NCBI GenBank assembly: GCA_035500505.1
Contig: DATJXE010000003.1
Span: 70,921 to 134,920, forward strand
DNA: 64,000 bases
Direction: 5' to 3'
Source: Minisyncoccota bacterium
Lineage (GTDB): Bacteria; Patescibacteriota; Minisyncoccia; Phycocordibacterales; UBA2100
The notes under the pieces were generated by a model. It worked only from the letters and a program-made list of their open reading frames with translations, did not search any database and had not been told where the DNA came from. A program made the translations under genes and the position numbers. Positions 1-64,000 of the stretch are shown piece by piece (the first letter of the stretch is position 1; every line of letters begins with the position of its first letter).

Positions 1-260
1 GAGGCGGCGTATGGACGCTTCGAACGCAAGGATGGTCTCGGACTCCGCCGCGCGCATCTCATCACGGAGCTGCAGTATCTTACCGAACAGGGAAATAGTT
101 TCCATCCTGACCTGCGAGCGCAACGGCTCGCTTTCCGGAATATGCCTTGTGAGGAGGTAGAGTGCCGCGCCTATGCGCTCCGCTCGACGATAGAGACGCT
201 CCGCAGCGCGATTCCTGCCGAAGGGATCGGTCCGGACGTTCTGCGCGTCGACAAATCTTG
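1..260 (+). CDS. C-terminal fragment of unidentified protein (gene starts upstream of window)
   Basis: Open frame 1 from window edge to TGA at 258-260 with GC-rich third positions like neighbouring genes; no recognisable motif. Confidence 0.35.
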
Positions 261-316
261 AGAAATCATCACCTTTTGAGCTGTCTTTTATGTCGTCCAT
301 TTGCTGTTCGATAGAA

Positions 317-369
317 GTCCTTTATATCTAAAGGACGTCCGTGAGAACGCCTTTCAGTATATAAAGGAC
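317..369. promoter_or_regulatory. Two adjacent imperfect palindromes CCTTT-N6/8-AAAGG in AT-rich leader upstream of ftsK; candidate operator
   Basis: gtcctttatatctaaaggac (317-336) and cctttcagtatataaaggac (350-369); region 261-496 is markedly AT-richer than coding DNA. Confidence 0.3.
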
Positions 370-496
370 ATGTCGGATATACAAGCTCTTCCTTGAGGGT
401 TCCGCGGAGCAACGTCCAGCGCAGAAGCCGTTACAACCAATATCTAGGACGCTAGTTCGGCCAAAATATCGCCGCTTCGCGTGATACTATACGCGC

Positions 497-2728
497 ATGA
501 AAACAAAAAAACGCTCCAAAAACGGAAATGGAAAGAGGGGCGCGAACAGCGAAGTAAAGGTGGTCGAACGGAGTGTCAGCTCGGAAGCGCTCCGAGGCGT
601 TGCGGCCATCCTTTTTCTCGCCATAGCCGGTTTTCTCATCCTCGCTGAGATCGGCGGGGGTGGTTCCGTAGGCGTGACCCTCTTCGGATGGCTTTCGTGG
701 CTCCTTGGCATTGGCTACCTGCTCCTCCCCCTCTCGCTCGTCCTTCTCTCGGTGCTGGTCCTACGTTCGTTCGAGGGTCGCTTCGGGTGGGTGCATATCA
801 TGGGCCTTGCCGTCTTCCTCCTTTCCGCCCTCGGGCTCGTGAACCTCGCGTTCCCGGGCAAGGGCGGCGTATTGGGGGCAAGCGTCTCACAGCCCCTCAC
901 AGGAGCCATCGCAACGCCGGCAACGGTCATCTTCTTGATGGCGTTCATGGTAGCGGCGCTCATCATCGCTTTCGACGCGAATCTACCGGCGCTTTTTTCG
1001 AATATACGGAATTGGTTCCGCTCCTCGCCCGAGGATGAGTTCGATACCGGCCTTGAGGACGTGCCGGTGACCGGCATACACCAAGAGGAGATCGCCGAGA
1101 ACGAAGAGCTCCCGATCGAAGAGGGGTCGGAAGAGAGAGGGTCTCCGGAGCGAACACCCGCGGTGAGCACGTTTGCTGAAAAGTCGGAAGCGAGTGATGC
1201 GGGCTTCCCTATCATTGCCGCGACGGGTTCCGCGTATGAACCGCCTCCGGTCGCGCTCCTTTCCAAAAACAAAGGCAAACCGGAAGTGGGTGACGTGAAA
1301 GCGAACATGAACATCATCAAGCGCACGCTCCAGAATTTCGGCATCCAGGTCGAGATGGACGAGGCATCCATCGGCCCCACCGTGACGCGTTACGCCATGA
1401 AGCCCGCGGAGGGCGTGCGACTTTCGAAAATAGTCGCGCTCCAGTCCAACCTCGAGCTTGCGCTCGCTGCCGCGCCAGTGCGCATCGAGGCGCCGATACC
1501 TGGAAAGTCGTTGGTCGGGATCGAAGTTCCGAACATATCGCGCACGACACTCGGCCTCGCCCCCCTCGTTTCGGATGAGCAGTACACCGGGTCCGACAAG
1601 CCACTTCTGGTAGCACTTGGTCGCTCCATCACCGGGCAAGCACATTTTGCCGACCTCGCCCGCATGCCGCATCTTCTCGTCGCCGGAGCGACCGGTGCGG
1701 GCAAATCGGTCGCCATCCACGATTTCATCGTTTCCCTCCTCTACCGCTGCGGTCCCGAGCGTCTGCGGTTCATCATGGTCGACCCCAAACGGGTCGAGTT
1801 GACGGTCTACAATTCGATCCCTCACCTACTGACTCCCGTCATTACCGATGCAAAAAAGGCCATCCTTGCGATAAAGTGGCTCGCGAAGGAAATGGAAAGA
1901 CGCTACAACATCCTGGAAACTGAACGCGTGCGCGACATCGGCTCCTATCATCAGAACATCGTCACCCCGGCGCTCGAAAAGGGCGTAAAAGAAGGCGAAA
2001 CGCCACCGGAAGCGATGCCCTACATCGTGGTCGTCATCGACGAGTTGGCCGATATCATGTCGGCCTACCCGCGCGAGCTCGAAGCTGGCATCGTGCGCTT
2101 GGCGCAGATGAGCCGCGCGGTCGGTATCCACCTTATTCTCTCGACGCAGCGCCCGAGCGTGAAGGTCATCACCGGACTCATCAAGGCCAACATTCCCGCG
2201 CGGGTAGCGCTGCAGGTCGCCTCTCAGATAGACTCCCGAACGATACTGGACACGGGCGGGGCGGAAAAATTGCTCGGTGCGGGCGACATGCTCTTCCTTT
2301 CGGGTGAAATGTCCAAACCGCGACGTATCCAGGCCCCGTATCTCTCCGAAAGCGAAGTGAAGAAGGTCGTGGCATGGATAGCGAAGAATGCCGAGGGCAC
2401 GCTCCCGAGCGAGATAGACTTCACGGACTCCGGAAAGATCGGCGGCGGATTGGATACCGTATTCTCCTCAATGGCCGATGAAGAAGAGGAAGATGAATTG
2501 TATGGAGAAGCTAAGAAAACGGTCATCGAGGCGGGCAAGGCCTCGACCTCGTATTTGCAACGCAAGCTCGGTGTCGGCTACGCGCGCGCGGCGAAACTGA
2601 TAGACATGCTCGAAGAGCGCGGAGTCGTGGGACCTGCCGACGGGGCAAAGCCGCGCGACGTCGTCGGAGCGGGCAATGCGGACGAATTGGTGAAAGCCGC
2701 TGAAGAACCGGAAGAGGAAAATTTGTAG
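497..2728 (+). CDS. ftsK: DNA translocase FtsK/SpoIIIE
   Basis: N-terminal TM helices, linker, Walker A GATGAGKS, C-terminal gamma (winged-helix) domain; -10-like TGATACTAT 6 nt upstream of ATG. Confidence 0.9.
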   Translation: MKTKKRSKNGNGKRGANSEVKVVERSVSSEALRGVAAILFLAIAGFLILAEIGGGGSVGVTLFGWLSWLLGIGYLLLPLSLVLLSVLVLRSFEGRFGWVHIMGLAVFLLSALGLVNLAFPGKGGVLGASVSQPLTGAIATPATVIFLMAFMVAALIIAFDANLPALFSNIRNWFRSSPEDEFDTGLEDVPVTGIHQEEIAENEELPIEEGSEERGSPERTPAVSTFAEKSEASDAGFPIIAATGSAYEPPPVALLSKNKGKPEVGDVKANMNIIKRTLQNFGIQVEMDEASIGPTVTRYAMKPAEGVRLSKIVALQSNLELALAAAPVRIEAPIPGKSLVGIEVPNISRTTLGLAPLVSDEQYTGSDKPLLVALGRSITGQAHFADLARMPHLLVAGATGAGKSVAIHDFIVSLLYRCGPERLRFIMVDPKRVELTVYNSIPHLLTPVITDAKKAILAIKWLAKEMERRYNILETERVRDIGSYHQNIVTPALEKGVKEGETPPEAMPYIVVVIDELADIMSAYPRELEAGIVRLAQMSRAVGIHLILSTQRPSVKVITGLIKANIPARVALQVASQIDSRTILDTGGAEKLLGAGDMLFLSGEMSKPRRIQAPYLSESEVKKVVAWIAKNAEGTLPSEIDFTDSGKIGGGLDTVFSSMADEEEEDELYGEAKKTVIEAGKASTSYLQRKLGVGYARAAKLIDMLEERGVVGPADGAKPRDVVGAGNADELVKAAEEPEEENL

Positions 2729-2731
2729 CCC

Positions 2732-3145
2732 ATGCTTCCCTACCGCGACAGCGTCCTTACGAAGATCGCCCTCGTCCTTTTCTTCCTCATCATCATCGGC
2801 TACGCGTATTTCGAGGCGCGGGGCATCCTTTTTGGACCATCGATCCAGGTTTCGCAGACCATCGAAGAGGTCTCGAACCCGTACATTGAACTCACGGGCA
2901 CGACGACGCACATAGCCGAGCTCGACATGAACGGACAAGCCGTGCCCGTCACCGAAGCGGGGGTTTTTGACATTCCCTACGCGCTTTCGCCCGGGTACAA
3001 CCGAATCGTCCTGGACGCGAAGGACAAATACGGCAAATCCACCGAAAAAATAATCCAAATAGTCTATACGCCTGCCTCGACCACCCCCGCCCAAACGGCC
3101 GCAACCTCGACTCCGGCAGCCTCATCCACACCAACGACGCCCTGA
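2732..3145 (+). CDS. Small membrane-anchored protein with Thr/Pro/Ala-rich tail, unknown function
   Basis: Starts 4 nt after ftsK stop; N-terminal TM helix; coding-like composition. Confidence 0.5.
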
Positions 3146-3191
3146 TGTATACTGCCCTCTGACCCCAATAGCAGGTAATTCATTAATCACT

Positions 3192-4265
3192 ATGGCACTC
3201 GGAACAAAGAAAAAAGAGAAGGCTCCGCCGAAGGAAGTCGGCACTGGGTCGGACAAAGATATCGAACGCGCGCTCGCGCAGATAAAAACGAAGTTCGGCG
3301 ACGAATCCATCATGATGCTTGGCGCTTCGCCCAAGGTGGACGTCAACGCCATCCCCACGGGCTCTATCGGCGTCGATTGGGCACTCGGCATCGGTGGACT
3401 CCCGCGTGGCCGCATCATCGAAGTGTTCGGTCCGGAAAGTTCCGGCAAAACGACGCTCTCGCTCCATGTCATCGCCGAAGCGCAGAAAAAAGGCGGCATC
3501 TGTGCATTCATCGACGCCGAACACGCGCTCGACCCCGAATACGCCAAAAAGCTCGGCGTGAAGATCCAGGACCTTCTCGTATCGCAACCGGACACCGGCG
3601 AGCAGGCGCTCGAAATAGTTGAATCGCTCGTGCGCTCCGGCAAAATAGACGTCATCGTCGTCGACTCCGTCGCCGCGCTCACGCCCAAAGACGAGATCGA
3701 GGGCGACATGGGCCAATCGCACGTCGGCAAGCAGGCGCGCCTCATGTCGCAGGCGCTTCGCAAACTCACTGCCATCGTATCGAAAACGAAAACCGTCATC
3801 ATTTTCATCAACCAGATCCGCATGCAGATAGGGGTCATGTTCGGCAATCCAGAAACGACCCCGGGCGGCAAGGCGCTGAAATTCTACACATCGGTGCGCA
3901 TCGACATTCGCCGCATCGCGCAGATAAAGAAAGGCGACGAAGTGATGGGCGGCCGCCACCGCGTGAAGATAGTCAAAAACAAGGTCGCAGCTCCCTTTCG
4001 CCAAAGCGAATTCGACATGCTTTACGGAGAAGGCATTTCCAAAGAGGGCGAAGCGCTCGCGCTCGGCGAGAAGCTCGGCCTCGTCCAAAAATCGTCCGGC
4101 GGAGCCTACAGCATGGGCGAAACCAAAATGGGCCGCGGCTATGATGCGGCTCGCACGTATCTCAAAGAGAATAAGCCAGTACTCACCCAGTTATTGAAAG
4201 ACATCCGCAAAGGTCTTCAGGAAGGCGGCGGGGTTGTTGGAAAATCGAGTGGCGAGGAGGAGTAG
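3192..4265 (+). CDS. recA: Recombinase RecA
   Basis: GPESSGKTT Walker A and conserved RecA core including IIFINQIR...GGKALKFY. Confidence 0.95.
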
Positions 4266-4326
4266 CGAATCTTCCGGCCGTATGGTACGAATCTCCTAGC
4301 CGCAATTCTGCGGGAAAGGGTGACAC

Positions 4327-5664
4327 ATGTCAGCAACAGCTCTTGCCGAAAAATTGGCACGTCCGACGCTTCGCTGTATCGAGTGCGGTAATGTCCAAGA
4401 TCTCTATCGGGAACGCAAGTTCCGTTGCGTGTGCGGCGGCCTCTTCGAGGTCGTGCACAACCACGAAAATCTCTCACTGCTCCGGCAATTTCTGGAATCG
4501 CAGTTCCAGCGCCGCGCGGCGGGATTTATTGAAAGTCCTCCAGGTCGCTCCGGCGTATGGCGTTTCTACGAACTCATCATGCCCGAAATGCGGTCAGACG
4601 AGATGATCACGCTCGGCGAAGGTATTGTGCCAATCGTTCGCGCTGGACCGCACATCAGTCGGTGGGTGGGCGGCGATCTGGATCTCTGGCTCATTCTCGA
4701 AGGTCAGGGTCCGACCGGTTCATTCAAGGATTTCGGCGGCGCCGTGATGATGAGCGTGGCGAAGAAAGCGGGTGTATCGGCCGTCGCATGCGCATCTACC
4801 GGCGATACCTCTGCCATGACAGCCGCATACTCCGCTGTGGCAAACTTTCCCTGTGTAGTTCTTCTGCCACAGGGAAAGTACACGGCCGTGCAGCTGACAC
4901 AGGCAGTCGCCTATGGTGCGCGGGTCATCGATATCCCCGGCACCTTCGACGATTGCATGCGCGTGATGAGTGACCTCGTCGAGCATCACGGGGTTTATCC
5001 GGCGAACAGTCTGAATCCTTCACGCATCGAAGGACACCAGGCGACCGTATTTCTCATCGCGCAGGCGTTCAACTGGATACTACCGGAATGGTTCGCGGTT
5101 CCTGTCGGTAACGGCAGCAACTCATCCTCTATCGGCAAGGGCATGCGACTGCTCCTTGAGCACGGCTTCGTGCAAAAAGGCGCCCGCATCCTCGGCTGTC
5201 AGAGTGAGGCCGCAAACCCACTGGCAGCGTCATGGCAAAAGATCCGTGACATACCGAACGAGCAAAAGCTCTCCTGTTGGCGTAACGTCTACAGGCGGCG
5301 TATCGATCTCGGCGAAACGGTCGCCACGGCGGCACGCATCGGCGACCCAGTCTCGCGCGAGAAAGTCATGCGGGAAATCGTTGCGTCGAACGGGGCCGTT
5401 ACGCAAGCGGACGAAGGAAGCATCGTCCATGCGACCCAGCTCTCGGCTCGAGACGGCATCATGGTCTGTCCGCAAACTGGCATCGCACTTGCGGGACTCC
5501 GCGAGGCGGTTGCCCGCAATGTGGTAAAGAAGGGCGAACGAGTGGTTGTCGTGTCAACGGCTACCGGGCTGAAATTCCCTGAAGCCTATGGCGTGAATGC
5601 AAATGCCATCGAAAAGGCGGCTGATGTAAGCACGAAAACCGTCGCGAAAATGCTCGGTCTCTGA
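4327..5664 (+). CDS. thrC: Threonine synthase (PLP-dependent) with N-terminal zinc ribbon
   Basis: CxxC...CxC ribbon followed by PALP fold with GSFKD lysine motif. Confidence 0.8.
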   Translation: MSATALAEKLARPTLRCIECGNVQDLYRERKFRCVCGGLFEVVHNHENLSLLRQFLESQFQRRAAGFIESPPGRSGVWRFYELIMPEMRSDEMITLGEGIVPIVRAGPHISRWVGGDLDLWLILEGQGPTGSFKDFGGAVMMSVAKKAGVSAVACASTGDTSAMTAAYSAVANFPCVVLLPQGKYTAVQLTQAVAYGARVIDIPGTFDDCMRVMSDLVEHHGVYPANSLNPSRIEGHQATVFLIAQAFNWILPEWFAVPVGNGSNSSSIGKGMRLLLEHGFVQKGARILGCQSEAANPLAASWQKIRDIPNEQKLSCWRNVYRRRIDLGETVATAARIGDPVSREKVMREIVASNGAVTQADEGSIVHATQLSARDGIMVCPQTGIALAGLREAVARNVVKKGERVVVVSTATGLKFPEAYGVNANAIEKAADVSTKTVAKMLGL

Positions 5665-5684
5665 TCTTTCGGTATGAACAAAAA

Positions 5685-5720
5685 TCGGGCGCGGCAGTGA
5701 AGCTGCGCCCGAGTTTTTTA
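5685..5720 (+). terminator. Rho-independent terminator after thrC
   Basis: tcgggcgcggc / gctgcgcccga ~11-bp GC stem followed by TTTTTT. Confidence 0.55.
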
Positions 5721-5755
5721 TTGGACAAGAGAATTTTTTTGAATACAATACCGCG

Positions 5756-6322
5756 ATGGCAATGATCTCATACAATGAAGTGAAGCCGGGCGTCGCGGTC
5801 CTCATCGAGGGCGAGCCGTACGTCTGCACGTGGAACAACATAATGAAAAAACAGCAGCGCCGTCCGGTCAACCAGACGAAGATGCGCCATATCATCAAGG
5901 GCAACTCCATCGAATATTCCTTCCAGCAGTCCGACAAGGTGGAAGAGGCCGAGATCGAATCGCGTCCTGCGGTCTTTATCTACGAAAGGAATGGTGAATG
6001 GTTCTTCCACGATGCCAAAAACAAGTCCAACCGCTTCTCGGTGACGGACGAACAAATGGGCGAATCGGGCAAGTTCCTCAAATCCAATACGGAGGTCGAA
6101 ACTCTCTGGTTCCAGGGCAAGCTTTTCCGCGTGAAGCTTCCCATCAAGGTAGAACTCAAGGTGACCGAGGCGCCGCCGGACGTGCGCGGCAACACCGCGC
6201 AAGGCGGCTCAAAGGTAGTGGAACTCGAAACAGGGGCCTCGCTCGACGTCCCCATGTTCGTGAAGTTGGGCGATGTCATCCGCATCAATACTGAAACAGG
6301 CGAATACGTCGAACGAGTCTAA
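5756..6322 (+). CDS. efp: Elongation factor P
   Basis: KPGKG-type N-terminus and full EF-P length; TACAAT box 6 nt upstream of ATG. Confidence 0.9.
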   Translation: MAMISYNEVKPGVAVLIEGEPYVCTWNNIMKKQQRRPVNQTKMRHIIKGNSIEYSFQQSDKVEEAEIESRPAVFIYERNGEWFFHDAKNKSNRFSVTDEQMGESGKFLKSNTEVETLWFQGKLFRVKLPIKVELKVTEAPPDVRGNTAQGGSKVVELETGASLDVPMFVKLGDVIRINTETGEYVERV

Positions 6323-6356
6323 AGAAAAAGTCCCGCTCAGCGGGACTTTTTTTATT
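6321..6356. terminator. Bidirectional terminator between convergent efp and rpsR
   Basis: A-run, gtcccgc-tca-gcgggac stem, T-run. Confidence 0.65.
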
Positions 6357-6549
6357 TCTGTACGTAGGGCAAAAGGCCCATGAACCTCGCGCGCTTCACT
6401 GCCTGCTCGACGGCGCGCTGCTGCTTTGCGGTGAGGTTGGTGCGCGTGCGGGCCATGACGCGGCCGTGCGGGTTGATGAACTGCTTCAAAAGGTCGACGT
6501 CTTTGTAGTCGACGTGCTGGATATCATTTTGGGTAAGAATGTTGTTCAT
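6352..6549 (-). CDS. rpsR: 30S ribosomal protein S18
   Basis: 65 aa basic protein with S18 signature, in rpsF-ssb-rpsR order. Confidence 0.9.
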
Positions 6550-6553
6550 AGAA

Positions 6554-7009
6554 TTAGAAAGGGATATCGTCGGGGTTAATGTCGTCCTTCGGGTATTCGA
6601 TAGCGCTACCGCCTGAGGGCGCGCCCATATCCTCCGGCATCGATTGCTCGTCGTCGCTCTTGCGAGAACCTCCGCCGCCGGATGAACGCGGACCGAATTG
6701 GACGCGATCGGCGACTATCTCGGTGCGGTATTTCTTCTCGCCGTCCTTCCCTTCCCAGCTGCGCGTCTGCATGCGACCTTCCACGAATGCGGAAGAGCCC
6801 TTCTTGAGGTATTGCGCGACCGTATCGGCCTGACGGCCGAAGACGACGATATTGTGAAAATCCGTTTGCTCCTGCTTCTTGCCGTCGCGATCCTTGTAGA
6901 CGCGGTTGGTGGCGATGGAAAAGCTCGCGACGTTCATGCCGCTCGGGAGCGCGCGGAGTTCCGGATCGCGCGTGAGGTTGCCGAAAACCATTGCTTTGTT
7001 CAGATACAT
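6554..7009 (-). CDS. ssb: Single-stranded DNA-binding protein
   Basis: OB fold MYLNKA...[12 protein letters not shown], Gly-rich linker and acidic DDIPF tail. Confidence 0.9.
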
Positions 7010-7015
7010 AGAACG

Positions 7016-7570
7016 TTATTCCGCAGTAATGTCTTCGAGCGCCTTGTCGAGCTGCGCTTCCGAAACGGGAGCGGAGGGCTCTTCGACGCGCTTCGGCGTC
7101 GTTTTGATAGTATCGGTGCGACGCACTTCGCGCAGCTGCGGCGCGCGCAGGTGGGCGCGGGTCTCCTCGCGCACGGTGCGAAAGACGATGTGGCGAATAA
7201 CGGCGGCGTTCCGTTTCAATGTTTCGTCGAGCGCGAGCGCGGCGTGCGCGGGCGCCTCAAACTTGAGCCAGCCGAAAAAGGCACGGTCGAACTCGACGCG
7301 CTTGCCGCCGTCGGTGCCTGGAATGCCGTAGGAAAGTCTCGTCATCGAAGGGGCGCCTTCTGCGATGAAGGTGCCGCCCTCCTTCTCGATAGTTTTGCGG
7401 ATCTCGGCAACGACCTTCTCGACATCTTCTTCTTTCACGCTCGGAGAAATGTGGTAGCCGATCTCGTAGATACGGGAAATGCCCGACTCGATGTCGGTTT
7501 CATTCGTTTGCGCGACTGCAGCGTCTGCCATACGTTCGGAGACTTTAACACGAGGCTTTGGGCCGTGCAA
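7016..7570 (-). CDS. rpsF: 30S ribosomal protein S6 with extended acidic C-terminus
   Basis: RIYEIGYHISP core typical of S6; true start may be the internal Met near 7531. Confidence 0.8.
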   Translation of the reverse strand: MHGPKPRVKVSERMADAAVAQTNETDIESGISRIYEIGYHISPSVKEEDVEKVVAEIRKTIEKEGGTFIAEGAPSMTRLSYGIPGTDGGKRVEFDRAFFGWLKFEAPAHAALALDETLKRNAAVIRHIVFRTVREETRAHLRAPQLREVRRTDTIKTTPKRVEEPSAPVSEAQLDKALEDITAE

Positions 7571-7572
7571 AC

Positions 7573-8385
7573 CTAGCGCACGCCGAACACGCGCTCTGCG
7601 TTTTTGACGAGTTGCGCGCGGACTTTCTCAAAACCTTCGCCTCGAATTTCTGCTATTTTGCGGACCACGTGTTCGACGTATGCGGGCTCGTTGCGCTTCC
7701 CCCTGTTGGGCGCGGGCGTGACGTATGGAGCGTCCGTTTCGCTCAAGATCATGTCGAGCGGCGCATTCTTTATCACTTCGTCGTAATCGTGCGTAAAGGT
7801 GACGACGCCTGTGAACGATAGGGTAAATCCTAAATCCAGGAATTTCTTAGCGATTTCCCAGTTTCCTGCGAAAAAATGTACATCGCCTTTTACTTGCGCA
7901 TGGGCCTTCAAAACATCCAGAGCATCGTCGTACGCATTCCTTATGTGGAGCATCAGGGGCTTGTTCAAGTCGTTCGCGAGTTCTATTTGCTGAACAAAAT
8001 TCTTTACCTGCACATCTTTGGTGCTCTTATCGATACGGAAGTAATCAAGTCCACACTCGCCTATCGCAATCACACGCGGAGACTTCCCCAATTCCGCGTA
8101 TGCGGATATGTCGAATACTTCTCCGCGCGACGTAAACTCTTTTCCGCCTTCGCCGAGTTCCTTTTCGTCGTGATACGACTTCGAGGTGTGTATCGGGTGC
8201 AAGCCGATGGTTGCCCAGACATTGTCATATTTCTGCGCCAGTTCAACGGCCGCCTTGGACGTATCGAACTGCGTGCCGACAACATTCATCCCCACCTGCT
8301 GCTCCTTCGCACGCGCAATCGTTGCTTCCCTATCTTCGTTATACGCAACGAAGTTGACGTGCGTATGTGCATCGAAGAATTTCAT
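7573..8385 (-). CDS. tatD: TatD-family metal-dependent DNase/hydrolase
   Basis: MKFFDAHTHVN start and TIM-barrel His/Asp/Glu motifs. Confidence 0.85.
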   Translation of the reverse strand: MKFFDAHTHVNFVAYNEDREATIARAKEQQVGMNVVGTQFDTSKAAVELAQKYDNVWATIGLHPIHTSKSYHDEKELGEGGKEFTSRGEVFDISAYAELGKSPRVIAIGECGLDYFRIDKSTKDVQVKNFVQQIELANDLNKPLMLHIRNAYDDALDVLKAHAQVKGDVHFFAGNWEIAKKFLDLGFTLSFTGVVTFTHDYDEVIKNAPLDMILSETDAPYVTPAPNRGKRNEPAYVEHVVRKIAEIRGEGFEKVRAQLVKNAERVFGVR

Positions 8386-8386
8386 G

Positions 8387-9811
8387 CTACTCCTTACGCG
8401 GAAAAAGATTCGCCGGTTTTTTGTTCGCCATGATCGCTTCGATTATTTTCCCGCTCGTTTGCGGAATGATGGGCTCGAGCATTTCATCGATGAACGCAAG
8501 TTCCCGGACCATCGTTTCGATAAGCGCTTTGCCTTTCGCGGGGTCGGTTTTCACGACCTTGAACGGTTCGCTATGGTTGATGCTCTGATCGAGCGCTTGG
8601 ATCTTGCCCCACACGAATTCGAGAGCCCCATTGAATTCGAAACGCTCCAGTGCCTGCCTGAATTCGTTGGGGTACGGAACGAACTCGACCTTGACCGGTT
8701 CGGGAAGATTCGCTTCCGCAAGTGTCATAACGCGCGCCGCCAAATTGCCCAACCCATTCGCAAGGTCCGCGTTGTACGCCTCCTTGAACCGCTCCATCGT
8801 AAAATCAGAGTCTTCAAAAGGCGAGACATGCCGCGCGAGGAAGTAGCGCAGCGCATCGGCGCCGTATTCGTCCACAACAGCGATGGGGTCTATGACGTTG
8901 CCAATACTTTTCGACATTTTCTGCCCGCCACTCGTGATGAAGCCGTGGTAAAGCACCTTATCGGTCGTCTTGAGGCCGGCCGACATGAGCATCGCTTGCC
9001 ACATGACCGACTGGAACCGCACTTGATCCTTGCCCGCAAGCTGCAACGTTTCGCCGTCCACCCAGAATTTCTTGAAATCACCATTCTCATCCGGCCAGCC
9101 AAGCGTCGAGATGTAATTGATGAGCGCGTCGAACCACACGTACATGACCTGGGAATCGTCGTTCGGCACCGGTATGCCCCACGGCAGCCTGTCCTTTTGT
9201 CGTGAAATGGAAAAATCTTCGAGTCCGCCTTTCACAAAATTCAGCGCTTCCTGACGCCGCCATTCGGGAACGATGACGCCTTCTTGTGAGAGGTACGTTT
9301 CCAACTCTTTCTGGTATTTGCTCAAGGCGAAAAAATAATTCTCCTCCTCTATCTCTATCGGCTTCTGGCTAGGATGATTGGGGCACATACCGCCGACGAG
9401 GTCGCTTTCTTTGACGAACGCTTCATCGCCGACGCAGTAGAGACCCTTGTACTTCTTCTTGTAAATGTCTTTTTCGCACCGCTTCCAGAACTCCTGTGCC
9501 GCTTTCTTGTGACGAGAATCGGTCGTGCGGATGAAATGCAGGTCGGGAAAGAGCTCCAGCCTTTCCTTGAGCGAACGGAATTTCGCCGCGTACTCGTCGG
9601 TGTATTTCTGCGGGTCCTTCCCTTCCTCCTGCGCCTTGCGGAATATCTTGAGTCCGTGTTCATCGGTGCCTGTGTTGAAAAAAACATCGTTGCCCATCAA
9701 CTTGCGGTAGCGCGCGATGATATCCGCTTGCACCATTTCGAGCGCGAAGCCGATGTGCGGCTCTGCGTTGACGTACGGGAGGGTGGTAGTGAGATAAAAA
9801 GCCTTGCTCAT
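8387..9811 (-). CDS. metG: Methionyl-tRNA synthetase, short form lacking C-terminal tRNA-binding domain
   Basis: HIGF (HIGH-class) and KMSKS motifs; 474 aa. Confidence 0.9.
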   Translation of the reverse strand: MSKAFYLTTTLPYVNAEPHIGFALEMVQADIIARYRKLMGNDVFFNTGTDEHGLKIFRKAQEEGKDPQKYTDEYAAKFRSLKERLELFPDLHFIRTTDSRHKKAAQEFWKRCEKDIYKKKYKGLYCVGDEAFVKESDLVGGMCPNHPSQKPIEIEEENYFFALSKYQKELETYLSQEGVIVPEWRRQEALNFVKGGLEDFSISRQKDRLPWGIPVPNDDSQVMYVWFDALINYISTLGWPDENGDFKKFWVDGETLQLAGKDQVRFQSVMWQAMLMSAGLKTTDKVLYHGFITSGGQKMSKSIGNVIDPIAVVDEYGADALRYFLARHVSPFEDSDFTMERFKEAYNADLANGLGNLAARVMTLAEANLPEPVKVEFVPYPNEFRQALERFEFNGALEFVWGKIQALDQSINHSEPFKVVKTDPAKGKALIETMVRELAFIDEMLEPIIPQTSGKIIEAIMANKKPANLFPRKE

Positions 9812-10881
9812 GTCTTTTCGCTCTCTTCCTCGTGGTGCGCCAAGCGCCCGGTCTCAATGTCGCGCACGAGTTCCTGGATGGTCGCCGCGGCCGGTACCGA
9901 AAGGATGATGCCGAGGAACCCGGCGAGCTCGCCTCCGATGATGAGCGCGAGAATGACGAGCAAGGGCGGCACGCCGACAACGCGGGAGACGACGAGCGGA
10001 TAGATGAGCTGGCTCTCGAACTGCTGCGCGATGACATAGAGACCGACCGTGAGCAGCCCGAGCGTTGGGCCGCCGGAAACGAACGCGATCATGACCGCAG
10101 GGGCGGCGGCCATGATGGGCCCGAAAACGGGAATTATTTCGAAACATGCCGCGATAACGGCGAGGACGAGCGCGTTGGGCACGCCCAGAATGGTGAGTCC
10201 GAGGTAGACGAGGATGCCCATGATGACCGCGAGGAGAAGCTGGCCTTGCATCCAGAGCCCTATTTTGTGCTGCGACCGGCGCCAGAGGCCCTGCACGTAC
10301 CGTTGGTGCCGGTGCGGCGTCACGATCCGCAAAAAGTCGTCTACGCCGGTCTCGATGACCGCAAAGTAGAACGAGAACACGACGATGAGCACGAATGAGA
10401 ACACCCCGCCGAATATCGCGGTCGCCGCAGAAAGCGCGTTTCCGAAGAACGCGTCGAGGTTGAGCGCGCTCCTGATGCCGCTCAAGAGCGAGTCGGCCGA
10501 GAGCATCGTCGGTTGCGGAATTCCCAACAATTGGGCGTATTGGTCGAAAGCGCCGAAATGCGTGAACGTGTCGAAGTACCCCGGAAGAGCGACGAGGAAC
10601 GTGGCGAGGTCAGAGAGCAACGTCGGAACGAAAAAGTAGAAGAAGACGAATGCCGCTCCCGCGAAGCACAGGTAGACGAAGATAACGGCAATGACGCGCG
10701 GGACCCTTCGCTTCACGAGTCCGGTGACCCCCGGCTCGACCGCGGATGCGATGACGATGGCGGTGAGAACGATGAGAACGATGTCCCGTATGTCGAAGAG
10801 AAGCCATGCGAGCGCGAGAACGACGAGCGTTTTGACGACCGTTCCGGAGGTGATGGAGATGTTGACGTGGCGGTCTTCCAT
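9808..10881 (-). CDS. AI-2E family (PerM/UPF0118) membrane transporter
   Basis: Multi-TM protein with AI-2E family architecture; start set at internal Met to avoid overlap with glyQS. Confidence 0.7.
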   Translation of the reverse strand: MEDRHVNISITSGTVVKTLVVLALAWLLFDIRDIVLIVLTAIVIASAVEPGVTGLVKRRVPRVIAVIFVYLCFAGAAFVFFYFFVPTLLSDLATFLVALPGYFDTFTHFGAFDQYAQLLGIPQPTMLSADSLLSGIRSALNLDAFFGNALSAATAIFGGVFSFVLIVVFSFYFAVIETGVDDFLRIVTPHRHQRYVQGLWRRSQHKIGLWMQGQLLLAVIMGILVYLGLTILGVPNALVLAVIAACFEIIPVFGPIMAAAPAVMIAFVSGGPTLGLLTVGLYVIAQQFESQLIYPLVVSRVVGVPPLLVILALIIGGELAGFLGIILSVPAAATIQELVRDIETGRLAHHEEESEKT

Positions 10882-10915
10882 GGCTGCATCGTAGCACAAC
10901 GCTACCTTCTGACCA

Positions 10916-12124
10916 TCAGCCGAGGCGCGAGGAAAGTTCCGAAATGGCCACTCGCTCTTGCTCACCGGAGTCGCGGTCGCGGATGGTGACGGTGTCGTTC
11001 TCGAGCGTCTGAAAATCTATCGTGATGCACGAGGGGGTGCCGATCTCGTCCTGCCTGCGGTAGCGCTTGCCGATGTTGCCGTTGTCGTCCCACATGATGC
11101 GCGGCTCCGTTTTCTTGAGTGCGGCGTACACCTCGCGGGCTTTTTTGACGAGTTCCGGCTTGTTCTTGAGGAGCGGAAAAACAGCAGCTTTGATGGGCGC
11201 GACCTCCTTGTTGAATTTCAGATAGGTCCGGGGTTCGCCGCCGAGCTCGTCCTCCGTATACGCGGACGCGAGTATCGCAAGCACGGTGCGGTCGACCCCG
11301 AACGAGGGTTCGATGACGTGCGGAACGAACCGTTCGCCCGATCCTTCGTCGAGGTACGAAAGGTCCTGCCCCGATGCCTGCGCGTGCGCCGAAAGATCAA
11401 AATCGCCCCGGTATGCGAGGCCGGAAAGTTCTTTGCGACCGAACGGAAAGTCAAATTCGAAATCGATGGTCCGTTTCGAGTAATGTGCGCGGTCTTTGTC
11501 CGGCACGTCGAGTTCGTGAATGAGGTCCGGAGCGATACCGACACGCTCGAAGAAGCCCCACGTCTCTTTGCGCCAAAGTTCGAAGGCCGTCTCCCACTCT
11601 TCCGGTCGCACGAAGTATTCGACCTCCATTTGCTCCATCTCCCGAACGCGAAAAATAAAATCCCGTGGAGATATCTCGTTCCTGAACGCCTTGCCGATCT
11701 GCGCGATGCCAAAGGGAAGCTTCGGGTGGAACGCGTCGACGGTATTCTTGAAATTGAGGAAAATGCCCCCCGCGGTTTCCGGCCGCAAGTACGCCTCAGT
11801 CGCTTCCTCGGCCGCTCCCACGCTCGTTTTGAACATCGTATTGAACAGTTTGCCGGTCGCGAGCGGGTCGGCGAAACCGGCTACGTGCCCGCTCGCTTTC
11901 CACGCTTCAGGGTTCAGAATAATCGCGGAATCGAGGCCACAGACGTCCTCGCGGCCGTGAACGAACATCCGCCACCAAAGCTGTTTGACATTATTTTTCA
12001 GCTCGACGCCCAAGGCCCCGTAATCCCAAAAGCCGGCGAATCCCCCGTAGATCTCCGACCCCGGAAAAATGAAACCTCGCCGTTTCGCGAGGGATACTAT
12101 TTTTTCCATCAATTCATCGGCCAT
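10916..12124 (-). CDS. glyQS: Glycyl-tRNA synthetase, alpha2 dimeric type, compact
   Basis: Class II motifs; N-terminus FPGSEIYGGFAGFWDYG; TACACT box 7 nt upstream of ATG. Confidence 0.9.
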   Translation of the reverse strand: MADELMEKIVSLAKRRGFIFPGSEIYGGFAGFWDYGALGVELKNNVKQLWWRMFVHGREDVCGLDSAIILNPEAWKASGHVAGFADPLATGKLFNTMFKTSVGAAEEATEAYLRPETAGGIFLNFKNTVDAFHPKLPFGIAQIGKAFRNEISPRDFIFRVREMEQMEVEYFVRPEEWETAFELWRKETWGFFERVGIAPDLIHELDVPDKDRAHYSKRTIDFEFDFPFGRKELSGLAYRGDFDLSAHAQASGQDLSYLDEGSGERFVPHVIEPSFGVDRTVLAILASAYTEDELGGEPRTYLKFNKEVAPIKAAVFPLLKNKPELVKKAREVYAALKKTEPRIMWDDNGNIGKRYRRQDEIGTPSCITIDFQTLENDTVTIRDRDSGEQERVAISELSSRLG

Positions 12125-12145
12125 GTGAAGAGTGTAGCTTAAAAG

Positions 12146-14173
12146 CTACTGCGCGACCACGGTCGCGTTGGCAGCAGAAAAGCCCGGATCGGCGCCGACG
12201 ACCATGCCCGGAGAAGACTGCGCGACTTGCGCGAGATTCGTCGTAACATCCTTGACCGAAACACTTATCTTCGCGCTGGAGCTCGCGTTGGGGTCCGTCG
12301 GCGCGAGCGTCGCCGCTTCGGACTGATCGATACCCTGCAGCGTGATGCCCTGCAAGAGCGGCGGCTGCGAGCCTATCTGCGAGGTCGACGGCGTGAAGCC
12401 TATGGCGATAGCCGCCTGCCGCGGCTGGTTGCCGTCAACACCGACGTCCGGCTTGATGGTCCCGAGATCCCAGGTGAGCGTGCCGTCGTTGGGGTTCACG
12501 GAAATGTTCTCGCTGGGCGGTGAGTAGTTGCCGAGCCAGCGCACGTAGGGCGGCAGGTGCGCCGTGAGGGTCGCGTTGTCTATTTCATTGGTCGTGTTGG
12601 TGACGGTGAAGAGGAGCGCGTAGGTCGTCTCCGTTCCCGCTTTCGGCGGGATGGGGCCGGTCGAACCGAACGGGCTCGCATAGTAGAGGCCCTGCGCGGC
12701 AAGCTCGAGATCGCTCGTGATGCCTATCGTCTGCGAGATGGCGGCCTGCAAACTCTGCGGCACTCCCGACTGGTCGGTGCGCTGCCCTGCCGCGCTCAGA
12801 GAAATGACGATGTTGGGGTTGGTCGCGTTCTGAAGCATCGCGGAGGTGGGTGCGGTAAAGGAGAATTTGAGCGTGCCCGAGCCGCCGGGCGGAATGGAGG
12901 AAAGAACGCCGTCTGTCGTCGTCTTATCCCAATACATTGAGCCGTCGCTGGAGCGGTAGAAGCCGTTGGTGGAAATGACCGTGGCGCCGTTTATCTGCGC
13001 GCCGGTGAGCTTCGCGACGATGACCGCGTTCTGTATCGCGGTCGGCAGATTGTTGACGTAGCTGATGGAGACGGAGACGCTCTCGCCGGGCGAAACGGTC
13101 GTCGTCGATGACGCACCGTTGACCGAAACGCCCAAGCCAAGGAACGAATTGGAAATGTTCATCGCGTACGATTCGCTCGAAAGCGGCGTCGTGACCGTCG
13201 TGGAGCTTGCGGCCTGCCCCGTTCCGGCGACTATCTGGAAAGTGCGCTCGTCGCCCGGACTTCCACTCAATACCCCGTCGACCGTGACCGATCGCACCTG
13301 TCCCGGATTGAGGTCGCCCAAGTTCCACAATCCCGGCGCGCTCGAAGGCGGCGCAGCCGAGGTGAGCTTGAAGCCGAACGGGTAGGTTATGGAGAGAAGC
13401 GCGCCTTTGACGGGTTCGGTCGCGTTCGAGGACACGTTGACCGTGAATTCGACCGGCTGTCCCGAAACCGTCTCAGAATTCCCGGAAACCGCGATGGAAA
13501 GCGGCGACGAGCCGAAGGTTATCCCGTAATCGCTCGAAGCGACGAAGATCGAGTTCGAGCCGGAGAGGTGGTACTCAAGTTCGAATTTCACGTCCGCCTG
13601 CTGTCCGGCAATTCCCGAGAAGACGGCCGGTATCTCTCCCTGCACGCTCTGTCCGGGAGCGATGGTGCCCAAGTCCTGCCGCAGATTCGGTTCGTCGGTT
13701 GAGAGGTCGGCGGCCGAGCGCGTGCCCGACGGGAACGTCACGACCAGGCTCGAAAGCTCGAGCGGCGCCGCGTTGCGGTTCGTGACGACGACCTGCAGTT
13801 CGGTGATGCCGCCGCTTTGCACTTCCGGAGGCCCGGAGACCGCGATGTCGATATTGGAGGGCGATGCGGCGAGAGCGCCACCGCCGAGAGTGAAGTAATA
13901 GATGAAAAATGCGACGGCACACACGAAAAACAGGATGGCGGCGGCGAGCACCCACCACAGTGCGGAGCGGGCGAACCCTATGGTGCGCGGCGCGACGATC
14001 GTTGGTGAAAGCGGCTCTTCCTCATGCACGAAATCGTCGCCCACGATGGATCGCGGTTCCTGCAACGTCCGGCGCTCGCGTGCTTTTAGTTTTTCAGAAA
14101 GCGTCCGCGAGTACATCGCCTGCCGCAGGCGGTCGATCTTTTCCTCATCTTCCGAGGAACCGGGAGGGGGCAT
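12146..14173 (-). CDS. Large surface protein: N-terminal cytoplasmic segment, one TM helix, Ser/Thr/Gly-rich beta-repeat ectodomain
   Basis: 675 aa; hydrophobic helix near residue 85; repetitive T/S/G-rich domains. Confidence 0.6.
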   Translation of the reverse strand: MPPPGSSEDEEKIDRLRQAMYSRTLSEKLKARERRTLQEPRSIVGDDFVHEEEPLSPTIVAPRTIGFARSALWWVLAAAILFFVCAVAFFIYYFTLGGGALAASPSNIDIAVSGPPEVQSGGITELQVVVTNRNAAPLELSSLVVTFPSGTRSAADLSTDEPNLRQDLGTIAPGQSVQGEIPAVFSGIAGQQADVKFELEYHLSGSNSIFVASSDYGITFGSSPLSIAVSGNSETVSGQPVEFTVNVSSNATEPVKGALLSITYPFGFKLTSAAPPSSAPGLWNLGDLNPGQVRSVTVDGVLSGSPGDERTFQIVAGTGQAASSTTVTTPLSSESYAMNISNSFLGLGVSVNGASSTTTVSPGESVSVSISYVNNLPTAIQNAVIVAKLTGAQINGATVISTNGFYRSSDGSMYWDKTTTDGVLSSIPPGGSGTLKFSFTAPTSAMLQNATNPNIVISLSAAGQRTDQSGVPQSLQAAISQTIGITSDLELAAQGLYYASPFGSTGPIPPKAGTETTYALLFTVTNTTNEIDNATLTAHLPPYVRWLGNYSPPSENISVNPNDGTLTWDLGTIKPDVGVDGNQPRQAAIAIGFTPSTSQIGSQPPLLQGITLQGIDQSEAATLAPTDPNASSSAKISVSVKDVTTNLAQVAQSSPGMVVGADPGFSAANATVVAQ

Positions 14174-14185
14174 TCCAAAAGTATA

Positions 14186-15982
14186 TCACCGCCCTTTCCC
14201 CTTTGATTTCCGTACGTAGAGAAGCTCTTCGGGCAAACGGAAGAGTCCTTCGTCGTTCTTTTTCTGCTCCATGAAGTGCGCGATGAAGCCGACCGAGCGC
14301 GGGATGACGAAAAGCGCGTTGAAAAATTCGCATGCGGCAAGCTCGCGCAACTCTTCCGGAGAAAGTTTCTCGCACTCGGCGAGGATGTCGAGCGCAAGCG
14401 CGGCGATGACGCCGTCGACGTTGAGGATCAGATTGCCGCTTTTCTTGGTGGTTACCGCCTCTATCTCACGTGCGAAATCATAATGCGGATGCTCCTTGAG
14501 GAGTCCTGCGAACTGCGAAATGGCCGCGACGCGCGGGTCGGGGATGCCGACGCGATACTTGCGGTGCCCGATGCCCGCGAGCAACTTCCCGCCCTTGGTG
14601 CGCGCTTCGACGAAGTGTGTCGCAGCATCATCTTGTACGACGCCGGAGAGCCACTGTTCGGCGGCTGCATTGACCGCGCCGCCGAAACGAGGGCCGATCG
14701 TGAGGAGCCCGGCGGAGAGCGAAGAAACGAGATCTTTGCCCGCGCGCGCCGAGATCATCGTGTTGACCGCGCCGGAGACTTCGCCGCCATGGTCGATAAG
14801 CAATTGCAGAACGGCTTCGGCGAATGCGGCCGTTACGTCGGATCGCAACTTCTTGTCGAGCAAAGCCTCGAAGGCTGCTGCCGCGAAACCGCGCTTCTGC
14901 GGGATCAGTTTCTTGTTTTTGACGAACGTCGGCACCGCGTCAAGGTCCACGACCTCGCGTGTCGAAAGGACACTCGGGCGGCGGTTCTTCATCGAGTCCA
15001 TTGTCAAAACGGTAGCATGAAATGTCTCCCCCGGCAGCTTTTTGAGCTCCGCAAGGAATTCAGGGAATGTATCCGGCGCGATCGCGCCAGCCTTGCGGAG
15101 TGCGTCCCGTTTCGCTCGTGCGCTTTCGTCCTGGCGCGCAACGAGTGCTTTCGCGTGCCCGAACTGCATGTGCTCGTCGAACGCCTCATCGATTATGCCG
15201 GCGATATAGGCCACGACCGGTTTCGTGAGCTTCTTTTTTTCGAGCAGCCCCACGATCTCGTACTCATCAACGCCGCCAAGTTCCCCAAAATACACGACCG
15301 CGTTCGTTTTCGGGTCATGCTGCGCAAGCAGCAAGACGTCGGTGAGTGACGTGATCGGAAAACGGTCGCCGCCGATGCACATTGCGAACGAAAGATCCTT
15401 CCGCGCGCCCGCGACCGCGCGGATAAGCTCGTTGGTCATGCCGCCCGACGTCGAGACGACGGCGACGGAACCTTCAGTCGTGAGGTTGCCCGCTTCGATC
15501 TGGGCGATGTCGGTACCGCCGATCGCACCCAGCTTGAGGTGTCCAGCAACGAGCAATCCCACACCCGAGGGCCCTGCAATGAGTTTGTCGTTACCGAATC
15601 GGCGAAGAAGCTCGGTCGCATGTCGTTCGGGAATGTTTTCTGCGAACAGATGTCCGCCGAGCGCATTCGGGAACCTTTCGAAGAAGGCGATGCTCGAATC
15701 GAACGCGCGCCTGCCCGATCGCACGTTCAGCATCCAAGAGATCCTGCCATGAAAAGACCGAGGAATAGGGCCAATATCCGGGAAGCATGGAAGAAGCAGC
15801 TCGGACGGTCCGAAAAAGAATTTCTGCGCCTTACGGGCGCCGCCCACTATCGCAACGACCGATGGTCCTTTTTTGCCGCTCAGAAAATCGAAATCGAGTA
15901 TGGATTGCACGATGCCGGGATGGTTGCCGACCACGAGAATTCCCGTCGTCCCTTTTCGGACTAATTCGAGGACATTTTTCAT
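14186..15982 (-). CDS. aclA: ATP-citrate lyase large subunit-like (CoA-binding / CoA-ligase domains fused to citrate-synthase-like domain)
   Basis: SucD-like N-terminus with phosphohistidine loop QFGHAKA; C-terminal citrate-synthase motif IGHRKYRVGIPDPR. Confidence 0.7.
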   Translation of the reverse strand: MKNVLELVRKGTTGILVVGNHPGIVQSILDFDFLSGKKGPSVVAIVGGARKAQKFFFGPSELLLPCFPDIGPIPRSFHGRISWMLNVRSGRRAFDSSIAFFERFPNALGGHLFAENIPERHATELLRRFGNDKLIAGPSGVGLLVAGHLKLGAIGGTDIAQIEAGNLTTEGSVAVVSTSGGMTNELIRAVAGARKDLSFAMCIGGDRFPITSLTDVLLLAQHDPKTNAVVYFGELGGVDEYEIVGLLEKKKLTKPVVAYIAGIIDEAFDEHMQFGHAKALVARQDESARAKRDALRKAGAIAPDTFPEFLAELKKLPGETFHATVLTMDSMKNRRPSVLSTREVVDLDAVPTFVKNKKLIPQKRGFAAAAFEALLDKKLRSDVTAAFAEAVLQLLIDHGGEVSGAVNTMISARAGKDLVSSLSAGLLTIGPRFGGAVNAAAEQWLSGVVQDDAATHFVEARTKGGKLLAGIGHRKYRVGIPDPRVAAISQFAGLLKEHPHYDFAREIEAVTTKKSGNLILNVDGVIAALALDILAECEKLSPEELRELAACEFFNALFVIPRSVGFIAHFMEQKKNDEGLFRLPEELLYVRKSKGKGR

Positions 15983-17136
15983 ACGCCAGTGAAAGCGATC
16001 GCGTCTTCGACCGCTTTCGTAATGACGGTTTCCGAACCGTGGATGGAACCGAACAATTTCTCGCGCTCCAAAAACTCCTGCATAAGTTCCAGTCCCGCTT
16101 TTTCGTTCGGTCCGCCGCGCCGCACGAACACTTTTATTTTTTGTGCGCGAAGTTTCGGTGCGTATTCAGAAAGCGCGTCGATGATGCCGGTGAATGTTTT
16201 TTTCACGTCGGTGAAATTGGCGACGCCCCCGGCGATGACCAGCGCTTTCTTTTTCGCCTTGGATGCGAGCATGAGCTCGATGACCTCTTTCGCATAGAGA
16301 TAGGTCTCTTCGCGCGACGGTCCGCCACTGTATTCGCCATAGTTCCCTATGAACTTCCCCGCCCCTTCGAGCGCGGCTTCGTCGGCTATCACGATAGAAC
16401 CCCCGCCGCCGGAAAGTAAGAAGAAGAGCGCACCATTTTTATTGACGACGGAAAGCTTGAGCGACGCGGGCGTCGTTTTGGCGATCGCTTCGACGCGCGC
16501 TTCGGCCGGATGTTCCGAACCGGTCGTTACGATATCGTCTTCGCCCCACGAGTCGGTAAAGAAAGCTCCAGCGCTGTCGACAAGACACGCTGCGTCCAAC
16601 AGATACGTTTTACCCTTCTGAATAACGAGTGGATTTATCTCAAGGAACGCGAAAAAGTTCTTGTTGAACGTTCCGACGAGATGCTGCAAAAATCCCTCCG
16701 AGATTTTTGCAGCGTTCGCCACTTTCTTCACATCCGCATCAGTTGCAACAATGTACGTTTTCACCTTCTCCGGGTGCGCCTCGATGTCGATCCCGCCCTC
16801 GCCCGCGTGCAGTATCCGTATCCCTTCGCGCACGCGCTCGAGCGAAAGGTATTGTTCTTCGCTTGCTTCGTGCGGCACGAGTGGCTCGAGCAAGAATTGT
16901 GAGAAGCCTTTTTTCTTCCACTCCGCTATCTTTTTCAATGCCTGCGAGGGCGTTACGCCGACCGCAACAAGTCCTTGTTTAAAGCGCTTTTTTATACCTT
17001 GGTCGACCTTGACGACGAGAGTCCCCTTCGAAGCTTTAGCGGAGTAGGACTGCCCCGCATGAACAAAAATTCCTTTATATGCATCTCCAAGCAATATCTT
17101 TTTCGCGCGATACTCGCTGATCTTTACGCGAGCCAT
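15979..17136 (-). CDS. aclB: ATP-citrate lyase small subunit-like (SucC-like ATP-grasp)
   Basis: ISEYRAKKIL N-terminus, ATP-grasp fold; 4-nt overlap with aclA. Confidence 0.65.
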   Translation of the reverse strand: MARVKISEYRAKKILLGDAYKGIFVHAGQSYSAKASKGTLVVKVDQGIKKRFKQGLVAVGVTPSQALKKIAEWKKKGFSQFLLEPLVPHEASEEQYLSLERVREGIRILHAGEGGIDIEAHPEKVKTYIVATDADVKKVANAAKISEGFLQHLVGTFNKNFFAFLEINPLVIQKGKTYLLDAACLVDSAGAFFTDSWGEDDIVTTGSEHPAEARVEAIAKTTPASLKLSVVNKNGALFFLLSGGGGSIVIADEAALEGAGKFIGNYGEYSGGPSREETYLYAKEVIELMLASKAKKKALVIAGGVANFTDVKKTFTGIIDALSEYAPKLRAQKIKVFVRRGGPNEKAGLELMQEFLEREKLFGSIHGSETVITKAVEDAIAFTGV

Positions 17137-17137
17137 A

Positions 17138-17572
17138 TTAGAACTGCAATCTGAACACCTGCGTGTCTCGCTTCTTGAAGCCTACTTTTTCGTACAAATG
17201 TTGCGCCGCGATACGATCATTACCGCTCGTAAGATACAATTGGCTTGCTCCCGCCTGTTTCGCCTCTTGTATAGCTATCTCCATCATTTTCTGTCCAAGT
17301 TTCTGGCCTCTATATCCTTCATCGACTACGACATCCTCGACAAATCCGGTCCGCTTTCCAAATTTGGTCGCCAGATATACCGTGCACATCCCTATTACCT
17401 TTCCATCGTCCTTCGCGACAACGAATATGACATTTTTGTTTTCTAAAATCGCATCAAGGTCAGTCTGTGTTCCGAGCGGTTCGCCTGGATCGCGTCGAAG
17501 CTGCGGGAGAAGCTTATTGATCTCCTGGAGCGCGTTTTTCGAAGCAGTCGTCATCCTCTCCGTAACAATCAT
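17138..17572 (-). CDS. GNAT family N-acetyltransferase
   Basis: 144 aa with acetyl-CoA binding motif RGQKLGQKMM. Confidence 0.7.
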   Translation of the reverse strand: MIVTERMTTASKNALQEINKLLPQLRRDPGEPLGTQTDLDAILENKNVIFVVAKDDGKVIGMCTVYLATKFGKRTGFVEDVVVDEGYRGQKLGQKMMEIAIQEAKQAGASQLYLTSGNDRIAAQHLYEKVGFKKRDTQVFRLQF

Positions 17573-17675
17573 TGCAAAAGCCTATACCTACGGCCGCATC
17601 TCCGCAATACCGAAATAAAAATAGGGGGCCGCCGAGAAGCGACCCCCCCCCTAATCCGCGCTCGCCGGCGCAAGA

Positions 17676-17822
17676 TCACTGTTTTTTCTTGGCCTTCTTT
17701 TTCTTCTTCGCCGCCCTTGCTTGGCGCTTGTCACCCTCTTCGGAATGACGCTTGGTCATCCCCTCGCCCGCCGCGCGGACGATATCGAGATCGCCCGACG
17801 TAGAATGTTCTTTTCTATCCAT
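17676..17822 (-). CDS. Candidate 48-aa Lys-rich basic small protein, not in ORF track
   Basis: ATG preceded by GGAGA with 8-nt spacing; translates MDRKEHSTSGDLDIVRAAGEGMTKRHSEEGDKRQARAAKKKKKAKKKQ; weak GC hairpin plus T-run downstream. Confidence 0.35.
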   Translation of the reverse strand: MDRKEHSTSGDLDIVRAAGEGMTKRHSEEGDKRQARAAKKKKKAKKKQ

Positions 17823-17896
17823 CGCTATTCTCCTTCACCTCGTCTGGAAGGACCTCACGGTACACCCGTGCGGGGTTTAGTGTCAATCGCCAGTAC

Positions 17897-18469
17897 TCAA
17901 AGTTGTGTCTCCGCAATCGCTTTGTTGATGGAGGTAAGAAGCTTGTCTTTCATGGTCTCCGCTTCGAGAAGCGACTCGCCGGTGTAGGCGGTGTGGGTGA
18001 AAAGTGCAGTGGAGAGGGCTTCGCTTGAGATGTAGCCGAGAGCGAAGAGAACGCGTGCGACGCAGACTATCTCTATTGTTGCCCATGCGTCACATCGCTC
18101 TTGCATGAGTGCATCATGCGCCTCCGCAAGCGCCGCAAAAAGATATTCGTTGCGCTCTTCCCCGTGCACGAGGCGAAGCACCAATTCCGAAATTCGCGCG
18201 AACGTTGAGACGCCGCGCAGGTCTCCGGAAGCCGATTTGACGGCAGTCGCGCCAGCCACTCGCCACCCGCGTTTCCCCCTCACGAGCGACACGTGCGCAC
18301 GCGAGGATCTCTGGAGCGCGTAGCGCATCTTGGACTTCTCATTCCGCACGGCCGAAGCCCTCGCCCGGACCAATCCGAAATCGCGCGTGTAGAGCGCGAA
18401 TACTTTGTCCGCTTCACCATGCTCGCGACTCCCCAAAACCAGCGCCTCGGTGTGGTACTTCTGGTACAT
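17897..18469 (-). CDS. recO: DNA repair protein RecO, short form (190 aa)
   Basis: N-terminal OB-fold HTEALVLGSREHGEADKVFALYTRDFG typical of RecO; C-terminal zinc-binding region absent. Confidence 0.65.
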   Translation of the reverse strand: MYQKYHTEALVLGSREHGEADKVFALYTRDFGLVRARASAVRNEKSKMRYALQRSSRAHVSLVRGKRGWRVAGATAVKSASGDLRGVSTFARISELVLRLVHGEERNEYLFAALAEAHDALMQERCDAWATIEIVCVARVLFALGYISSEALSTALFTHTAYTGESLLEAETMKDKLLTSINKAIAETQL

Positions 18470-18471
18470 GC

Positions 18472-21324
18472 TTACTCGAATTCTACCGTGGTGTGGGTCG
18501 CTTTCTGTATGGCATCGAGGTTCTTTTCAACGATCTTTCGTTGCTCCGGCGAAAATGTGGCTCTATAGCTGGCTTGTTCGCCCGGTTTTAAGCCGCTTTC
18601 TTTGCGGAACGCCTGGATCTCCCGAATGCTATCGCGCACAACTCCCTCCTCTCGCAACTCATCCGTCAGATTCGTATCGAGCACAACTGAATTGCCTTCT
18701 TTCTTAACCTCCTTAACGTTCACCTCCCCCGCAATGACAGCAAAATATTCATCGGACAATACTGAACTCGTTGGAATGTTCAAACTCGGGAGCGGTTGCC
18801 TGACCTTGATGCCCGCCTTATCGCGCTGCTCTAGTGCTTGAGTAACAAAGGTACGCGCTTCATTCATTTTTTCAATCGTTGAGTCTCGCTTCCCTATAAC
18901 AAAACGGCGAATGATATTCACTTTTTGTATTTCGGGCCATGCTGAAAGATGAACACTCTCCTCGTCACTATTTTCTTTTACTGCCTGGAAAAGATACTCT
19001 GCAAAGAAGGGCATCGAGGGTGCCATCAGTTTTGAAACTGTGTAGAGAACGAATCGAAAGGTCGCAAGCGCGGCGTTCTTGTCGTTGCCGTCTTCTTTGA
19101 ACCTGTCACGCGAACGTCGCAGGTACCAGACCGACAGATCGTCGATGAATCCTGCGATGGGGCGAGTGGCCGCATCTATTTTGTAATTCTCGAACCCGCT
19201 GGTCGCCTCTCCGACGAGCTGGTTCAAACGCGCCAGTATCCATCGATCGAGCACGTGTGTGCTCTCGTTTCCGCGCGCAGTGCCATTCTCGTAGAGTTTG
19301 TAGAACGCGAGCACGTTCCCGAGGCGTCCCAGGTTTTTCTTCACGATCTCATCCACTATCTTCTCGTCGAAATTCTTCGAATCCCCCGGCGCATTCACGG
19401 TGAACATGAAAAAGCGCAACGCGTCGACGCCATACTTGTCTATCACGCTCCACGGTTCGACGACATTGCCGACCGACTTCGACATTTTCTTTCCCTTTGC
19501 ATCCAGGATGTGTCCGAGGCAAATAACGTTCTTGTACGCCGCGCCGCGGTCCATGATGCCGGCACCGACCGCGTGCAACGTGTAGAACCACCCGCGCGTC
19601 TGGTCTATCGCTTCGCAGATGTAATCTGCCGGATACAAAATATCTTTTGTGGCGAACGGATAGTGATCCTGCGCGAAAGGCATCGCGCCGGAGTCGAACC
19701 ACACGTCCAAGACTTCCGGGACCCGCTTCATGCTCCCTCCGCATTCCGAACAAATGTATGAGGGTTCGTCGATGAATGGGCGGTGCAAGTCATTCGGCAC
19801 GTTCCCAGTCTTTTGTTTCAGCTCTGCGATGGAGCCAATGACTTCGAAATGTTTGCACTTCCCGCATTCCCAGATCGGGAGCGGTGTTCCCCAGAAACGC
19901 GAGCGCGAAATGGCCCAATCCTTCAAGTCTTTAAGCCATTCTCCGAACCTCCCCTCGCGGATGTGTTCGGGTTCCCAATGTATCTTTTCGTTCTCTCTGA
20001 TGAGGGTTTGTTTGGTCTTCGACATCGCGATGTACCACGAATCGTCGGCGTAATACATGAGTGGCGTTTTGCAGCGCCAGCAAAAGGGGTACGTGTGCAG
20101 AATGGTTTCCTTTTTGAACAAGAGCCCGCGTTTTTCGAGGTCGTCCATCACCCAGTCGTCCGCCTTCTTGAAGAATTGTCCGACGAGGGGCCCAGCATCG
20201 GTGGTGAATTTTCCGTCCTCGCCGACCAAGTGATGTTTCGGCAAACCAACTTTGGTTCCCAATTCAAAGTCGTCGGTGCCGTACATCACAGCCGTGTGCA
20301 CGATGCCCGTACCATCAGTCGTTGAAACAAAATCCGCCGCATACACTTTGTATGCGTTCGGCAACTTTTCTTTTTCTTTTGGCGGCAAAGAATTGGCGAG
20401 GTACGGGAAGAGCGGTTCGTATTCGAGGCCAACAAGCTCCTTGCCCATGAACTGATGCCTCATTTTTGTATCTTCGAGGCCGATCGGTTCTCCACGGTCG
20501 AGTGCAGCAATAATGTGGGCACCACCAACATCGAACACTCGATAAATCGTCCCGAGGTTGACCGCAAGCGCGACGTTTCCCGGCAACGTCCAGGGGGTGG
20601 TCGTCCATGCAAGCAGGAAAACATCACCCTTTAATCCGAGCTTTTCAGGATTCCTCACTTTGAACTTCACGTACACGCTCGGGTCTTTTGTGTCGTCCTG
20701 ATATCCTTGCGCGACTTCGTGCGAAGAAAGCGCGGTGCCGCAGCGCGGGCACCACGGGACGACTTTGTAATCTTTGTAGAGAAGTTTGCGCTCGTGTGCC
20801 GTTTTCAAAATGTTCCAAACGGATTCGATATAAGAATTATCGAACGTGAAGTAAGTGTGTTCGTAATCCTGCCAAAAAGCGATCCGGTCGCTGAATTTTT
20901 CCCATTCGTCTATGTACTGCAGGACGCTTTCTTTGCACAACGCGTTGAACTTGGCGATGCCGAATGCTTCGATGTCTTTTTTATTTTTCGAGCCGATCTT
21001 CTTTTCTACTTCGAGTTCGACCGGAAGCCCGTGCGTGTCCCAGCCGGCTTTGCGACGCACGTGGTAGCCCTGCATCGTGCGGAAACGCGGAATGGCATCC
21101 TTGAAGGCGCGACTTTCGAGGTGGTGGATGCCGGGGCGGCCGTTGGCCGTTGGCGGACCTTCATAAAATACGAACTCCTTTTTGCCAGCTGTTTTAGCAA
21201 GTGTTTTCTTGAAAATATCGCGTTCCTCCCAGAGCGCGAGGATTTCCTCCTCGCGTCTGGCGACCTCGCTCTTTGCCTCGCCAGAGCCCCTGGCGACGGC
21301 GGGTTTTGGTTGATTTTCAGGCAT
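18472..21324 (-). CDS. ileS: Isoleucyl-tRNA synthetase
   Basis: HIGH/KMSKS class I core with editing domain; start placed at MPENQ because the longer in-frame ORF would overlap the upstream gene. Confidence 0.9.
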   Translation of the reverse strand: MPENQPKPAVARGSGEAKSEVARREEEILALWEERDIFKKTLAKTAGKKEFVFYEGPPTANGRPGIHHLESRAFKDAIPRFRTMQGYHVRRKAGWDTHGLPVELEVEKKIGSKNKKDIEAFGIAKFNALCKESVLQYIDEWEKFSDRIAFWQDYEHTYFTFDNSYIESVWNILKTAHERKLLYKDYKVVPWCPRCGTALSSHEVAQGYQDDTKDPSVYVKFKVRNPEKLGLKGDVFLLAWTTTPWTLPGNVALAVNLGTIYRVFDVGGAHIIAALDRGEPIGLEDTKMRHQFMGKELVGLEYEPLFPYLANSLPPKEKEKLPNAYKVYAADFVSTTDGTGIVHTAVMYGTDDFELGTKVGLPKHHLVGEDGKFTTDAGPLVGQFFKKADDWVMDDLEKRGLLFKKETILHTYPFCWRCKTPLMYYADDSWYIAMSKTKQTLIRENEKIHWEPEHIREGRFGEWLKDLKDWAISRSRFWGTPLPIWECGKCKHFEVIGSIAELKQKTGNVPNDLHRPFIDEPSYICSECGGSMKRVPEVLDVWFDSGAMPFAQDHYPFATKDILYPADYICEAIDQTRGWFYTLHAVGAGIMDRGAAYKNVICLGHILDAKGKKMSKSVGNVVEPWSVIDKYGVDALRFFMFTVNAPGDSKNFDEKIVDEIVKKNLGRLGNVLAFYKLYENGTARGNESTHVLDRWILARLNQLVGEATSGFENYKIDAATRPIAGFIDDLSVWYLRRSRDRFKEDGNDKNAALATFRFVLYTVSKLMAPSMPFFAEYLFQAVKENSDEESVHLSAWPEIQKVNIIRRFVIGKRDSTIEKMNEARTFVTQALEQRDKAGIKVRQPLPSLNIPTSSVLSDEYFAVIAGEVNVKEVKKEGNSVVLDTNLTDELREEGVVRDSIREIQAFRKESGLKPGEQASYRATFSPEQRKIVEKNLDAIQKATHTTVEFE

Positions 21325-21345
21325 TTCAAGTATCGTACCAAACGA

Positions 21346-21371
21346 AAAGCCCGGCAGCGAGGCCGGGCTTT
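21346..21371 (-). terminator. GC hairpin plus T-run between the small ORF and ileS
   Basis: aaagcccggc-agcgag-gccgggcttt; on minus strand followed by TTTTCGTTTGG, then a TACGATACT-like box and the ileS ATG within ~20 nt. Confidence 0.45.
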
Positions 21372-21395
21372 GTCTTTCGCGATTGGAGACCAACT

Positions 21396-21665
21396 TCAGG
21401 ATGCGCCGAGCATATCCGCACCGGGCTCCTCGGTTCCAGCCCAAATTTGAACCGCGTCGCCACGCTTAGGATCGAACCCTCGCTTGATGAACAGTTCTTC
21501 CAGTTCGCTCGCCGCGTGGATGTACGTTTGTTCCGAATCTATTCGGTGATTGATGGTCAGCAAGCAGCGGATTCCCTTACGTTCGCCGACAGCGCTGAGC
21601 GCGACTTCCGCGTCGGTAAACGTCTGCCCCGAAAGCGCGGCATGGTTTCGTGGTGTGATGCTCAT
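21396..21665 (-). CDS. Hypothetical 89-aa protein
   Basis: Start chosen at Met preceded by GGAGGG SD (8-nt spacing); the longer ORF would overlap the helicase gene. Confidence 0.5.
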   Translation of the reverse strand: MSITPRNHAALSGQTFTDAEVALSAVGERKGIRCLLTINHRIDSEQTYIHAASELEELFIKRGFDPKRGDAVQIWAGTEEPGADMLGAS

Positions 21666-21721
21666 GATATTTCCCTCCGAGAGGAGATTGTACTCAGGAT
21701 GCTTCCTTGAGCAACGGTTCC

Positions 21722-23281
21722 TCACTTCCTATGCGGCACCCACTTTTCGATGAGCCCGAGGTGGCCAAGTCGAGAACGGATCGCGCTCGGCTTACGGCCG
21801 AAATGTTTTGCCATCTCCGTATTCGGCCTTTTTGACTTGAACATTTCCGTGAGCAATGCATCGTCGTCCTTGCTCCACGGCTTTCCGACATTCGGATACT
21901 TCTCGCGAAGCTCATGCATCGAACTCGACTGTACTACCCTTTCCCGTATCGCACCTGGTTCCTGAGCGCCGATGGCGCGGAGAAAGTTGGTTTCCAACTT
22001 TTCTTTCTCCTTCTGCGGGAGCGCTGCGAACTTTTTGCGCGCGGCGTCGGAGTAGCCGCGGAAATGTCTGTCTGCCGCAGCGACTTTTGGGTGGAGTTGC
22101 AACGCTCGTTCGTTGAATCCTTCGAGAAAAAGTCCTCCCAGCGAGCGCACACGCGAGATGGCTACGTAGCCTTGTCCGAACTCGAATGCCTGCGAGAGGT
22201 CGATAACAGCCGCATCGAGCGACATCCCCTGCGATTTGTGTACCGTGATCGCCCAGGCAAGCCGCAGCGGCACCTGCGTGATGCGCGCGAGTATCTTGTT
22301 GCCGTCCTGCACGACCCACTCGACCGGCTCGACCGTGATGGTGTCGTTCTTCGTCCTCACGATGGGCGCGCCGAGATTGCTGAATCCGATGACCTCGCCA
22401 AGCGTGCCGTTCACGTACCCCATATCGAAATTATTCCGCGTAAAAAGGACTTTTGCGCCCTCTTTGAGTTCCAGGGTTTCGGGAGAAAGGCATTGGTTTT
22501 TTAGGGATTCTACGAGTGCGGCCGGGCCGCGCGAGGTCATGCGGAACACATGGGAATTTCCGGGAATTTTCCCGAGCGATTCCTGGTTGATGCGATCGAC
22601 GTTCTCATTATGCGTATAGAGACGCGTCGCGACGGTTTGTCCCGAGAGAATGCCCGAACGCGCCCGGAGCCGCGTTCGGTGCGCCGGGCTTAAATTTCCG
22701 ATGCGAAACGCTCCGAGCAGTTCCAAAAAGTCTCCATCTTCTTGTCGATGCTGCTCGTTCAAATAGCAAATGATCGGATTCGCCTCCTTCCATGCGTTGG
22801 ACTCAAAAGCGAATTTTGCCTCCTCCTTTTTAGAAATGGGAGGAAGTTGGAAAAAATCGCCGACGAATACGACCTGAAGCCCACCAAAGGGCTCTTCTGG
22901 TTGCAGCGGTTTGCGATGCAGCGTCCGCAGCACGCGGTCGACGCTATCCAGCGTCGCCGCGTCGAGCATTGATATCTCATCGATGATGAGGACTTTCGCG
23001 GTTACGATGCGTCTCGCAGTTTTTTCGCGACTTTGTATCATTTCTATTTCATAATCGCTTACATTTGATTTGATACCGATGCCGCTCCACGAATGGATGG
23101 TCATACCATTGATATGCGTGGCCGCAATGCCGGTGGAGGCCGTGACCGCCGGCTCTACACCGCGCTCGCGAAGCCACTGTACGTAGCGATTTATCGTGTG
23201 CGTCTTCCCAGAACCCGGTTCCCCGGTCAGAAAGACGTTTAGTCCTGTCTTCAAAATGGCGAGAGCTTCATCCTGCGTCAT
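21722..23281 (-). CDS. PIF1/RecD-like SF1B helicase with C-terminal helix-turn-helix tail
   Basis: Walker A GEPGSGKTH, AAA_30 plus UvrD_C_2-like core; start at internal Met 14 nt after argS stop. Confidence 0.8.
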   Translation of the reverse strand: MTQDEALAILKTGLNVFLTGEPGSGKTHTINRYVQWLRERGVEPAVTASTGIAATHINGMTIHSWSGIGIKSNVSDYEIEMIQSREKTARRIVTAKVLIIDEISMLDAATLDSVDRVLRTLHRKPLQPEEPFGGLQVVFVGDFFQLPPISKKEEAKFAFESNAWKEANPIICYLNEQHRQEDGDFLELLGAFRIGNLSPAHRTRLRARSGILSGQTVATRLYTHNENVDRINQESLGKIPGNSHVFRMTSRGPAALVESLKNQCLSPETLELKEGAKVLFTRNNFDMGYVNGTLGEVIGFSNLGAPIVRTKNDTITVEPVEWVVQDGNKILARITQVPLRLAWAITVHKSQGMSLDAAVIDLSQAFEFGQGYVAISRVRSLGGLFLEGFNERALQLHPKVAAADRHFRGYSDAARKKFAALPQKEKEKLETNFLRAIGAQEPGAIRERVVQSSSMHELREKYPNVGKPWSKDDDALLTEMFKSKRPNTEMAKHFGRKPSAIRSRLGHLGLIEKWVPHRK

Positions 23282-23295
23282 CGACGCATCATACC

Positions 23296-24942
23296 TTACA
23301 TCTTTTCGGGGGTCGGAATACCTAAGAGCCACGAACCGTTCTTGAGCGTTCGAGCGACGGCGGCCGTAATCGCCACTTTGTGTGCGGCGGCCGGAGTGCC
23401 GTCGAGTATCTGCTCTTTGGCGTACCAACTATTGAACTCGCTCGCTATCTGCAAGAGATAATTTGTCACCATATGCGGTTCATATTCGCGTGCCGCGCGC
23501 TCGACGACCTCGGGGAAACGATGCAGCAGGCGCGAAAGTTCGCCCGGTGTTGCGTCGGCATCGAGCTTGGCGACGATATTCTGTTCCTTGGCCTTTGCGA
23601 GTATCGCCTGCGTTCGAGCATGCGCGTACTGTAAGTACGGTCCCGAATCGCCTTCGAGCGAAAGCGCCCGCTCACGGTCGAAGGTTATGTCTTTTCCGGA
23701 AGCTTGCTTGAGGATCTGATACTTTATCGCTGCAACCGCGACATCTTGAGCTAATTTATCCTTATTTTCAGACCTGCTTTCGGCAGCTCGAACTTTTGCT
23801 TGTACGATGAGGTCGTTCAAAAGCGACTCCCCTGTTATCACGTCGCCCGTGCGCGACGACATCTTCCCCGTGGTCAACCGCATCATGCCGTGTGATACGT
23901 GTTTTATCTTGGGCGCAATTTTCGGTAATACCTTTTTCATCGCCGCGAGTACGACTGCAAAATAGTCCGCCTGCTCCTGCGCGGTTACCGTTATTGAACT
24001 ATCGAACGGCCACTTCTCAGATTTTAGCTGGGCGAGACCGAGATCTTTCGTTTCGTAGGTCGGCAACCCCTTCGACGTGATAAAAACACGCGTATGCAAA
24101 CCATCTTGCTCCCCTTTGTACACGATCGCCCCGTCACTTTCCACAAAAACATCCGGATGCGCCTTCACGAGAGCGACACCGATGGGCGCGGTCTCGCTTT
24201 CGAAAAAACAAAAGTCGAACTTTGTGCCGAGGATTTTGTACAATTCTTCAAAATGCTCAAGGGACTCTTTTCTTCCTACGTCATAGAGCGTATTTAATTT
24301 CCCGTCGCTTCGGTCGTAGATCTTCGCATTGAGCGAATCTATCCCGTCTTTGTTCGCTTCATAGTTCTTAGTCCCGTATGCATACGCTTCACCCCAAGAA
24401 AGCTCCGGCTTTTGCATCTTTCCCCAGATCGCCTTCGCAACATGCGGACCGACGTCGCCCTGATAGTTCGCGCGCTTCACCTCAGCACTGGAAAACTGCA
24501 ACAAGCGTGATAAGGATTCTCCGATCGCGTTACTCATCAGGTGTCCGATATGAAATTCTTTGAACGGATTCGGGTCGGTGTATTCGACCATTATTTTCTT
24601 CTTCGAAAGATCGCTGTTCGCGCCCCACATATCTGTTTCGCCGGCCGCCTCAACAGACTCGGCGATCGCTGACGGCGCAAGATGGAAATTGATGAACCCC
24701 GGGTCCGCAATTTCTATTTTTGAAACACCATCAACGGTTCCGATTGCGGCAACCAATTTTTCCGCAAGTGCACGCGGCTTCATGCCCGCACTTTTTGCCT
24801 CTTTCAGTGCCACTCCCGTCGCGTAATCACCATTCGAAAGTTCTGCCGGAAATTCGAGTGGAACGTCCTGCGGTGCGACGGAAATGCCGCAGGGTTTGAG
24901 CGCCTCAGAAAGCGCTTGTTTTATAGCCCCTTTTACGTCCAT
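23296..24942 (-). CDS. argS: Arginyl-tRNA synthetase
   Basis: Class I motifs and anticodon-binding C-terminus; start at MDVKGAIKQ with TACAAT 6 nt upstream. Confidence 0.9.
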   Translation of the reverse strand: MDVKGAIKQALSEALKPCGISVAPQDVPLEFPAELSNGDYATGVALKEAKSAGMKPRALAEKLVAAIGTVDGVSKIEIADPGFINFHLAPSAIAESVEAAGETDMWGANSDLSKKKIMVEYTDPNPFKEFHIGHLMSNAIGESLSRLLQFSSAEVKRANYQGDVGPHVAKAIWGKMQKPELSWGEAYAYGTKNYEANKDGIDSLNAKIYDRSDGKLNTLYDVGRKESLEHFEELYKILGTKFDFCFFESETAPIGVALVKAHPDVFVESDGAIVYKGEQDGLHTRVFITSKGLPTYETKDLGLAQLKSEKWPFDSSITVTAQEQADYFAVVLAAMKKVLPKIAPKIKHVSHGMMRLTTGKMSSRTGDVITGESLLNDLIVQAKVRAAESRSENKDKLAQDVAVAAIKYQILKQASGKDITFDRERALSLEGDSGPYLQYAHARTQAILAKAKEQNIVAKLDADATPGELSRLLHRFPEVVERAAREYEPHMVTNYLLQIASEFNSWYAKEQILDGTPAAAHKVAITAAVARTLKNGSWLLGIPTPEKM

Positions 24943-24959
24943 TACGTTATTGTACCGCG

Positions 24960-25595
24960 TCAGACGCGGTGTACCGCCTTCCAAACCAATTCGTGAACCT
25001 CGCGGCGCGAGAGTAGTTTGCCTTTGGGGGCGCAGCGGATGGTGCACCAATTCGTGCCGCGAGCCATCTTTTGGTAGACCGCAGCGACTTTTTTCTGGTA
25101 CGCGTTGTCGCGCTCGTGTTGGTCGCGCGTGCGCGTGCTCATGAGCTTGCGCGAAATTGCTTGCGGAACATCAAGATAGATGACCTTGTCCGGCTTCGGA
25201 AGCTTTATCTCCTTGAACGCGATGCCTTCGAACTGCCGCAAGAACGCAGCCTGTTTTTTGCCTGAAAGTTTCGCCGCGTGGTACGCGAACGTACTTTGCA
25301 CGTATCGGTCGAATATGACGTCTCCTTTCTTCAGAGCCGCAACGAAGCTCTCGCGGGCGAGCGCGTAATCCATGAGGTACGGGATGGCCGAAAGATGCGG
25401 GTCGAGATGGCGAAAATCGCCGTACTCGCCATGGAGTGCGGCTTTGATGAGTTTGCCGACGGGAGTGCCATAGCGCGGAACGCTGAACACTGCCACCTTC
25501 TTCCCCTTCTGCCGCAAACGCTTCGCGAGAAGCGCAACCTGCGTCGCTTTGCCGGAACTATCGATACCCTCGAAAACGATGAGCTTATTCCGCAT
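24960..25595 (-). CDS. tmk: Thymidylate kinase
   Basis: P-loop [12 protein letters not shown] motif. Confidence 0.85.
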
Positions 25596-26004
25596 CGATG
25601 CCCATCGAACGCGCGGTGCCCGCGATTATCTTTTTCGCCTGGTCAATATCGGGTGCGTTGAGGTCTTCCATTTTCTCGGCGGCTATCTCTTCGAGCTGCT
25701 TTTGGGTGAGTTTGCCGACCTTGTTCTGCGGTTTCTGCGAACCTTTCTCGAGCCCGAGCTTTTTCAAAATGAGGCGCGAGGCCGGCGGCTTCTTGATGAT
25801 GAAGGTGAACGAGCGGTCCTTGTACACCGTCATGAGGACGGGAAGGATGTTGCCCATCTGGTCGCGCGTTTGGTTGTTGAACTGGTTGACGAACTCGCCG
25901 ATGTTGACTCCCGCGGGACCGAGTACGGTGCCGACGGGCGGCGCAGGAGTAGCCTTGCCGGCCTCAAGCTGCAGTTTGATCATTTTGGTGATTTCTTTTG
26001 CCAT
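25585..26004 (-). CDS. rplK: 50S ribosomal protein L11
   Basis: PPVGPALG-type conserved L11 core. Confidence 0.9.
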
Positions 26005-26008
26005 AGAT

Positions 26009-26554
26009 TTAGACGCGTTGGACCTGATCGGCTTCGAGCTCTACCGGAGTCTCGCGACCGAACATGGGAACCAATACTTTAACTTTTCCGCGCTCTTCGT
26101 CAATCTCGCCCACCTTGCCTTCGAGGTCCTTAAAGGGGCCATCGATGATGGTGACGGCGTCGCCGGTCGAGAGATCGATGGTGTGCCGCACGTGCTCGCC
26201 CGAAGAACGCTTCAAGATCTTCTCGACTTCTTCCGGTTCGAGCGGGACGGCCTGGTTGGCAGTGCCGACGAAGCCGGTCACCTGCGGCGTGTTGCGCACG
26301 ACCGACCATGCCTCGTCGGTCGCTATCATGTCCACCAAGACGTAGCCTGGGAATATTTTCTCGCGCGCCTCGGTCTTGCGGCCATTCTTTATCTTTATCT
26401 TCTTTTCGGTCGGCACGACGACGCCGAATATCTTGTCGCTCATACCGAAAGACTCGATGCGCTGCTTGAGGTTGCGCGCAACGGCATCTTCATAGCCCGA
26501 GTAGGTGTGTACTGCGTACCACTGTCTGTCCGTTCCGTGCGTCTGCTTTGCCAT
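26009..26554 (-). CDS. nusG: Transcription antitermination factor NusG
   Basis: NGN domain [11 protein letters not shown] and KOW domain. Confidence 0.9.
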
Positions 26555-26555
26555 A

Positions 26556-26882
26556 CTATTGTGTTGAACCGCTCGAAGGGGTCGCGCCGGGGATGCCGAA
26601 TGTCGGACCGGATGCGGCCGGAGCTTGCGTTGTCGTTGGAGCCGCGTTCGACGTGGGTTGCTGCGTTACCTGAATGCCGCTCGACGTGCTCCCCTGCGCA
26701 CCGACAACTCTCGCGAGGGCGGCGGTGAATGCTTCATCGAACGCGCCGAGGTAGGCTGCGATGAAAAGAGAGATGAGTGCGACAAGCGTCGTGTAGATGA
26801 CCGTCTGGCGCTGCGTGGGCCAGGCGACGTGGTTGAGCTCGCTCCTCGTGTCCTTGAAGTATTGAATGATGGGGTTGGCCAT
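26556..26882 (-). CDS. secE: Preprotein translocase subunit SecE
   Basis: Single C-terminal TM helix; canonical secE-nusG-rplK order; AGGAG SD 7 nt upstream. Confidence 0.8.
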   Translation of the reverse strand: MANPIIQYFKDTRSELNHVAWPTQRQTVIYTTLVALISLFIAAYLGAFDEAFTAALARVVGAQGSTSSGIQVTQQPTSNAAPTTTQAPAASGPTFGIPGATPSSGSTQ

Positions 26883-26891
26883 AGTTCTCCT

Positions 26892-26913
26892 AAGTTAAAA
26901 CCCCCGGCGGGGG
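26892..26913 (-). terminator. Short GC hairpin (CCCCC-GCC-GGGGG) plus U-run between hairpin element E1 and secE
   Basis: On minus strand CCCCCGCCGGGGG followed by TTTTAACTT; may also lie at the 5' end of the secE transcript. Confidence 0.4.
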
Positions 26914-26923
26914 TTATGGAAGC

Positions 26924-26951
26924 ATCATATTCTTCCTAAAATCTAAGTCAA
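26924..26951 (-). promoter_or_regulatory. Candidate sigma70 promoter for secE-nusG-rplK: TTGACT, 16 nt spacer, TATGAT
   Basis: Minus-strand TTGACT at 26951-26946 and TATGAT at 26929-26924; the -35 hexamer abuts the end of hairpin element E1. Confidence 0.5.
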
Positions 26952-27086
26952 GCGGACGGGAACGAAACCCGTTTTTTGTTGCACATCTAGGGAACAGCTT
27001 TACCATTCTCTGTGCCGGACCCTCGCAAAAGAATTCTCAGCATACATAACAGAGGGGAAACAAAAACGGGTTTCGTTCCCGTCCGC
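26952..27086. repeat. Hairpin element E1: 28-bp terminal inverted repeat (25 bp perfect) around a 77-bp conserved core
   Basis: Left arm gcggacgggaacgaaacccgtttttt and right arm aaaaacgggtttcgttcccgtccgc are exact reverse complements; core shares an ATGTAT motif and a gagggtccggcRcagagaatg block with E2. Confidence 0.75.
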
Positions 27087-27089
27087 TAT

Positions 27090-27938
27090 CTATCTGATCT
27101 CGTAGGTCAGCGTCACGTCGTCCGTAATGGTGTTCTGGCCGGTCTGGATCTCGGGCGCCGGTGCGGCAAGATCTTTGGTCGAAGCGCCGCTCGCGTACAT
27201 GACCGGATAAATACCCTGGTTGTTGTTCTCGTTGAAGCCAACCACGCCGACGAGCTGCACGCCGAGCGATTTGGCGAGGTTCTGCGCCTTGCCTTGCGCC
27301 TGCGCGATAGCCTTGTCGCGCGCTTGAGCTTGAAGTGTATCCTCATCCGAAACCGTGAATGAAAGTCCGCTCACGCTGGAGGCTCCCTTGGAGCCAACTC
27401 CGGAGAGGAGTGCACCGGCCTTGGTCGTGTCCTTCACTTTTACCGTGAGCGTCTCCGAAACCTGGTAGCCCGTGAGCGTTTGTTTCCCAGGCGGGCAGTA
27501 GATGCCCGAGCTCGCCGCGCCCGAGTCCGTGCTGTACACAACAGGTTGCGGACACACCGACTGACTATAGGAATACTGCGGGGTAATCTCGTAGTCGGTC
27601 GTTTGAATATCGGTGTCGGCGATTCCTTGGCTCTTTAGGTAATCGGTTATCGTGTTGCCGTCGTTGGTCGCTTTGGTCTGCGCGGTCTGCACGTCCGCCG
27701 CAGTATCCTGGACGGTCACGCTGAACGTGGCCGTATCGGGCACCGCGAACACCTTGCCCTCGCCGCTCACCTGAATGGTGTTAGTCGGAGAAATGCCCGT
27801 GCCGATGTAGTGGTAGCTCTTGAGTGCGCTCACGGTGAGCACGAGAAGAAAGAGTGCGAGCATGCCGAGCGCGGTCGCGGCCATGAGGCGCGGCCAGTGC
27901 GTCGCGGCGATTATTTTGTCGACAGCTCCTTCTTCCAT
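27090..27938 (-). CDS. SIMPL-domain (DUF541, BP26/OMP28-like) periplasmic protein
   Basis: N-terminal TM anchor and SIMPL-like repeats; ATG at 27938 preferred over the TTG at 27944; TGATATACT box 9 nt upstream. Confidence 0.7.
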   Translation of the reverse strand: MEEGAVDKIIAATHWPRLMAATALGMLALFLLVLTVSALKSYHYIGTGISPTNTIQVSGEGKVFAVPDTATFSVTVQDTAADVQTAQTKATNDGNTITDYLKSQGIADTDIQTTDYEITPQYSYSQSVCPQPVVYSTDSGAASSGIYCPPGKQTLTGYQVSETLTVKVKDTTKAGALLSGVGSKGASSVSGLSFTVSDEDTLQAQARDKAIAQAQGKAQNLAKSLGVQLVGVVGFNENNNQGIYPVMYASGASTKDLAAPAPEIQTGQNTITDDVTLTYEIR

Positions 27939-27951
27939 GGTCAACAGTATA

Positions 27952-28155
27952 TCATTGAATATTGCCGATGGTAGCGTAGGTGTTGATGAGACTCGGTATC
28001 TCGAACAGAAGTCCGATCAAAGGGACAACGAACAGGATGACGGACACGATAACGGTCCAGAGAATGATGCGATACAGCCTGCGCGCCATCGCGTATACCT
28101 CGGCCATCTGTTGCTCCATACGCTCCAGCCGCTGCTTCGTCTCCTCGTCCATCAT
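27952..28155 (-). CDS. 67-aa small membrane protein
   Basis: Amphipathic N-terminus plus one TM helix; TAAACT-like box 5 nt upstream; no SD. Confidence 0.45.
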   Translation of the reverse strand: MMDEETKQRLERMEQQMAEVYAMARRLYRIILWTVIVSVILFVVPLIGLLFEIPSLINTYATIGNIQ

Positions 28156-28166
28156 GGGTAGTTTAA

Positions 28167-28302
28167 CACGAGAAAGGCTGGTGCTCTGTTTTGTTTTCCG
28201 TCCCGATGTATGTTGGTAGTTACCTCGTGAGGGTCCGGCGCAGAGAATGATTACAGCTGTAGCTTAGACGTTCAACAAAACAGAGCACCAGCCTTTCTCG
28301 TG
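28167..28302. repeat. Hairpin element E2: perfect 29-bp terminal inverted repeat around a 78-bp core, inverted relative to E1
   Basis: cacgagaaaggctggtgctctgttttgtt ... aacaaaacagagcaccagcctttctcgtg; core is ~70-75 percent identical to the reverse complement of the E1 core. Confidence 0.75.
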
Positions 28303-28308
28303 CACATC

Positions 28309-28788
28309 TTACGTTCGATGCGGCCATTTCTTATACTCGTGCCAGACAAGCCAGAACATGCCGATGTCGAAGAACGTGAGCAGTATGAGCGGGATCGAAC
28401 CGGTCACCGAAATGCGGATTATCTGAAAGAGAATGAACAACCCCAGGAACGCCATTGCCGCCGGATACGCCCACGTGTAGTTGCGCCAGAGCGACACCGA
28501 GAGGAACGTCTTCACGAGCCCGTGCGCGATCAAATAAAGACCGCCCAGAACGAATGCTTCGTGTGATTGCGACGCGAGCGCGCGCAGGTGTGTGGCGAAG
28601 AAGCTGTCCGGGTCCTCAACGATCTCGTTGCGGGTAAGGAAAAAGGCCGCGCTGGCCAGCGTGGTGGTGAAGGGCGTAAACGTGAGAAGGGCGCCGAGTG
28701 CGACCTCGAGAACCCCATCAAGACCTTTGATAACGACGGTGAGGAGGAAGGCGTCATGAATGCGCTTTTCCTTGAAGTTCGAAGGCAT
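28309..28788 (-). CDS. Membrane protein, 4-5 TM helices, unknown function
   Basis: Hydrophobic helices; start at internal Met adjacent to the upstream gene's stop. Confidence 0.55.
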   Translation of the reverse strand: MPSNFKEKRIHDAFLLTVVIKGLDGVLEVALGALLTFTPFTTTLASAAFFLTRNEIVEDPDSFFATHLRALASQSHEAFVLGGLYLIAHGLVKTFLSVSLWRNYTWAYPAAMAFLGLFILFQIIRISVTGSIPLILLTFFDIGMFWLVWHEYKKWPHRT

Positions 28789-28789
28789 A

Positions 28790-29485
28790 TCAGGGCAGAG
28801 GAACCGGGTCGGCATGGAACACCGCGAACGATTTCGGGAACCACTTTACGCAGAGGACGTAGATGGTGTAGGTGATGAAATACGCCGAAGCGACGTCTAT
28901 CGAATAGTGGTAATGTCCGACGAGAACGACGGCGGACATGTACAGCGACCACGCGAGAAATACATAGCGAAGAACTTTATCGCGCCAGAAAATGAGCGCC
29001 ATCAAAAAGCACACGCCGACGTGCCCCGAAAAGAACAGGTCGCCTCCGAAAAGAAAGTGCCCTATCAAAACGCCCCAATCGCCGTTGGGCGGCATAGACG
29101 GGAATGGCGCCAAGTGCGTGAGCGACGTGAAAGCGGAGCGGATGAAGTAGAACGTCCCGAGGGCAAACACCGTAAAAGGGACGCGTTTGGGATGCGCAAG
29201 AAGGAGGAGCGTGATGAACGCGACGAGGAGGAGCGTGCCATAGGCGAAAAGAGCGTCTACGTCGAACGCGCGAACATTAGAAAGCACGATGTCAGTCACC
29301 GAATTGCTCGCACTTTCGGTCGCGTAGTTGATGGCGTAAAAGGAAACGACCACGCTCGCCGCGAAATACAGGAGGGACAGGAGAACGGACATGCGGAATT
29401 CGCTTCGTGAATAATGCGTTCGATACCGGCGCATAAGTTCCCGATGCGGGGCACTGTGACGGTGAAGCGCGGTTTCGGAGGCCAT
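28790..29485 (-). CDS. PAP2-superfamily membrane phosphatase/transferase (PAP2_C-like)
   Basis: SGH and H-x3-D motifs (SGHVGVCF, GHYHYSIDV) in a multi-TM protein. Confidence 0.6.
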   Translation of the reverse strand: MASETALHRHSAPHRELMRRYRTHYSRSEFRMSVLLSLLYFAASVVVSFYAINYATESASNSVTDIVLSNVRAFDVDALFAYGTLLLVAFITLLLLAHPKRVPFTVFALGTFYFIRSAFTSLTHLAPFPSMPPNGDWGVLIGHFLFGGDLFFSGHVGVCFLMALIFWRDKVLRYVFLAWSLYMSAVVLVGHYHYSIDVASAYFITYTIYVLCVKWFPKSFAVFHADPVPLP

Positions 29486-29497
29486 AGGAAGACTTAT

Positions 29498-29509
29498 TTA
29501 GTATACTAA
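29498..29509. promoter_or_regulatory. Perfect 12-bp palindrome TTAGTATACTAA between divergent genes; likely shared face-to-face -10 boxes
   Basis: TATACT reads identically on both strands; 13 nt from the PAP2-gene ATG and ~26 nt from the plus-strand membrane gene ATG. Confidence 0.4.
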
Positions 29510-29534
29510 GCCTCAAGTCAGGAATAGCAATGAT

Positions 29535-30044
29535 ATGCAGGACGCAACCTTACGGGCAATCATGGCATGCGCAGTGTTCGCTGTGGCTGGGATCGTTGCA
29601 TTTCTTTACTTCCCGCGCGCGAACGAAAGCCTCCTTTTGGCGGGATATTACGCGGTACTTGTTCTAAATACATTCCTTTCGATCAAGGCGTTCGCCGCCA
29701 TAACGCCGAAAAATATCGTTCAGTCGCTCTTTGACGCCGCCCTCGTACTTACCTACATCGCGCTCGCGTTCTCGCTCGGCTCCGTGTTGCAGTTTTCCGT
29801 CGTTTCGTGGATTCTTTTTGTTCTTGCCAATGCCAAGTATGCGCATCTTGAACGCCTCGTTCCCCAAAAAGAGTTCCTGCGGCACAAGATGCGTATCAAC
29901 TGGCTCGGGGCGCTGTTGTCGGCAGGGGCTTTCGTTATAGCCGCATTCGGCTTCCCTATCCCGGCCGCGTGGGCGCTCTTCTGTCTCTATGGGCTCGCCA
30001 ATATCTATCTCCTCGGCATCGACCCGATGTACCGGATCAGGTAA
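29535..30044 (+). CDS. Membrane protein, ~5 TM helices, unknown function
   Basis: Hydrophobic profile; ORF-track coordinates. Confidence 0.55.
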   Translation: MQDATLRAIMACAVFAVAGIVAFLYFPRANESLLLAGYYAVLVLNTFLSIKAFAAITPKNIVQSLFDAALVLTYIALAFSLGSVLQFSVVSWILFVLANAKYAHLERLVPQKEFLRHKMRINWLGALLSAGAFVIAAFGFPIPAAWALFCLYGLANIYLLGIDPMYRIR

Positions 30045-31077
30045 TTCGCGAACCTTGCGACTCGAGTACCGAAAGAAAACGTTCCGCCGACGTACGCCAA
30101 TTGAAATGGCGGACGGAATCGCGGCACACTTCTTTTGAAAGACCGAGACATTTCACTGCAGCTCGCGAGAGGTCTTCGTCGAGATACCCATTGACGCCGT
30201 CTCGGATCATTTCCCTGGGTCCGATCACGTCGTGCGCCGCGACGGGGATGCCGAGCGCGAGGCACTCCGCAGTGGCAAGTCCGAACGTCTCGGTGCGCGA
30301 GGGCATGACCATCACATCCGCGCATGAGCACCAGTCTACGAGGGCACTGTTCTTTTTATATCCGACGAATTTCGCGGACGGATAGAGCGTTTCTAGTTTC
30401 TTGCGCTCCGGACCATCGCCGACGATAAGTTTCGTCCCTGGCAAGTCGAGTGCGAGGAATTCCTCGATGCTCTTTTCCGACGAGACCCGGCCCATGTAGA
30501 GGAATACGGGCTTCTCGAGTTCCGAAGGGCATGTGCCGCGACCGAAAAACATCTCATTGACGCCGAGCGGGCGCACGAAGATACGCTTGAGTCCGAACTG
30601 AAGCAACTCCTCGCGCATTACTTCCGTCGAGACGAGCGTGCACACCGCTTTGCTGTGGAACCACACGATGATGCGGATCAAAATACTTACCATGAAATCG
30701 CCGACCCATTTTTGCGCATAGAGATGATGCTGGCCATGGAGCGATGTCGTGAACGGAATGCCGAATTTCAGGCATGTGCGGCGGGCGTAAAGCCCAAGAA
30801 ACGCTTCCGTTTCGATATGGATATAGTCGTAGTTGCCTGTGAGAATTTTTCTTCGAATGGACCCGCCCGCGAATATGGCGAGGCGCATTTCGGGATAGAA
30901 CGGCAAGAACGGAATGGTAAAAAATTGGCTTGGCTCGAACACGTCTACTGTGTGCCCCATCTGCTCGAGCTCTTTTTTGAGGTTGGAGACGACCGTCGCG
31001 ACCCCGTTGGGATGCGTGAACCACAAGTCGGTGACGAAGAGTATCCGAAGTGGCCGTCCACCCATACGAGTGTCCAT
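30037..31077 (-). CDS. GT4-family glycosyltransferase
   Basis: GT-B fold, C-terminal PSRTETFGLATAECLALGIPV...DGVNGYL; start at internal Met (MDTRMGG); the longer ORF extension is poorly coding-like. Confidence 0.7.
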   Translation of the reverse strand: MDTRMGGRPLRILFVTDLWFTHPNGVATVVSNLKKELEQMGHTVDVFEPSQFFTIPFLPFYPEMRLAIFAGGSIRRKILTGNYDYIHIETEAFLGLYARRTCLKFGIPFTTSLHGQHHLYAQKWVGDFMVSILIRIIVWFHSKAVCTLVSTEVMREELLQFGLKRIFVRPLGVNEMFFGRGTCPSELEKPVFLYMGRVSSEKSIEEFLALDLPGTKLIVGDGPERKKLETLYPSAKFVGYKKNSALVDWCSCADVMVMPSRTETFGLATAECLALGIPVAAHDVIGPREMIRDGVNGYLDEDLSRAAVKCLGLSKEVCRDSVRHFNWRTSAERFLSVLESQGSRIT

Positions 31078-31105
31078 GCTACCACGATGTGTATACTCTA
31101 GGGAT

Positions 31106-31690
31106 ATGACGGTCGCGATCGTATTGCAGTTCGTCCAGCAGTACGGATACTTCATCATCACGCCAGCCGCATTTTTGCTGGGGCCGGTGGTCGGTTTGGT
31201 ATGCGGATTTTTGCTCAAAACAGGTACGCTTTCGCTCATTCCGACCTGCATCGCGCTCGTCATCGGCGAACTTGGGGGCGACGCTTTTTGGTATTGGCTT
31301 GGGTTGTACTATGGCGAAGCTGTCGTTCACGGTCCAGGAAAGTATGTTGGCATAACGCCAGAAGGAGTCGAACGCGCGAAAGCCCTATTTCGGCACAACC
31401 ACGACCGCATCGTGTTCATTTCCAAAATAACCGGAGGCTTCGGATTTTCGACGGCGATATTCTTTACGGCAGGGCTCTCTCGCATCGCCTTCGCGCGGTA
31501 TATTTGGATCAATGCAACAGGCCAGGCGGTGTGGATGGCCGGGCTTTTGGGGGTCGGATATTTTTTCGGTCAGTGGATCACCTCCGTCAATAATGTGTTC
31601 GACGCGCTTACCGCCTTTGGAACGCTTATTATGGTTATTCTGTGCTTCTGGGGATTCGGAAGGTACTTGCGGCGGCGAATGAGCGAATAG
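31106..31690 (+). CDS. dedA: DedA/VTT-family membrane protein
   Basis: VTT domain GELGGDAFWYWLG...RIVFISKITGGFG; start at internal Met with TGTGTATACT box 8 nt upstream. Confidence 0.7.
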   Translation: MTVAIVLQFVQQYGYFIITPAAFLLGPVVGLVCGFLLKTGTLSLIPTCIALVIGELGGDAFWYWLGLYYGEAVVHGPGKYVGITPEGVERAKALFRHNHDRIVFISKITGGFGFSTAIFFTAGLSRIAFARYIWINATGQAVWMAGLLGVGYFFGQWITSVNNVFDALTAFGTLIMVILCFWGFGRYLRRRMSE

Positions 31691-31692
31691 CT

Positions 31693-32715
31693 ATGATACG
31701 CAAACTGGCCATCGTCACCGACGGTTGGTACCCGGTCGTTGATGGCGTGGTGCGTACGATCGAAGCGAGGAAAAAAGAGCTCGAGAAACGAGGCATCGAG
31801 GTGACCGTCATCAATCCGAATCTTTTTCAGAACATTCGGATGCCGTTCGACCACCAGGTGCGCATGGCGCTGTTCCCACGAGCGCGGATGCGAACTTTGC
31901 TTGCGTCAGGAAATTTCGACGCGATACACATCGAGACAGAGGGGCCTCTTGGCTCTGCGGCGCGAGCTGCATGTCGCAAGCTTAAATTTCCTTACACAAC
32001 AGCGCACCACACCAACCTCGCGCTCTATATACGCATCAAGATAATGCCCGGACTCGACTGGCTCGTCTACGCATATCTTAGCAGGTTCCACAGGAACGCT
32101 ACCCGGATGATGGTCTCGACGGAAACCTTGCGACAAAACCTCATATCGCACGGGTTCAAAAACGACATTGTTGTTGTGCCGCTCGGCGTCGACACGGAAC
32201 TTTTCAGGCCACGCCCGGAAGAGCCGTCGCTTCCCTATCCAAAGCCCATCTTCACCTACATGGGGCGGGTGGCGCCGGAGAAGAGCGTCCGGGAATTTCT
32301 CGAGCTCGACTTGGCCGGAACAAAACTCGTCATCGGTGACGGTGAGGACAAAGAGAGGTTCGAAAAGGAATTCCCAGATGCGGTATTCACGGGGCTCAAA
32401 GAGGGGGAAGAACTCGCGAAACTTCTGGCCGGCTCGGACGTTTTCGTCTTCCCCTCCCGCACCGAGACCTTCGGTCTCACCATACTCGAAGCCCTTGCCT
32501 GCGGCGTACCTGCCGCAGTCTACGATTGCATGGGCTCCCGCGACGTAGTCACGAATGGGGTCGACGGCTACCTCTCTGAAGATCTCAAAGACGCGGCACA
32601 AAAAGCCCTCAAACTCTCGCGTGAAAAATGCCGCGAAAAAGCACTGCAATATACGTGGCCAAAATCTGTCGACATATTTCTTGAAAACCTCGCGCCGATC
32701 TCGCGCCAAAACTAA
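31693..32715 (+). CDS. GT4-family glycosyltransferase, paralog of the 30037-31077 gene
   Basis: C-terminal PSRTETFGLTILEALACGVP...DGVDGYL aligns with the divergent paralog; start at MIRKLAIVTDGW 3 nt after dedA stop. Confidence 0.7.
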   Translation: MIRKLAIVTDGWYPVVDGVVRTIEARKKELEKRGIEVTVINPNLFQNIRMPFDHQVRMALFPRARMRTLLASGNFDAIHIETEGPLGSAARAACRKLKFPYTTAHHTNLALYIRIKIMPGLDWLVYAYLSRFHRNATRMMVSTETLRQNLISHGFKNDIVVVPLGVDTELFRPRPEEPSLPYPKPIFTYMGRVAPEKSVREFLELDLAGTKLVIGDGEDKERFEKEFPDAVFTGLKEGEELAKLLAGSDVFVFPSRTETFGLTILEALACGVPAAVYDCMGSRDVVTNGVDGYLSEDLKDAAQKALKLSREKCREKALQYTWPKSVDIFLENLAPISRQN

Positions 32716-33776
32716 AACTCTCCTTTCTTTGCTGCAAGGGCCGTCAACGCCCCGTCGATGAGTTGTGTGTACTCCTTGGGCTGGTCATAAAATCGCGTAT
32801 GGTGGCCTTTTACGGAATAGAAACCGTCGACGACCTTTGTTATGTCTTCGTCGGGCGATAACTTCTGCGACGCGAGGCTTCCTTGTTTTTCCATCAGCAC
32901 CTTTCCGTTTTCCCCGGCCAGCACCTCCCCTGCTTCGTTCTTTGAGACTTCTCCGGTCATGACTTCCGCACGGAACATTTCGTCTTCCGGGCTTTGCACA
33001 ATCACAATTCCAATGCCTTTTTCCTTGACCTTTCGCAAAAGATCGATAACTCTCACGTTCGCTATCGAATATAACTCCTTCACGACCTGTATCGGATGCT
33101 GCGTGATCTCTTTGCTTAGATCAAGGATGACAGAATCTTCCGGGTGAATGTCCCATTGATATCCAGGGTCGCCGCGCTTGTATGCTTCGTGCGCTTTGTT
33201 CATCGAGGGAACATCCTTGAGCTGATTCCGCCAAATTACCTGCACGAGAGATTCATTCGGATTCATTCCTGCCGGTTCTATAAGAACGATATTCCTGAAG
33301 CGTTCGGGGTATGCGTACGCCGCCAAAACGAGGTCGATGCAACCCTTCGAGTGCGCAACCGCGTCGGCTTTTTCGACGTGGGCCCCGTCGAGTGCGGCGG
33401 ACATTGCAGCGACCTTCCGATACTCCGGGTCCATCGCCCGTTTGTCCAGGTTCGTTTCGTTCGGGTCATAATCGACCCCATGAGAACCGTCGACAACAAG
33501 TGTCCGCCTTCCGAGCGTGTAAAGCTCGCGCATATTTTTCTTCCACAATTCTGCCGTTCCCGTAAACCCGCTCACCAAAAGCGTCGGCACCGGAGTTTTC
33601 TCATGTTCCGGACGCATGTCGTACAAGTCGATCTTCTCGCCAAGCGGCGTGGTTATCTCTTGCGGGTGCTTCCACTGCTCGCTGAATTTTGCATCTTCTG
33701 GCGCGCGTTCGTCCGCCCTTTTTTGCTCTTCTTCAGGCGTTCGTTTCGGGTACAGCTGCTCAAAGCGCATGACCAA
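32712..33776 (-). CDS. Alpha/beta-hydrolase fold protein (esterase/lipase-like)
   Basis: Nucleophile elbow AHSKG and alpha/beta-hydrolase length. Confidence 0.6.
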   Translation of the reverse strand: MVMRFEQLYPKRTPEEEQKRADERAPEDAKFSEQWKHPQEITTPLGEKIDLYDMRPEHEKTPVPTLLVSGFTGTAELWKKNMRELYTLGRRTLVVDGSHGVDYDPNETNLDKRAMDPEYRKVAAMSAALDGAHVEKADAVAHSKGCIDLVLAAYAYPERFRNIVLIEPAGMNPNESLVQVIWRNQLKDVPSMNKAHEAYKRGDPGYQWDIHPEDSVILDLSKEITQHPIQVVKELYSIANVRVIDLLRKVKEKGIGIVIVQSPEDEMFRAEVMTGEVSKNEAGEVLAGENGKVLMEKQGSLASQKLSPDEDITKVVDGFYSVKGHHTRFYDQPKEYTQLIDGALTALAAKKGEF

Positions 33777-33884
33777 AGTCTAGCATCGTTTTCAACCTCA
33801 ACGTTCATTTGACTCTCACGTCATTACAGATAGTCTTACAGAAGCTTCACAGAAATACCTAACCATTGGCAACAGGAGGGCCCG

Positions 33885-34091
33885 ATGACAGTGAAATCTT
33901 GGCATGATGCCCAGCACGCTGCGGCCATACGTTTTTTTCTCGTTTCAGTTGTGATTGCGATCGCGCTCAGCCTTGCGGCGTACGTTGTCGCGGGTACCGA
34001 AATTGCCCGTGGGATCTTTTTGCTCATCTTTACAGCAATCGTGGGAATCACGATGATCTGGCTCTTCATCACCACGCCAAGTCCGCGCTAA
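33885..34091 (+). CDS. 68-aa two-TM small membrane protein
   Basis: AGGAGGG SD 5 nt upstream of ATG; terminator directly downstream. Confidence 0.5.
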   Translation: MTVKSWHDAQHAAAIRFFLVSVVIAIALSLAAYVVAGTEIARGIFLLIFTAIVGITMIWLFITTPSPR

Positions 34092-34101
34092 CCGCTTCAC
34101 T

Positions 34102-34159
34102 GAAGAAGAACCGACCTTGTCGGAAAACCTCTTCGGCGGGGCGGTTCTTCTTTTAATTT
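34102..34159. terminator. Bidirectional terminator between convergent genes
   Basis: aagaagaaccg ... cggttcttctt 11-bp stem with internal GC pairing, followed by TTTTAATTT on the plus strand. Confidence 0.5.
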
Positions 34160-34965
34160 GGCAAATCCTTCAAAAAAGAATTCATTATTCCCGCGATCTC
34201 GTCCGGGTAGTTGAGTGGCATGACGTGACTGCCGTGCGGGAGGACGACGAGCTTTGCGTTGGGCAGCGTGCTCGCGAGTCGGCGGATCTGCGCGACAGGC
34301 GAGATGATGTCATGCTCGCCATGGATGAGGAGGATGGGGACTTTCACGTCCTGCCACCATGCATCGAAATCGCGCTTGTAGAGATTGTCGAGGCAGAAAA
34401 GATACACATGGAGCGTCGTGTTCGGAATTTCGCGCAACATAAGTTTCGGGCTCAAGTCCCACACGCGCCCGAGGCTCTTGTAGTCGGTATGTTTGCCGGG
34501 TTTATTCGAGTAACTGAACAAACCGGCGATTTTGGCGCATCCCGCGACGAATGCTTCTGAAATGCGCGTGAGTAATATTTTCTTCGTGCCGTAGAGCGGA
34601 TTGAGAAAGATCGCTGCCACCGCGCCTGGGCGCTCCTTCAAGAGGATGAGCATGATGAGGCAACTCAACGAACTTGAAACTGGAATGTATTTTTCGACGC
34701 CGAGGTGCGTGAGAAGCGCATCGATATCTCCTGTCATCTCCTCGATGCGGTAATCTTCGTAGCGGCCGGGCTTGCGTGATCTGCCGTGCCCGCGCAGATC
34801 AGGCGAGACGATGTTGTAGGCGCCTTCGAAATGCGGCTCATACGGCAGCCACACCGCCGAGCTCGGCGTGAGGCCGTGAACAAATACGAGGGTTGTCCTA
34901 TCCGACCGTATCTCGCTCGAGCGATAGTAGATGCCGCGTTCCTCGAAAAAATGTTCCTGCAGCAT
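34153..34965 (-). CDS. Alpha/beta-hydrolase family protein
   Basis: VFVHGL oxyanion region and alpha/beta-hydrolase length; ATG lies 9 nt after the tRNA-His 3' end. Confidence 0.65.
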   Translation of the reverse strand: MLQEHFFEERGIYYRSSEIRSDRTTLVFVHGLTPSSAVWLPYEPHFEGAYNIVSPDLRGHGRSRKPGRYEDYRIEEMTGDIDALLTHLGVEKYIPVSSSLSCLIMLILLKERPGAVAAIFLNPLYGTKKILLTRISEAFVAGCAKIAGLFSYSNKPGKHTDYKSLGRVWDLSPKLMLREIPNTTLHVYLFCLDNLYKRDFDAWWQDVKVPILLIHGEHDIISPVAQIRRLASTLPNAKLVVLPHGSHVMPLNYPDEIAGIMNSFLKDLPN

Positions 34966-34973
34966 ATTCTTCT

Positions 34974-35049
34974 TGGGGCGATCGTCGGGAATCGAACCCG
35001 AATTGAGAGCTCCACAAGCTCCAGTGTTGACCGTTACACCACGATCGCC
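34974..35049 (-). tRNA. tRNA-His (anticodon GTG)
   Basis: Cloverleaf GCGATCG acceptor, TTCGATT T-loop, anticodon loop TTGTGGA, encoded G-1, discriminator C and encoded CCA. Confidence 0.85.
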
Positions 35050-35096
35050 ATCACAGTAGGGGCGAGTGTAGCACGTTTGGAACGCGATTACATTCC

Positions 35097-35462
35097 CTAC
35101 ATCGAGGCCAATTCCCTCGAACCAAACCCCGCCCAGAGCGCGACAAGCGCGACCAAAAGGTTGAGCAGATTGTCGGCGAAATTCACCACCATAAGCCCGA
35201 GAACGGAACTCCCCTCGATGAATCCCAAGACGGTGATGAGCGCATACACGATACCGAACACCTTGAAGTAGAGCCGCATGCGGGATTCGTCTTGTCTTGC
35301 CGCCAGTATGGCGAGCGCGCCGGTCGCGATGTAGACGACACTACTCATCGTATCCACGGCGAACACGCCGAATAAAAATCCGCCCGACGTGTCGAGCGGG
35401 ATGAGTCCCAGCACCCCTATAACGAGGAGAACAACGCCGAATATCCATGCCATTCTTTTCAT
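35097..35462 (-). CDS. Small multi-TM membrane protein (DUF4383-like)
   Basis: Four hydrophobic helices; start at internal Met. Confidence 0.5.
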   Translation of the reverse strand: MKRMAWIFGVVLLVIGVLGLIPLDTSGGFLFGVFAVDTMSSVVYIATGALAILAARQDESRMRLYFKVFGIVYALITVLGFIEGSSVLGLMVVNFADNLLNLLVALVALWAGFGSRELASM

Positions 35463-35553
35463 AAGATTTTTGGGAGTGAAGTGAGCGTCTAAATCTGGCC
35501 GTTCACACCATTGTGCTGCGCGCATCCGATGCGTCAAGCGCTCACGGTGGATT

Positions 35554-36657
35554 CTACTTGACTATCGTGGTCGAGGGCGATGAGGTGGCGACGTCCACGA
35601 CCGTGAACGAAACGCGTCCTATTAGAGCCCCGTATTGGGTTACCACGTCGACACGCCACTTGCCGGGTGCGGGATCGAGGAGTTGCGAGTAGCCCTCGTA
35701 GCCGCCATCGCGTCCTCCCTGGATCGGATATTCGATGGTCGCTCTCGTCACCCACGTTCCGCTGGAAGCATCGTAGTAGCGCCACTCGTGCAATATCTGT
35801 GTCGAAAGTCCCGAGGGTGCGAATACCGACGTGTACACGTACACCCTTCCTCCAGGCGTCTCATGGAACACGCTCGGCAGAGGAAGGATGGCGTCGTACC
35901 AAGGTTCTTCTTCCCCGACGAGCGTATACGTGCCCGCGGACGCATCGCGCACGACGCTGTGGTAGACGCCCGCGTCCTTGAGCGAGAGTGGCAGAGGCGG
36001 GATCGCGTTGGTGAAGTAGAGGACGTTGAACAGGACGTAGATGACGGCTATCGCGCGAGCCGTCACGGTCAGCTGCCCCTTCGTTTCGGGGACCACGCGG
36101 GTAAGGAGCGCGATGAAAAGCGCGACGAGCGCGAGCGCGCAGGCACCGCTCGCGGCGAACATCCACGGACCGATGGCGTGGAAGACGACCGGCAAGAAGA
36201 AAATGAAGAACGAGAAGAGCGTCGTGAAGAGAATGGACAGCTGCACCGGCACGCGCACGTAGAAACGCAGAAAACGCTCGTTGCCTAAGAGAAGCGCTGC
36301 GACGAGTATCACAAATATCCAGCTCGCGGCATAATCGGCGCTCCGTGAGTAGAGCGAGAGGAATCCGCTGAAAAGCCCACCGAAGGCGAATTGCACGACC
36401 ACAGGAATGATAGGCGCAGCATCGACCCAGAACTTTTGCCGCAAGCGCCCCGTTTCGATGAGGTTGATAAGAATGATGCCGGCGCTCGAAACGACGAGAT
36501 AAAAAATGAAAAGCGCGTCGGTTGTCCAAAGGTCGACTCGGCGCAAAAGGATTAGGTTGTCGGAAACGAAACCGGCAACGAGCGAAAGCGGCGAGACATA
36601 CCGCTCGTACCAATGCACGAGTTCTTTCACATTTTTGGGAAGATACTGGCGTATCAT
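35554..36657 (-). CDS. Membrane protein with C-terminal beta-rich extracytoplasmic domain (DUF2914-like)
   Basis: ~8 TM helices then a soluble domain; start at MIRQYLPKN, because the longer ORF would run through the att-like repeat and the tRNA. Confidence 0.55.
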   Translation of the reverse strand: MIRQYLPKNVKELVHWYERYVSPLSLVAGFVSDNLILLRRVDLWTTDALFIFYLVVSSAGIILINLIETGRLRQKFWVDAAPIIPVVVQFAFGGLFSGFLSLYSRSADYAASWIFVILVAALLLGNERFLRFYVRVPVQLSILFTTLFSFFIFFLPVVFHAIGPWMFAASGACALALVALFIALLTRVVPETKGQLTVTARAIAVIYVLFNVLYFTNAIPPLPLSLKDAGVYHSVVRDASAGTYTLVGEEEPWYDAILPLPSVFHETPGGRVYVYTSVFAPSGLSTQILHEWRYYDASSGTWVTRATIEYPIQGGRDGGYEGYSQLLDPAPGKWRVDVVTQYGALIGRVSFTVVDVATSSPSTTIVK

Positions 36658-36680
36658 CCGCGCATCATAACAAACTTCGC

Positions 36681-36837
36681 TGTGCGCAGGGGGAGACTCG
36701 GTCACGCGTCGTTTTCTGCTGAAAACGCGCGCGGCCCCGACTCGCGCCGTCGCGCTCCGTCTTTCGAGTCTCTGCTCCCAACGCAAAACGTGTCCGCAAG
36801 GGACACGTTTTGCGTTGGGTGCGCAGGGGGAGACTCG
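36681..36837. repeat. 19-nt exact direct repeat (gtgcgcagggggagactcg) at 36681-36699 and 36819-36837; second copy is the 3' end of tRNA-Leu
   Basis: A duplicated tRNA 3' end is the classic signature of site-specific integration into a tRNA gene; only 119 bp lie between the copies. Confidence 0.6.
36777..36819. other. Perfect 19-bp hairpin with GCAAG loop, abutting the tRNA-Leu 3' end
   Basis: cccaacgcaaaacgtgtcc-gcaag-ggacacgttttgcgttggg; the last three nucleotides are the tRNA's 3' CCC. Confidence 0.6.
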
Positions 36838-36903
36838 AACTCCCATGCCCTTGCGGGCGCTACCACCTCAAGGTAGTACGTCTACCAATTTCGCCACCTG
36901 CGC
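36817..36903 (-). tRNA. tRNA-Leu (anticodon GAG), long variable arm
   Basis: GCGCAGGTGGCGAAATTGGTAGACG... closely resembles E. coli tRNA-Leu; anticodon loop TTGAGGT; T-loop TTCGAGT. Confidence 0.85.
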
Positions 36904-36937
36904 GTTCGATAAATATACGGCGAGGCGCAAAGAAAAG

Positions 36938-37411
36938 CTACTCGCTTTTCTCCACGGCCTTCTCGTCCGTCGGTGCGGTCATCTCCTCGACGATCATCTC
37001 TTTCTCCGCTTCCGTTTCCTTGGCAAAATCTGCGGGGACGCCTTCCGCTTCGGTGGCTCCGACCATGCGCGTGCGGCGCAACTGACGACGCGCTTCGCGC
37101 GCGACTTTTTCGCGGATGTAGTAGAGCTTGGCGCGGCGGACGCTCGAGCGCTTCACCACTTCTATTTTGTCTATCATCGGCGAGTAGAGCGGGAACACTT
37201 TTTCGACGCCAACGCCGGAGAGCGTGCGGCGCACGGTGAATGTGCCGCCCGCTTCGGTGCCGTGCTTGCGAGCCAAGACGAGCCCTTCGAATATTTGGAT
37301 GCGGTACTTCCCTTTTTCCTCGATCTTTTGGTGCACACGCACCGTGTCCCCCGGCCGAAGGTCGAGGTTCTTTCGCATGTCCATGTCTATCGGTGATATC
37401 GTGATCGCCAT
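36938..37411 (-). CDS. rplS: 50S ribosomal protein L19 with acidic C-terminal extension
   Basis: Conserved L19 core [15 protein letters not shown]...; TGCTATAGT box 17 nt upstream. Confidence 0.9.
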
Positions 37412-37483
37412 ACTTTTGTCGCGGCACTATAGCACTCTCATGCCGCAAATTCAACTCTTCGCACGCGTCGCTCGCCCATTTTG

Positions 37484-37555
37484 TGCACCCTGAGAGATTT
37501 GAACTCCCGACCTTCGCTGTGTAAAAGCGCTGCTCTACCACTGAGCTAAGGGTGC
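37484..37555 (-). tRNA. tRNA-Val (anticodon TAC)
   Basis: GCACCCT acceptor, GCTC/GAGC D-stem, anticodon loop TTTACAC, T-loop TTCAAAT. Confidence 0.8.
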
Positions 37556-37557
37556 CC

Positions 37558-37629
37558 TCCCCTCGGTTGGAATCGAACCAACATCAACGGCTTAGAAGTC
37601 CGCCGCACTATCCATTGTGCTACGAGGGG
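37558..37629 (-). tRNA. tRNA-Arg (anticodon TCT)
   Basis: Anticodon loop CTTCTAA as in argU-type tRNAs, TTCGATT T-loop, 2 nt from tRNA-Val; position 31-39 is an A-G mismatch. Confidence 0.7.
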
Positions 37630-37661
37630 ACACTAAATGTAACCCGAAACCGAGGCCCTTT

Positions 37662-37991
37662 CTACTTCGACGGGTCCGCGACCTGCGGCGCGGGCGACTG
37701 CAGGATGGACTGGTACTGTGCCTGTCGCGCGGATAACGTGCCGAGTTCGCTTCGCAGTTTTGCGGGATCCAACGGCGGCGGTGCAGAAGTGGGCGCTTGG
37801 ACCGAATTCTCTGCCTGGGTCACTGCCGACATTTCATGCACTCCCAGAAGCACCGAGGAGAGAAGTGCAAGAAACGCGATGACGAGAAGGGTGCGCCAGA
37901 GCAGTTCGCCGAGCGCGTGGATATTCTCCGGCTCGCTCCGATAGCTCCAGACCTCCTTGACGCGCGACAATGAGAAAAAGTCGAAGGTCAT
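37662..37991 (-). CDS. Small membrane protein downstream of the pilMNO-like genes
   Basis: One TM helix; overlaps the pilO-like stop. Confidence 0.4.
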   Translation of the reverse strand: MTFDFFSLSRVKEVWSYRSEPENIHALGELLWRTLLVIAFLALLSSVLLGVHEMSAVTQAENSVQAPTSAPPPLDPAKLRSELGTLSARQAQYQSILQSPAPQVADPSK

Positions 37992-38533
37992 GATGAGACG
38001 TGGGCGCTTGTAAGAACGCTGATACGCGCGGTGAGTTGCCAAGAGCTGCCTTGACCAGGACCAGAGCTTGGAAGCTGTTCAAAGTCGAGTTCTTCGACGT
38101 TCGAAGGAAGCGGCAGGGACCCAAAAAGTTGCGCCGCTCTCCACACTTGCGCGAACGTGCCGGTAGATTGCACGACGAACTCGAGCTGGCTCACGCCCGA
38201 CGTCGGATTTTGGTGGGTCGCGGCCGTCGCGGACCCGATGGTCGTCTTCGTGCCGGCCGCCTGCCCGGCACTCTGTATCGCATTGGCGATGCCAACGACG
38301 TCCGTCCCGACGAATCCGTCGAGTGTCGCGCGGTCGGATGCGGTATCCACCACGATCGCATGCAGTTCTATCGCGTTCACCTGCTGCGCGTTCTGAATGC
38401 TCGAAGAGGAAAGCGCTTCGGCGCGCGCGGCGAGGCGCGCAGAGGTGTCGGAAAAAAAGAACCACGCTGCGCCCCACATGGACAACGAAAGTGCGAGTGC
38501 GGCGAACGAACCGTATGTGAGAGAGGTTCGCAT
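37988..38533 (-). CDS. pilO: PilO-like type IV pilus assembly protein
   Basis: N-terminal TM then periplasmic domain; positional with pilM and pilN. Confidence 0.55.
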   Translation of the reverse strand: MRTSLTYGSFAALALSLSMWGAAWFFFSDTSARLAARAEALSSSSIQNAQQVNAIELHAIVVDTASDRATLDGFVGTDVVGIANAIQSAGQAAGTKTTIGSATAATHQNPTSGVSQLEFVVQSTGTFAQVWRAAQLFGSLPLPSNVEELDFEQLPSSGPGQGSSWQLTARISVLTSAHVSS

Positions 38534-38534
38534 A

Positions 38535-39047
38535 TTAGGGGTTGATCTTCATCGTGATAGTAAAACCGCCGCCTTGGGAACCCAAAAGCGCGGAGACCGG
38601 CACCGAAACGTTGCTGAACCGCAGGTCGCTTTGGAGCGCTTGTTGGAACGTGTTCACGTCTCCCGGCGTATCGGCGTGGCCTGCGATCGCAATGGACTGT
38701 TGCGTGACCGAGTAGGAAATATTGTCTACATGGACGCCTTCTCCCCGCTGCGAGAGCGCCGCAAGCAAGGCGTCCAACGATGATGTGGCCGAGACGGGTT
38801 GCAGCGACGTGAGGAGCGCCTTGGTGTGCGCGACCGCCGCACTATCGGCCTTGGCATCGCCGCTTTGTGGAGAGAGGTCCTGCGACGCGGCGGGAGCGAA
38901 TGAGGCGATCGCCAGCGCGGCGGGCGTGAGTGCGATGATAAAAAATGACGCGGATACGAACAGGACCAGCGCCGTCGCAAGCAAAAAACGGCTGCGGAAT
39001 TCCGCTTTCATTCTCTTCTGTGCCGGTGGTGGAAGAAGGTTGGACAT
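38535..39047 (-). CDS. pilN: PilN-like type IV pilus assembly protein
   Basis: Short cytoplasmic N-terminus, TM, periplasmic domain; ATGA overlap with pilM. Confidence 0.55.
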   Translation of the reverse strand: MSNLLPPPAQKRMKAEFRSRFLLATALVLFVSASFFIIALTPAALAIASFAPAASQDLSPQSGDAKADSAAVAHTKALLTSLQPVSATSSLDALLAALSQRGEGVHVDNISYSVTQQSIAIAGHADTPGDVNTFQQALQSDLRFSNVSVPVSALLGSQGGGFTITMKINP

Positions 39048-39049
39048 GG

Positions 39050-40114
39050 TCAATCGCGCAGTGCGAGCCCTATCGCGGTCGCATACTGGAGGGAGTTGCG
39101 CCGTTCGATGGGCGGGATGTATTCGTCGAAGGAACACACGTTGTTCCAGACGTTCGGGCGCTCGACGGGCGCCTGTACCCGTCCCGCGATGTAATCCGCG
39201 AGGCCTTTCATGTTGGCACTGCCGCCAAGGAGAAGCACGTGAGAAACCGGAGAGACGCGTTCGCCGCGATCGTTCCTGCGCGTATCCCAGTAGTTGAAAT
39301 GCCGCGCAACTTCGCTTCCGAGCGCGCTCGCGGCGCCGGAAACGGCCTCGAGGCCGGGCGATTTCACACCGCCTTCGGGAAGAAGGCCCTGTTCATTCTT
39401 CCACAATTGCACTTGTTCTTGCGAAAGATGCATTTTCTCCTTCAGCGCGCGGTCGACGGCTTCGCCGCCGATCTCGACGGTCGACGTAAAAATGGGAATA
39501 CCGGATTTGAGGACCGCGAATCCGGTGCGTTTGAAACCGAAATCGACCAAAAGCGCGATATTCCCCGGTGACATGCGTGGGACCGCGGCGCGGGCTATGG
39601 AGCGCGCCTCTATCTCGAGCGACAGGAGCGAAAATCCCGCGTCCGCGAAGGAGTCCGCATAGCTCTCCGCGAGCTCGCGCGGAAACACGACGACGCCGAT
39701 CTCCTGGGCGTCGCCTTCTTGCCCCGGAATGAGGTCGAAATCGTAGACCGCGGCGGTGGGCGGGATCGGCACGCGCGCCTCGAACTCGAACTCGATCATG
39801 CTGAGTATCTGTTCGCGAGATGAACCCGCGGGCGCGCTCAAGCTGAAGACGAACGCGGATTCTTCCGGAAGCGCGGCATGCACGGCCGTTACACGCGGCA
39901 TCTTCCTTTTTATCGCGCGGAGTGCTTCCGTGAGGCGTGCGGGGTCCTGGATGACGCCCGCAGATACTATTCCTCCGGGAAGCGGCTCCTGCCCCCATGC
40001 TTCCACCTTTCGGCTCCCGCGCCCCGGGCGGCTCAAGGCGATCCACTTGATCGACGCGTCGGAAATGTCTATCCCTGCACAGCGAGGAGAGAGAAAATTC
40101 GGAGCGGGGAACAT
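39050..40114 (-). CDS. pilM: Type IV pilus assembly ATPase-like actin-fold protein PilM
   Basis: Actin-like fold GIDISDASIKW...LVDFGFKRT; internal Met start. Confidence 0.75.
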   Translation of the reverse strand: MFPAPNFLSPRCAGIDISDASIKWIALSRPGRGSRKVEAWGQEPLPGGIVSAGVIQDPARLTEALRAIKRKMPRVTAVHAALPEESAFVFSLSAPAGSSREQILSMIEFEFEARVPIPPTAAVYDFDLIPGQEGDAQEIGVVVFPRELAESYADSFADAGFSLLSLEIEARSIARAAVPRMSPGNIALLVDFGFKRTGFAVLKSGIPIFTSTVEIGGEAVDRALKEKMHLSQEQVQLWKNEQGLLPEGGVKSPGLEAVSGAASALGSEVARHFNYWDTRRNDRGERVSPVSHVLLLGGSANMKGLADYIAGRVQAPVERPNVWNNVCSFDEYIPPIERRNSLQYATAIGLALRD

Positions 40115-40200
40115 GCGCGAGAACAATCCCCCGCGCTTCCCGGCACTCCCAGAAGGACCGGCGCGTTGCATTGTGAAATTATATCATTGCCAGCGACGCA

Positions 40201-40533
40201 TCACTTCAACTTCGTCCCCGGCAAAACATCGCGTTCCGGAAATAAAAGTGCGACACCATTCTCGTCCGATGCCGCAAGCAACATTCCTTGGCTTTCCACA
40301 CCGCGCAGCATCTTCGGCGCGAGGTTCACGATGTAGGGTAGGCGCTTGCCGACGAGCTCTTCTGGCTTTTTCCACTGCGCGATTCCCGAGACGATGGTTC
40401 GTTCCCCTAATTCGCCCAGGTCGACGGTGCATTTGATCAGTTTGTCGGTATCCGGCACGAGCTCGGCGGCAACGATCTTCCCGATGCGGATGTCGAGTTT
40501 GGCAAAATCGTCGTAGGAGATCTCTTCGGCCAT
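40201..40533 (-). CDS. Stand-alone tRNA-binding domain protein (Trbp111/CsaA/EMAP-like; homolog of the MetRS C-terminal domain)
   Basis: OB-fold FAKLDIRIGKIVAAE...LVGKRLPYIVNLAP typical of the Myf/tRNA_bind domain. Confidence 0.75.
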   Translation of the reverse strand: MAEEISYDDFAKLDIRIGKIVAAELVPDTDKLIKCTVDLGELGERTIVSGIAQWKKPEELVGKRLPYIVNLAPKMLRGVESQGMLLAASDENGVALLFPERDVLPGTKLK

Positions 40534-40542
40534 ATTGCAATT

Positions 40543-40932
40543 CTAACGCGAAGCGTTCATATCCAAAAATCGCTGCAGAATGAGCGCCGCGGCCGCAGCA
40601 TCGTCGTGTTCTTTCCCCTTGGGCGCGTGACGCGAGGCCTCTATCGAAGAGAAAACCTCGAAGCCTCTGGAAAGGGGCAGCCCGGTTTCGCGCGCCAGCA
40701 CCTCCATGAACCTTTCGGCCTCCGGTGTTACGGGATTCTCGCCACCTCCGTGAGAGCGGGTATCACCGACGACGATGGCTTCGACACGTTCTTCCTGAGC
40801 GGTGCGCACAAGCCGCGTCAAAAGCTCTTTGTCGTTAGCGAGCGTCGCCCGTGGGAATGCGATCGTCCCGCGCTCGTCGGAAACCGCGACGCCCACGCGT
40901 TTCGAACCATAATCAACGCCCAAGTACTTCAT
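40543..40932 (-). CDS. ruvX: Holliday-junction resolvase-like YqgF/RuvX
   Basis: MKYLGVDYGSKRVGVAVSD start; TGTATACT box 8 nt upstream of ATG; the longer upstream ORF extension is non-coding-like. Confidence 0.8.
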   Translation of the reverse strand: MKYLGVDYGSKRVGVAVSDERGTIAFPRATLANDKELLTRLVRTAQEERVEAIVVGDTRSHGGGENPVTPEAERFMEVLARETGLPLSRGFEVFSSIEASRHAPKGKEHDDAAAAALILQRFLDMNASR

Positions 40933-41225
40933 TAAGCCAAGTATACAGAACGCGAAACGCCTCGTCGCCCTGGCGGGGCGAAAGGGGTCGGGAAAACTGT
41001 AGTTTTCCCGTGGAGGAGAGCAGCGACCCGTCTTTGGCGGGGAGTGTTGAGACCTGCGGGTTCTCAAAAGGCATTTCGTGTTCATGATGAACGCGAAACG
41101 CCTGTCTCGGGGTCAAGAGACAGGCGCTCGCTTGAGGCTTTTGAACCCCAATTCGCTGGGCCCTCTGCGCTAGAGGCGCGAGGGAATGCCAGCTACAGGT
41201 AGTACATCCTTTCGAAACTCTTATT

Positions 41226-41933
41226 TCAGTCCCCCACTTCCCGTACGCCGAAGGCGTGCACGGTGCCGGAGGCTTGGTCGCCGAACACGACCACCGTGTC
41301 TCCGACGTCGAATCCGCCGCCAAGCGGAAGTCTCGTTGAGGGCCCGAGGATGACCGTCGTGGTTCCGGCCTCGTTCTCATCGGCGAGCAAGAAACCCCCC
41401 GGGATCATGGATACGATCGTGCCGTGGTAGATGCCGGGCACGTGTTCTGCCCCCACGCGGTAAATGACGTCGAGGGGTGGCGGCAATCCTCCAGGAAGTC
41501 GCGCATCGTGCAGAAGTCCAGCGTGGATGCGGGTGCGTTCGAGCGCATACCCGCCGCAGACAACGATGACGAGGATGGCGAGCACGGAAACGAGGAGCGG
41601 CGTCCGATAGCCGACGCGGTAGCGGCGCACCAGTATTTCAAGTATCACGAGGAATAGGACCAAAAGCGTGATGAGGATGAGCGGTAACGCCGCGAAGAAC
41701 GCGAAGAGTCCTCGCATGCCGAAGACAGGGACGAAAAGTGCGCCGTCCTGCCGGAGCGTGAAGATGGCAAAGCTCGTGATAAAAAGGAGTGTGAGCGCGA
41801 GGATGATGACACCCAGCGCTGCGAGCGCGCCGGAGAGGACGAATTTCCACCGCGGGCGCATATGCACGCGCCCCGAATGGATCGCGTCCATGACGTTCTT
41901 TTCGAGCGAAGGCTGTTTGTTCGGTTCAACCAT
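41226..41933 (-). CDS. Multi-TM membrane protein, positional candidate anti-sigma factor
   Basis: Overlaps the stop of the ECF sigma gene by 8 nt; four TM helices and a C-terminal soluble region. Confidence 0.45.
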   Translation of the reverse strand: MVEPNKQPSLEKNVMDAIHSGRVHMRPRWKFVLSGALAALGVIILALTLLFITSFAIFTLRQDGALFVPVFGMRGLFAFFAALPLILITLLVLFLVILEILVRRYRVGYRTPLLVSVLAILVIVVCGGYALERTRIHAGLLHDARLPGGLPPPLDVIYRVGAEHVPGIYHGTIVSMIPGGFLLADENEAGTTTVILGPSTRLPLGGGFDVGDTVVVFGDQASGTVHAFGVREVGD

Positions 41934-42486
41934 ATAAATTCTTTTTCGCGGCTATCCGCTTCAGGCTCGCTTTGCCGCGGGCGAGCCTGACCCCGACCGT
42001 CGACATCGGTATGCGAAGCACGTCCGCCATGTCTTTATAGCTTAACCCCTCGAAGTAGTACAAAACCAGAGGCTCGCGATATTTCGGGTCGAGTTCGTCG
42101 AGACACTGCTCGAGTATCTCCTTGGTATCGCGCTCGAGCGCCTGATCGTCGGCCGTTTCCCCCGCGGCGAGATGCGGAAAAACGACGTCGAGATCGATGC
42201 CGAAAACGGGTCCGCGGGCACGTTTTTTGATGGCATTGACGAATTCGTTGTGCGCGATGCGATAAATCCAAGGCGAAAAGCGCCGTGTCGCATCGAAGCT
42301 CTGGATGTTCTCGTATGCCTTGATGAACACTTCTTGCACGATGTCTTTCGCATCGTCCGGATCGCGCAGGAATTTGCGCGCGTAGCGCATAAGTTTGTCC
42401 TCATACCGTTCGACGAGTTCGCCGAAAGCCTCGCTGTCGCCTTGTTGCACGCGCGTTGCCACTATTTCGTCAGTTTCATTCGCCAT
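41926..42486 (-). CDS. ECF-type RNA polymerase sigma factor
   Basis: Sigma-70 region 2 and region 4 ([26 protein letters not shown]). Confidence 0.8.
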
Positions 42487-42889
42487 TGAGTTTGGAGGTT
42501 TTGAGCCGCTCCGGCTCCAGAGCCTTCAATCTCACCACCTTGACGCTAAGCCCCGCCTTAGTCAAATCATTCTCCAAACGGTCTACGTAGTCGCCGTGTT
42601 GGTCGTATCCGAGCGCGATGATATCTGGTTTTGCGGCAATGATGTGGTCGAGATATCCTTCTTCGTCACCAAGCACGACCTCATCAACGAGCGGATGCGC
42701 GGCGAGAAGAGCTCGCCGTTCGTCGGCCGTGTTGCGAGGCTTCTTGCCCTTTATCCGAACCACGTTCTCGTCGCGAGCGACGGAAACGATCAGGTGCGGC
42801 TCCTTCGCGAGCGCTCGTGCTTGTGCAAAAAAATCCTCATGTCCCGCGTGGACCATGTCGAACGTGCCAAAGACCATGATGCGGGTCAT
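42476..42889 (-). CDS. Cytidylyltransferase-like nucleotidyltransferase domain, likely FMN adenylyltransferase
   Basis: [11 protein letters not shown] motif; start at internal Met forming an ATGA overlap with the EamA gene. Confidence 0.6.
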
Positions 42890-43839
42890 GCCACGACCGT
42901 CTCCTCCTGATTCACTCGCGAGAGCATGAACATTGCAAAGAGAAGAAGTGCGGTGCCGGCCCACTGGCCGAGGAAAAGGCCCAGGAACGTCCCCGCCGCC
43001 CAGTTGCCGGGAATGAAGTACGCGTTGACGAATACGGCGGCGAGCGGAAAACCAAGTTCTGCGATGGTCGCGATGGAAGCGCGCGTGTACTGAAGTCCAT
43101 AGTAGTAGAGGAAGAGCGAGAATACGCCGGATGCGAAGGCAATGATGACGATGAACAATACGTCGGTGCCGGTCAGGACACCCGGAGCGGGGAACGTTCC
43201 CTGCACCGCGTTCAACGCGATGAGAAAGAGAAGCCCGACGACGAACCGGAGCGACGTGAGGGTCTGGAACGCCGCCGTGCGGAGTACGTATTTGCCGAAA
43301 ACGGTAGAAGCGCCCCACAAGAGCGCTGCGAGAAGTGCGAGCGATGCCCCTATCACGTTGGGATTAAACGTTTCTCCCACATACGTTTGCGGGATGAGGT
43401 TCGGAAAACTGACGAGGTATGCGCCGAAAAGCGCCACACAGGTCCACAGCCAGAATCGTTCGTGCAACTTCTCACCCAAGAGAAACCATGCCAGCCCGAT
43501 CGCTATCAACGGCTGTACCTTTTGCAATACGATGGAGACCGAAGGGTTCACGTAGTGGAACGATTCGGTGAACGCGACGGAGGCGAGCGCTGAACCGCAC
43601 ACGCCGATGAACACGATGGCGAGCCATTCGCGACCGGATATCTTTTTGAGGTTGCCCCAGTTGAAAAGCAGGATGGGTATCGCGACGAGACACGAGACCG
43701 CGTGCTCGCCGAGTACGATGAAATTTGAGGCGAGCGCTTGCGTGAGGTGTAAGCGGAATGGCGCATCGGAGGCCCAGAGCATCGCCGCGGCGAACACGAT
43801 GGCGGGTCCCCATATCGCGAGTTTGCGGGCGTTGCTCAT
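42886..43839 (-). CDS. EamA/DMT-family 10-TM transporter (RibN-like by context)
   Basis: Two EamA repeats; lies between the riboflavin kinase and FMN adenylyltransferase genes with 4-nt overlaps. Confidence 0.7.
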
Positions 43840-44174
43840 AGACCGAAGTATTGTCGCACGCCTTTGATGTCTTCCGCAATCGCTTTCTTGAGTTCGGCGG
43901 TGTGTTCAAATCGCTTGTCATCGCGCATCTTCTTCAAGAGGTGTATCTCGACTTCCTTGTCGTAGAGGTCGTCGGAGAAATCCAAAAGGTGTGCTTCGAG
44001 TATCTTGCGCGACGTATTGGCGTAGGCGACTGCAAGATACCCTTCTCCGTCGACGAACACCTCGGCGGCGAAGATCCCCTCTGGCCTGTCGCCCTCGAAC
44101 GGGATATTGATCGTCGGGAACCCCAACGCCGTTCCTCGCCTATCCCCCTTCTGAACGACTCCCTTGTACCGCAT
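43836..44174 (-). CDS. Riboflavin kinase domain protein
   Basis: GFPTINI motif of the RibF C-terminal flavokinase domain, as a stand-alone 112-aa protein. Confidence 0.75.
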   Translation of the reverse strand: MRYKGVVQKGDRRGTALGFPTINIPFEGDRPEGIFAAEVFVDGEGYLAVAYANTSRKILEAHLLDFSDDLYDKEVEIHLLKKMRDDKRFEHTAELKKAIAEDIKGVRQYFGL

Positions 44175-44260
44175 GGCGGCATCGTACCATTGCGAAAAAG
44201 GCCTCGCGAGGTAGTATCCGCAACAGGACCGATATCGGTCAGAATAGAGAGGGTTAGGTT

Positions 44261-45283
44261 ATGAGCGAACTCTTGCACCACCCAGCACTCCGGCGCTTCC
44301 ACCCAAGCAGTCGCGGACTGGTTCGCATGGCGTCCCCTCTTTCGAGCGCCATCAATCCGTTCGCAGAAGACAGGGTGCGCATTACTCCGGCGGTCTTGTA
44401 TGACGATACCTTTAACTCAAAAGCCCCGGTCGCGTACGAATTGATCTACGCCGCGATCAACTCGGGAAAAATAACCTCGAAGACGAAGGTCGTTGCTGCG
44501 TCGAGTGGTAACACGGGGCTCGGCATCGCGCAGATCTGCAAGGCTGTCGGCTTGTTGCGCTGCGAGATTGTCATGCAGAACGATACGCCCGGTTCAAAGG
44601 TCGGCACCATCTCGGCTCTCGGGCATCCGATCGATACGGTGCTCCTCAGCTCGGGAACCGTCCAATATGCGCGCGAGAAAGGCCAGCAGCCCGGCTGGTA
44701 CAACGTCGATCAATACGCCGACCGTGCGAACCTGCTGGCGCAATTCAATTACATGGCGCCGCAATTGTGGGGCATCTACGGGAACCGGATCGATCTGATC
44801 GTCGTTCCCGGCGGAACGCTCGGCACTGCGGGCGGTCTGCAGAAATATGCGCAGAATGCGGGCTTTAAGACAAAGATCGTCCTCGCTCTGTGCGCAGACG
44901 GCCAAGAGGTCCCCGGCGCTCGGGACGAGGCGCGCATCCGTCGCGACGTGAAGATCGCTTCAGTGGACAACTTCGAGTACCGCATGACGGCGACGAGGTA
45001 CCAATCCTTTCTCGCGAGCTATGCGATGTTCTCCGAGATCGACTGGACGCCGGGCGGGCCAACCTCGGGACTCGCGTTGTCAGTCGCGTTGCGCTTCCTG
45101 CAAAGACACAAAGATGCGAAGACTCTCGATCAATTTCGGGGGCCTGACGAGAATCTCAACGTCGTTTTTTTGTGTCCTGACGACTACCGCTTGTACGGCG
45201 ATCTGTATCGAAGCACCTTGAACAAAGACCGGGATTTTTCCTTCTCGTCGATCCCGTTCTCGCGTCTTCTCGAAGACGCATGA
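44261..45283 (+). CDS. PLP-dependent cysteine-synthase / Trp-synthase-beta superfamily enzyme
   Basis: SSGNTGLG glycine loop and PALP fold. Confidence 0.65.
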   Translation: MSELLHHPALRRFHPSSRGLVRMASPLSSAINPFAEDRVRITPAVLYDDTFNSKAPVAYELIYAAINSGKITSKTKVVAASSGNTGLGIAQICKAVGLLRCEIVMQNDTPGSKVGTISALGHPIDTVLLSSGTVQYAREKGQQPGWYNVDQYADRANLLAQFNYMAPQLWGIYGNRIDLIVVPGGTLGTAGGLQKYAQNAGFKTKIVLALCADGQEVPGARDEARIRRDVKIASVDNFEYRMTATRYQSFLASYAMFSEIDWTPGGPTSGLALSVALRFLQRHKDAKTLDQFRGPDENLNVVFLCPDDYRLYGDLYRSTLNKDRDFSFSSIPFSRLLEDA

Positions 45284-45297
45284 ACTTCAACGCGAAA

Positions 45298-45336
45298 ACG
45301 GGCACTGGAAATAAACCCCCCAGTGCCCGTTTTTTA
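45298..45336 (+). terminator. Rho-independent terminator
   Basis: acgggcactgg ... ccagtgcccgt 11-bp stem followed by TTTTT. Confidence 0.55.
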
Positions 45337-45356
45337 TGCGTTGTTATACTCATTTG

Positions 45357-46157
45357 ATGAGCTCATTCGAGGGGGCGCTTGTACGTACAAGCGATGTGTT
45401 AGAACCGAAATTGCAACAAGTCCTCTTGGGCGAAGGGCGCTTGAACGAAGCGATGCGGTACGCGGTTTTGGGCGGCGGGAAACGGTTCCGTCCTTTTTTG
45501 GTTCTGGAGAGCGCCAAGCTTTTTGATGTTCATCAGGAGAACGCGCTGAATGTGGCTGTCGCCGTGGAGCTCGTACACTGTTACTCACTTGTACACGACG
45601 ACCTGCCCGCAATGGACAACGATGACATGCGTCGCGGAAAGCCCTCGGTGCACAAACAATTCGGCGAAGCGACGGCGATACTTGCGGGCGATGCGCTCCA
45701 GAGTCTCGCGTTCGAGATGTTGGCTGGCGAAAAAACGGAACTGACACTGGAACTCGCGCGAGCAATCGGCCGCTCTGGCATGGCGGGAGGCCAGCAACTA
45801 GATTTGGATGCGACCGCGGATATCGAACGCGTGGCAGCGCTGAAAACAGGCGCGCTCATTCACTTTTCTGTCTTGAGTGGCGCGATACTTTCCGGCGCGG
45901 AACCCGAGGACAGACATGCGCTCGATGTATACGCGCAGCACCTGGGGCTCGCCTTTCAACTATCAGACGACATTCTCGATGCAGCCAAAGATGCTGCGGC
46001 CGGCAAACGAACGCTCGTAACGACGCTAGGCATTCCCGGAGCAAAAGATCGGCTCGAGCAAGAGGCGCGGGATGGCGGCAAGGCGCTGGAGAGATTCGGG
46101 GCTCGCGCTAGGACGCTGCAAGATGCCGCCGCATTCATGGCGCGTCGTGCGGCGTAG
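45357..46157 (+). CDS. ispA: Polyprenyl diphosphate synthase (FPP/GGPP synthase)
   Basis: First DDxxD motif LVHDDLPAMDNDD; start at internal Met with TGTTATACT box 6 nt upstream. Confidence 0.8.
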   Translation: MSSFEGALVRTSDVLEPKLQQVLLGEGRLNEAMRYAVLGGGKRFRPFLVLESAKLFDVHQENALNVAVAVELVHCYSLVHDDLPAMDNDDMRRGKPSVHKQFGEATAILAGDALQSLAFEMLAGEKTELTLELARAIGRSGMAGGQQLDLDATADIERVAALKTGALIHFSVLSGAILSGAEPEDRHALDVYAQHLGLAFQLSDDILDAAKDAAAGKRTLVTTLGIPGAKDRLEQEARDGGKALERFGARARTLQDAAAFMARRAA

Positions 46158-46159
46158 CG

Positions 46160-47014
46160 CTACGGCAAGACCGAAGCGAAAGAGAGTGCGACAGAGAACA
46201 CGAGCAGGACGGCGAGCGAAATAAAAAAGAGTTTCCGCGCCCACGCATCCTCATTTTCTGCCGTGAATCCCTGCGTCGCGAAGCCGAACCAAACGAGTGC
46301 CGCAAGTTCGACGACAAGTACGTACGCATATCCCGCATACCCAAGGAATGTCAGGAGCGATGCGGCGAGCGCGAAGCCGATGATATAGAGAAGAATCTGC
46401 CGCTTGGTCTCATGCGTCCCCTTCCGGAGCGGCAAGACGGGGATCCCGGCAGCCGCATATTCCCGGGAGCGGTACGTGGCGATCGAAAAGAAGTGTGGCA
46501 TCTGCCACAGCGCGAGTATCAGAAAAAGGATGAGTGCGACTAAGTCGAGCCTGTCCGCGACCGCGACATAGCCGACGACGATGGGCACTGCGCCGGCAAG
46601 GCTGCCTATCTCGGTCGCCCAGTGCGTCGTTCGTTTGGAAAAGCTGTACACGAACACGTAGATGAGGAATCCGGCGAGCGCGACCAGCGCCGCCAACACG
46701 TTGACAAAAACGAGGAGGAGCGCGAAGCCGACGACGCCAAGCACGCCGGCGAACACGAACGCGTTCGTATTGGAAATAGCGCCCGTTGCAAGTGCCCTGT
46801 CCTTAGTGCGCTCCATGTTCTTATCGATGTCTCGATCGAGGTAGTTGTTGATCACGCATGCGGAGGCGATGACGAATCCGAGCCCGAAGACGGTACCCAA
46901 AAAATTCTCCGCATTGACCTGCCAGCGCGAGGCAAAGAAATATGCTGCAACGGTCGTGATCAAATTCCCGTAGATGATGCCCGGCTTCGCGAGGTTGTAG
47001 TAGGTTTTGAACAT
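46160..47014 (-). CDS. cyoE: Protoheme IX farnesyltransferase (heme O synthase)
   Basis: UbiA fold, 284 aa, terminal gene of the cyo operon. Confidence 0.85.
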   Translation of the reverse strand: MFKTYYNLAKPGIIYGNLITTVAAYFFASRWQVNAENFLGTVFGLGFVIASACVINNYLDRDIDKNMERTKDRALATGAISNTNAFVFAGVLGVVGFALLLVFVNVLAALVALAGFLIYVFVYSFSKRTTHWATEIGSLAGAVPIVVGYVAVADRLDLVALILFLILALWQMPHFFSIATYRSREYAAAGIPVLPLRKGTHETKRQILLYIIGFALAASLLTFLGYAGYAYVLVVELAALVWFGFATQGFTAENEDAWARKLFFISLAVLLVFSVALSFASVLP

Positions 47015-47017
47015 AGA

Positions 47018-47527
47018 TTAAAAATCCAATTCCATTCTGACCCAGTTATCTTCTCGCCCTGTCTCTCTGAACCCCCAGCGCTCATATATTTCCTGAGCCT
47101 CTTCATTGTCTTGGTCGGTCAGGAGGTACATCCCTTTGGGAGAGTGGGGGGAGTGTTGCGCGCGCTCTTTCGCGTTGCGGAAAAGTTGCCCGCCTATTTT
47201 CTTCTTTTGTAACTCCGTGCGCACATAGAATCGCCTGAATTGAAAACGCTCATGCTCCGGCCTCCAGAACATTCCGCACATCCCCACCACTTGGCCCTGT
47301 CTCTTGGCAACGAGAAAGTACTCATCCTCGCCCGCTTTTTCGATTACCGGTATTAATTCCTTTATCCCTTCTTCGGGAATTATCGAACCCACATTTTCTT
47401 CTGGAAGTTTACCGGCATCCATGCGGGCCACAATGTTTTCGTACCGAAGTTGTGCCATTGCTGGCAGATCTTCCGCTCGCGCCACCTCGATGATGACCGG
47501 TATGCGCTCCAGCTTGGAATCGTCCAT
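47018..47527 (-). CDS. GNAT acetyltransferase embedded in the cyo operon
   Basis: Acetyl-CoA binding motif QVVGMCGM...RRFYV; internal Met start. Confidence 0.55.
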   Translation of the reverse strand: MDDSKLERIPVIIEVARAEDLPAMAQLRYENIVARMDAGKLPEENVGSIIPEEGIKELIPVIEKAGEDEYFLVAKRQGQVVGMCGMFWRPEHERFQFRRFYVRTELQKKKIGGQLFRNAKERAQHSPHSPKGMYLLTDQDNEEAQEIYERWGFRETGREDNWVRMELDF

Positions 47528-47529
47528 AT

Positions 47530-47910
47530 TCAAAATCCGCCCTGGCTTTGCATATACTGCTCCATCTGCGACGCATCCGGCATCATGCGCAAATTCAGAC
47601 TGAACATGATCCATAGCGAACCGGAGACCAGGATGCCAACGACGAGAATCGCGAACCCAAAAATGACAAGCCGTTTACGCGAAGCGCTTCCTCGCCCGAG
47701 GTGGAGAAAACACACGACCTGCACGATGAACTGCACGAGCGCGGCCGCGACAATGGCTGCGACGAGCCTCACTTGCGGAAGCGCGTGTTGTGCGACGAGA
47801 ACGTAGGCGCCGAGCGTGAGCGCAAGCGAGAGAACGAAGCCCGCGACATAGGCGCGTGCAATCCCGTGCGAATGAGGCCACGCGCCGATCTCCTCGAAAT
47901 AGTTTTTCAT
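47530..47910 (-). CDS. cyoD: Cytochrome bo3 oxidase subunit IV-like small membrane protein
   Basis: Three TM helices; position after cyoC. Confidence 0.6.
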   Translation of the reverse strand: MKNYFEEIGAWPHSHGIARAYVAGFVLSLALTLGAYVLVAQHALPQVRLVAAIVAAALVQFIVQVVCFLHLGRGSASRKRLVIFGFAILVVGILVSGSLWIMFSLNLRMMPDASQMEQYMQSQGGF

Positions 47911-48515
47911 AGCGCTCCCATCAAATATACGATGGTAAATATGAATATCCATACGATGTCGAGAAAGTGCCAAAAAAGGCTAAACAGAGCCAATTTTCGC
48001 ATATTGCCCCTCGAGAATCCGCGCTTGAGGATGGCGATCGTGAGCGAGAGCAGCCACAGGAGGCCAACGGCGACGTGAAGCCCGTGCGTGCCGACCAGCG
48101 TGAAGTACGCCGAGAGGAATCCGCTGTGCGAGGGACCGTATCCTTGCGCGACGAGGCGCGTGAACTCCGAAACTTCCATCCCGACGAATGCCGCTCCGAG
48201 AACGAATGTCGTCGAAAGCAACAGAATCGCCGCTTGCACTTTGTCAGCGCGCGCGGCAAGGAGCGCGAGGCCGCAGGTGAAACTGCTCGTAAGGAGTGCG
48301 ATCGTTTCGATGAGCACGTACGGCAAGTTGAAGATGTTGCCCATCGAGGACCCTCCGAATGCGGGGCCGCGCAAGACGGCGAACACGGCGAACAGGCTCG
48401 CGAAGAGCACCAAGTCGGTCATGAGGTACGCCCAGAATCCGAAAACGGCGGTAGAATCCGCCGCGCGTTCTTCGGGAGAAAGGGTGTCGCTCGCGTGGGC
48501 TTGGGTTTCCATCAT
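47907..48515 (-). CDS. cyoC: Cytochrome bo3 ubiquinol oxidase subunit III
   Basis: Five-TM COX3 fold. Confidence 0.85.
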   Translation of the reverse strand: MMETQAHASDTLSPEERAADSTAVFGFWAYLMTDLVLFASLFAVFAVLRGPAFGGSSMGNIFNLPYVLIETIALLTSSFTCGLALLAARADKVQAAILLLSTTFVLGAAFVGMEVSEFTRLVAQGYGPSHSGFLSAYFTLVGTHGLHVAVGLLWLLSLTIAILKRGFSRGNMRKLALFSLFWHFLDIVWIFIFTIVYLMGAL

Positions 48516-50497
48516 ACGGTTATCGCTTCGTCTCGTCGCAATCCGGCCTCACGGTGCACGATCTCGGACGCGGTGACGACATATTCCGCGTCCTCGTCGA
48601 ACGTGCGCGCGAGCGCGGTCACGATAGCGCCGAGCGCGCCGAATATCACGAGCCACCAGATGTGCCAGACCGCGCCGAACCCGAACGCGAAGACGAACGT
48701 TGCAATGATGAGCCCTGCAGCACTCTCTTTGGGCATATGGAAGTCTTCCGCCTGCATGTCGTGGTGTATCTTCGTGTGTTTGTATGCCCAAAACTGATCG
48801 CGCGCATGGACGAGCGGAAGTGCCGCGAAATTGTACGCGGGCGGGGGCGAAGCGACCGACCACTCGAGCGTGCGGCCGCGCCACGGATCGCTGCCGACCT
48901 TGTTTGCGTGCCGCTTCCTGATGCTCGCGATGAGCTGCGCGACCTGGCAACAAAAACCGAGTGCTATCAGAACGGCGCCGACTCCCGCAACCGCAAAAAG
49001 CGGCTGCCAGCCCAGCGCGGCGGAATAATGGTCGAGCCGCCTCGTCGCGCCCTCGAGACCAAGGAGGTAGAGCGGGCCGAACGCAAGGATGAATCCGGTG
49101 AGCCACAACCAGAACGCGCGCCTTCCCCACTTTTCATCGAACGTAAAGCCGAAGAATTTCGGGAACCAGTACGTGAGTCCCGCAAAGTAGCCGAAAAGCA
49201 CGCCGGAAACTATCATCGTGTGAAAGTGCGCGACGAGAAAGAGCGAGTTGTGCAATTCGTAGTCGGCCGGTGGTTCCGCCATGACGACGCCCGCGACCCC
49301 ACCCAGCGTGAAGAGCACGACGAACCCGATGAACCACAGCATCGGTGTGGTGAAGCGGATGCGTCCACGGTACATCGTGAAGAGCCAGTTGAATATCTTG
49401 ACGCCCGTCGGCACCGCGATGACCGCCGTCATGATGCCGAAGAACGCGTTCACATCCGCCTCCGCGCCCATCGTGAAAAAGTGGTGCAGCCATACGATGA
49501 ACGACAGCACAACAATGGCCCAAATGGAGAGCACCATCGACGTGTACCCGGCAAGTTTCTTGCTCGAAAAAACGGGCACGATCTCGGAAAACACCCCGAA
49601 CGCCGGCAAAATGAGGATGTAGACCTCCGGATGTCCCCACGCCCATATCAAATTGACGTACATCATCATGTTGCCGCCTCCGCCTGCGGTGAAAAAATGC
49701 ATGCCCGCGGTGCGGTCGAGCCACAAAAGCGCGAGGGTCACAGTGAGGATCGGGAACGCGAACACGACGAGCGACATCGAACCGAGCGTCGTCCAGGTGA
49801 ACATCGGAAGGCGCATCCAGGTCATGCCCTTCGCGCGCTTCTTCACGATGGTCGCGATGAAATTCACCCCCGAGAGGAGGCTTCCCAAGCCCCCGATCTG
49901 CAGTCCCCATATCCAATAATCAACCCCAACGGTCGGCGAATATTGAAGTTCCGAAAGCGGCGGATACGCGAGCCAGCCTGCGGTCGAGAAGTCGCCCAAC
50001 AAAAGCGAACAGTTGATGAGCGCCGCACCGGCAAAAAAGAGCCAGAAGCTCAAGGAATTCAAGAATGGGAACGCAACGTCGCGCGTCCCTATCTGGAGTG
50101 GCACAACGAGGTTGATGAGCCCGAACATGAGTCCCATCGCGACGAAAAAGATCATGATAGAACCGTGCGCGGAGAATATTTGTTGGAAATGGTTCGCGCT
50201 CACGATGCCGAACGAATCGCCCACCGAGGTCGCCTGCTGCGCGCGAAGGAGGAGCGCGTCGACGCCGCCGCGCACGAGCATGATGCCCGCGACCGTGATG
50301 TACATGATGCCGATCTTTTTTGGGTCGAGCGATGTAAACCACTCCTTCCACAGCCATCGCCATGAACCGGAGAAGGTGACGAAGGCGAGTACGGCCAGTA
50401 TGCAGGCCACCATATAGATGGCGCCGCCCCACGCGATCGGATTCTGCGGGAGAACCGACCACGAAAGCTTGCCGAATATGAGTTCCTGCCAGTTCAT
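48512..50497 (-). CDS. cyoB: Cytochrome bo3 ubiquinol oxidase subunit I (heme-copper oxidase)
   Basis: 661 aa with conserved His ligands and the WAHHMF region. Confidence 0.9.
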   Translation of the reverse strand: MNWQELIFGKLSWSVLPQNPIAWGGAIYMVACILAVLAFVTFSGSWRWLWKEWFTSLDPKKIGIMYITVAGIMLVRGGVDALLLRAQQATSVGDSFGIVSANHFQQIFSAHGSIMIFFVAMGLMFGLINLVVPLQIGTRDVAFPFLNSLSFWLFFAGAALINCSLLLGDFSTAGWLAYPPLSELQYSPTVGVDYWIWGLQIGGLGSLLSGVNFIATIVKKRAKGMTWMRLPMFTWTTLGSMSLVVFAFPILTVTLALLWLDRTAGMHFFTAGGGGNMMMYVNLIWAWGHPEVYILILPAFGVFSEIVPVFSSKKLAGYTSMVLSIWAIVVLSFIVWLHHFFTMGAEADVNAFFGIMTAVIAVPTGVKIFNWLFTMYRGRIRFTTPMLWFIGFVVLFTLGGVAGVVMAEPPADYELHNSLFLVAHFHTMIVSGVLFGYFAGLTYWFPKFFGFTFDEKWGRRAFWLWLTGFILAFGPLYLLGLEGATRRLDHYSAALGWQPLFAVAGVGAVLIALGFCCQVAQLIASIRKRHANKVGSDPWRGRTLEWSVASPPPAYNFAALPLVHARDQFWAYKHTKIHHDMQAEDFHMPKESAAGLIIATFVFAFGFGAVWHIWWLVIFGALGAIVTALARTFDEDAEYVVTASEIVHREAGLRRDEAITV

Positions 50498-51423
50498 GGT
50501 GTCATGTTCATTCCCTGCATTCCATCCGCCGTCGAGGCGGGATCCATCATCATGCCACTGCCGGGAGTCATGTATTTATTTTCTACGGAACCAAACAGGT
50601 CCACGGAAACCGGCCAGTAGTACGAGACAGGATTATACTCGGTCGGCTGGGCGAGCGACGCGTATGAACTCTCTGTAAGTGGCGCAAGTCCGGTCTTGGC
50701 GGCGGTCACCCATTGATCGAACTGCGTTTGCGGAACGGCTCGCGCAGTGAACGCCATGCCCGAGAAGCCGTCGCCGCTTATGTTGCCGGAGAAGCCGTTG
50801 AAGTCTCCCGTGCGGCTTGCCATGAGATTGAGTTGCGTGGTCATGCCGGGCATCGCCATGATCTGACCCCCGAGTTGCGGTATCCAAAAGGAATTCATCG
50901 GTGCATCGGCAGTGAGATAAAAATGGACCGGTGTCCCAACGGGAAATTCGACGAGGTTCACGCTCGCGATGCCTTGTTCGGGATAAATGAAGAGCCACTT
51001 CCAGTCGAGAGCGACGACGTCGATGGTCATCGAAGGAGTGTTCGCTTGGAGCGGTTTGTAGGGATCGAGTGCGTGGGAACTTTGCCAGGCGATGATACCG
51101 AGGATGAAAATGATGATGGCGGGGACGACCCACCAGACAACCTCGGCGACCCAGTTGTAGTGGTCCCATTCGGAATGATGCTCGTGCAGGGCCGCGTGGC
51201 CGCCTTCGCGGTAGCGCCACGAGAACGCGAAAAGCATTACGAAAACCGGCACGACAACAAGTGCGCACAAAAGGAGTGTAGTGAATATGATGTTCCTCTC
51301 CGCGAGCGCGACGGGCCCGGCAGGGTCGAGGATGGCGATGTTGGCGTGCTGTGCATAGATGACGGTCGCGACCACAAGCAAAGCAACGCCGGCGCACAGC
51401 AGGAATACCGAGAAGCGGCTCAT
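50494..51423 (-). CDS. cyoA: Cytochrome bo3 ubiquinol oxidase subunit II (quinol-type, no CuA site)
   Basis: Close match to E. coli CyoA around NSFWIPQLGGQIMAMPGMTTQLNL; TGCTACACT box 8 nt upstream. Confidence 0.85.
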   Translation of the reverse strand: MSRFSVFLLCAGVALLVVATVIYAQHANIAILDPAGPVALAERNIIFTTLLLCALVVVPVFVMLFAFSWRYREGGHAALHEHHSEWDHYNWVAEVVWWVVPAIIIFILGIIAWQSSHALDPYKPLQANTPSMTIDVVALDWKWLFIYPEQGIASVNLVEFPVGTPVHFYLTADAPMNSFWIPQLGGQIMAMPGMTTQLNLMASRTGDFNGFSGNISGDGFSGMAFTARAVPQTQFDQWVTAAKTGLAPLTESSYASLAQPTEYNPVSYYWPVSVDLFGSVENKYMTPGSGMMMDPASTADGMQGMNMTP

Positions 51424-51484
51424 TCTCTCAAGTGTAGCACCGCGAAATCGGGCGCGGCGCGATGCGAAACGCCAAGGCAAGACC

Positions 51485-52054
51485 TCACATTTGCGACGAC
51501 GTGGCGGTATCGAGTAACCGATCGGGTATCAATTCTTCTCCGTACGTTGTTGGCTGGAGCGGCGGCACCGTCCCCGGCAGGATCACCGTCGCGTTTATCC
51601 TCACGTCCGTGCCGATATCGGCGGAAGTGCCGCCTGCGGGTATCGCTCGCACAAAGGGCACCTTCTCAAGGAGCAATTTGTTCCCGGCACCATCCACGAG
51701 GGTTATATCAGCATTCTTGTTACACAGGAGCTGCAGTGCCTGCTGGTTGACCTCAAAACTATCCCGGTCGTCCGGATACGCATTCTGGTCCTCGAGGTGC
51801 TCCTTTATGTCGTGCAAGACGGCGATCAGTACTGGTTGCAATTCTTCGCAATTGCTCTCGACGCCGCCGGACGAATCTTCGTTCAATACCGTGGTGAAAG
51901 GTCCTATCTCGAGGCTTTGTCCGAGGCTTTGGTCGAATCCCGGCCCGTTATTCTTCCCTTCCGGGTGTTCCGTGAATTCATGGTAGGAAAAAAGGAGCAT
52001 GACGACGAGCAGGACACCGATAGCGACTGCGCTGATCTTTTCGAAGGTACTCAT
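51485..52054 (-). CDS. Secreted/membrane-anchored protein upstream of cyoA, unknown function
   Basis: N-terminal TM anchor; acidic soluble domain. Confidence 0.45.
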   Translation of the reverse strand: MSTFEKISAVAIGVLLVVMLLFSYHEFTEHPEGKNNGPGFDQSLGQSLEIGPFTTVLNEDSSGGVESNCEELQPVLIAVLHDIKEHLEDQNAYPDDRDSFEVNQQALQLLCNKNADITLVDGAGNKLLLEKVPFVRAIPAGGTSADIGTDVRINATVILPGTVPPLQPTTYGEELIPDRLLDTATSSQM

Positions 52055-52057
52055 AGG

Positions 52058-52348
52058 TCAATCGTCGTCTCGCTCCCCATCATACCCCCGGATGCGCGGT
52101 TGTGCGGGCACGGCTGGCTGGGTCGAGGTCGGGATCGTCGGAGCCGTCACCTGGACGTCGTTGGTCACACTCGTCGGGGGAGCGGGTGCCGGAGCGACCT
52201 GCGATGTTTCCGTTTCCGCGGCGGGAGCGGCTGAAGGTTGTGCCTGTTCAAGTCGCTCCTGTCCTTGTAAATACGATGCGCCGTACACAAGGCCCGACAA
52301 AAGTACGAGGCCCCAGGCGAATTGCATATGTTCTTTGAAGAAGTTCAT
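52058..52348 (-). CDS. Small membrane-anchored Pro/Ala/Thr-rich protein
   Basis: One TM helix; 4-nt overlap with upstream gene. Confidence 0.4.
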   Translation of the reverse strand: MNFFKEHMQFAWGLVLLSGLVYGASYLQGQERLEQAQPSAAPAAETETSQVAPAPAPPTSVTNDVQVTAPTIPTSTQPAVPAQPRIRGYDGERDDD

Positions 52349-53829
52349 GCGAAGCCAGGGAAGAAATCGCTCTTGATCCTGAAGCGTGAGATACCCATTG
52401 CGTGCAAGGTTTTCTTGAACGATTCCACCATGCCGTGCGGGCCGGATATGTAGAACATGCGCTCGTGGAAATCCGGAACTTCCTTCGCGATGAGCGGCAT
52501 GTCTATCGTGTTGCCGGTCGCATAGACCGTCTTGATGCCGAGTTCCGCCTGCGCGCGGTCCAAGAGCGGTTTGTATGCGATGTCGGCGGGCGTTCTGTTC
52601 GCGTATAAGAGGACGATGTCGCGTTTCTCCTTGGTGCCGAGCAGATATTCGATCATGCTGCGGAACGGCGTGATGCCGATACCTCCGGCGATGAACACCA
52701 ATTTTTTATCCCTATTGCGGGGCAAAACGAACCCGCCTGCCAGATGGGAAACGGATATCGTGCCGCCGACTTTCATCGCGCCGAGGGTGCGCTTGAACGT
52801 GCTCGCGGGCGCGTAAAATTTCACGCCCAAGCGCACGTGCGGCTCGGTGGGGGCCGACGCGAGCGTGAAATAACGCCTGTTCCCGCGGTCGTCTGGATAC
52901 CGGTGAGAAAGCGTCCACTCCATGTACTGCCCCGGCTTGAACGAGAACGGGCGATCCGACGTGAAGATGAAATCGTATGCGTCTTTTGCCGCCTGCTCGA
53001 TCCGAACGAGGGTGAGCGTAAAGCGACCCTTCGGGCTTACGACGTAGGAGAATACGTTGCCGGCGAGGAGCGCGAGTTCCGGCGTCATGTAGAAGCTCCC
53101 GATGTGGATGTTGGGCGCAAAAAAGAAGCCGACCAGTGCGCCATAGCACACGCGCAGCAGTCTGTTCGGAGGAGTGGTCAGAGGCTCGGTGAGCATGACG
53201 AATCCCAAGAAGAAAAACGAGGAGTGCAGGAGTGTCTGCGTGATTGGTGTCAGGTAATCGCCGGTCGAGGTCGTGGCCAATGTGGTCGCGAGGGCAACGA
53301 TGGCGAACGAGCCCACAAGGTCGAAGCGTTGTATCTTGCGAACGACAAGGAGTCCGCCGATCACTACGATTGGCATGAGCCACGCATTGCCGCCGACCCA
53401 CCACGTTGCCGGTTCATTGATGACCAGCGCGGAGAGCGCGACGGCGAACGCTGCGGGGTTGAAGACGTGTTTTTTCCCTATCGCGAAGATGTACTTCGAG
53501 GCCATCGCCCACACGGAAGCGAACACGAGGAAGCCGACCCCGGCGTGATCGCTTGCCGTGACCGGAGAAATGATAAGAACGAGTATGAGCGCGGTGATGT
53601 AGACGGATTCGATGTTGGTCTCGGCCTTGAACGTCCGCGCGAAAACCCAGTTCGTCGCCATGCACACGAGCGTGATAAGAATGGCGGAAAACGCCAGCGA
53701 GGCCGGGTCGTACTGGAGCAATCCGAAAAAACCGAGTGCGAACGCGGTCAGCACGAGGACCACCAAGTAGTACAGCACCAGGCGGTACATCGTGATGCGG
53801 TTGAGTATGTCGTCGATGAACGTGATCAT
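52345..53829 (-). CDS. Membrane flavoprotein: polytopic N-terminal domain fused to a ferredoxin-NADP(H)-reductase-like FAD/NAD(P)-binding domain
   Basis: ~7 TM helices, then RRYFTLASAP (RxYS FAD motif) and VFIAGGIGITP NAD(P) motif; no Cys cluster for an Fe-S centre. Confidence 0.65.
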   Translation of the reverse strand: MITFIDDILNRITMYRLVLYYLVVLVLTAFALGFFGLLQYDPASLAFSAILITLVCMATNWVFARTFKAETNIESVYITALILVLIISPVTASDHAGVGFLVFASVWAMASKYIFAIGKKHVFNPAAFAVALSALVINEPATWWVGGNAWLMPIVVIGGLLVVRKIQRFDLVGSFAIVALATTLATTSTGDYLTPITQTLLHSSFFFLGFVMLTEPLTTPPNRLLRVCYGALVGFFFAPNIHIGSFYMTPELALLAGNVFSYVVSPKGRFTLTLVRIEQAAKDAYDFIFTSDRPFSFKPGQYMEWTLSHRYPDDRGNRRYFTLASAPTEPHVRLGVKFYAPASTFKRTLGAMKVGGTISVSHLAGGFVLPRNRDKKLVFIAGGIGITPFRSMIEYLLGTKEKRDIVLLYANRTPADIAYKPLLDRAQAELGIKTVYATGNTIDMPLIAKEVPDFHERMFYISGPHGMVESFKKTLHAMGISRFRIKSDFFPGFA

Positions 53830-54566
53830 GCGAGGTGGGAGCCAAGGCCGCTCGTCAGGGTCGCGATGCCGGCGCTGTCTATCGAGTACCCTTCGAAGCC
53901 TTCGAGTTTTTCTATGAAGTCGATGCCGCTTCGTCCCATCGCAAAGGCAGCCGTCGCGAAACGGTCTGCTTCGCAAACGTCCGGACCGACGACGGTGAGG
54001 CTCACGATGTCGGTGATCGGTACGCGCGGATCATGCGGATTGTAAATGTGATTGCCTCGCGCGGCGGTGCCCGATGTGGCGACGCCCGCGCCGCGCGGGT
54101 AGAGAACTTTTACTATCTGCTCGCGGTTGAAAGGGTTCCGGATGCCGATCGTCCACTCCTTCCCTTCGGCATTGTGTCCGTTCGTTTGTATGTCACCGCC
54201 TATCTCCAGGTAATAAGAATCGAATCCCGAAGCTTTGGCGAGGTCCGCGGCTTTCCGTATCGCCCAGCCCTTGACGATGCCAGAGGGGTCGAAGGTCCCG
54301 TCAGGACGACGGACGTTGAAGTATCCTGCCGTTTCCCTCATGGTCTTCTCGGCAAGTGATAGCACCTCCTGCATCTCTCGACTGTGGTTGGATGGTGCGA
54401 TGTTGCCGCGGTTGATATGCGCTACCTCGCTGTCGTCTCTGTACGTACTGAAACGCGCGTTGATCTCGTCCCACAGATCAAAAATGTGTTCGATCGGTTG
54501 AATATCGTCGCTCCCTACCAGTTCGACGGAAGCGGGCATGCCCATGATGATCCTGTGGTGTCGCAT
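53826..54566 (-). CDS. apbE: FAD:protein FMN transferase ApbE
   Basis: ApbE-family conserved core. Confidence 0.75.
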   Translation of the reverse strand: MRHHRIIMGMPASVELVGSDDIQPIEHIFDLWDEINARFSTYRDDSEVAHINRGNIAPSNHSREMQEVLSLAEKTMRETAGYFNVRRPDGTFDPSGIVKGWAIRKAADLAKASGFDSYYLEIGGDIQTNGHNAEGKEWTIGIRNPFNREQIVKVLYPRGAGVATSGTAARGNHIYNPHDPRVPITDIVSLTVVGPDVCEADRFATAAFAMGRSGIDFIEKLEGFEGYSIDSAGIATLTSGLGSHLA

Positions 54567-54568
54567 GG

Positions 54569-55126
54569 TCAGGTTTTTGCTTGAGCGAGCGCAGCGCCGA
54601 GCGACTGCCGGAACGCCGCACTGGTGTCGCTCGCGCCGGAAACTCCGCTGACATTCGCGCTTTGCGCTTGGATGGCTTCTTGGACGAGAAGTGGCATCGC
54701 CTGCCCGTTGATGTAACGCGACGTCCCGCGGTCGTTCGGATACTGCAGGAACGTGACGTCGATCAACTTTCCGCCGCTGACGGTCGCCTGAACCTGCACA
54801 TTCCCGTAGTAAGCATCCGCGACGCTCCCTGTGTAGCTGCCATCAATGTACTGCCCTTGCGGCTTGGGTGTCGGAGTGGGCGTTGGAGTCGGTGCCTGGG
54901 TCTGTGTTTGAGGAGGTGGTTGAGTCTGGACCTGAGATGGCTGCTGAGACGTGGTTTGTTGTGGGGGAACTGTGGGGCTGGGGATGGAAGACGTCAGCAC
55001 AACGGAGGTCGGGGGAGTTGTTTGGGACGATGTCGGTTGCGCTGCTGAGCCCCCCGAAAGGTATTGATATGCAACGTAGCCTCCGGAGGCCAGAAATACG
55101 AAAAGTGATAGGAAAAATTTCTTCAT
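54569..55126 (-). CDS. Extracytoplasmic FMN-binding domain protein (NqrC/RnfG-like), likely ApbE substrate
   Basis: Signal/TM anchor, Pro/Thr/Gln linker, FMN_bind domain with SGAS-DTS flavinylation-type motif. Confidence 0.65.
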   Translation of the reverse strand: MKKFFLSLFVFLASGGYVAYQYLSGGSAAQPTSSQTTPPTSVVLTSSIPSPTVPPQQTTSQQPSQVQTQPPPQTQTQAPTPTPTPTPKPQGQYIDGSYTGSVADAYYGNVQVQATVSGGKLIDVTFLQYPNDRGTSRYINGQAMPLLVQEAIQAQSANVSGVSGASDTSAAFRQSLGAALAQAKT

Positions 55127-55290
55127 ATACACAAGCATTATACGTTCTTCGTGCTTCCAATATTGCACTCGGCCCACCGATGCAAAATGCATCCTGCGAC
55201 GTGGCCCGGTCTCGGAATGACCGCCTCAAAACTGTGTAAAGGTTTCTTGGTGAGTTGATAGTTAGACGGATTCAAGAGGAGCAGTCTAGC

Positions 55291-56505
55291 TTACTGTACG
55301 AACTTGAAAGTCTGTGCAATATCATCAAGTTTGCCGAGTAAAGCTGTTTCTGTCTGCACTGACCATTGACGATTATCACAGCCGCTATTTACACAAGCAC
55401 TTGGAAACGAAGAAAGGCGAATATCTACGCATACACCATTATGAACTGCGGAATACTGCCGTTCAGCGCCTTCAAATGAATCGTGCGAGGTTACGTCGTA
55501 CTGAAGGAAAGTGAGGCTGTTGATAATCGTGTTCTTAGCGTTTCCTGAGAGGACCTCTCGATATTGCGCCGGTATATTCGGATCGTTATCTACCCAAACG
55601 AATGCTCCGGGAGATGTGCATTTTGCAACATCGGACGAATCCGCGCTGACGCTAACGGTCATGTAGCCTTCTGTTTGATAGTTGTCGGTAAGTTGTACAT
55701 ACGCTATCGGGCTACTGGAGAATGTTTTGATTGAGCCGTAGTCAGTTGTTCCAAAATATGCAGCGCTTGGATACTGAAAACTGAATCCATACTGTGCATT
55801 GCTATATATCTTTGTATCCGAAGAAGTGACGGCTGGCTGTGTAAAGTGAAAGGATTGAACTATCGACTCAAGGTCATTTTGTGACTGACTGGGTTGCTCA
55901 ACCCCACCTTGATAATTGCTGAACTCATCGTCGAGAATGGCGTAACACAAACCATTATGCGATGTGTAATACGCAGTAAAGGCCTCTTGAGTTCCGGCTG
56001 CAGCGTCTCCACCTGAGCTGGTCGTGAATTGAACGCCATGTATGGTCGCGGTACCGTATTTGGTGCTATTTCCTTCTCCTCCAGTTGGAGTATTGCACCA
56101 AGAATTGGTGCTGGTCGAAACGATAGGCACAACATACCCGTAGGCAAAGCCGTTTATCGGTTGCGGACTTTTTTCATAGAACACGACGAGGGGGTTGCCT
56201 CTGCATACGGAGAAACCTTCGGCGCAATCCGGATTTACTTGTGCCGTACTAGGATACTGCATAGTAAATCCATACTGAGTATTGTTGTATGTCTTTGTAT
56301 CCGAAGCATCGGATGTGGGATTTGCTTGAGCGGACTGTGACGGTTTATTATTCACCGCTGTCGCTGGAAGTTCGGGCAAATTCTGCTGTGTCTGGAATGC
56401 GGCATTTTGATCCATGACGTAATATGCCCCGCCACCAACGGCGATGAGTCCGAGGATGATAGCGATCAAGACCCCGAGGCCGATAAAACCCCTTTGAGTT
56501 TCCAT
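55291..56505 (-). CDS. Secreted protein with an internally duplicated ~110-aa domain, unknown function
   Basis: N-terminal TM; repeats DTKTYNNTQYGFTMQYP and DTKIYSNAQYGFSFQYP; visibly AT-richer than flanks. Confidence 0.55.
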   Translation of the reverse strand: METQRGFIGLGVLIAIILGLIAVGGGAYYVMDQNAAFQTQQNLPELPATAVNNKPSQSAQANPTSDASDTKTYNNTQYGFTMQYPSTAQVNPDCAEGFSVCRGNPLVVFYEKSPQPINGFAYGYVVPIVSTSTNSWCNTPTGGEGNSTKYGTATIHGVQFTTSSGGDAAAGTQEAFTAYYTSHNGLCYAILDDEFSNYQGGVEQPSQSQNDLESIVQSFHFTQPAVTSSDTKIYSNAQYGFSFQYPSAAYFGTTDYGSIKTFSSSPIAYVQLTDNYQTEGYMTVSVSADSSDVAKCTSPGAFVWVDNDPNIPAQYREVLSGNAKNTIINSLTFLQYDVTSHDSFEGAERQYSAVHNGVCVDIRLSSFPSACVNSGCDNRQWSVQTETALLGKLDDIAQTFKFVQ

Positions 56506-56625
56506 GATGCTTTAATTCTATAATGCGTGGCCCGAAAGTAAATCAGCTGTCAACTTGTTTCGAACAACCCCTGGGGTCGCACCTTTGCCTCAGACCTCAG
56601 AGTTGTCCGATAAAAAACTCTTGAG

Positions 56626-56710
56626 CGGAGGGGGTGAGATTCGAACTCACGGTGCCTTTCGGCACATCTGTTTTCAAGACAGACGCACTAGACCACTATG
56701 CGACCCCTCC
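56626..56710 (-). tRNA. tRNA-Ser (anticodon TGA), type II
   Basis: GGAGGGG acceptor, anticodon loop CTTGAAA, long variable arm TGTGCCGAAAGGCACC, T-loop TTCGAAT, discriminator G. Confidence 0.85.
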
Positions 56711-56734
56711 GGGAATTACCACTATACAATTCTT

Positions 56735-56766
56735 TTGAGCTACAACACCAGACGCGGTGCTACAAT
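56735..56766 (+). promoter_or_regulatory. Sigma70-like promoter TTGAGC, 17 nt spacer, TGCTACAAT; start codon 8 nt downstream
   Basis: Extended -10 consensus match; implies a leaderless transcript for the 56775 gene. Confidence 0.5.
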
Positions 56767-56774
56767 AAATACTC

Positions 56775-57248
56775 ATGCCTCCGCAAAGACGGGTGCTCCG
56801 CTGGAGCGCGTACGAACATGAGTTCACCGAGCGCGGCGCCGATTGGTTCTGGGCGCTCGGCATCATCGCGTTGTGCGGAGCGGTCTTGTGCGTACTTTTC
56901 CACGATGTTCTGTTCGGGCTCCTCATCCTCGTCGCAGCCGTCGCCTTCGGGTTGCTCGCCAACACCGCGCCGGAGCTGGCGACCTTTGAGGTCTCCGACC
57001 GCGGCATCCGCATCAACGGCATATTGCATCAGTACCACGACATCATTTCGTTCTGGGTAGAAGAAGAGCATCACCACGGCCGTCCACTCCTTCTTGTCGA
57101 TACCACAAAGTTCCTGGCGCCGAACTTCATCATTCCGCTCGAAGGCATCGACCCGCATCTCGTGCGCACGTTCCTCAAGCGACACGCCAAAGAAGTCCAC
57201 ATGAAAGAACCTCTCTCGCACAGAGTCGTGGAATTCTTCGGGCTCTAA
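56775..57248 (+). CDS. Two-TM membrane protein, unknown function
   Basis: ORF with TM pair and His-rich patch. Confidence 0.5.
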   Translation: MPPQRRVLRWSAYEHEFTERGADWFWALGIIALCGAVLCVLFHDVLFGLLILVAAVAFGLLANTAPELATFEVSDRGIRINGILHQYHDIISFWVEEEHHHGRPLLLVDTTKFLAPNFIIPLEGIDPHLVRTFLKRHAKEVHMKEPLSHRVVEFFGL

Positions 57249-57251
57249 GGA

Positions 57252-59552
57252 TCACTGTGCAGCGGCTGTTGATGATGCCGTGCCGACCGATACGGTCGTC
57301 GAGGCGATCCTGGTCTGTCCGCCGAGCGTCGTGCAGGTGAGATCGAATTCGGTTGGGCCGGTAATGCCGTCCGTTTGAGCGACGCCGTTGACGCTTTGGT
57401 TGTTCGCGTTCGACGCGGTGAATGCCGCGTCCTGCGGACTTGAGATGACGCACGCTTGCATGCCGGCCGTGACCCAGCCGATGGACGAGGGTTGTCCGTT
57501 CGGAACCGTCTTGGGGTTGGAGACGAGGACGATCGCAGGCTGGTTTATCTGCACGCTGCACTGCGCCCCCGTTGCTTGCGAACCGTTCGTGCAGGTGAGC
57601 CCGAAATTCGCGGTGTTCGTTCCCGAAGGCGGGGTCGTTATCACCGTCGTCGTCGAACCCGACGTTTGGTTACCCGTGGAGAAGCCCGCGCCGGAAGAAC
57701 CGGTCGCGTTCCCGCAGGAGTACGACATGGCGACCGTCATGCCGACATCGGCGGTCTGCGGCGAGCACGAAAGCTGCGCGGTCGGCGTTCCCGCAGTTTG
57801 TCCTCCGCACTGATAGCTCGTGATGCACCCGTTGCTCGCGGCCGAAACGGGTTGCCACGAACCGGTCGTGCATGAGGAAGCGGCAGGCTGCGGAGGCGGT
57901 TGCGAGCATGCCTGCCCGTTGGTGCCGACGCCGTAGGGCGTTTGCGACGATGTGCAGGAATTTGTTCCGGTGCACCCGGCGAGTGAAGTGCCGTTGAGCG
58001 TGGTGTTGCAGGAGGCGGTGCCACTGTTGTTCTGTCCGTATACGATCATGGTGTAGTTCGCGGCACCGTTCGGGTAGACGGTGTAGGACCCCGAAGGTCC
58101 GACATTGCCGACGCCGGAGATCTGGGCTTGATATACGTTGCCACTCGATGTCCAGGTGAGGTTCGCCGGCATGCCTGGTTGTGGCGGATTCGGGGATATC
58201 GAGAGTTGGCACGAGAGGCTATTATTGCATCCGAAGAGCGACGAAAGAACGGTGCAAGTATTGTTGGGGTTTCCGCCCTGGTATTGCGGGTTGCCGAATG
58301 TTGACTGCTTTAACCCTCTGAGGAATGAGCTCAGTGGATTTCCAGTGTTGTTTTGATTATTTGCTGGCGGTTGTTGCTGTTGCTTGCCCGGAGGACTGCA
58401 ATCTCCGCCAGGACACAACTGGTTAGCAGTGCTCGACCGGCAATAAAACGACAATCCGTCGTCAGTATACCCACCGGAGCTTCCGCTTGGGCATATGTTG
58501 CAAGCGGGAGGGTTGTTTGCGCCATTGGTACAGGTACCGCCTTGTGTTCCCGGAGAACTGGACAGTCCCTGGCAAATCGTTTGCCCCGTATCGGTGTACC
58601 CGGCAATTATTCCATTCGGACATGCATCACAGGTCGGAGGATTGGTGGCGCCGTTACCACAGGAGTTCGTGTTCGGAGTTTCAGGTGTGGGTTGGGTTGA
58701 TGTATTTGCACAAATGGTCTGCCCATCATCCGTGTATCCCTGAACCCCGCCCGGGCATGCATCACAGGTTGGAGGATTGGTGGCGCCGTTACCACACAAG
58801 CCATTGTTCGGAGTGATGATCGGATTTCCGTTGGCTCCATTGTCAGAGCCAGAATTGGAGGGTGGCAGATTTGCGGGTGCGGTATCGTTGACGCCATTCC
58901 CAAGAGGGACGTCCTTGTCCCAACACGCAGGCGTCCCGCCTGCAAAATAAAAGTTGACGTGACATGTCCACGGACCGCTTTGGACGGCACTTTGAACTTG
59001 GTAGGTACTGCCAGACAAAACATATTTACACACCACTTTCTTCGTGGCGGTTGGCTGACTGTCTGGATTGGTGCATTGGGTTCGATTTGCTTGGGGTTGT
59101 ACAGTCTTCGCTAATGCGGAGGGAAGGTTGGTCTGGTCGGAGGAAATGGTTTGCGGGAGGGTTCCCTTAACGGTTCCGTCAGTCGACGTATACTGGTACG
59201 CCGACTTTGCAGCTGCGTACACTTGATTACCCGATGTACAGATCCGAATTGCTTGATCTGAAAGTTGCGACGATCCGTTTTCGTATGAGGGTGTTCCATA
59301 GGCAGGGACTAACGAATACGACGGCACAACGGCAAGATTATAGTCCATCCCCTCTTGGCATGATTGATCGACCGAGGCCGCTGGAGCCGAAGCCTGTGCG
59401 GGAAGCGCGACGTTGTTCGCCGAGCCTGGTTGAAAGGCATGAAGTCCGAGCGCAACGGCCCCCAGCAGAGCCGCGAATACCAGCGCGGCGATGACGGAGG
59501 TTCCCGCCTGCGCGGCTGGCAGGCCGCGACGAGGACGCGGGCGAGAGGACAT
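57252..59552 (-). CDS. Giant Cys-rich secreted repeat protein
   Basis: N-terminal TM/signal; three tandem CGNGATNPPTCDACP modules; many paired Cys. Confidence 0.6.
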   Translation of the reverse strand: MSSRPRPRRGLPAAQAGTSVIAALVFAALLGAVALGLHAFQPGSANNVALPAQASAPAASVDQSCQEGMDYNLAVVPSYSLVPAYGTPSYENGSSQLSDQAIRICTSGNQVYAAAKSAYQYTSTDGTVKGTLPQTISSDQTNLPSALAKTVQPQANRTQCTNPDSQPTATKKVVCKYVLSGSTYQVQSAVQSGPWTCHVNFYFAGGTPACWDKDVPLGNGVNDTAPANLPPSNSGSDNGANGNPIITPNNGLCGNGATNPPTCDACPGGVQGYTDDGQTICANTSTQPTPETPNTNSCGNGATNPPTCDACPNGIIAGYTDTGQTICQGLSSSPGTQGGTCTNGANNPPACNICPSGSSGGYTDDGLSFYCRSSTANQLCPGGDCSPPGKQQQQPPANNQNNTGNPLSSFLRGLKQSTFGNPQYQGGNPNNTCTVLSSLFGCNNSLSCQLSISPNPPQPGMPANLTWTSSGNVYQAQISGVGNVGPSGSYTVYPNGAANYTMIVYGQNNSGTASCNTTLNGTSLAGCTGTNSCTSSQTPYGVGTNGQACSQPPPQPAASSCTTGSWQPVSAASNGCITSYQCGGQTAGTPTAQLSCSPQTADVGMTVAMSYSCGNATGSSGAGFSTGNQTSGSTTTVITTPPSGTNTANFGLTCTNGSQATGAQCSVQINQPAIVLVSNPKTVPNGQPSSIGWVTAGMQACVISSPQDAAFTASNANNQSVNGVAQTDGITGPTEFDLTCTTLGGQTRIASTTVSVGTASSTAAAQ
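58457..58817. repeat. Intragenic tandem DNA repeats (~120 bp units) encoding the CGNGATNPPTCDACP modules
   Basis: Repeated nucleotide blocks visible on both strands. Confidence 0.55.
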
Positions 59553-59619
59553 GCCATCATGATACCGCGTTTGAAACGAGGGTTTTTGTTGAGGTTTGAC
59601 CCGTGTGGAAAAAGAATAT

Positions 59620-59694
59620 TGGTGCTCCCGCCAGGAATCGAACCTGGATTACAAGCTCCGCAAGCTTGCGTTCTATCCGTTGAACTACGGGAGC
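59620..59694 (-). tRNA. tRNA-Arg (anticodon GCG as read)
   Basis: GCTCCCG acceptor, perfect CAAGC/GCTTG anticodon stem, loop TTGCGGA, T-loop TTCGATT, encoded CCA. Confidence 0.75.
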
Positions 59695-59706
59695 AAACGT
59701 AAACAA

Positions 59707-59737
59707 AGAGAGAATACTACGGATTCTCTCTTTTTTC
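59707..59737. terminator. Bidirectional hairpin terminator downstream of rpsT
   Basis: agagagaat-actacgg-attctctct followed by TTTTTT on plus strand and TTTGTTT on minus strand. Confidence 0.6.
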
Positions 59738-59768
59738 GAGTTTTATTTTAAGCGAGGTTGAACTTCGC

Positions 59769-60026
59769 TTATTTAGCGGCGATCATCTTGGAGAGTTTCG
59801 ACTTCATGCGGGCGGCGGTGCCTTTGTGGATGACGCCTCGCTTGGCCGCCTTGTCGATAGCTTGGAAAACATCGGCGAGTTTCGCCGTCGCGTCTTTCGA
59901 GGACCCTGCCACGAGCTTTTTGAAGTCCTTGACGCCGGATCTCATCGCGCGCTTGCGGCGCTCGTTGAAAACCCTCCGACGGAGGGCGGCTCGGGCTGCC
60001 TTTTTGGCCGAACTCGTGTTTGCCAT
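59769..60026 (-). CDS. rpsT: 30S ribosomal protein S20
   Basis: MANTSSAKKAARA... basic S20 signature; TAGTAT box 7 nt upstream. Confidence 0.9.
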   Translation of the reverse strand: MANTSSAKKAARAALRRRVFNERRKRAMRSGVKDFKKLVAGSSKDATAKLADVFQAIDKAAKRGVIHKGTAARMKSKLSKMIAAK

Positions 60027-60140
60027 GGCGCGATACTAGCCGAAATGCGCCCGGTGCGCAATAGAGGCATGCCCCGTCGCAAACGCTGCACTATCGAACC
60101 CTCAACGGATGCTGTAGCGGAAGTTTTGCTGCGGGGTATC

Positions 60141-60725
60141 ATGGAGCGCATGATCGGGCACATCGAAGGAGGAGTGGTGAAGGTTGGGGCTACTTTCGTT
60201 ATCGTTTCCTGTGGCGGCGTCGGGTACAAGATCGCCACGACCAAAGAGTTGGTCGCGCGACTCAAGACGGGCGAGCGGGTAGCCCTCTGGACGCACCTCG
60301 CCGTGCGCGAAGACTCGCTCGACCTCTACGGATTTCCGAACGAAGAAACACTGCGGTTCTTCGAACTGCTTCTCACGGTTTCGGGCATCGGTCCTAAATC
60401 CGCGCTCGCCATCCTCGATATCGCTTCCGTTGAGGTCCTGCGCTCCGCTATCGCCGCGGGCAACGCGAGCTACCTAACGAAAGTTTCCGGCATCGGAAGA
60501 AAGACCGCCGAGAAGATAGTGGTCGAGTTGCGCGACAAAGTGGGCGCGGCGAGCGAGTCGAGCAATTCGGCGCTCTCGGGCGACGAAGAAGCGATGGAGG
60601 CGATGCGAAGTTTGGGGTACTCGGCGCAAGAAGCACGCGACGCGCTCCGAAAAGTCCCGGCGGACATAGAAAAGCCCAGTGAGCGCGTGCGTGCAGCACT
60701 GAAGGCTGCCGGCCCGAAGACATGA
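60141..60725 (+). CDS. ruvA: Holliday junction branch-migration protein RuvA
   Basis: MIGHIEGG N-terminus, two HhH motifs, C-terminal RuvB-interaction domain; start could equally be 60150. Confidence 0.85.
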   Translation: MERMIGHIEGGVVKVGATFVIVSCGGVGYKIATTKELVARLKTGERVALWTHLAVREDSLDLYGFPNEETLRFFELLLTVSGIGPKSALAILDIASVEVLRSAIAAGNASYLTKVSGIGRKTAEKIVVELRDKVGAASESSNSALSGDEEAMEAMRSLGYSAQEARDALRKVPADIEKPSERVRAALKAAGPKT

Positions 60726-61969
60726 GCACTATCAGGGCTATCGCCCCCGCACAACTCGTCTCTCTCTATCACCTCTCGCTCGCCTACTTGGGCGCGTTGC
60801 TGCACGGCTTCCCTTCCAAAAAACTGCGCGTGATCGCGGTCACCGGAACCAAGGGAAAATCCTCGACCACGGAACTCATCGACGCGATCTTCGAAGAGAG
60901 CGGAGAGAAGACGGCGCTTCTCAACTCCATCCGGTTCAAGATAGACAACGTGTCAGAATCGAACCTGTTGCGCATGTCCATGCCGGGACGGTTCTTCATC
61001 CAGAAATTCTTGTCCGATGCCGTGAAAGCAGGGTGCACGACGGCCATTCTCGAGATGACCTCGGAAGGCGCGCGGCAATTCAGGCATCGCGCCATCGAAC
61101 TCGACGCGCTGGTGTTCACCAATCTCGCGCCCGAACACATCGAATCGCACGGTTCATACGAAGCGTATGCGGACGCGAAGTTCGAAATAGCGAAACAACT
61201 GCTTCGTTCCCATAAGCGCCCGCGCATTCTGGTTGCCAACGCCGACGATCCGGCATCGGAGCGATACCTCAAAGTGCCCGTCGAGTTCAATCTTCCCTTC
61301 TCGCTCTCGGAGGGCGGCCCACACGAAGCGGGCGAACATGGCGGCTTCTTCACCTTCAAAGGCGTGAGAATGGTCGTCGACCTCCCCGGAACCTTCTCGC
61401 TCCAGAATTCACTCGCGGCGGCGACCGTCGCAAGCGCGTTCAAGGTCCAGGAAGGGGTCATTTCGCGGGCGCTCCAAAAAGTATCGACCATCCCCGGCCG
61501 CGCCGAGCGTATCGAAGGAGGCCAGGATTTCACGGTTATCGTCGATTACGCGCACACGCCGGAATCTCTGCAGGCGCTTTACGACGCCTTCGGTGCGCGG
61601 CGCAAGATCTGCGTGCTCGGTTCGACCGGCGGCGGACGCGACCATTGGAAACGCCCCGTCATGGGCGCAATAGCCGAAAAAGAATGCGCCGAGGTCATTT
61701 TGACCAACGAGGATCCGTACGACGAGGATCCCGTGCAAATAGTTGAGGCGATGAAAAAAGGCATGAAAAAACTTCCCAGCGTCATCATGGACCGGCGAGA
61801 AGCCATCGCGACGGCCTTGCAAAAGGCGGGCTCGGGCGACGCCGTCCTGATAACCGGCAAGGGGACCGACCCGTGCATCTGTGGGCCGCGGGGAGAGAAA
61901 ATCCCCTGGAGCGACGCGGCAGTGGCTCGGGAAGAACTTGAAAAGTTGCTCGCGAGCGAGCACGTATAA
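60722..61969 (+). CDS. Mur-ligase-family protein (central ATP-binding and C-terminal domains; MurE/MurF/FolC/MurT-like)
   Basis: VTGTKGKSST P-loop; ATGA overlap with ruvA; exact family member not resolvable by eye. Confidence 0.65.
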   Translation: MSTIRAIAPAQLVSLYHLSLAYLGALLHGFPSKKLRVIAVTGTKGKSSTTELIDAIFEESGEKTALLNSIRFKIDNVSESNLLRMSMPGRFFIQKFLSDAVKAGCTTAILEMTSEGARQFRHRAIELDALVFTNLAPEHIESHGSYEAYADAKFEIAKQLLRSHKRPRILVANADDPASERYLKVPVEFNLPFSLSEGGPHEAGEHGGFFTFKGVRMVVDLPGTFSLQNSLAAATVASAFKVQEGVISRALQKVSTIPGRAERIEGGQDFTVIVDYAHTPESLQALYDAFGARRKICVLGSTGGGRDHWKRPVMGAIAEKECAEVILTNEDPYDEDPVQIVEAMKKGMKKLPSVIMDRREAIATALQKAGSGDAVLITGKGTDPCICGPRGEKIPWSDAAVAREELEKLLASEHV

Positions 61970-61976
61970 TGGTGCC

Positions 61977-62882
61977 ATGGTCAGAAAAGTCCTCTGGTAC
62001 ATCTTCATCGGGCTCGTGGTTATCCTCATCCTTGTCTGGCTCTTCACGGGCGGCATCGACAAGATCAAAGCGGCTGCGACATCGTTCTCGAACCCCTTTG
62101 GCTCAGGAGGTCTTTTTGGTGGCGGCGCCATACAGCTGCCATGGGCCATACCGATACCGCAAGGACCTGACATCTCGAATCTCACCGGGGACTATCAAGG
62201 CGGTTCGCAAGCCCAAACGCTCGGCAACCCTTCCGCCTATGGCAATCAGATAACGATATCGGCGGACGGCGCGAGCGCGAACGATCCGCAGCAAGAATAC
62301 GTCGTCATCCAAAATAACGGCGCGGCTGCGATCGATGTTACCGGCTGGTCGCTCCAGAGCGCGTTGAGCGGCGCAAGGGCTTACATACCTCGCGGCGCGA
62401 ACTCCTTCGAGGTCGGGGCGCTCAACGAACAGACCGACATAAACCTGGCGCCCGGCGCGAGCGCAGTGGTAACGTCGGGCCTCTCTCCGGTCGGAACGTC
62501 GTTCCGCGAGAACGAATGCAGCGGCTATCTTGAGGGGTTGCAGAGTTACACGCCGCCCATCCAAACGCTCTGCCCGCTGCCGAACGCGAACCTTTCGCAG
62601 GCCGCCCAGTACGGACAAACGTGCGCTGATTTCGTCTCCTCGATCCCCTACTGCACGTTCCCCAAACAATTCCCCTCGAACATTTCTCCTGCCTGCCAAA
62701 GCTACGTGCAGAACACCTTCTCCTATAACGGCTGCGTGCAGACCCATCAGGGCGAGGCGTCGTTCCCGCTCACGACCTGGCGTATCTACCTCGGCGCCTC
62801 AAGAGAACTTTGGGGCAACAGCCGCGATACCATCAGGCTCCTGGATTCGCAGGGGCAGGTCGTTGCCGTGACGTCGTATTAA
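61977..62882 (+). CDS. Secreted lamin-tail-domain protein
   Basis: N-terminal TM anchor; EYVVIQNNGAAAIDVTGWSL LTD signature; TATAAT box 7 nt upstream of ATG. Confidence 0.6.
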   Translation: MVRKVLWYIFIGLVVILILVWLFTGGIDKIKAAATSFSNPFGSGGLFGGGAIQLPWAIPIPQGPDISNLTGDYQGGSQAQTLGNPSAYGNQITISADGASANDPQQEYVVIQNNGAAAIDVTGWSLQSALSGARAYIPRGANSFEVGALNEQTDINLAPGASAVVTSGLSPVGTSFRENECSGYLEGLQSYTPPIQTLCPLPNANLSQAAQYGQTCADFVSSIPYCTFPKQFPSNISPACQSYVQNTFSYNGCVQTHQGEASFPLTTWRIYLGASRELWGNSRDTIRLLDSQGQVVAVTSY

Positions 62883-62889
62883 TTAGCGT

Positions 62890-63029
62890 GGGCGGGGGAA
62901 CCGAGGGCTGTTTTTTCGAACTCCGTACTCATCTCGGCTCCGATGTATATCACCATTGCGGAAATACCCCGGGGAACTTGAACGTGTCGCGCGCAATGTT
63001 CGCTAAAACAGCCCTCGGTTCCCCCGCCC
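62890..63029. repeat. Hairpin element E3: perfect 25-bp terminal inverted repeat around a 90-bp core, diverged member of the E1/E2 family
   Basis: gggcgggggaaccgagggctgtttt ... aaaacagccctcggttcccccgccc; core carries ccgATGTAT and ends gttcgct before the aaaaca arm, as in E2. Confidence 0.65.
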
Positions 63030-63036
63030 GACCGCC

Positions 63037-63750
63037 CTATTTCTTCACGGCCGCAAGCTGTTGATCAATGACCGTTTTAACCTGCGCATAGCTCTCAGCT
63101 CCCGCGACCATCTGGCTTCCGATGAGCATCGCCGGAGTGCCTTGCACGCCGTCTTGTTCGCCCTCCTGCTTGTCGGCATCCATTGCGCTTTGGTACTTGG
63201 TCGCGTTGGTCTGTGCAAGTTGCATGACCTGTGCGGTCTGTGCCGCGGTGAGGACCCCCGCCGTTATTTTTTGTATCTCGGCGGTCGTCGCCCATCCCGT
63301 GTTTTCTTCTCCCTGGTTCGCGTAGATGGCGTGGTGCCAATCCGCAAATTTATCCGGCGCGACCGCCCACACCGCGCGAGCGACATGTCCGAGCGTGTCG
63401 GAGTCGGCCCCGAGGAAAGAGAAGTCTTTGTAAACGATCTTCACTTTGCCCGTGTTCACGTAATCTTGAATGAGCTGCGGCATGACCGTAAGTTCGTTCT
63501 GTTTGCAAAATGGGCACTGGTAATCGAACCAGTACGCGATGGTGAGCGGCGCGTTGGCACTTCCGATGGTCGGGTTGCCCGACGAACTTACTTGTGAGGC
63601 ACTTACCGCCGCGACTTGCTGGGTGCCGGTTGCGAGAGGAGTGGCGCCCGAACCGGTGCGCCCGACCACGAAGATGGCTCCGGCGATGATTATTCCCGCG
63701 ATGACTATCGCGATGGGCGTGTAAAAGTTTGGGTTGATGCTTTGAGGCAT
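63037..63750 (-). CDS. DsbA-like thioredoxin-fold thiol:disulfide oxidoreductase, membrane-anchored
   Basis: CPFC active-site motif and N-terminal TM helix. Confidence 0.7.
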   Translation of the reverse strand: MPQSINPNFYTPIAIVIAGIIIAGAIFVVGRTGSGATPLATGTQQVAAVSASQVSSSGNPTIGSANAPLTIAYWFDYQCPFCKQNELTVMPQLIQDYVNTGKVKIVYKDFSFLGADSDTLGHVARAVWAVAPDKFADWHHAIYANQGEENTGWATTAEIQKITAGVLTAAQTAQVMQLAQTNATKYQSAMDADKQEGEQDGVQGTPAMLIGSQMVAGAESYAQVKTVIDQQLAAVKK

Positions 63751-63843
63751 GGTTGGGGTTTCAATGTGTATAAAAGTTTTTGCAGTATAGCAGATTTATA
63801 AAAACAATCTCAAAGGGGCCTGTTATGTGCTACAGTGCACGAT

Positions 63844-63984
63844 ATGGCAAAACGAGCGGATCAGGATATCAGGAATAAGAAGTCGCGTTCCCGCAAAACA
63901 GCGAAGCGACTCGCGGCGAAACACATACGGCTTGCCGCCAAGGGAATCCGGCGCAATTCGGTGAAATTCAGGAAGCGGAGGTAG
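63844..63984 (+). CDS. Candidate 46-aa highly basic small protein (ribosomal-protein-like), not in ORF track
   Basis: ATG to TAG; translates MAKRADQDIRNKKSRSRKTAKRLAAKHIRLAAKGIRRNSVKFRKRR; placed divergent from the dsbA-like gene. Confidence 0.35.
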   Translation: MAKRADQDIRNKKSRSRKTAKRLAAKHIRLAAKGIRRNSVKFRKRR

Positions 63985-64000
63985 TTTGTGAACACGAGTC

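What the first reader, a model, noticed from the sequence alone, without database searches (positions are those of the whole stretch)
62890..63029. Third hairpin-element copy centred between two convergent stop codons
E3 has a perfect 25-bp arm pair, again of unique sequence, with ctgtttt / aaaacag inner ends. Its 90-bp core retains ccgATGTAT and the gttcgct terminus seen in E2 but is otherwise diverged. It sits exactly 7 nt from the lamin-tail protein stop on one side and 7 nt from the dsbA-like stop on the other. All three copies therefore occupy stop-codon-proximal positions at transcription-unit boundaries. This argues for insertion-site preference or a terminator or 3'-end function rather than random retention.
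Basis: seen in the sequence. Interest (0 to 1): 0.7.

Follow-up and report, generated by a model that had tools for sequence, protein, structure and literature searches.

The report
Hairpin-shaped insertion between two converging genes
A 140-base hairpin-forming DNA segment has been inserted between the ends of two converging genes in an uncultured Paceibacterota bacterium; it is one of a diverse set of small, probably mobile, palindromic elements that sit where a transcription terminator normally would, and their stems differ in almost every copy.

Summary
E3 (62890-63029) has perfect 25-bp arms, a 90-nt core, and lies 7 nt from each of two convergent stop codons.

- **E3 is an insertion.** Four related Paceibacterota genomes have only 23-45 nt in the same DsbA><LTD gap; one of them holds a textbook bidirectional terminator. 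A fifth relative carries a different hairpin element there.
- **Such elements are common in the clade.** I found 12 in about 210 kb, with perfect 16-32-bp arms and 52-90-nt cores. Nine lie 3' of a gene (8 within 9 nt of a stop), two in divergent promoter gaps, and one in frame inside a helicase ORF.
- **Cores form families; arms are copy-specific in most.** At two orthologous sites one genome has a bare palindrome and another has the same palindrome with a core at its centre, so core and arms are separable.
- **"Third copy" is only weakly supported.** E1 and E2 cores are clearly homologous (z=9). The E3 core is no more similar to them than shuffled sequence; it shares only CTGTTTT/AAAACAG, one 9-mer and GTTC.
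- **No known signature.** There is no Rfam match, no canonical terminator signature, no fold in the core, and no transposase in the DNA examined.

Best reading: a non-autonomous palindromic mobile element kept in the post-stop "terminator slot", probably serving as a terminator or 3'-end hairpin. This is a new variant of a known kind, and its mobility mechanism is unknown.

The parts
62890..62914 (.). E3 left arm: 25 nt, about 18-21 nt of copy-specific sequence followed by the inner end CTGTTTT
   Evidence: perfect complement of 63005-63029. Unique in the window.
62915..63004 (.). E3 core, 90 nt. Contains an inner 5-bp helix CGAAC/GTTCG (62917-62921 / 62998-63002) and the 9-mer CCGATGTAT shared with E2. 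Otherwise has no detectable homologue.
   Evidence: The core alone is not more structured than shuffles (z +1.3 and +0.5). No Rfam match.
63005..63029 (.). E3 right arm: AAAACAG followed by copy-specific sequence
61881..62882 (+). Lamin-tail-domain (LTD) protein gene; its stop codon at 62880-62882 lies 7 nt before E3. The start codon is uncertain.
   Evidence: PF00932. Orthologues are syntenic in L007, L009, L060, L067 and L072.
63037..63750 (-). DsbA-like thioredoxin-fold protein gene; its stop codon at 63037-63039 lies 7 nt after E3
   Evidence: PF13462, PF01323; 100% match to a Candidatus Paceibacterota MAG protein.
26951..27087 (-). E1: same architecture, with 26-bp perfect arms. Its core is homologous to the E2 core but in reverse orientation. 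It lies 2 nt after the SIMPL gene stop, and its last base completes the -35 box of the secE promoter.
   Evidence: Absent, arms included, from the syntenic site in L011/L012 and L069.
28167..28302 (+). E2: same architecture, with 29-bp perfect arms (36 nt at 92%). It lies 6 nt after the DUF2127 gene stop and 11 nt before the next start codon.
   Evidence: The syntenic gap is 12 nt in L069 and holds a bare 28-bp palindrome in L061.

Best explanation
E3 is a small, non-coding, non-autonomous palindromic insertion element. It consists of a roughly 90-nt core closed by a perfect stem about 25 bp long. It belongs to a diverse superfamily of such hairpin elements in one clade of Candidatus Paceibacterota.

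**Shown:**
- It entered a 23-45-nt gap between two convergent genes.
- Related elements are gained at syntenic sites with both arms included and no recognisable target duplication.
- Cores fall into sequence families, while the outer 16-21 bp of the arms differ between copies.
- A core can be present or absent at the exact centre of a conserved palindrome.

**Inferred:**
- The elements spread at the DNA level by a structure-directed mechanism, such as insertion into or around palindrome centres, or hairpin-specific single-strand transposition. They do not spread by transposase recognition of conserved terminal repeats.
- Arm complementarity is kept perfect by selection or by arm-to-arm copying (template switching).
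- In these very compact genomes, copies survive almost only in the few bases between a stop codon and the next promoter or stop.
- There the very stable hairpin (about -76 kcal/mol as RNA) takes over the role of the short bidirectional terminator or 3'-end protective hairpin found in relatives.
For: **Insertion at the E3 site.** The syntenic DsbA><LTD gap is 28 nt in L007, 23 nt in L009, 42 nt in L060 and 45 nt in L072. The L072 gap holds the canonical terminator AAATCGCCCGCT-acca-AGCGGGCGATTT. The window's gap is 154 nt. In L067 the same gap holds a hairpin element of a different core family.

**Clean gain of arms plus core.**
- E1 against L011: 'TGA AC|TTGACT' versus 'TAG AT[137 nt]TGACT'.
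- L060 5609-5728 against L007/L009, where the two stop codons are 6 nt apart or overlap and the protein C-termini are conserved.
- L061 1237-1356 against L011/L069.

**Class inventory.** There are 12 elements in about 210 kb, with arms of 16-32 bp (L067e2's stem continues outwards with mismatches). nhmmer found no further or degenerate copies of these core families.

**Selfish-DNA behaviour.**
- Both orientations occur relative to the flanking genes.
- One copy lies in frame inside a Pif1-like helicase ORF.
- The elements recur in independent assemblies (L061/L062, L067/L068).

**Modularity.**
- E1 and E2 cores score z = 9 while their arms are about 29% identical, which is random.
- L067e2 and L067e6 have similar cores and different arms.
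- L060 has bare palindromes at two orthologous sites where L067 has the same arms plus a 68-nt core.

**Terminator slot.**
- Canonical bidirectional terminators in the window fill the same kind of post-stop gaps.
- Positions within tandem gaps are biased to the stop side (p = 0.006).
- E3 is the only long inverted repeat found in its gap.

**Not an RNA gene.** There is no Rfam match. The cores are not structured (z +0.4 to +1.6).
Against: - No mobilising enzyme was found. There is no transposase, integrase, reverse-transcriptase or HUH domain in 50 window ORFs or in the annotated loci of relatives. Only 64 kb of a contig of at least 367 kb was visible.
- No two copies with identical arms and core were seen apart from family D, so recent transposition is not demonstrated.
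- Exact-motif scans of the genome, metagenome and viral collections with the E1/E2 core motif gave only chance hits. The families therefore look narrow, and the true copy number is unknown.
- E3 itself has no detectable homologue, so its membership rests on architecture and short motifs.
- E3 has no T-run after the stem and a 90-nt loop. It is not a canonical intrinsic terminator, and no expression data exist.
- The origin of the copy-specific arms is unexplained. They match neither the flanks, nor other loci, nor viral contigs beyond chance.
Confidence: 0.55

Rival explanations
1. E3 is a host cis-acting RNA element: an unusually long 3'-UTR hairpin that evolved in place as a terminator, an RNase III site or an mRNA stabiliser for the two convergent genes. 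On this view it is not mobile DNA.
For: - It sits exactly in the terminator slot.
- Its RNA fold is extremely stable on both strands.
- The stems contain only Watson-Crick pairs, as a hairpin that must fold on both transcripts would need.
- The E3 core has no homologue that would prove transposition.
Against: - It is absent from four close relatives (L007, L009, L060, L072), which make do with hairpins of 4-12 bp.
- The same architecture occurs inside an ORF and in promoter gaps.
- Homologous cores occur at unrelated loci in both orientations.
- There is no U-tract after the stem.
- A 90-nt unstructured loop is hard to explain for a terminator that evolved in place.
Confidence: 0.15
2. The elements are two-layered. 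Short perfect palindromes (a REP/MITE-like first layer) are invaded at their exact centre by a second small mobile 'core', or the core spreads between palindromes by gene conversion. On this view the E3 arms are an older palindrome and only the 90-nt core, or the core plus TTTT/AAAA, is the moving part.
For: - Family D: bare palindromes at L060 6217-6254, L060 9931-9966 and L061 9745-9772, against the same arms with 68-69-nt cores at the two orthologous sites in L067.
- Homology ends sharply at GTTTT/AAAAC in E1 vs E2, and at TTTTTGC in family B.
- A bare hairpin with 19-bp perfect arms (22 nt at 95%) exists in the window at 36774-36822.
Against: - For E1, E3, L060e and L061e the relatives lack the arms as well as the core, so no intermediate is seen.
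- Bare long palindromes are rarer than filled ones in the sample.
- The unique part of the arms is rather uniform (about 16-21 bp), and the perfect arms (16-32 bp) are longer than ordinary terminator stems (11-14 bp).
- No enzyme is known or found.
Confidence: 0.2
3. E3 encodes a functional small RNA or guide-like molecule: a conserved scaffold (the core) presenting a variable stem of about 20 nt. This would be analogous to guide RNAs or hairpin RNAs used in defence or regulation.
For: - Variable arms of about 20 nt sit next to a more conserved core that starts GTTTT and ends AAAAC.
- The E1/E2 cores are conserved far better than their arms.
Against: - The arms match nothing else in the window or loci.
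- 18-mers from the arms give only chance hits in viral contigs.
- Orientation is not consistent with the flanking transcription, and no promoter is detected.
- The cores are unstructured, and there is no Rfam match.
- No associated effector gene was found.
- One copy is translated inside an ORF.
Confidence: 0.05
4. E3 is an assembly or amplification artefact (a fold-back chimera).
For: E3 itself is seen in only one assembly, and the source contig could not be retrieved.
Against: - Elements of the same architecture recur identically in independent assemblies from different pipelines and samples (L061 ENA vs L062 JGI; L067 ENA vs L068 Logan).
- E3 is internal to a long contig and flanked by intact syntenic genes.
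- Fold-back artefacts duplicate flanking sequence, which the E3 arms do not.
Confidence: 0.02

Closest known systems
Rickettsia palindromic elements (RPEs) (from my own knowledge, not tested against their sequences)
   Same: - Palindromic non-coding insertions of about 100-150 bp in a reduced genome.
- Several families.
- Present or absent between relatives.
- Found in intergenic DNA and, in frame, inside protein-coding genes, as L012 6721-6826 is in a Pif1-like helicase.
   Different: - RPE copies of one family share a consensus over their whole length, including the stem.
- Here the outer stem is different in nearly every copy and only the core is family-specific.
- The host is an unrelated phylum.
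- No sequence similarity was tested or expected.
Correia/NEMIS elements of Neisseria, and ERIC elements of enterobacteria (from my own knowledge)
   Same: - Small hairpin-forming repeats.
- Co-transcribed with neighbouring genes.
- Occur in either orientation.
- Their RNA hairpins are RNase III or RNase E substrates and modulate termination and mRNA stability. This is the same kind of secondary role proposed for E3.
   Different: - Those elements have conserved terminal inverted repeats and, for Correia, a TA target duplication.
- E3-type elements show no target duplication and have copy-specific arms.
REP/REPIN sequences mobilised by RAYT (IS200/IS605-like Y1 transposases), and IS1397/IS110-type elements that insert into REP hairpins (from my own knowledge)
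   Same: - Extragenic palindromes at gene 3' ends.
- Seamless gain without target duplication fits single-strand hairpin transposition.
- Insertion of a second element into the apex of a palindrome has a precedent (IS1397, ISKpn1, IS621). It resembles family D, bare versus filled.
   Different: - REPs are conserved in sequence and present in tens to hundreds of copies, with a conserved tetranucleotide.
- No Y1/RAYT or IS110 gene was seen in the DNA examined.
- The insert here is only 52-90 nt and non-coding.
Intrinsic (Rho-independent) bidirectional terminators
   Same: - Same genomic slot. Canonical examples in this window (6325-6351, 45295-45333) and at the E3 site in L072 fill the gap right after stop codons.
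- A stable hairpin on both strands.
   Different: - Canonical sites have 9-14-bp stems, 1-11-nt loops, and A/T tracts outside the stem.
- E3 has a 25-bp stem, a 90-nt loop, its T/A tracts on the inner side of the stem, and no T-run after the stem.

Membership tests
   An nhmmer profile of the E1rc+E2 core does not hit E3, and the E3 core does not hit E1/E2, at E <= 100. Global alignment with the 7-nt ends held fixed gives z = -0.1 to +1.05, against z = 9.0 for E1 vs E2.
   Perfect 25-29-bp arms, 78-90-nt cores and the inner ends CTGTTTT/AAAACAG are identical in E2 and E3. The 9-mer CCGATGTAT is shared, and GTTC lies 3 nt before the A-tract.
Classical MITE (derivative of a DDE-transposase insertion sequence) | Terminal inverted repeats conserved between copies | tested here: not met
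   The arms of E1, E2 and E3 are unrelated (about 29% identity). Only family D keeps the same arms.
Classical MITE (derivative of a DDE-transposase insertion sequence) | Direct target-site duplication flanking the element | tested here: not met
   Filled-versus-empty comparisons for E1, L060e and L061e show no duplication longer than 1 nt. For E3 the empty sites are too diverged to align base by base.
Classical MITE (derivative of a DDE-transposase insertion sequence) | Small, non-coding, present/absent at syntenic sites | tested here: met
   The 12-15-codon ATG-TAT ORFs in the cores differ mostly at second codon positions, so they are not coding.
REP/REPIN with RAYT | Conserved REP consensus in many copies, and a RAYT (Y1 transposase) gene in the genome | tested here: inconclusive
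   There is no shared consensus among the arms. No Y1_Tnp domain occurs in 50 window ORFs or in the annotated loci.
Intrinsic terminator | G+C-rich stem, short loop, U-run immediately 3' of the stem | tested here: not met
   The scan of 62300-63600 reports no site at E3. The loop is 90 nt and the stem is followed by GACCGCCC / ACGCTAAT.
Integron attC site | RYYYAAC / GTTRRRY core sites at the outer ends of an imperfect hairpin, cassette ORFs, and an integrase nearby | tested here: not met
   The outer ends of E1-E3 share no such motifs. The neighbours are syntenic housekeeping genes. No integrase was found.
Any described RNA family (Rfam 15) | Covariance-model match at or near the gathering score | tested here: not met
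   only generic long-hairpin microRNA models far below threshold.
Rickettsia-type palindromic elements (as a functional analogue) | Tolerated in-frame insertion within protein-coding genes | tested here: met
   L012 6721-6826 lies inside a Pif1-like helicase ORF, which stays open through it. The linker is 20 aa longer than in L061 and in the window orthologue. This was not observed for E3 itself.
Invertible DNA switch (inverton) | Both orientations of the segment between the inverted repeats present in one population, and a recombinase | not testable with these tools
   No reads are available. No recombinase was found in the window. The opposite orientation of E1 and E2 is compatible with this but not diagnostic.

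The most novel reading that the evidence does not exclude
The hairpins represent an undescribed mode of small-element mobility or maintenance that is directed by structure rather than by terminal sequence. In it, a family-specific core of about 50-95 nt (bounded by T- and A-tracts in most families; family D has none) is installed at the exact centre of a perfect palindrome, or a perfect stem of about 20 bp is regenerated around it. Every copy therefore carries its own arm sequence while staying perfectly paired. The product is then recruited as a substitute terminator in ultra-compact CPR (candidate phyla radiation) genomes.
Probability: 0.25. Interest if true: 0.7.

Novelty: new variant of a known kind. 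Interest (0 to 1): 0.45.

Why it matters
Candidate-phyla-radiation bacteria such as Paceibacterota have tiny, tightly packed genomes and are thought to carry little repetitive or mobile DNA. This analysis shows otherwise for one clade.

- The clade carries hairpin insertions at roughly one per 17 kb over the ~210 kb sampled, and up to six in 20.7 kb in one genome.
- These insertions turn over between related species and repeatedly land in the same post-stop gaps.
- In at least one case an insertion displaces an ordinary terminator.

If they act as terminators or 3'-end hairpins, they are a source of regulatory turnover in genomes with almost no intergenic DNA.

Copy-specific but perfectly paired stems combined with family-specific cores are the reverse of the usual pattern in miniature transposable elements. 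This points to a mobility or stem-maintenance mechanism that has not been characterised. Such elements also matter in practice: gene callers read through them, and repeat finders that look for conserved terminal repeats miss them.

Tried and rejected
1. **Known RNA family.** cmscan at gathering and at E <= 10 over the window segments and L067 gave nothing relevant.
2. **Wide inventory by exact motif.** I scanned for the E1/E2 core motif (A)GGGTCCGGCNCAGAGAAT in genome contigs, metagenome contigs and viral contigs. The 6, 47 and 0 hits all lacked hairpin context, so they are chance matches. An inventory by the E3 arm or by structure could therefore not be run.
3. **Retrieving the source contig beyond the window.** Exact-protein look-ups failed.
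4. **Arms copied from flanking DNA** (inverted target duplication or outward palindrome growth). Local alignment of each arm to +/-120 nt of flank is no better than shuffles. The apparent similarity of the L012 left arm to the native linker could not be confirmed, because the linker is too variable.
5. **Arms as copies of other loci or of phage sequence.** There are no 12-mer matches in the window or loci. Viral 18-mer hits match exactly 18 nt only, which is the chance level.
6. **Arm families across core families.** Pairwise arm similarity is not significant after 91 tests. 'GCGG' near the outer end occurs in 4 of 14 arm sequences (p = 0.0035, chosen post hoc). I treat this as a weak lead only.
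7. **A shared superfamily core motif.** GGCGAG occurs in 4 of 6 family representatives (p about 0.03), which is marginal.
8. **A small peptide in the core** (ATG TAT..., 12-15 codons). E1/E2 differences fall mainly on second codon positions and there is no ribosome-binding site, so I rejected this.
9. **Each arm as a self-contained terminator.** The scan calls this for E1 only, not for E2 or E3, so it is not general.
10. **E1 and E2 as the ends of a composite transposon around the SIMPL gene.** SIMPL is syntenic without them in L011, L061 and L069.
11. **Similarity to phages or plasmids.** blastn found none.
12. **Literature.** Four full-text searches found no description of such elements in CPR bacteria. 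A survey of perfect inverted repeats considers only spacers of 8 nt or less.
13. **L067 1537-1648.** I dropped this from the class because its right arm is part of a degenerate tRNA-like sequence.
Full report
**1. The observation**

The sequence at 62890-63029 is as described. It has two perfectly complementary 25-nt arms, GGGCGGGGGAACCGAGGGCTGTTTT and AAAACAGCCCTCGGTTCCCCCGCCC, around a 90-nt core. A further 5-bp inner helix (CGAAC/GTTCG) follows a 2-nt bulge.

The + strand ORF ending at 62882 carries a lamin-tail domain. The - strand ORF ending at 63037 is a DsbA/thioredoxin-fold protein. Seven bases separate each stop codon from the element.

The arm occurs nowhere else in the window, even with three mismatches. 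Shuffled windows give only 0-4 perfect inverted repeats of 11 bp or more within the ~190-nt spacing searched. The element folds at -76 and -80 kcal/mol on the two strands, z about -8.

Two more elements of the same build exist in the window. E1 is at 26951-27087 with 26-bp arms. E2 is at 28167-28302 with 29 bp perfect, 36 nt at 92%. They lie 2 nt and 6 nt downstream of stop codons of minus-strand genes.

**2. Is E3 a third copy of the same element?**

E1, read as its reverse complement, aligns with E2 at roughly 75% identity across the whole core. The shared blocks include ATGTATG, GAGGGTCCGGCRCAGAGAATG and CAACAAAA. The outer 20-21 bp of the arms are unrelated.

Both flanking gene sets are on the minus strand. 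E1 and E2 are therefore in opposite orientation relative to transcription.

E3 is different:
- A profile of the E1/E2 core does not find E3, and the E3 core does not find E1 or E2, even at E <= 100 with all filters off.
- With the shared 7-nt ends held fixed, global alignment of the E3 core to either core scores no better than shuffles. z ranges from -0.85 to +1.05, against z = 9 for E1 vs E2.
- What E3 shares with E2 is the inner arm end CTGTTTT/AAAACAG, the 9-mer CCGATGTAT at a different offset, and GTTC three bases before the A-tract.

I conclude that E3 belongs to the same architectural class and perhaps the same superfamily. "Third copy" in the sense of sequence homology is not demonstrated.

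**3. Source and relatives**

The DsbA-like and SIMPL proteins are 100% identical to proteins of a "MAG TPA: Candidatus Paceibacterota bacterium" on a 366,717-bp contig. The contig itself could not be fetched.

I fetched syntenic loci from related genomes, with 71-86% protein identity for the query proteins.

**4. E3 is an insertion into a terminator slot**

The convergent DsbA><LTD pair is conserved in every relative. The gap between the stops is:
- 28 nt in L007;
- 23 nt in L009;
- 42 nt in L060;
- 45 nt in L072, where it holds a textbook bidirectional terminator, AAATCGCCCGCT-acca-AGCGGGCGATTT;
- 154 nt in the window.

In L067 the same gap is 206 nt. It contains a different hairpin element with 32-bp perfect arms and a 52-nt core, whose core is homologous to an element at another locus in L061 and not to E3.

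The gap has therefore been occupied independently at least twice. In the window, E3 is the only long inverted repeat found between the two stops. Canonical bidirectional terminators elsewhere in the window (6325-6351, 45295-45333) fill the same kind of post-stop gap.

**5. The arms are gained together with the core**

- **E1.** L011/L012 read "...CGCTGA AC TTGACTTCG..." where the window reads "...GATAG AT [137 nt] TGACTTAG...". The length difference between the two gaps is exactly the length of the whole element. The last base of E1 completes the -35 box of the secE promoter, TTGACT-16-TATGAT.
- **L060 5609-5728** (24-bp arms) lies between a PKD-like gene and a SpoU methylase gene. Their stops are 6 nt apart in L007 and overlap in L009 and L072, and the protein C-termini are conserved.
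- **L061 1237-1356** (31-bp arms) starts 2 nt after a DUF2914 gene stop. It is absent in L011, in L069 and in the window.

No target duplication longer than 1 nt is visible in these comparisons.

**6. Inventory of the class**

In about 210 kb of Paceibacterota DNA I found 12 elements with perfect arms of 16-32 bp and cores of 52-90 nt. I excluded one inverted repeat that involves a tRNA-like sequence.

Family profiles found no further or degenerate copies of the cores. One stem (L067e2) continues outwards with mismatches.

Positions:
- eight lie within 9 nt of a stop codon;
- one lies 25 nt after a stop;
- two lie in divergent promoter gaps;
- one (L012 6721-6826) lies inside a Pif1-like helicase ORF. 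It is read through in frame within a variable linker that is 20 aa longer than in L061 and the window orthologue.

For the five elements in tandem gaps, the position is biased to the stop side (Fisher combined p = 0.006).

The elements recur in independent assemblies (L061 vs L062, L067 vs L068). This rules out assembly artefacts for the class.

**7. Cores and arms are separable modules**

The cores fall into families:
- **A:** E1, E2.
- **B:** L009e, L060e, L067e2, L067e6, sharing ...TTTTTGC-AGGCGAGGAT... .
- **C:** L061e, L067e5.
- **D:** L067e3, L067e4.

Within A, B and C the homology stops sharply a few bases into the stem, at the T-tract on the left and the A-tract on the right. The outer arms are unrelated.

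Family D behaves differently. Its arms (ACCACCACACCAAT...) are the same in both copies. At the two orthologous sites in L060, and at a third site in L061, the same palindrome is present with no core at all. Right-flank alignments confirm orthology. This is direct evidence that a core can be gained at, or lost from, the exact centre of a palindrome.

The arms have no detectable source:
- they show no similarity to flanking DNA;
- they do not match other loci;
- they do not match viral contigs beyond chance.

**8. What the element is not**

- **Not a known RNA family**.
- **Not a compact RNA.** The cores of E1-E3, folded alone, are if anything less structured than shuffles (z +0.4 to +1.6). All of the folding signal is in the closing stem, which argues against a ribozyme- or riboswitch-like RNA.
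- **Not a canonical intrinsic terminator.** The loop is 90 nt, the T/A tracts are on the inside of the stem, and no T-run follows it. The consensus scan reports nothing at E3.
- **Not coding.** The short ATG-TAT ORFs in the cores differ mainly at second codon positions.
- **Not an integron attC site**, and not one end of a larger transposon. The neighbours are syntenic housekeeping genes.
- **No linked enzyme.** None of 50 window ORFs, and none of the annotated genes in the relatives' loci, carries a transposase, integrase, reverse-transcriptase or HUH domain (24-26, 38, 39, 59, 60, 66).
- **No similarity to phages or plasmids**.

**9. Most likely mechanism**

*Shown.* E3-type hairpins are insertions that turn over between related genomes. 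They occur in either orientation, can sit inside an ORF, and have modular cores and arms.

*Inferred.* They are non-autonomous selfish DNA. They spread through a structure-directed process and not through recognition of conserved terminal repeats. Seamless gain without target duplication points to single-strand hairpin chemistry or recombination, and not to a DDE transposase.

With a 90-bp spacer, a cruciform is unlikely to extrude from duplex DNA. The stem can then only matter in single-stranded DNA or in RNA.

The perfect Watson-Crick pairing of stems whose sequences are otherwise free suggests one of two things:
- arm-to-arm copying, that is, template switching at quasi-palindromes, an established mutational mechanism; or
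- selection for a hairpin that must fold on both strands.

The E1/E2 cores are roughly 75% identical while their arms are randomised. Either the core is under sequence constraint, or the arms are replaced and do not simply drift.

In these compact genomes the next promoter can begin 2 nt after a stop codon. The few bases after a stop are almost the only place where a 140-bp insertion is harmless. This explains the positional bias without requiring a target preference, although it does not exclude one.

Once in place, a hairpin of -76 kcal/mol between convergent genes is expected to block 3' exonucleases and to hinder read-through. This would substitute for the small terminator seen in relatives. 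That last step rests on position only.

**10. Comparison with known systems**

The nearest analogues are Rickettsia palindromic elements (including the in-frame ORF insertions), Correia/NEMIS and ERIC elements (RNA-level hairpins that affect termination and stability), and REP/REPIN sequences together with the insertion sequences that target REP hairpin apices.

E3 fails the defining tests for a classical miniature inverted-repeat element: its terminal repeats are not conserved and there is no target duplication. It also fails the tests for an intrinsic terminator, an attC site and any Rfam family. The RAYT test is inconclusive because most of the genome was not visible.

The pattern of copy-specific stems with family-specific cores is the reverse of the usual one, and I found no description of it.

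**11. Verdict**

E3 is a real insertion in the terminator slot, and the class shows a real positional bias. Homology of E3 to E1/E2 is not established, and neither targeting nor terminator function is demonstrated.
- I rate it a new variant of a known kind (small palindromic mobile elements), with moderate interest (0.45).
- The main open question is how the copy-specific, perfectly paired arms arise.

Noticed in passing
L012 6721-6826 (inside ORF L012 5405-7024): A 106-nt hairpin element with 20-bp perfect arms lies inside a Pif1-like helicase gene and is read through in frame. It sits in a variable linker that is 20 aa longer than in the L061 orthologue and the window orthologue (window 21725-23281, minus strand), which both lack it.
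   Followed up: partly
L060 6217-6254, L060 9931-9966, L061 9745-9772; L067 4611-4712 and 9866-9966: The palindrome CACCACACCAAT|ATTGGTGTGGTG recurs at several sites. It overlaps the extended -10 box (TGnTATACT) of the DsbA promoter, and TATAC appears to be duplicated around it. In L067 the same palindromes carry a 68-69-nt core at their centre.
   Followed up: partly
L067 10739-10854: The same DsbA><LTD convergent gap that holds E3 in the window is occupied in this relative by a hairpin element of a different core family (32-bp arms). It is followed by a second small hairpin.
   Followed up: yes
window 36774-36822: A bare hairpin with 19-bp perfect arms (22 nt at 95%) and a 5-nt loop lies between a 219-aa ORF and the DUF2914 gene. 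It may be an element stem without a core.
   Followed up: no
L067 1537-1648 (and 1596-1663, minus strand): A 17-bp inverted repeat whose right arm is part of a degenerate tRNA-like sequence (Rfam tRNA 23.8 bits, below threshold; ARAGORN finds nothing). A canonical terminator lies just upstream, after the polA stop.
   Followed up: partly
window 14186-17136 (-) and 47907-50497 (-): Two ORFs have ATP-citrate-lyase-type domains (Citrate_bind, Citrate_synt, Ligase_CoA), and there are cytochrome oxidase subunits COX1/COX3. This is unusual metabolic content for a Paceibacterota genome.
   Followed up: no
window 26924-26951 (-): The secE-nusG-rplK promoter (TTGACT-16-TATGAT) begins at the last base of E1. 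A conserved hairpin, AACCCCCGCCGGGGGTTTT, lies in the secE leader in all relatives.
   Followed up: partly
window 62810-63064 (+): An 84-codon ORF runs straight through E3. It is almost certainly spurious, but it is the kind of ORF a gene caller could report.
   Followed up: no
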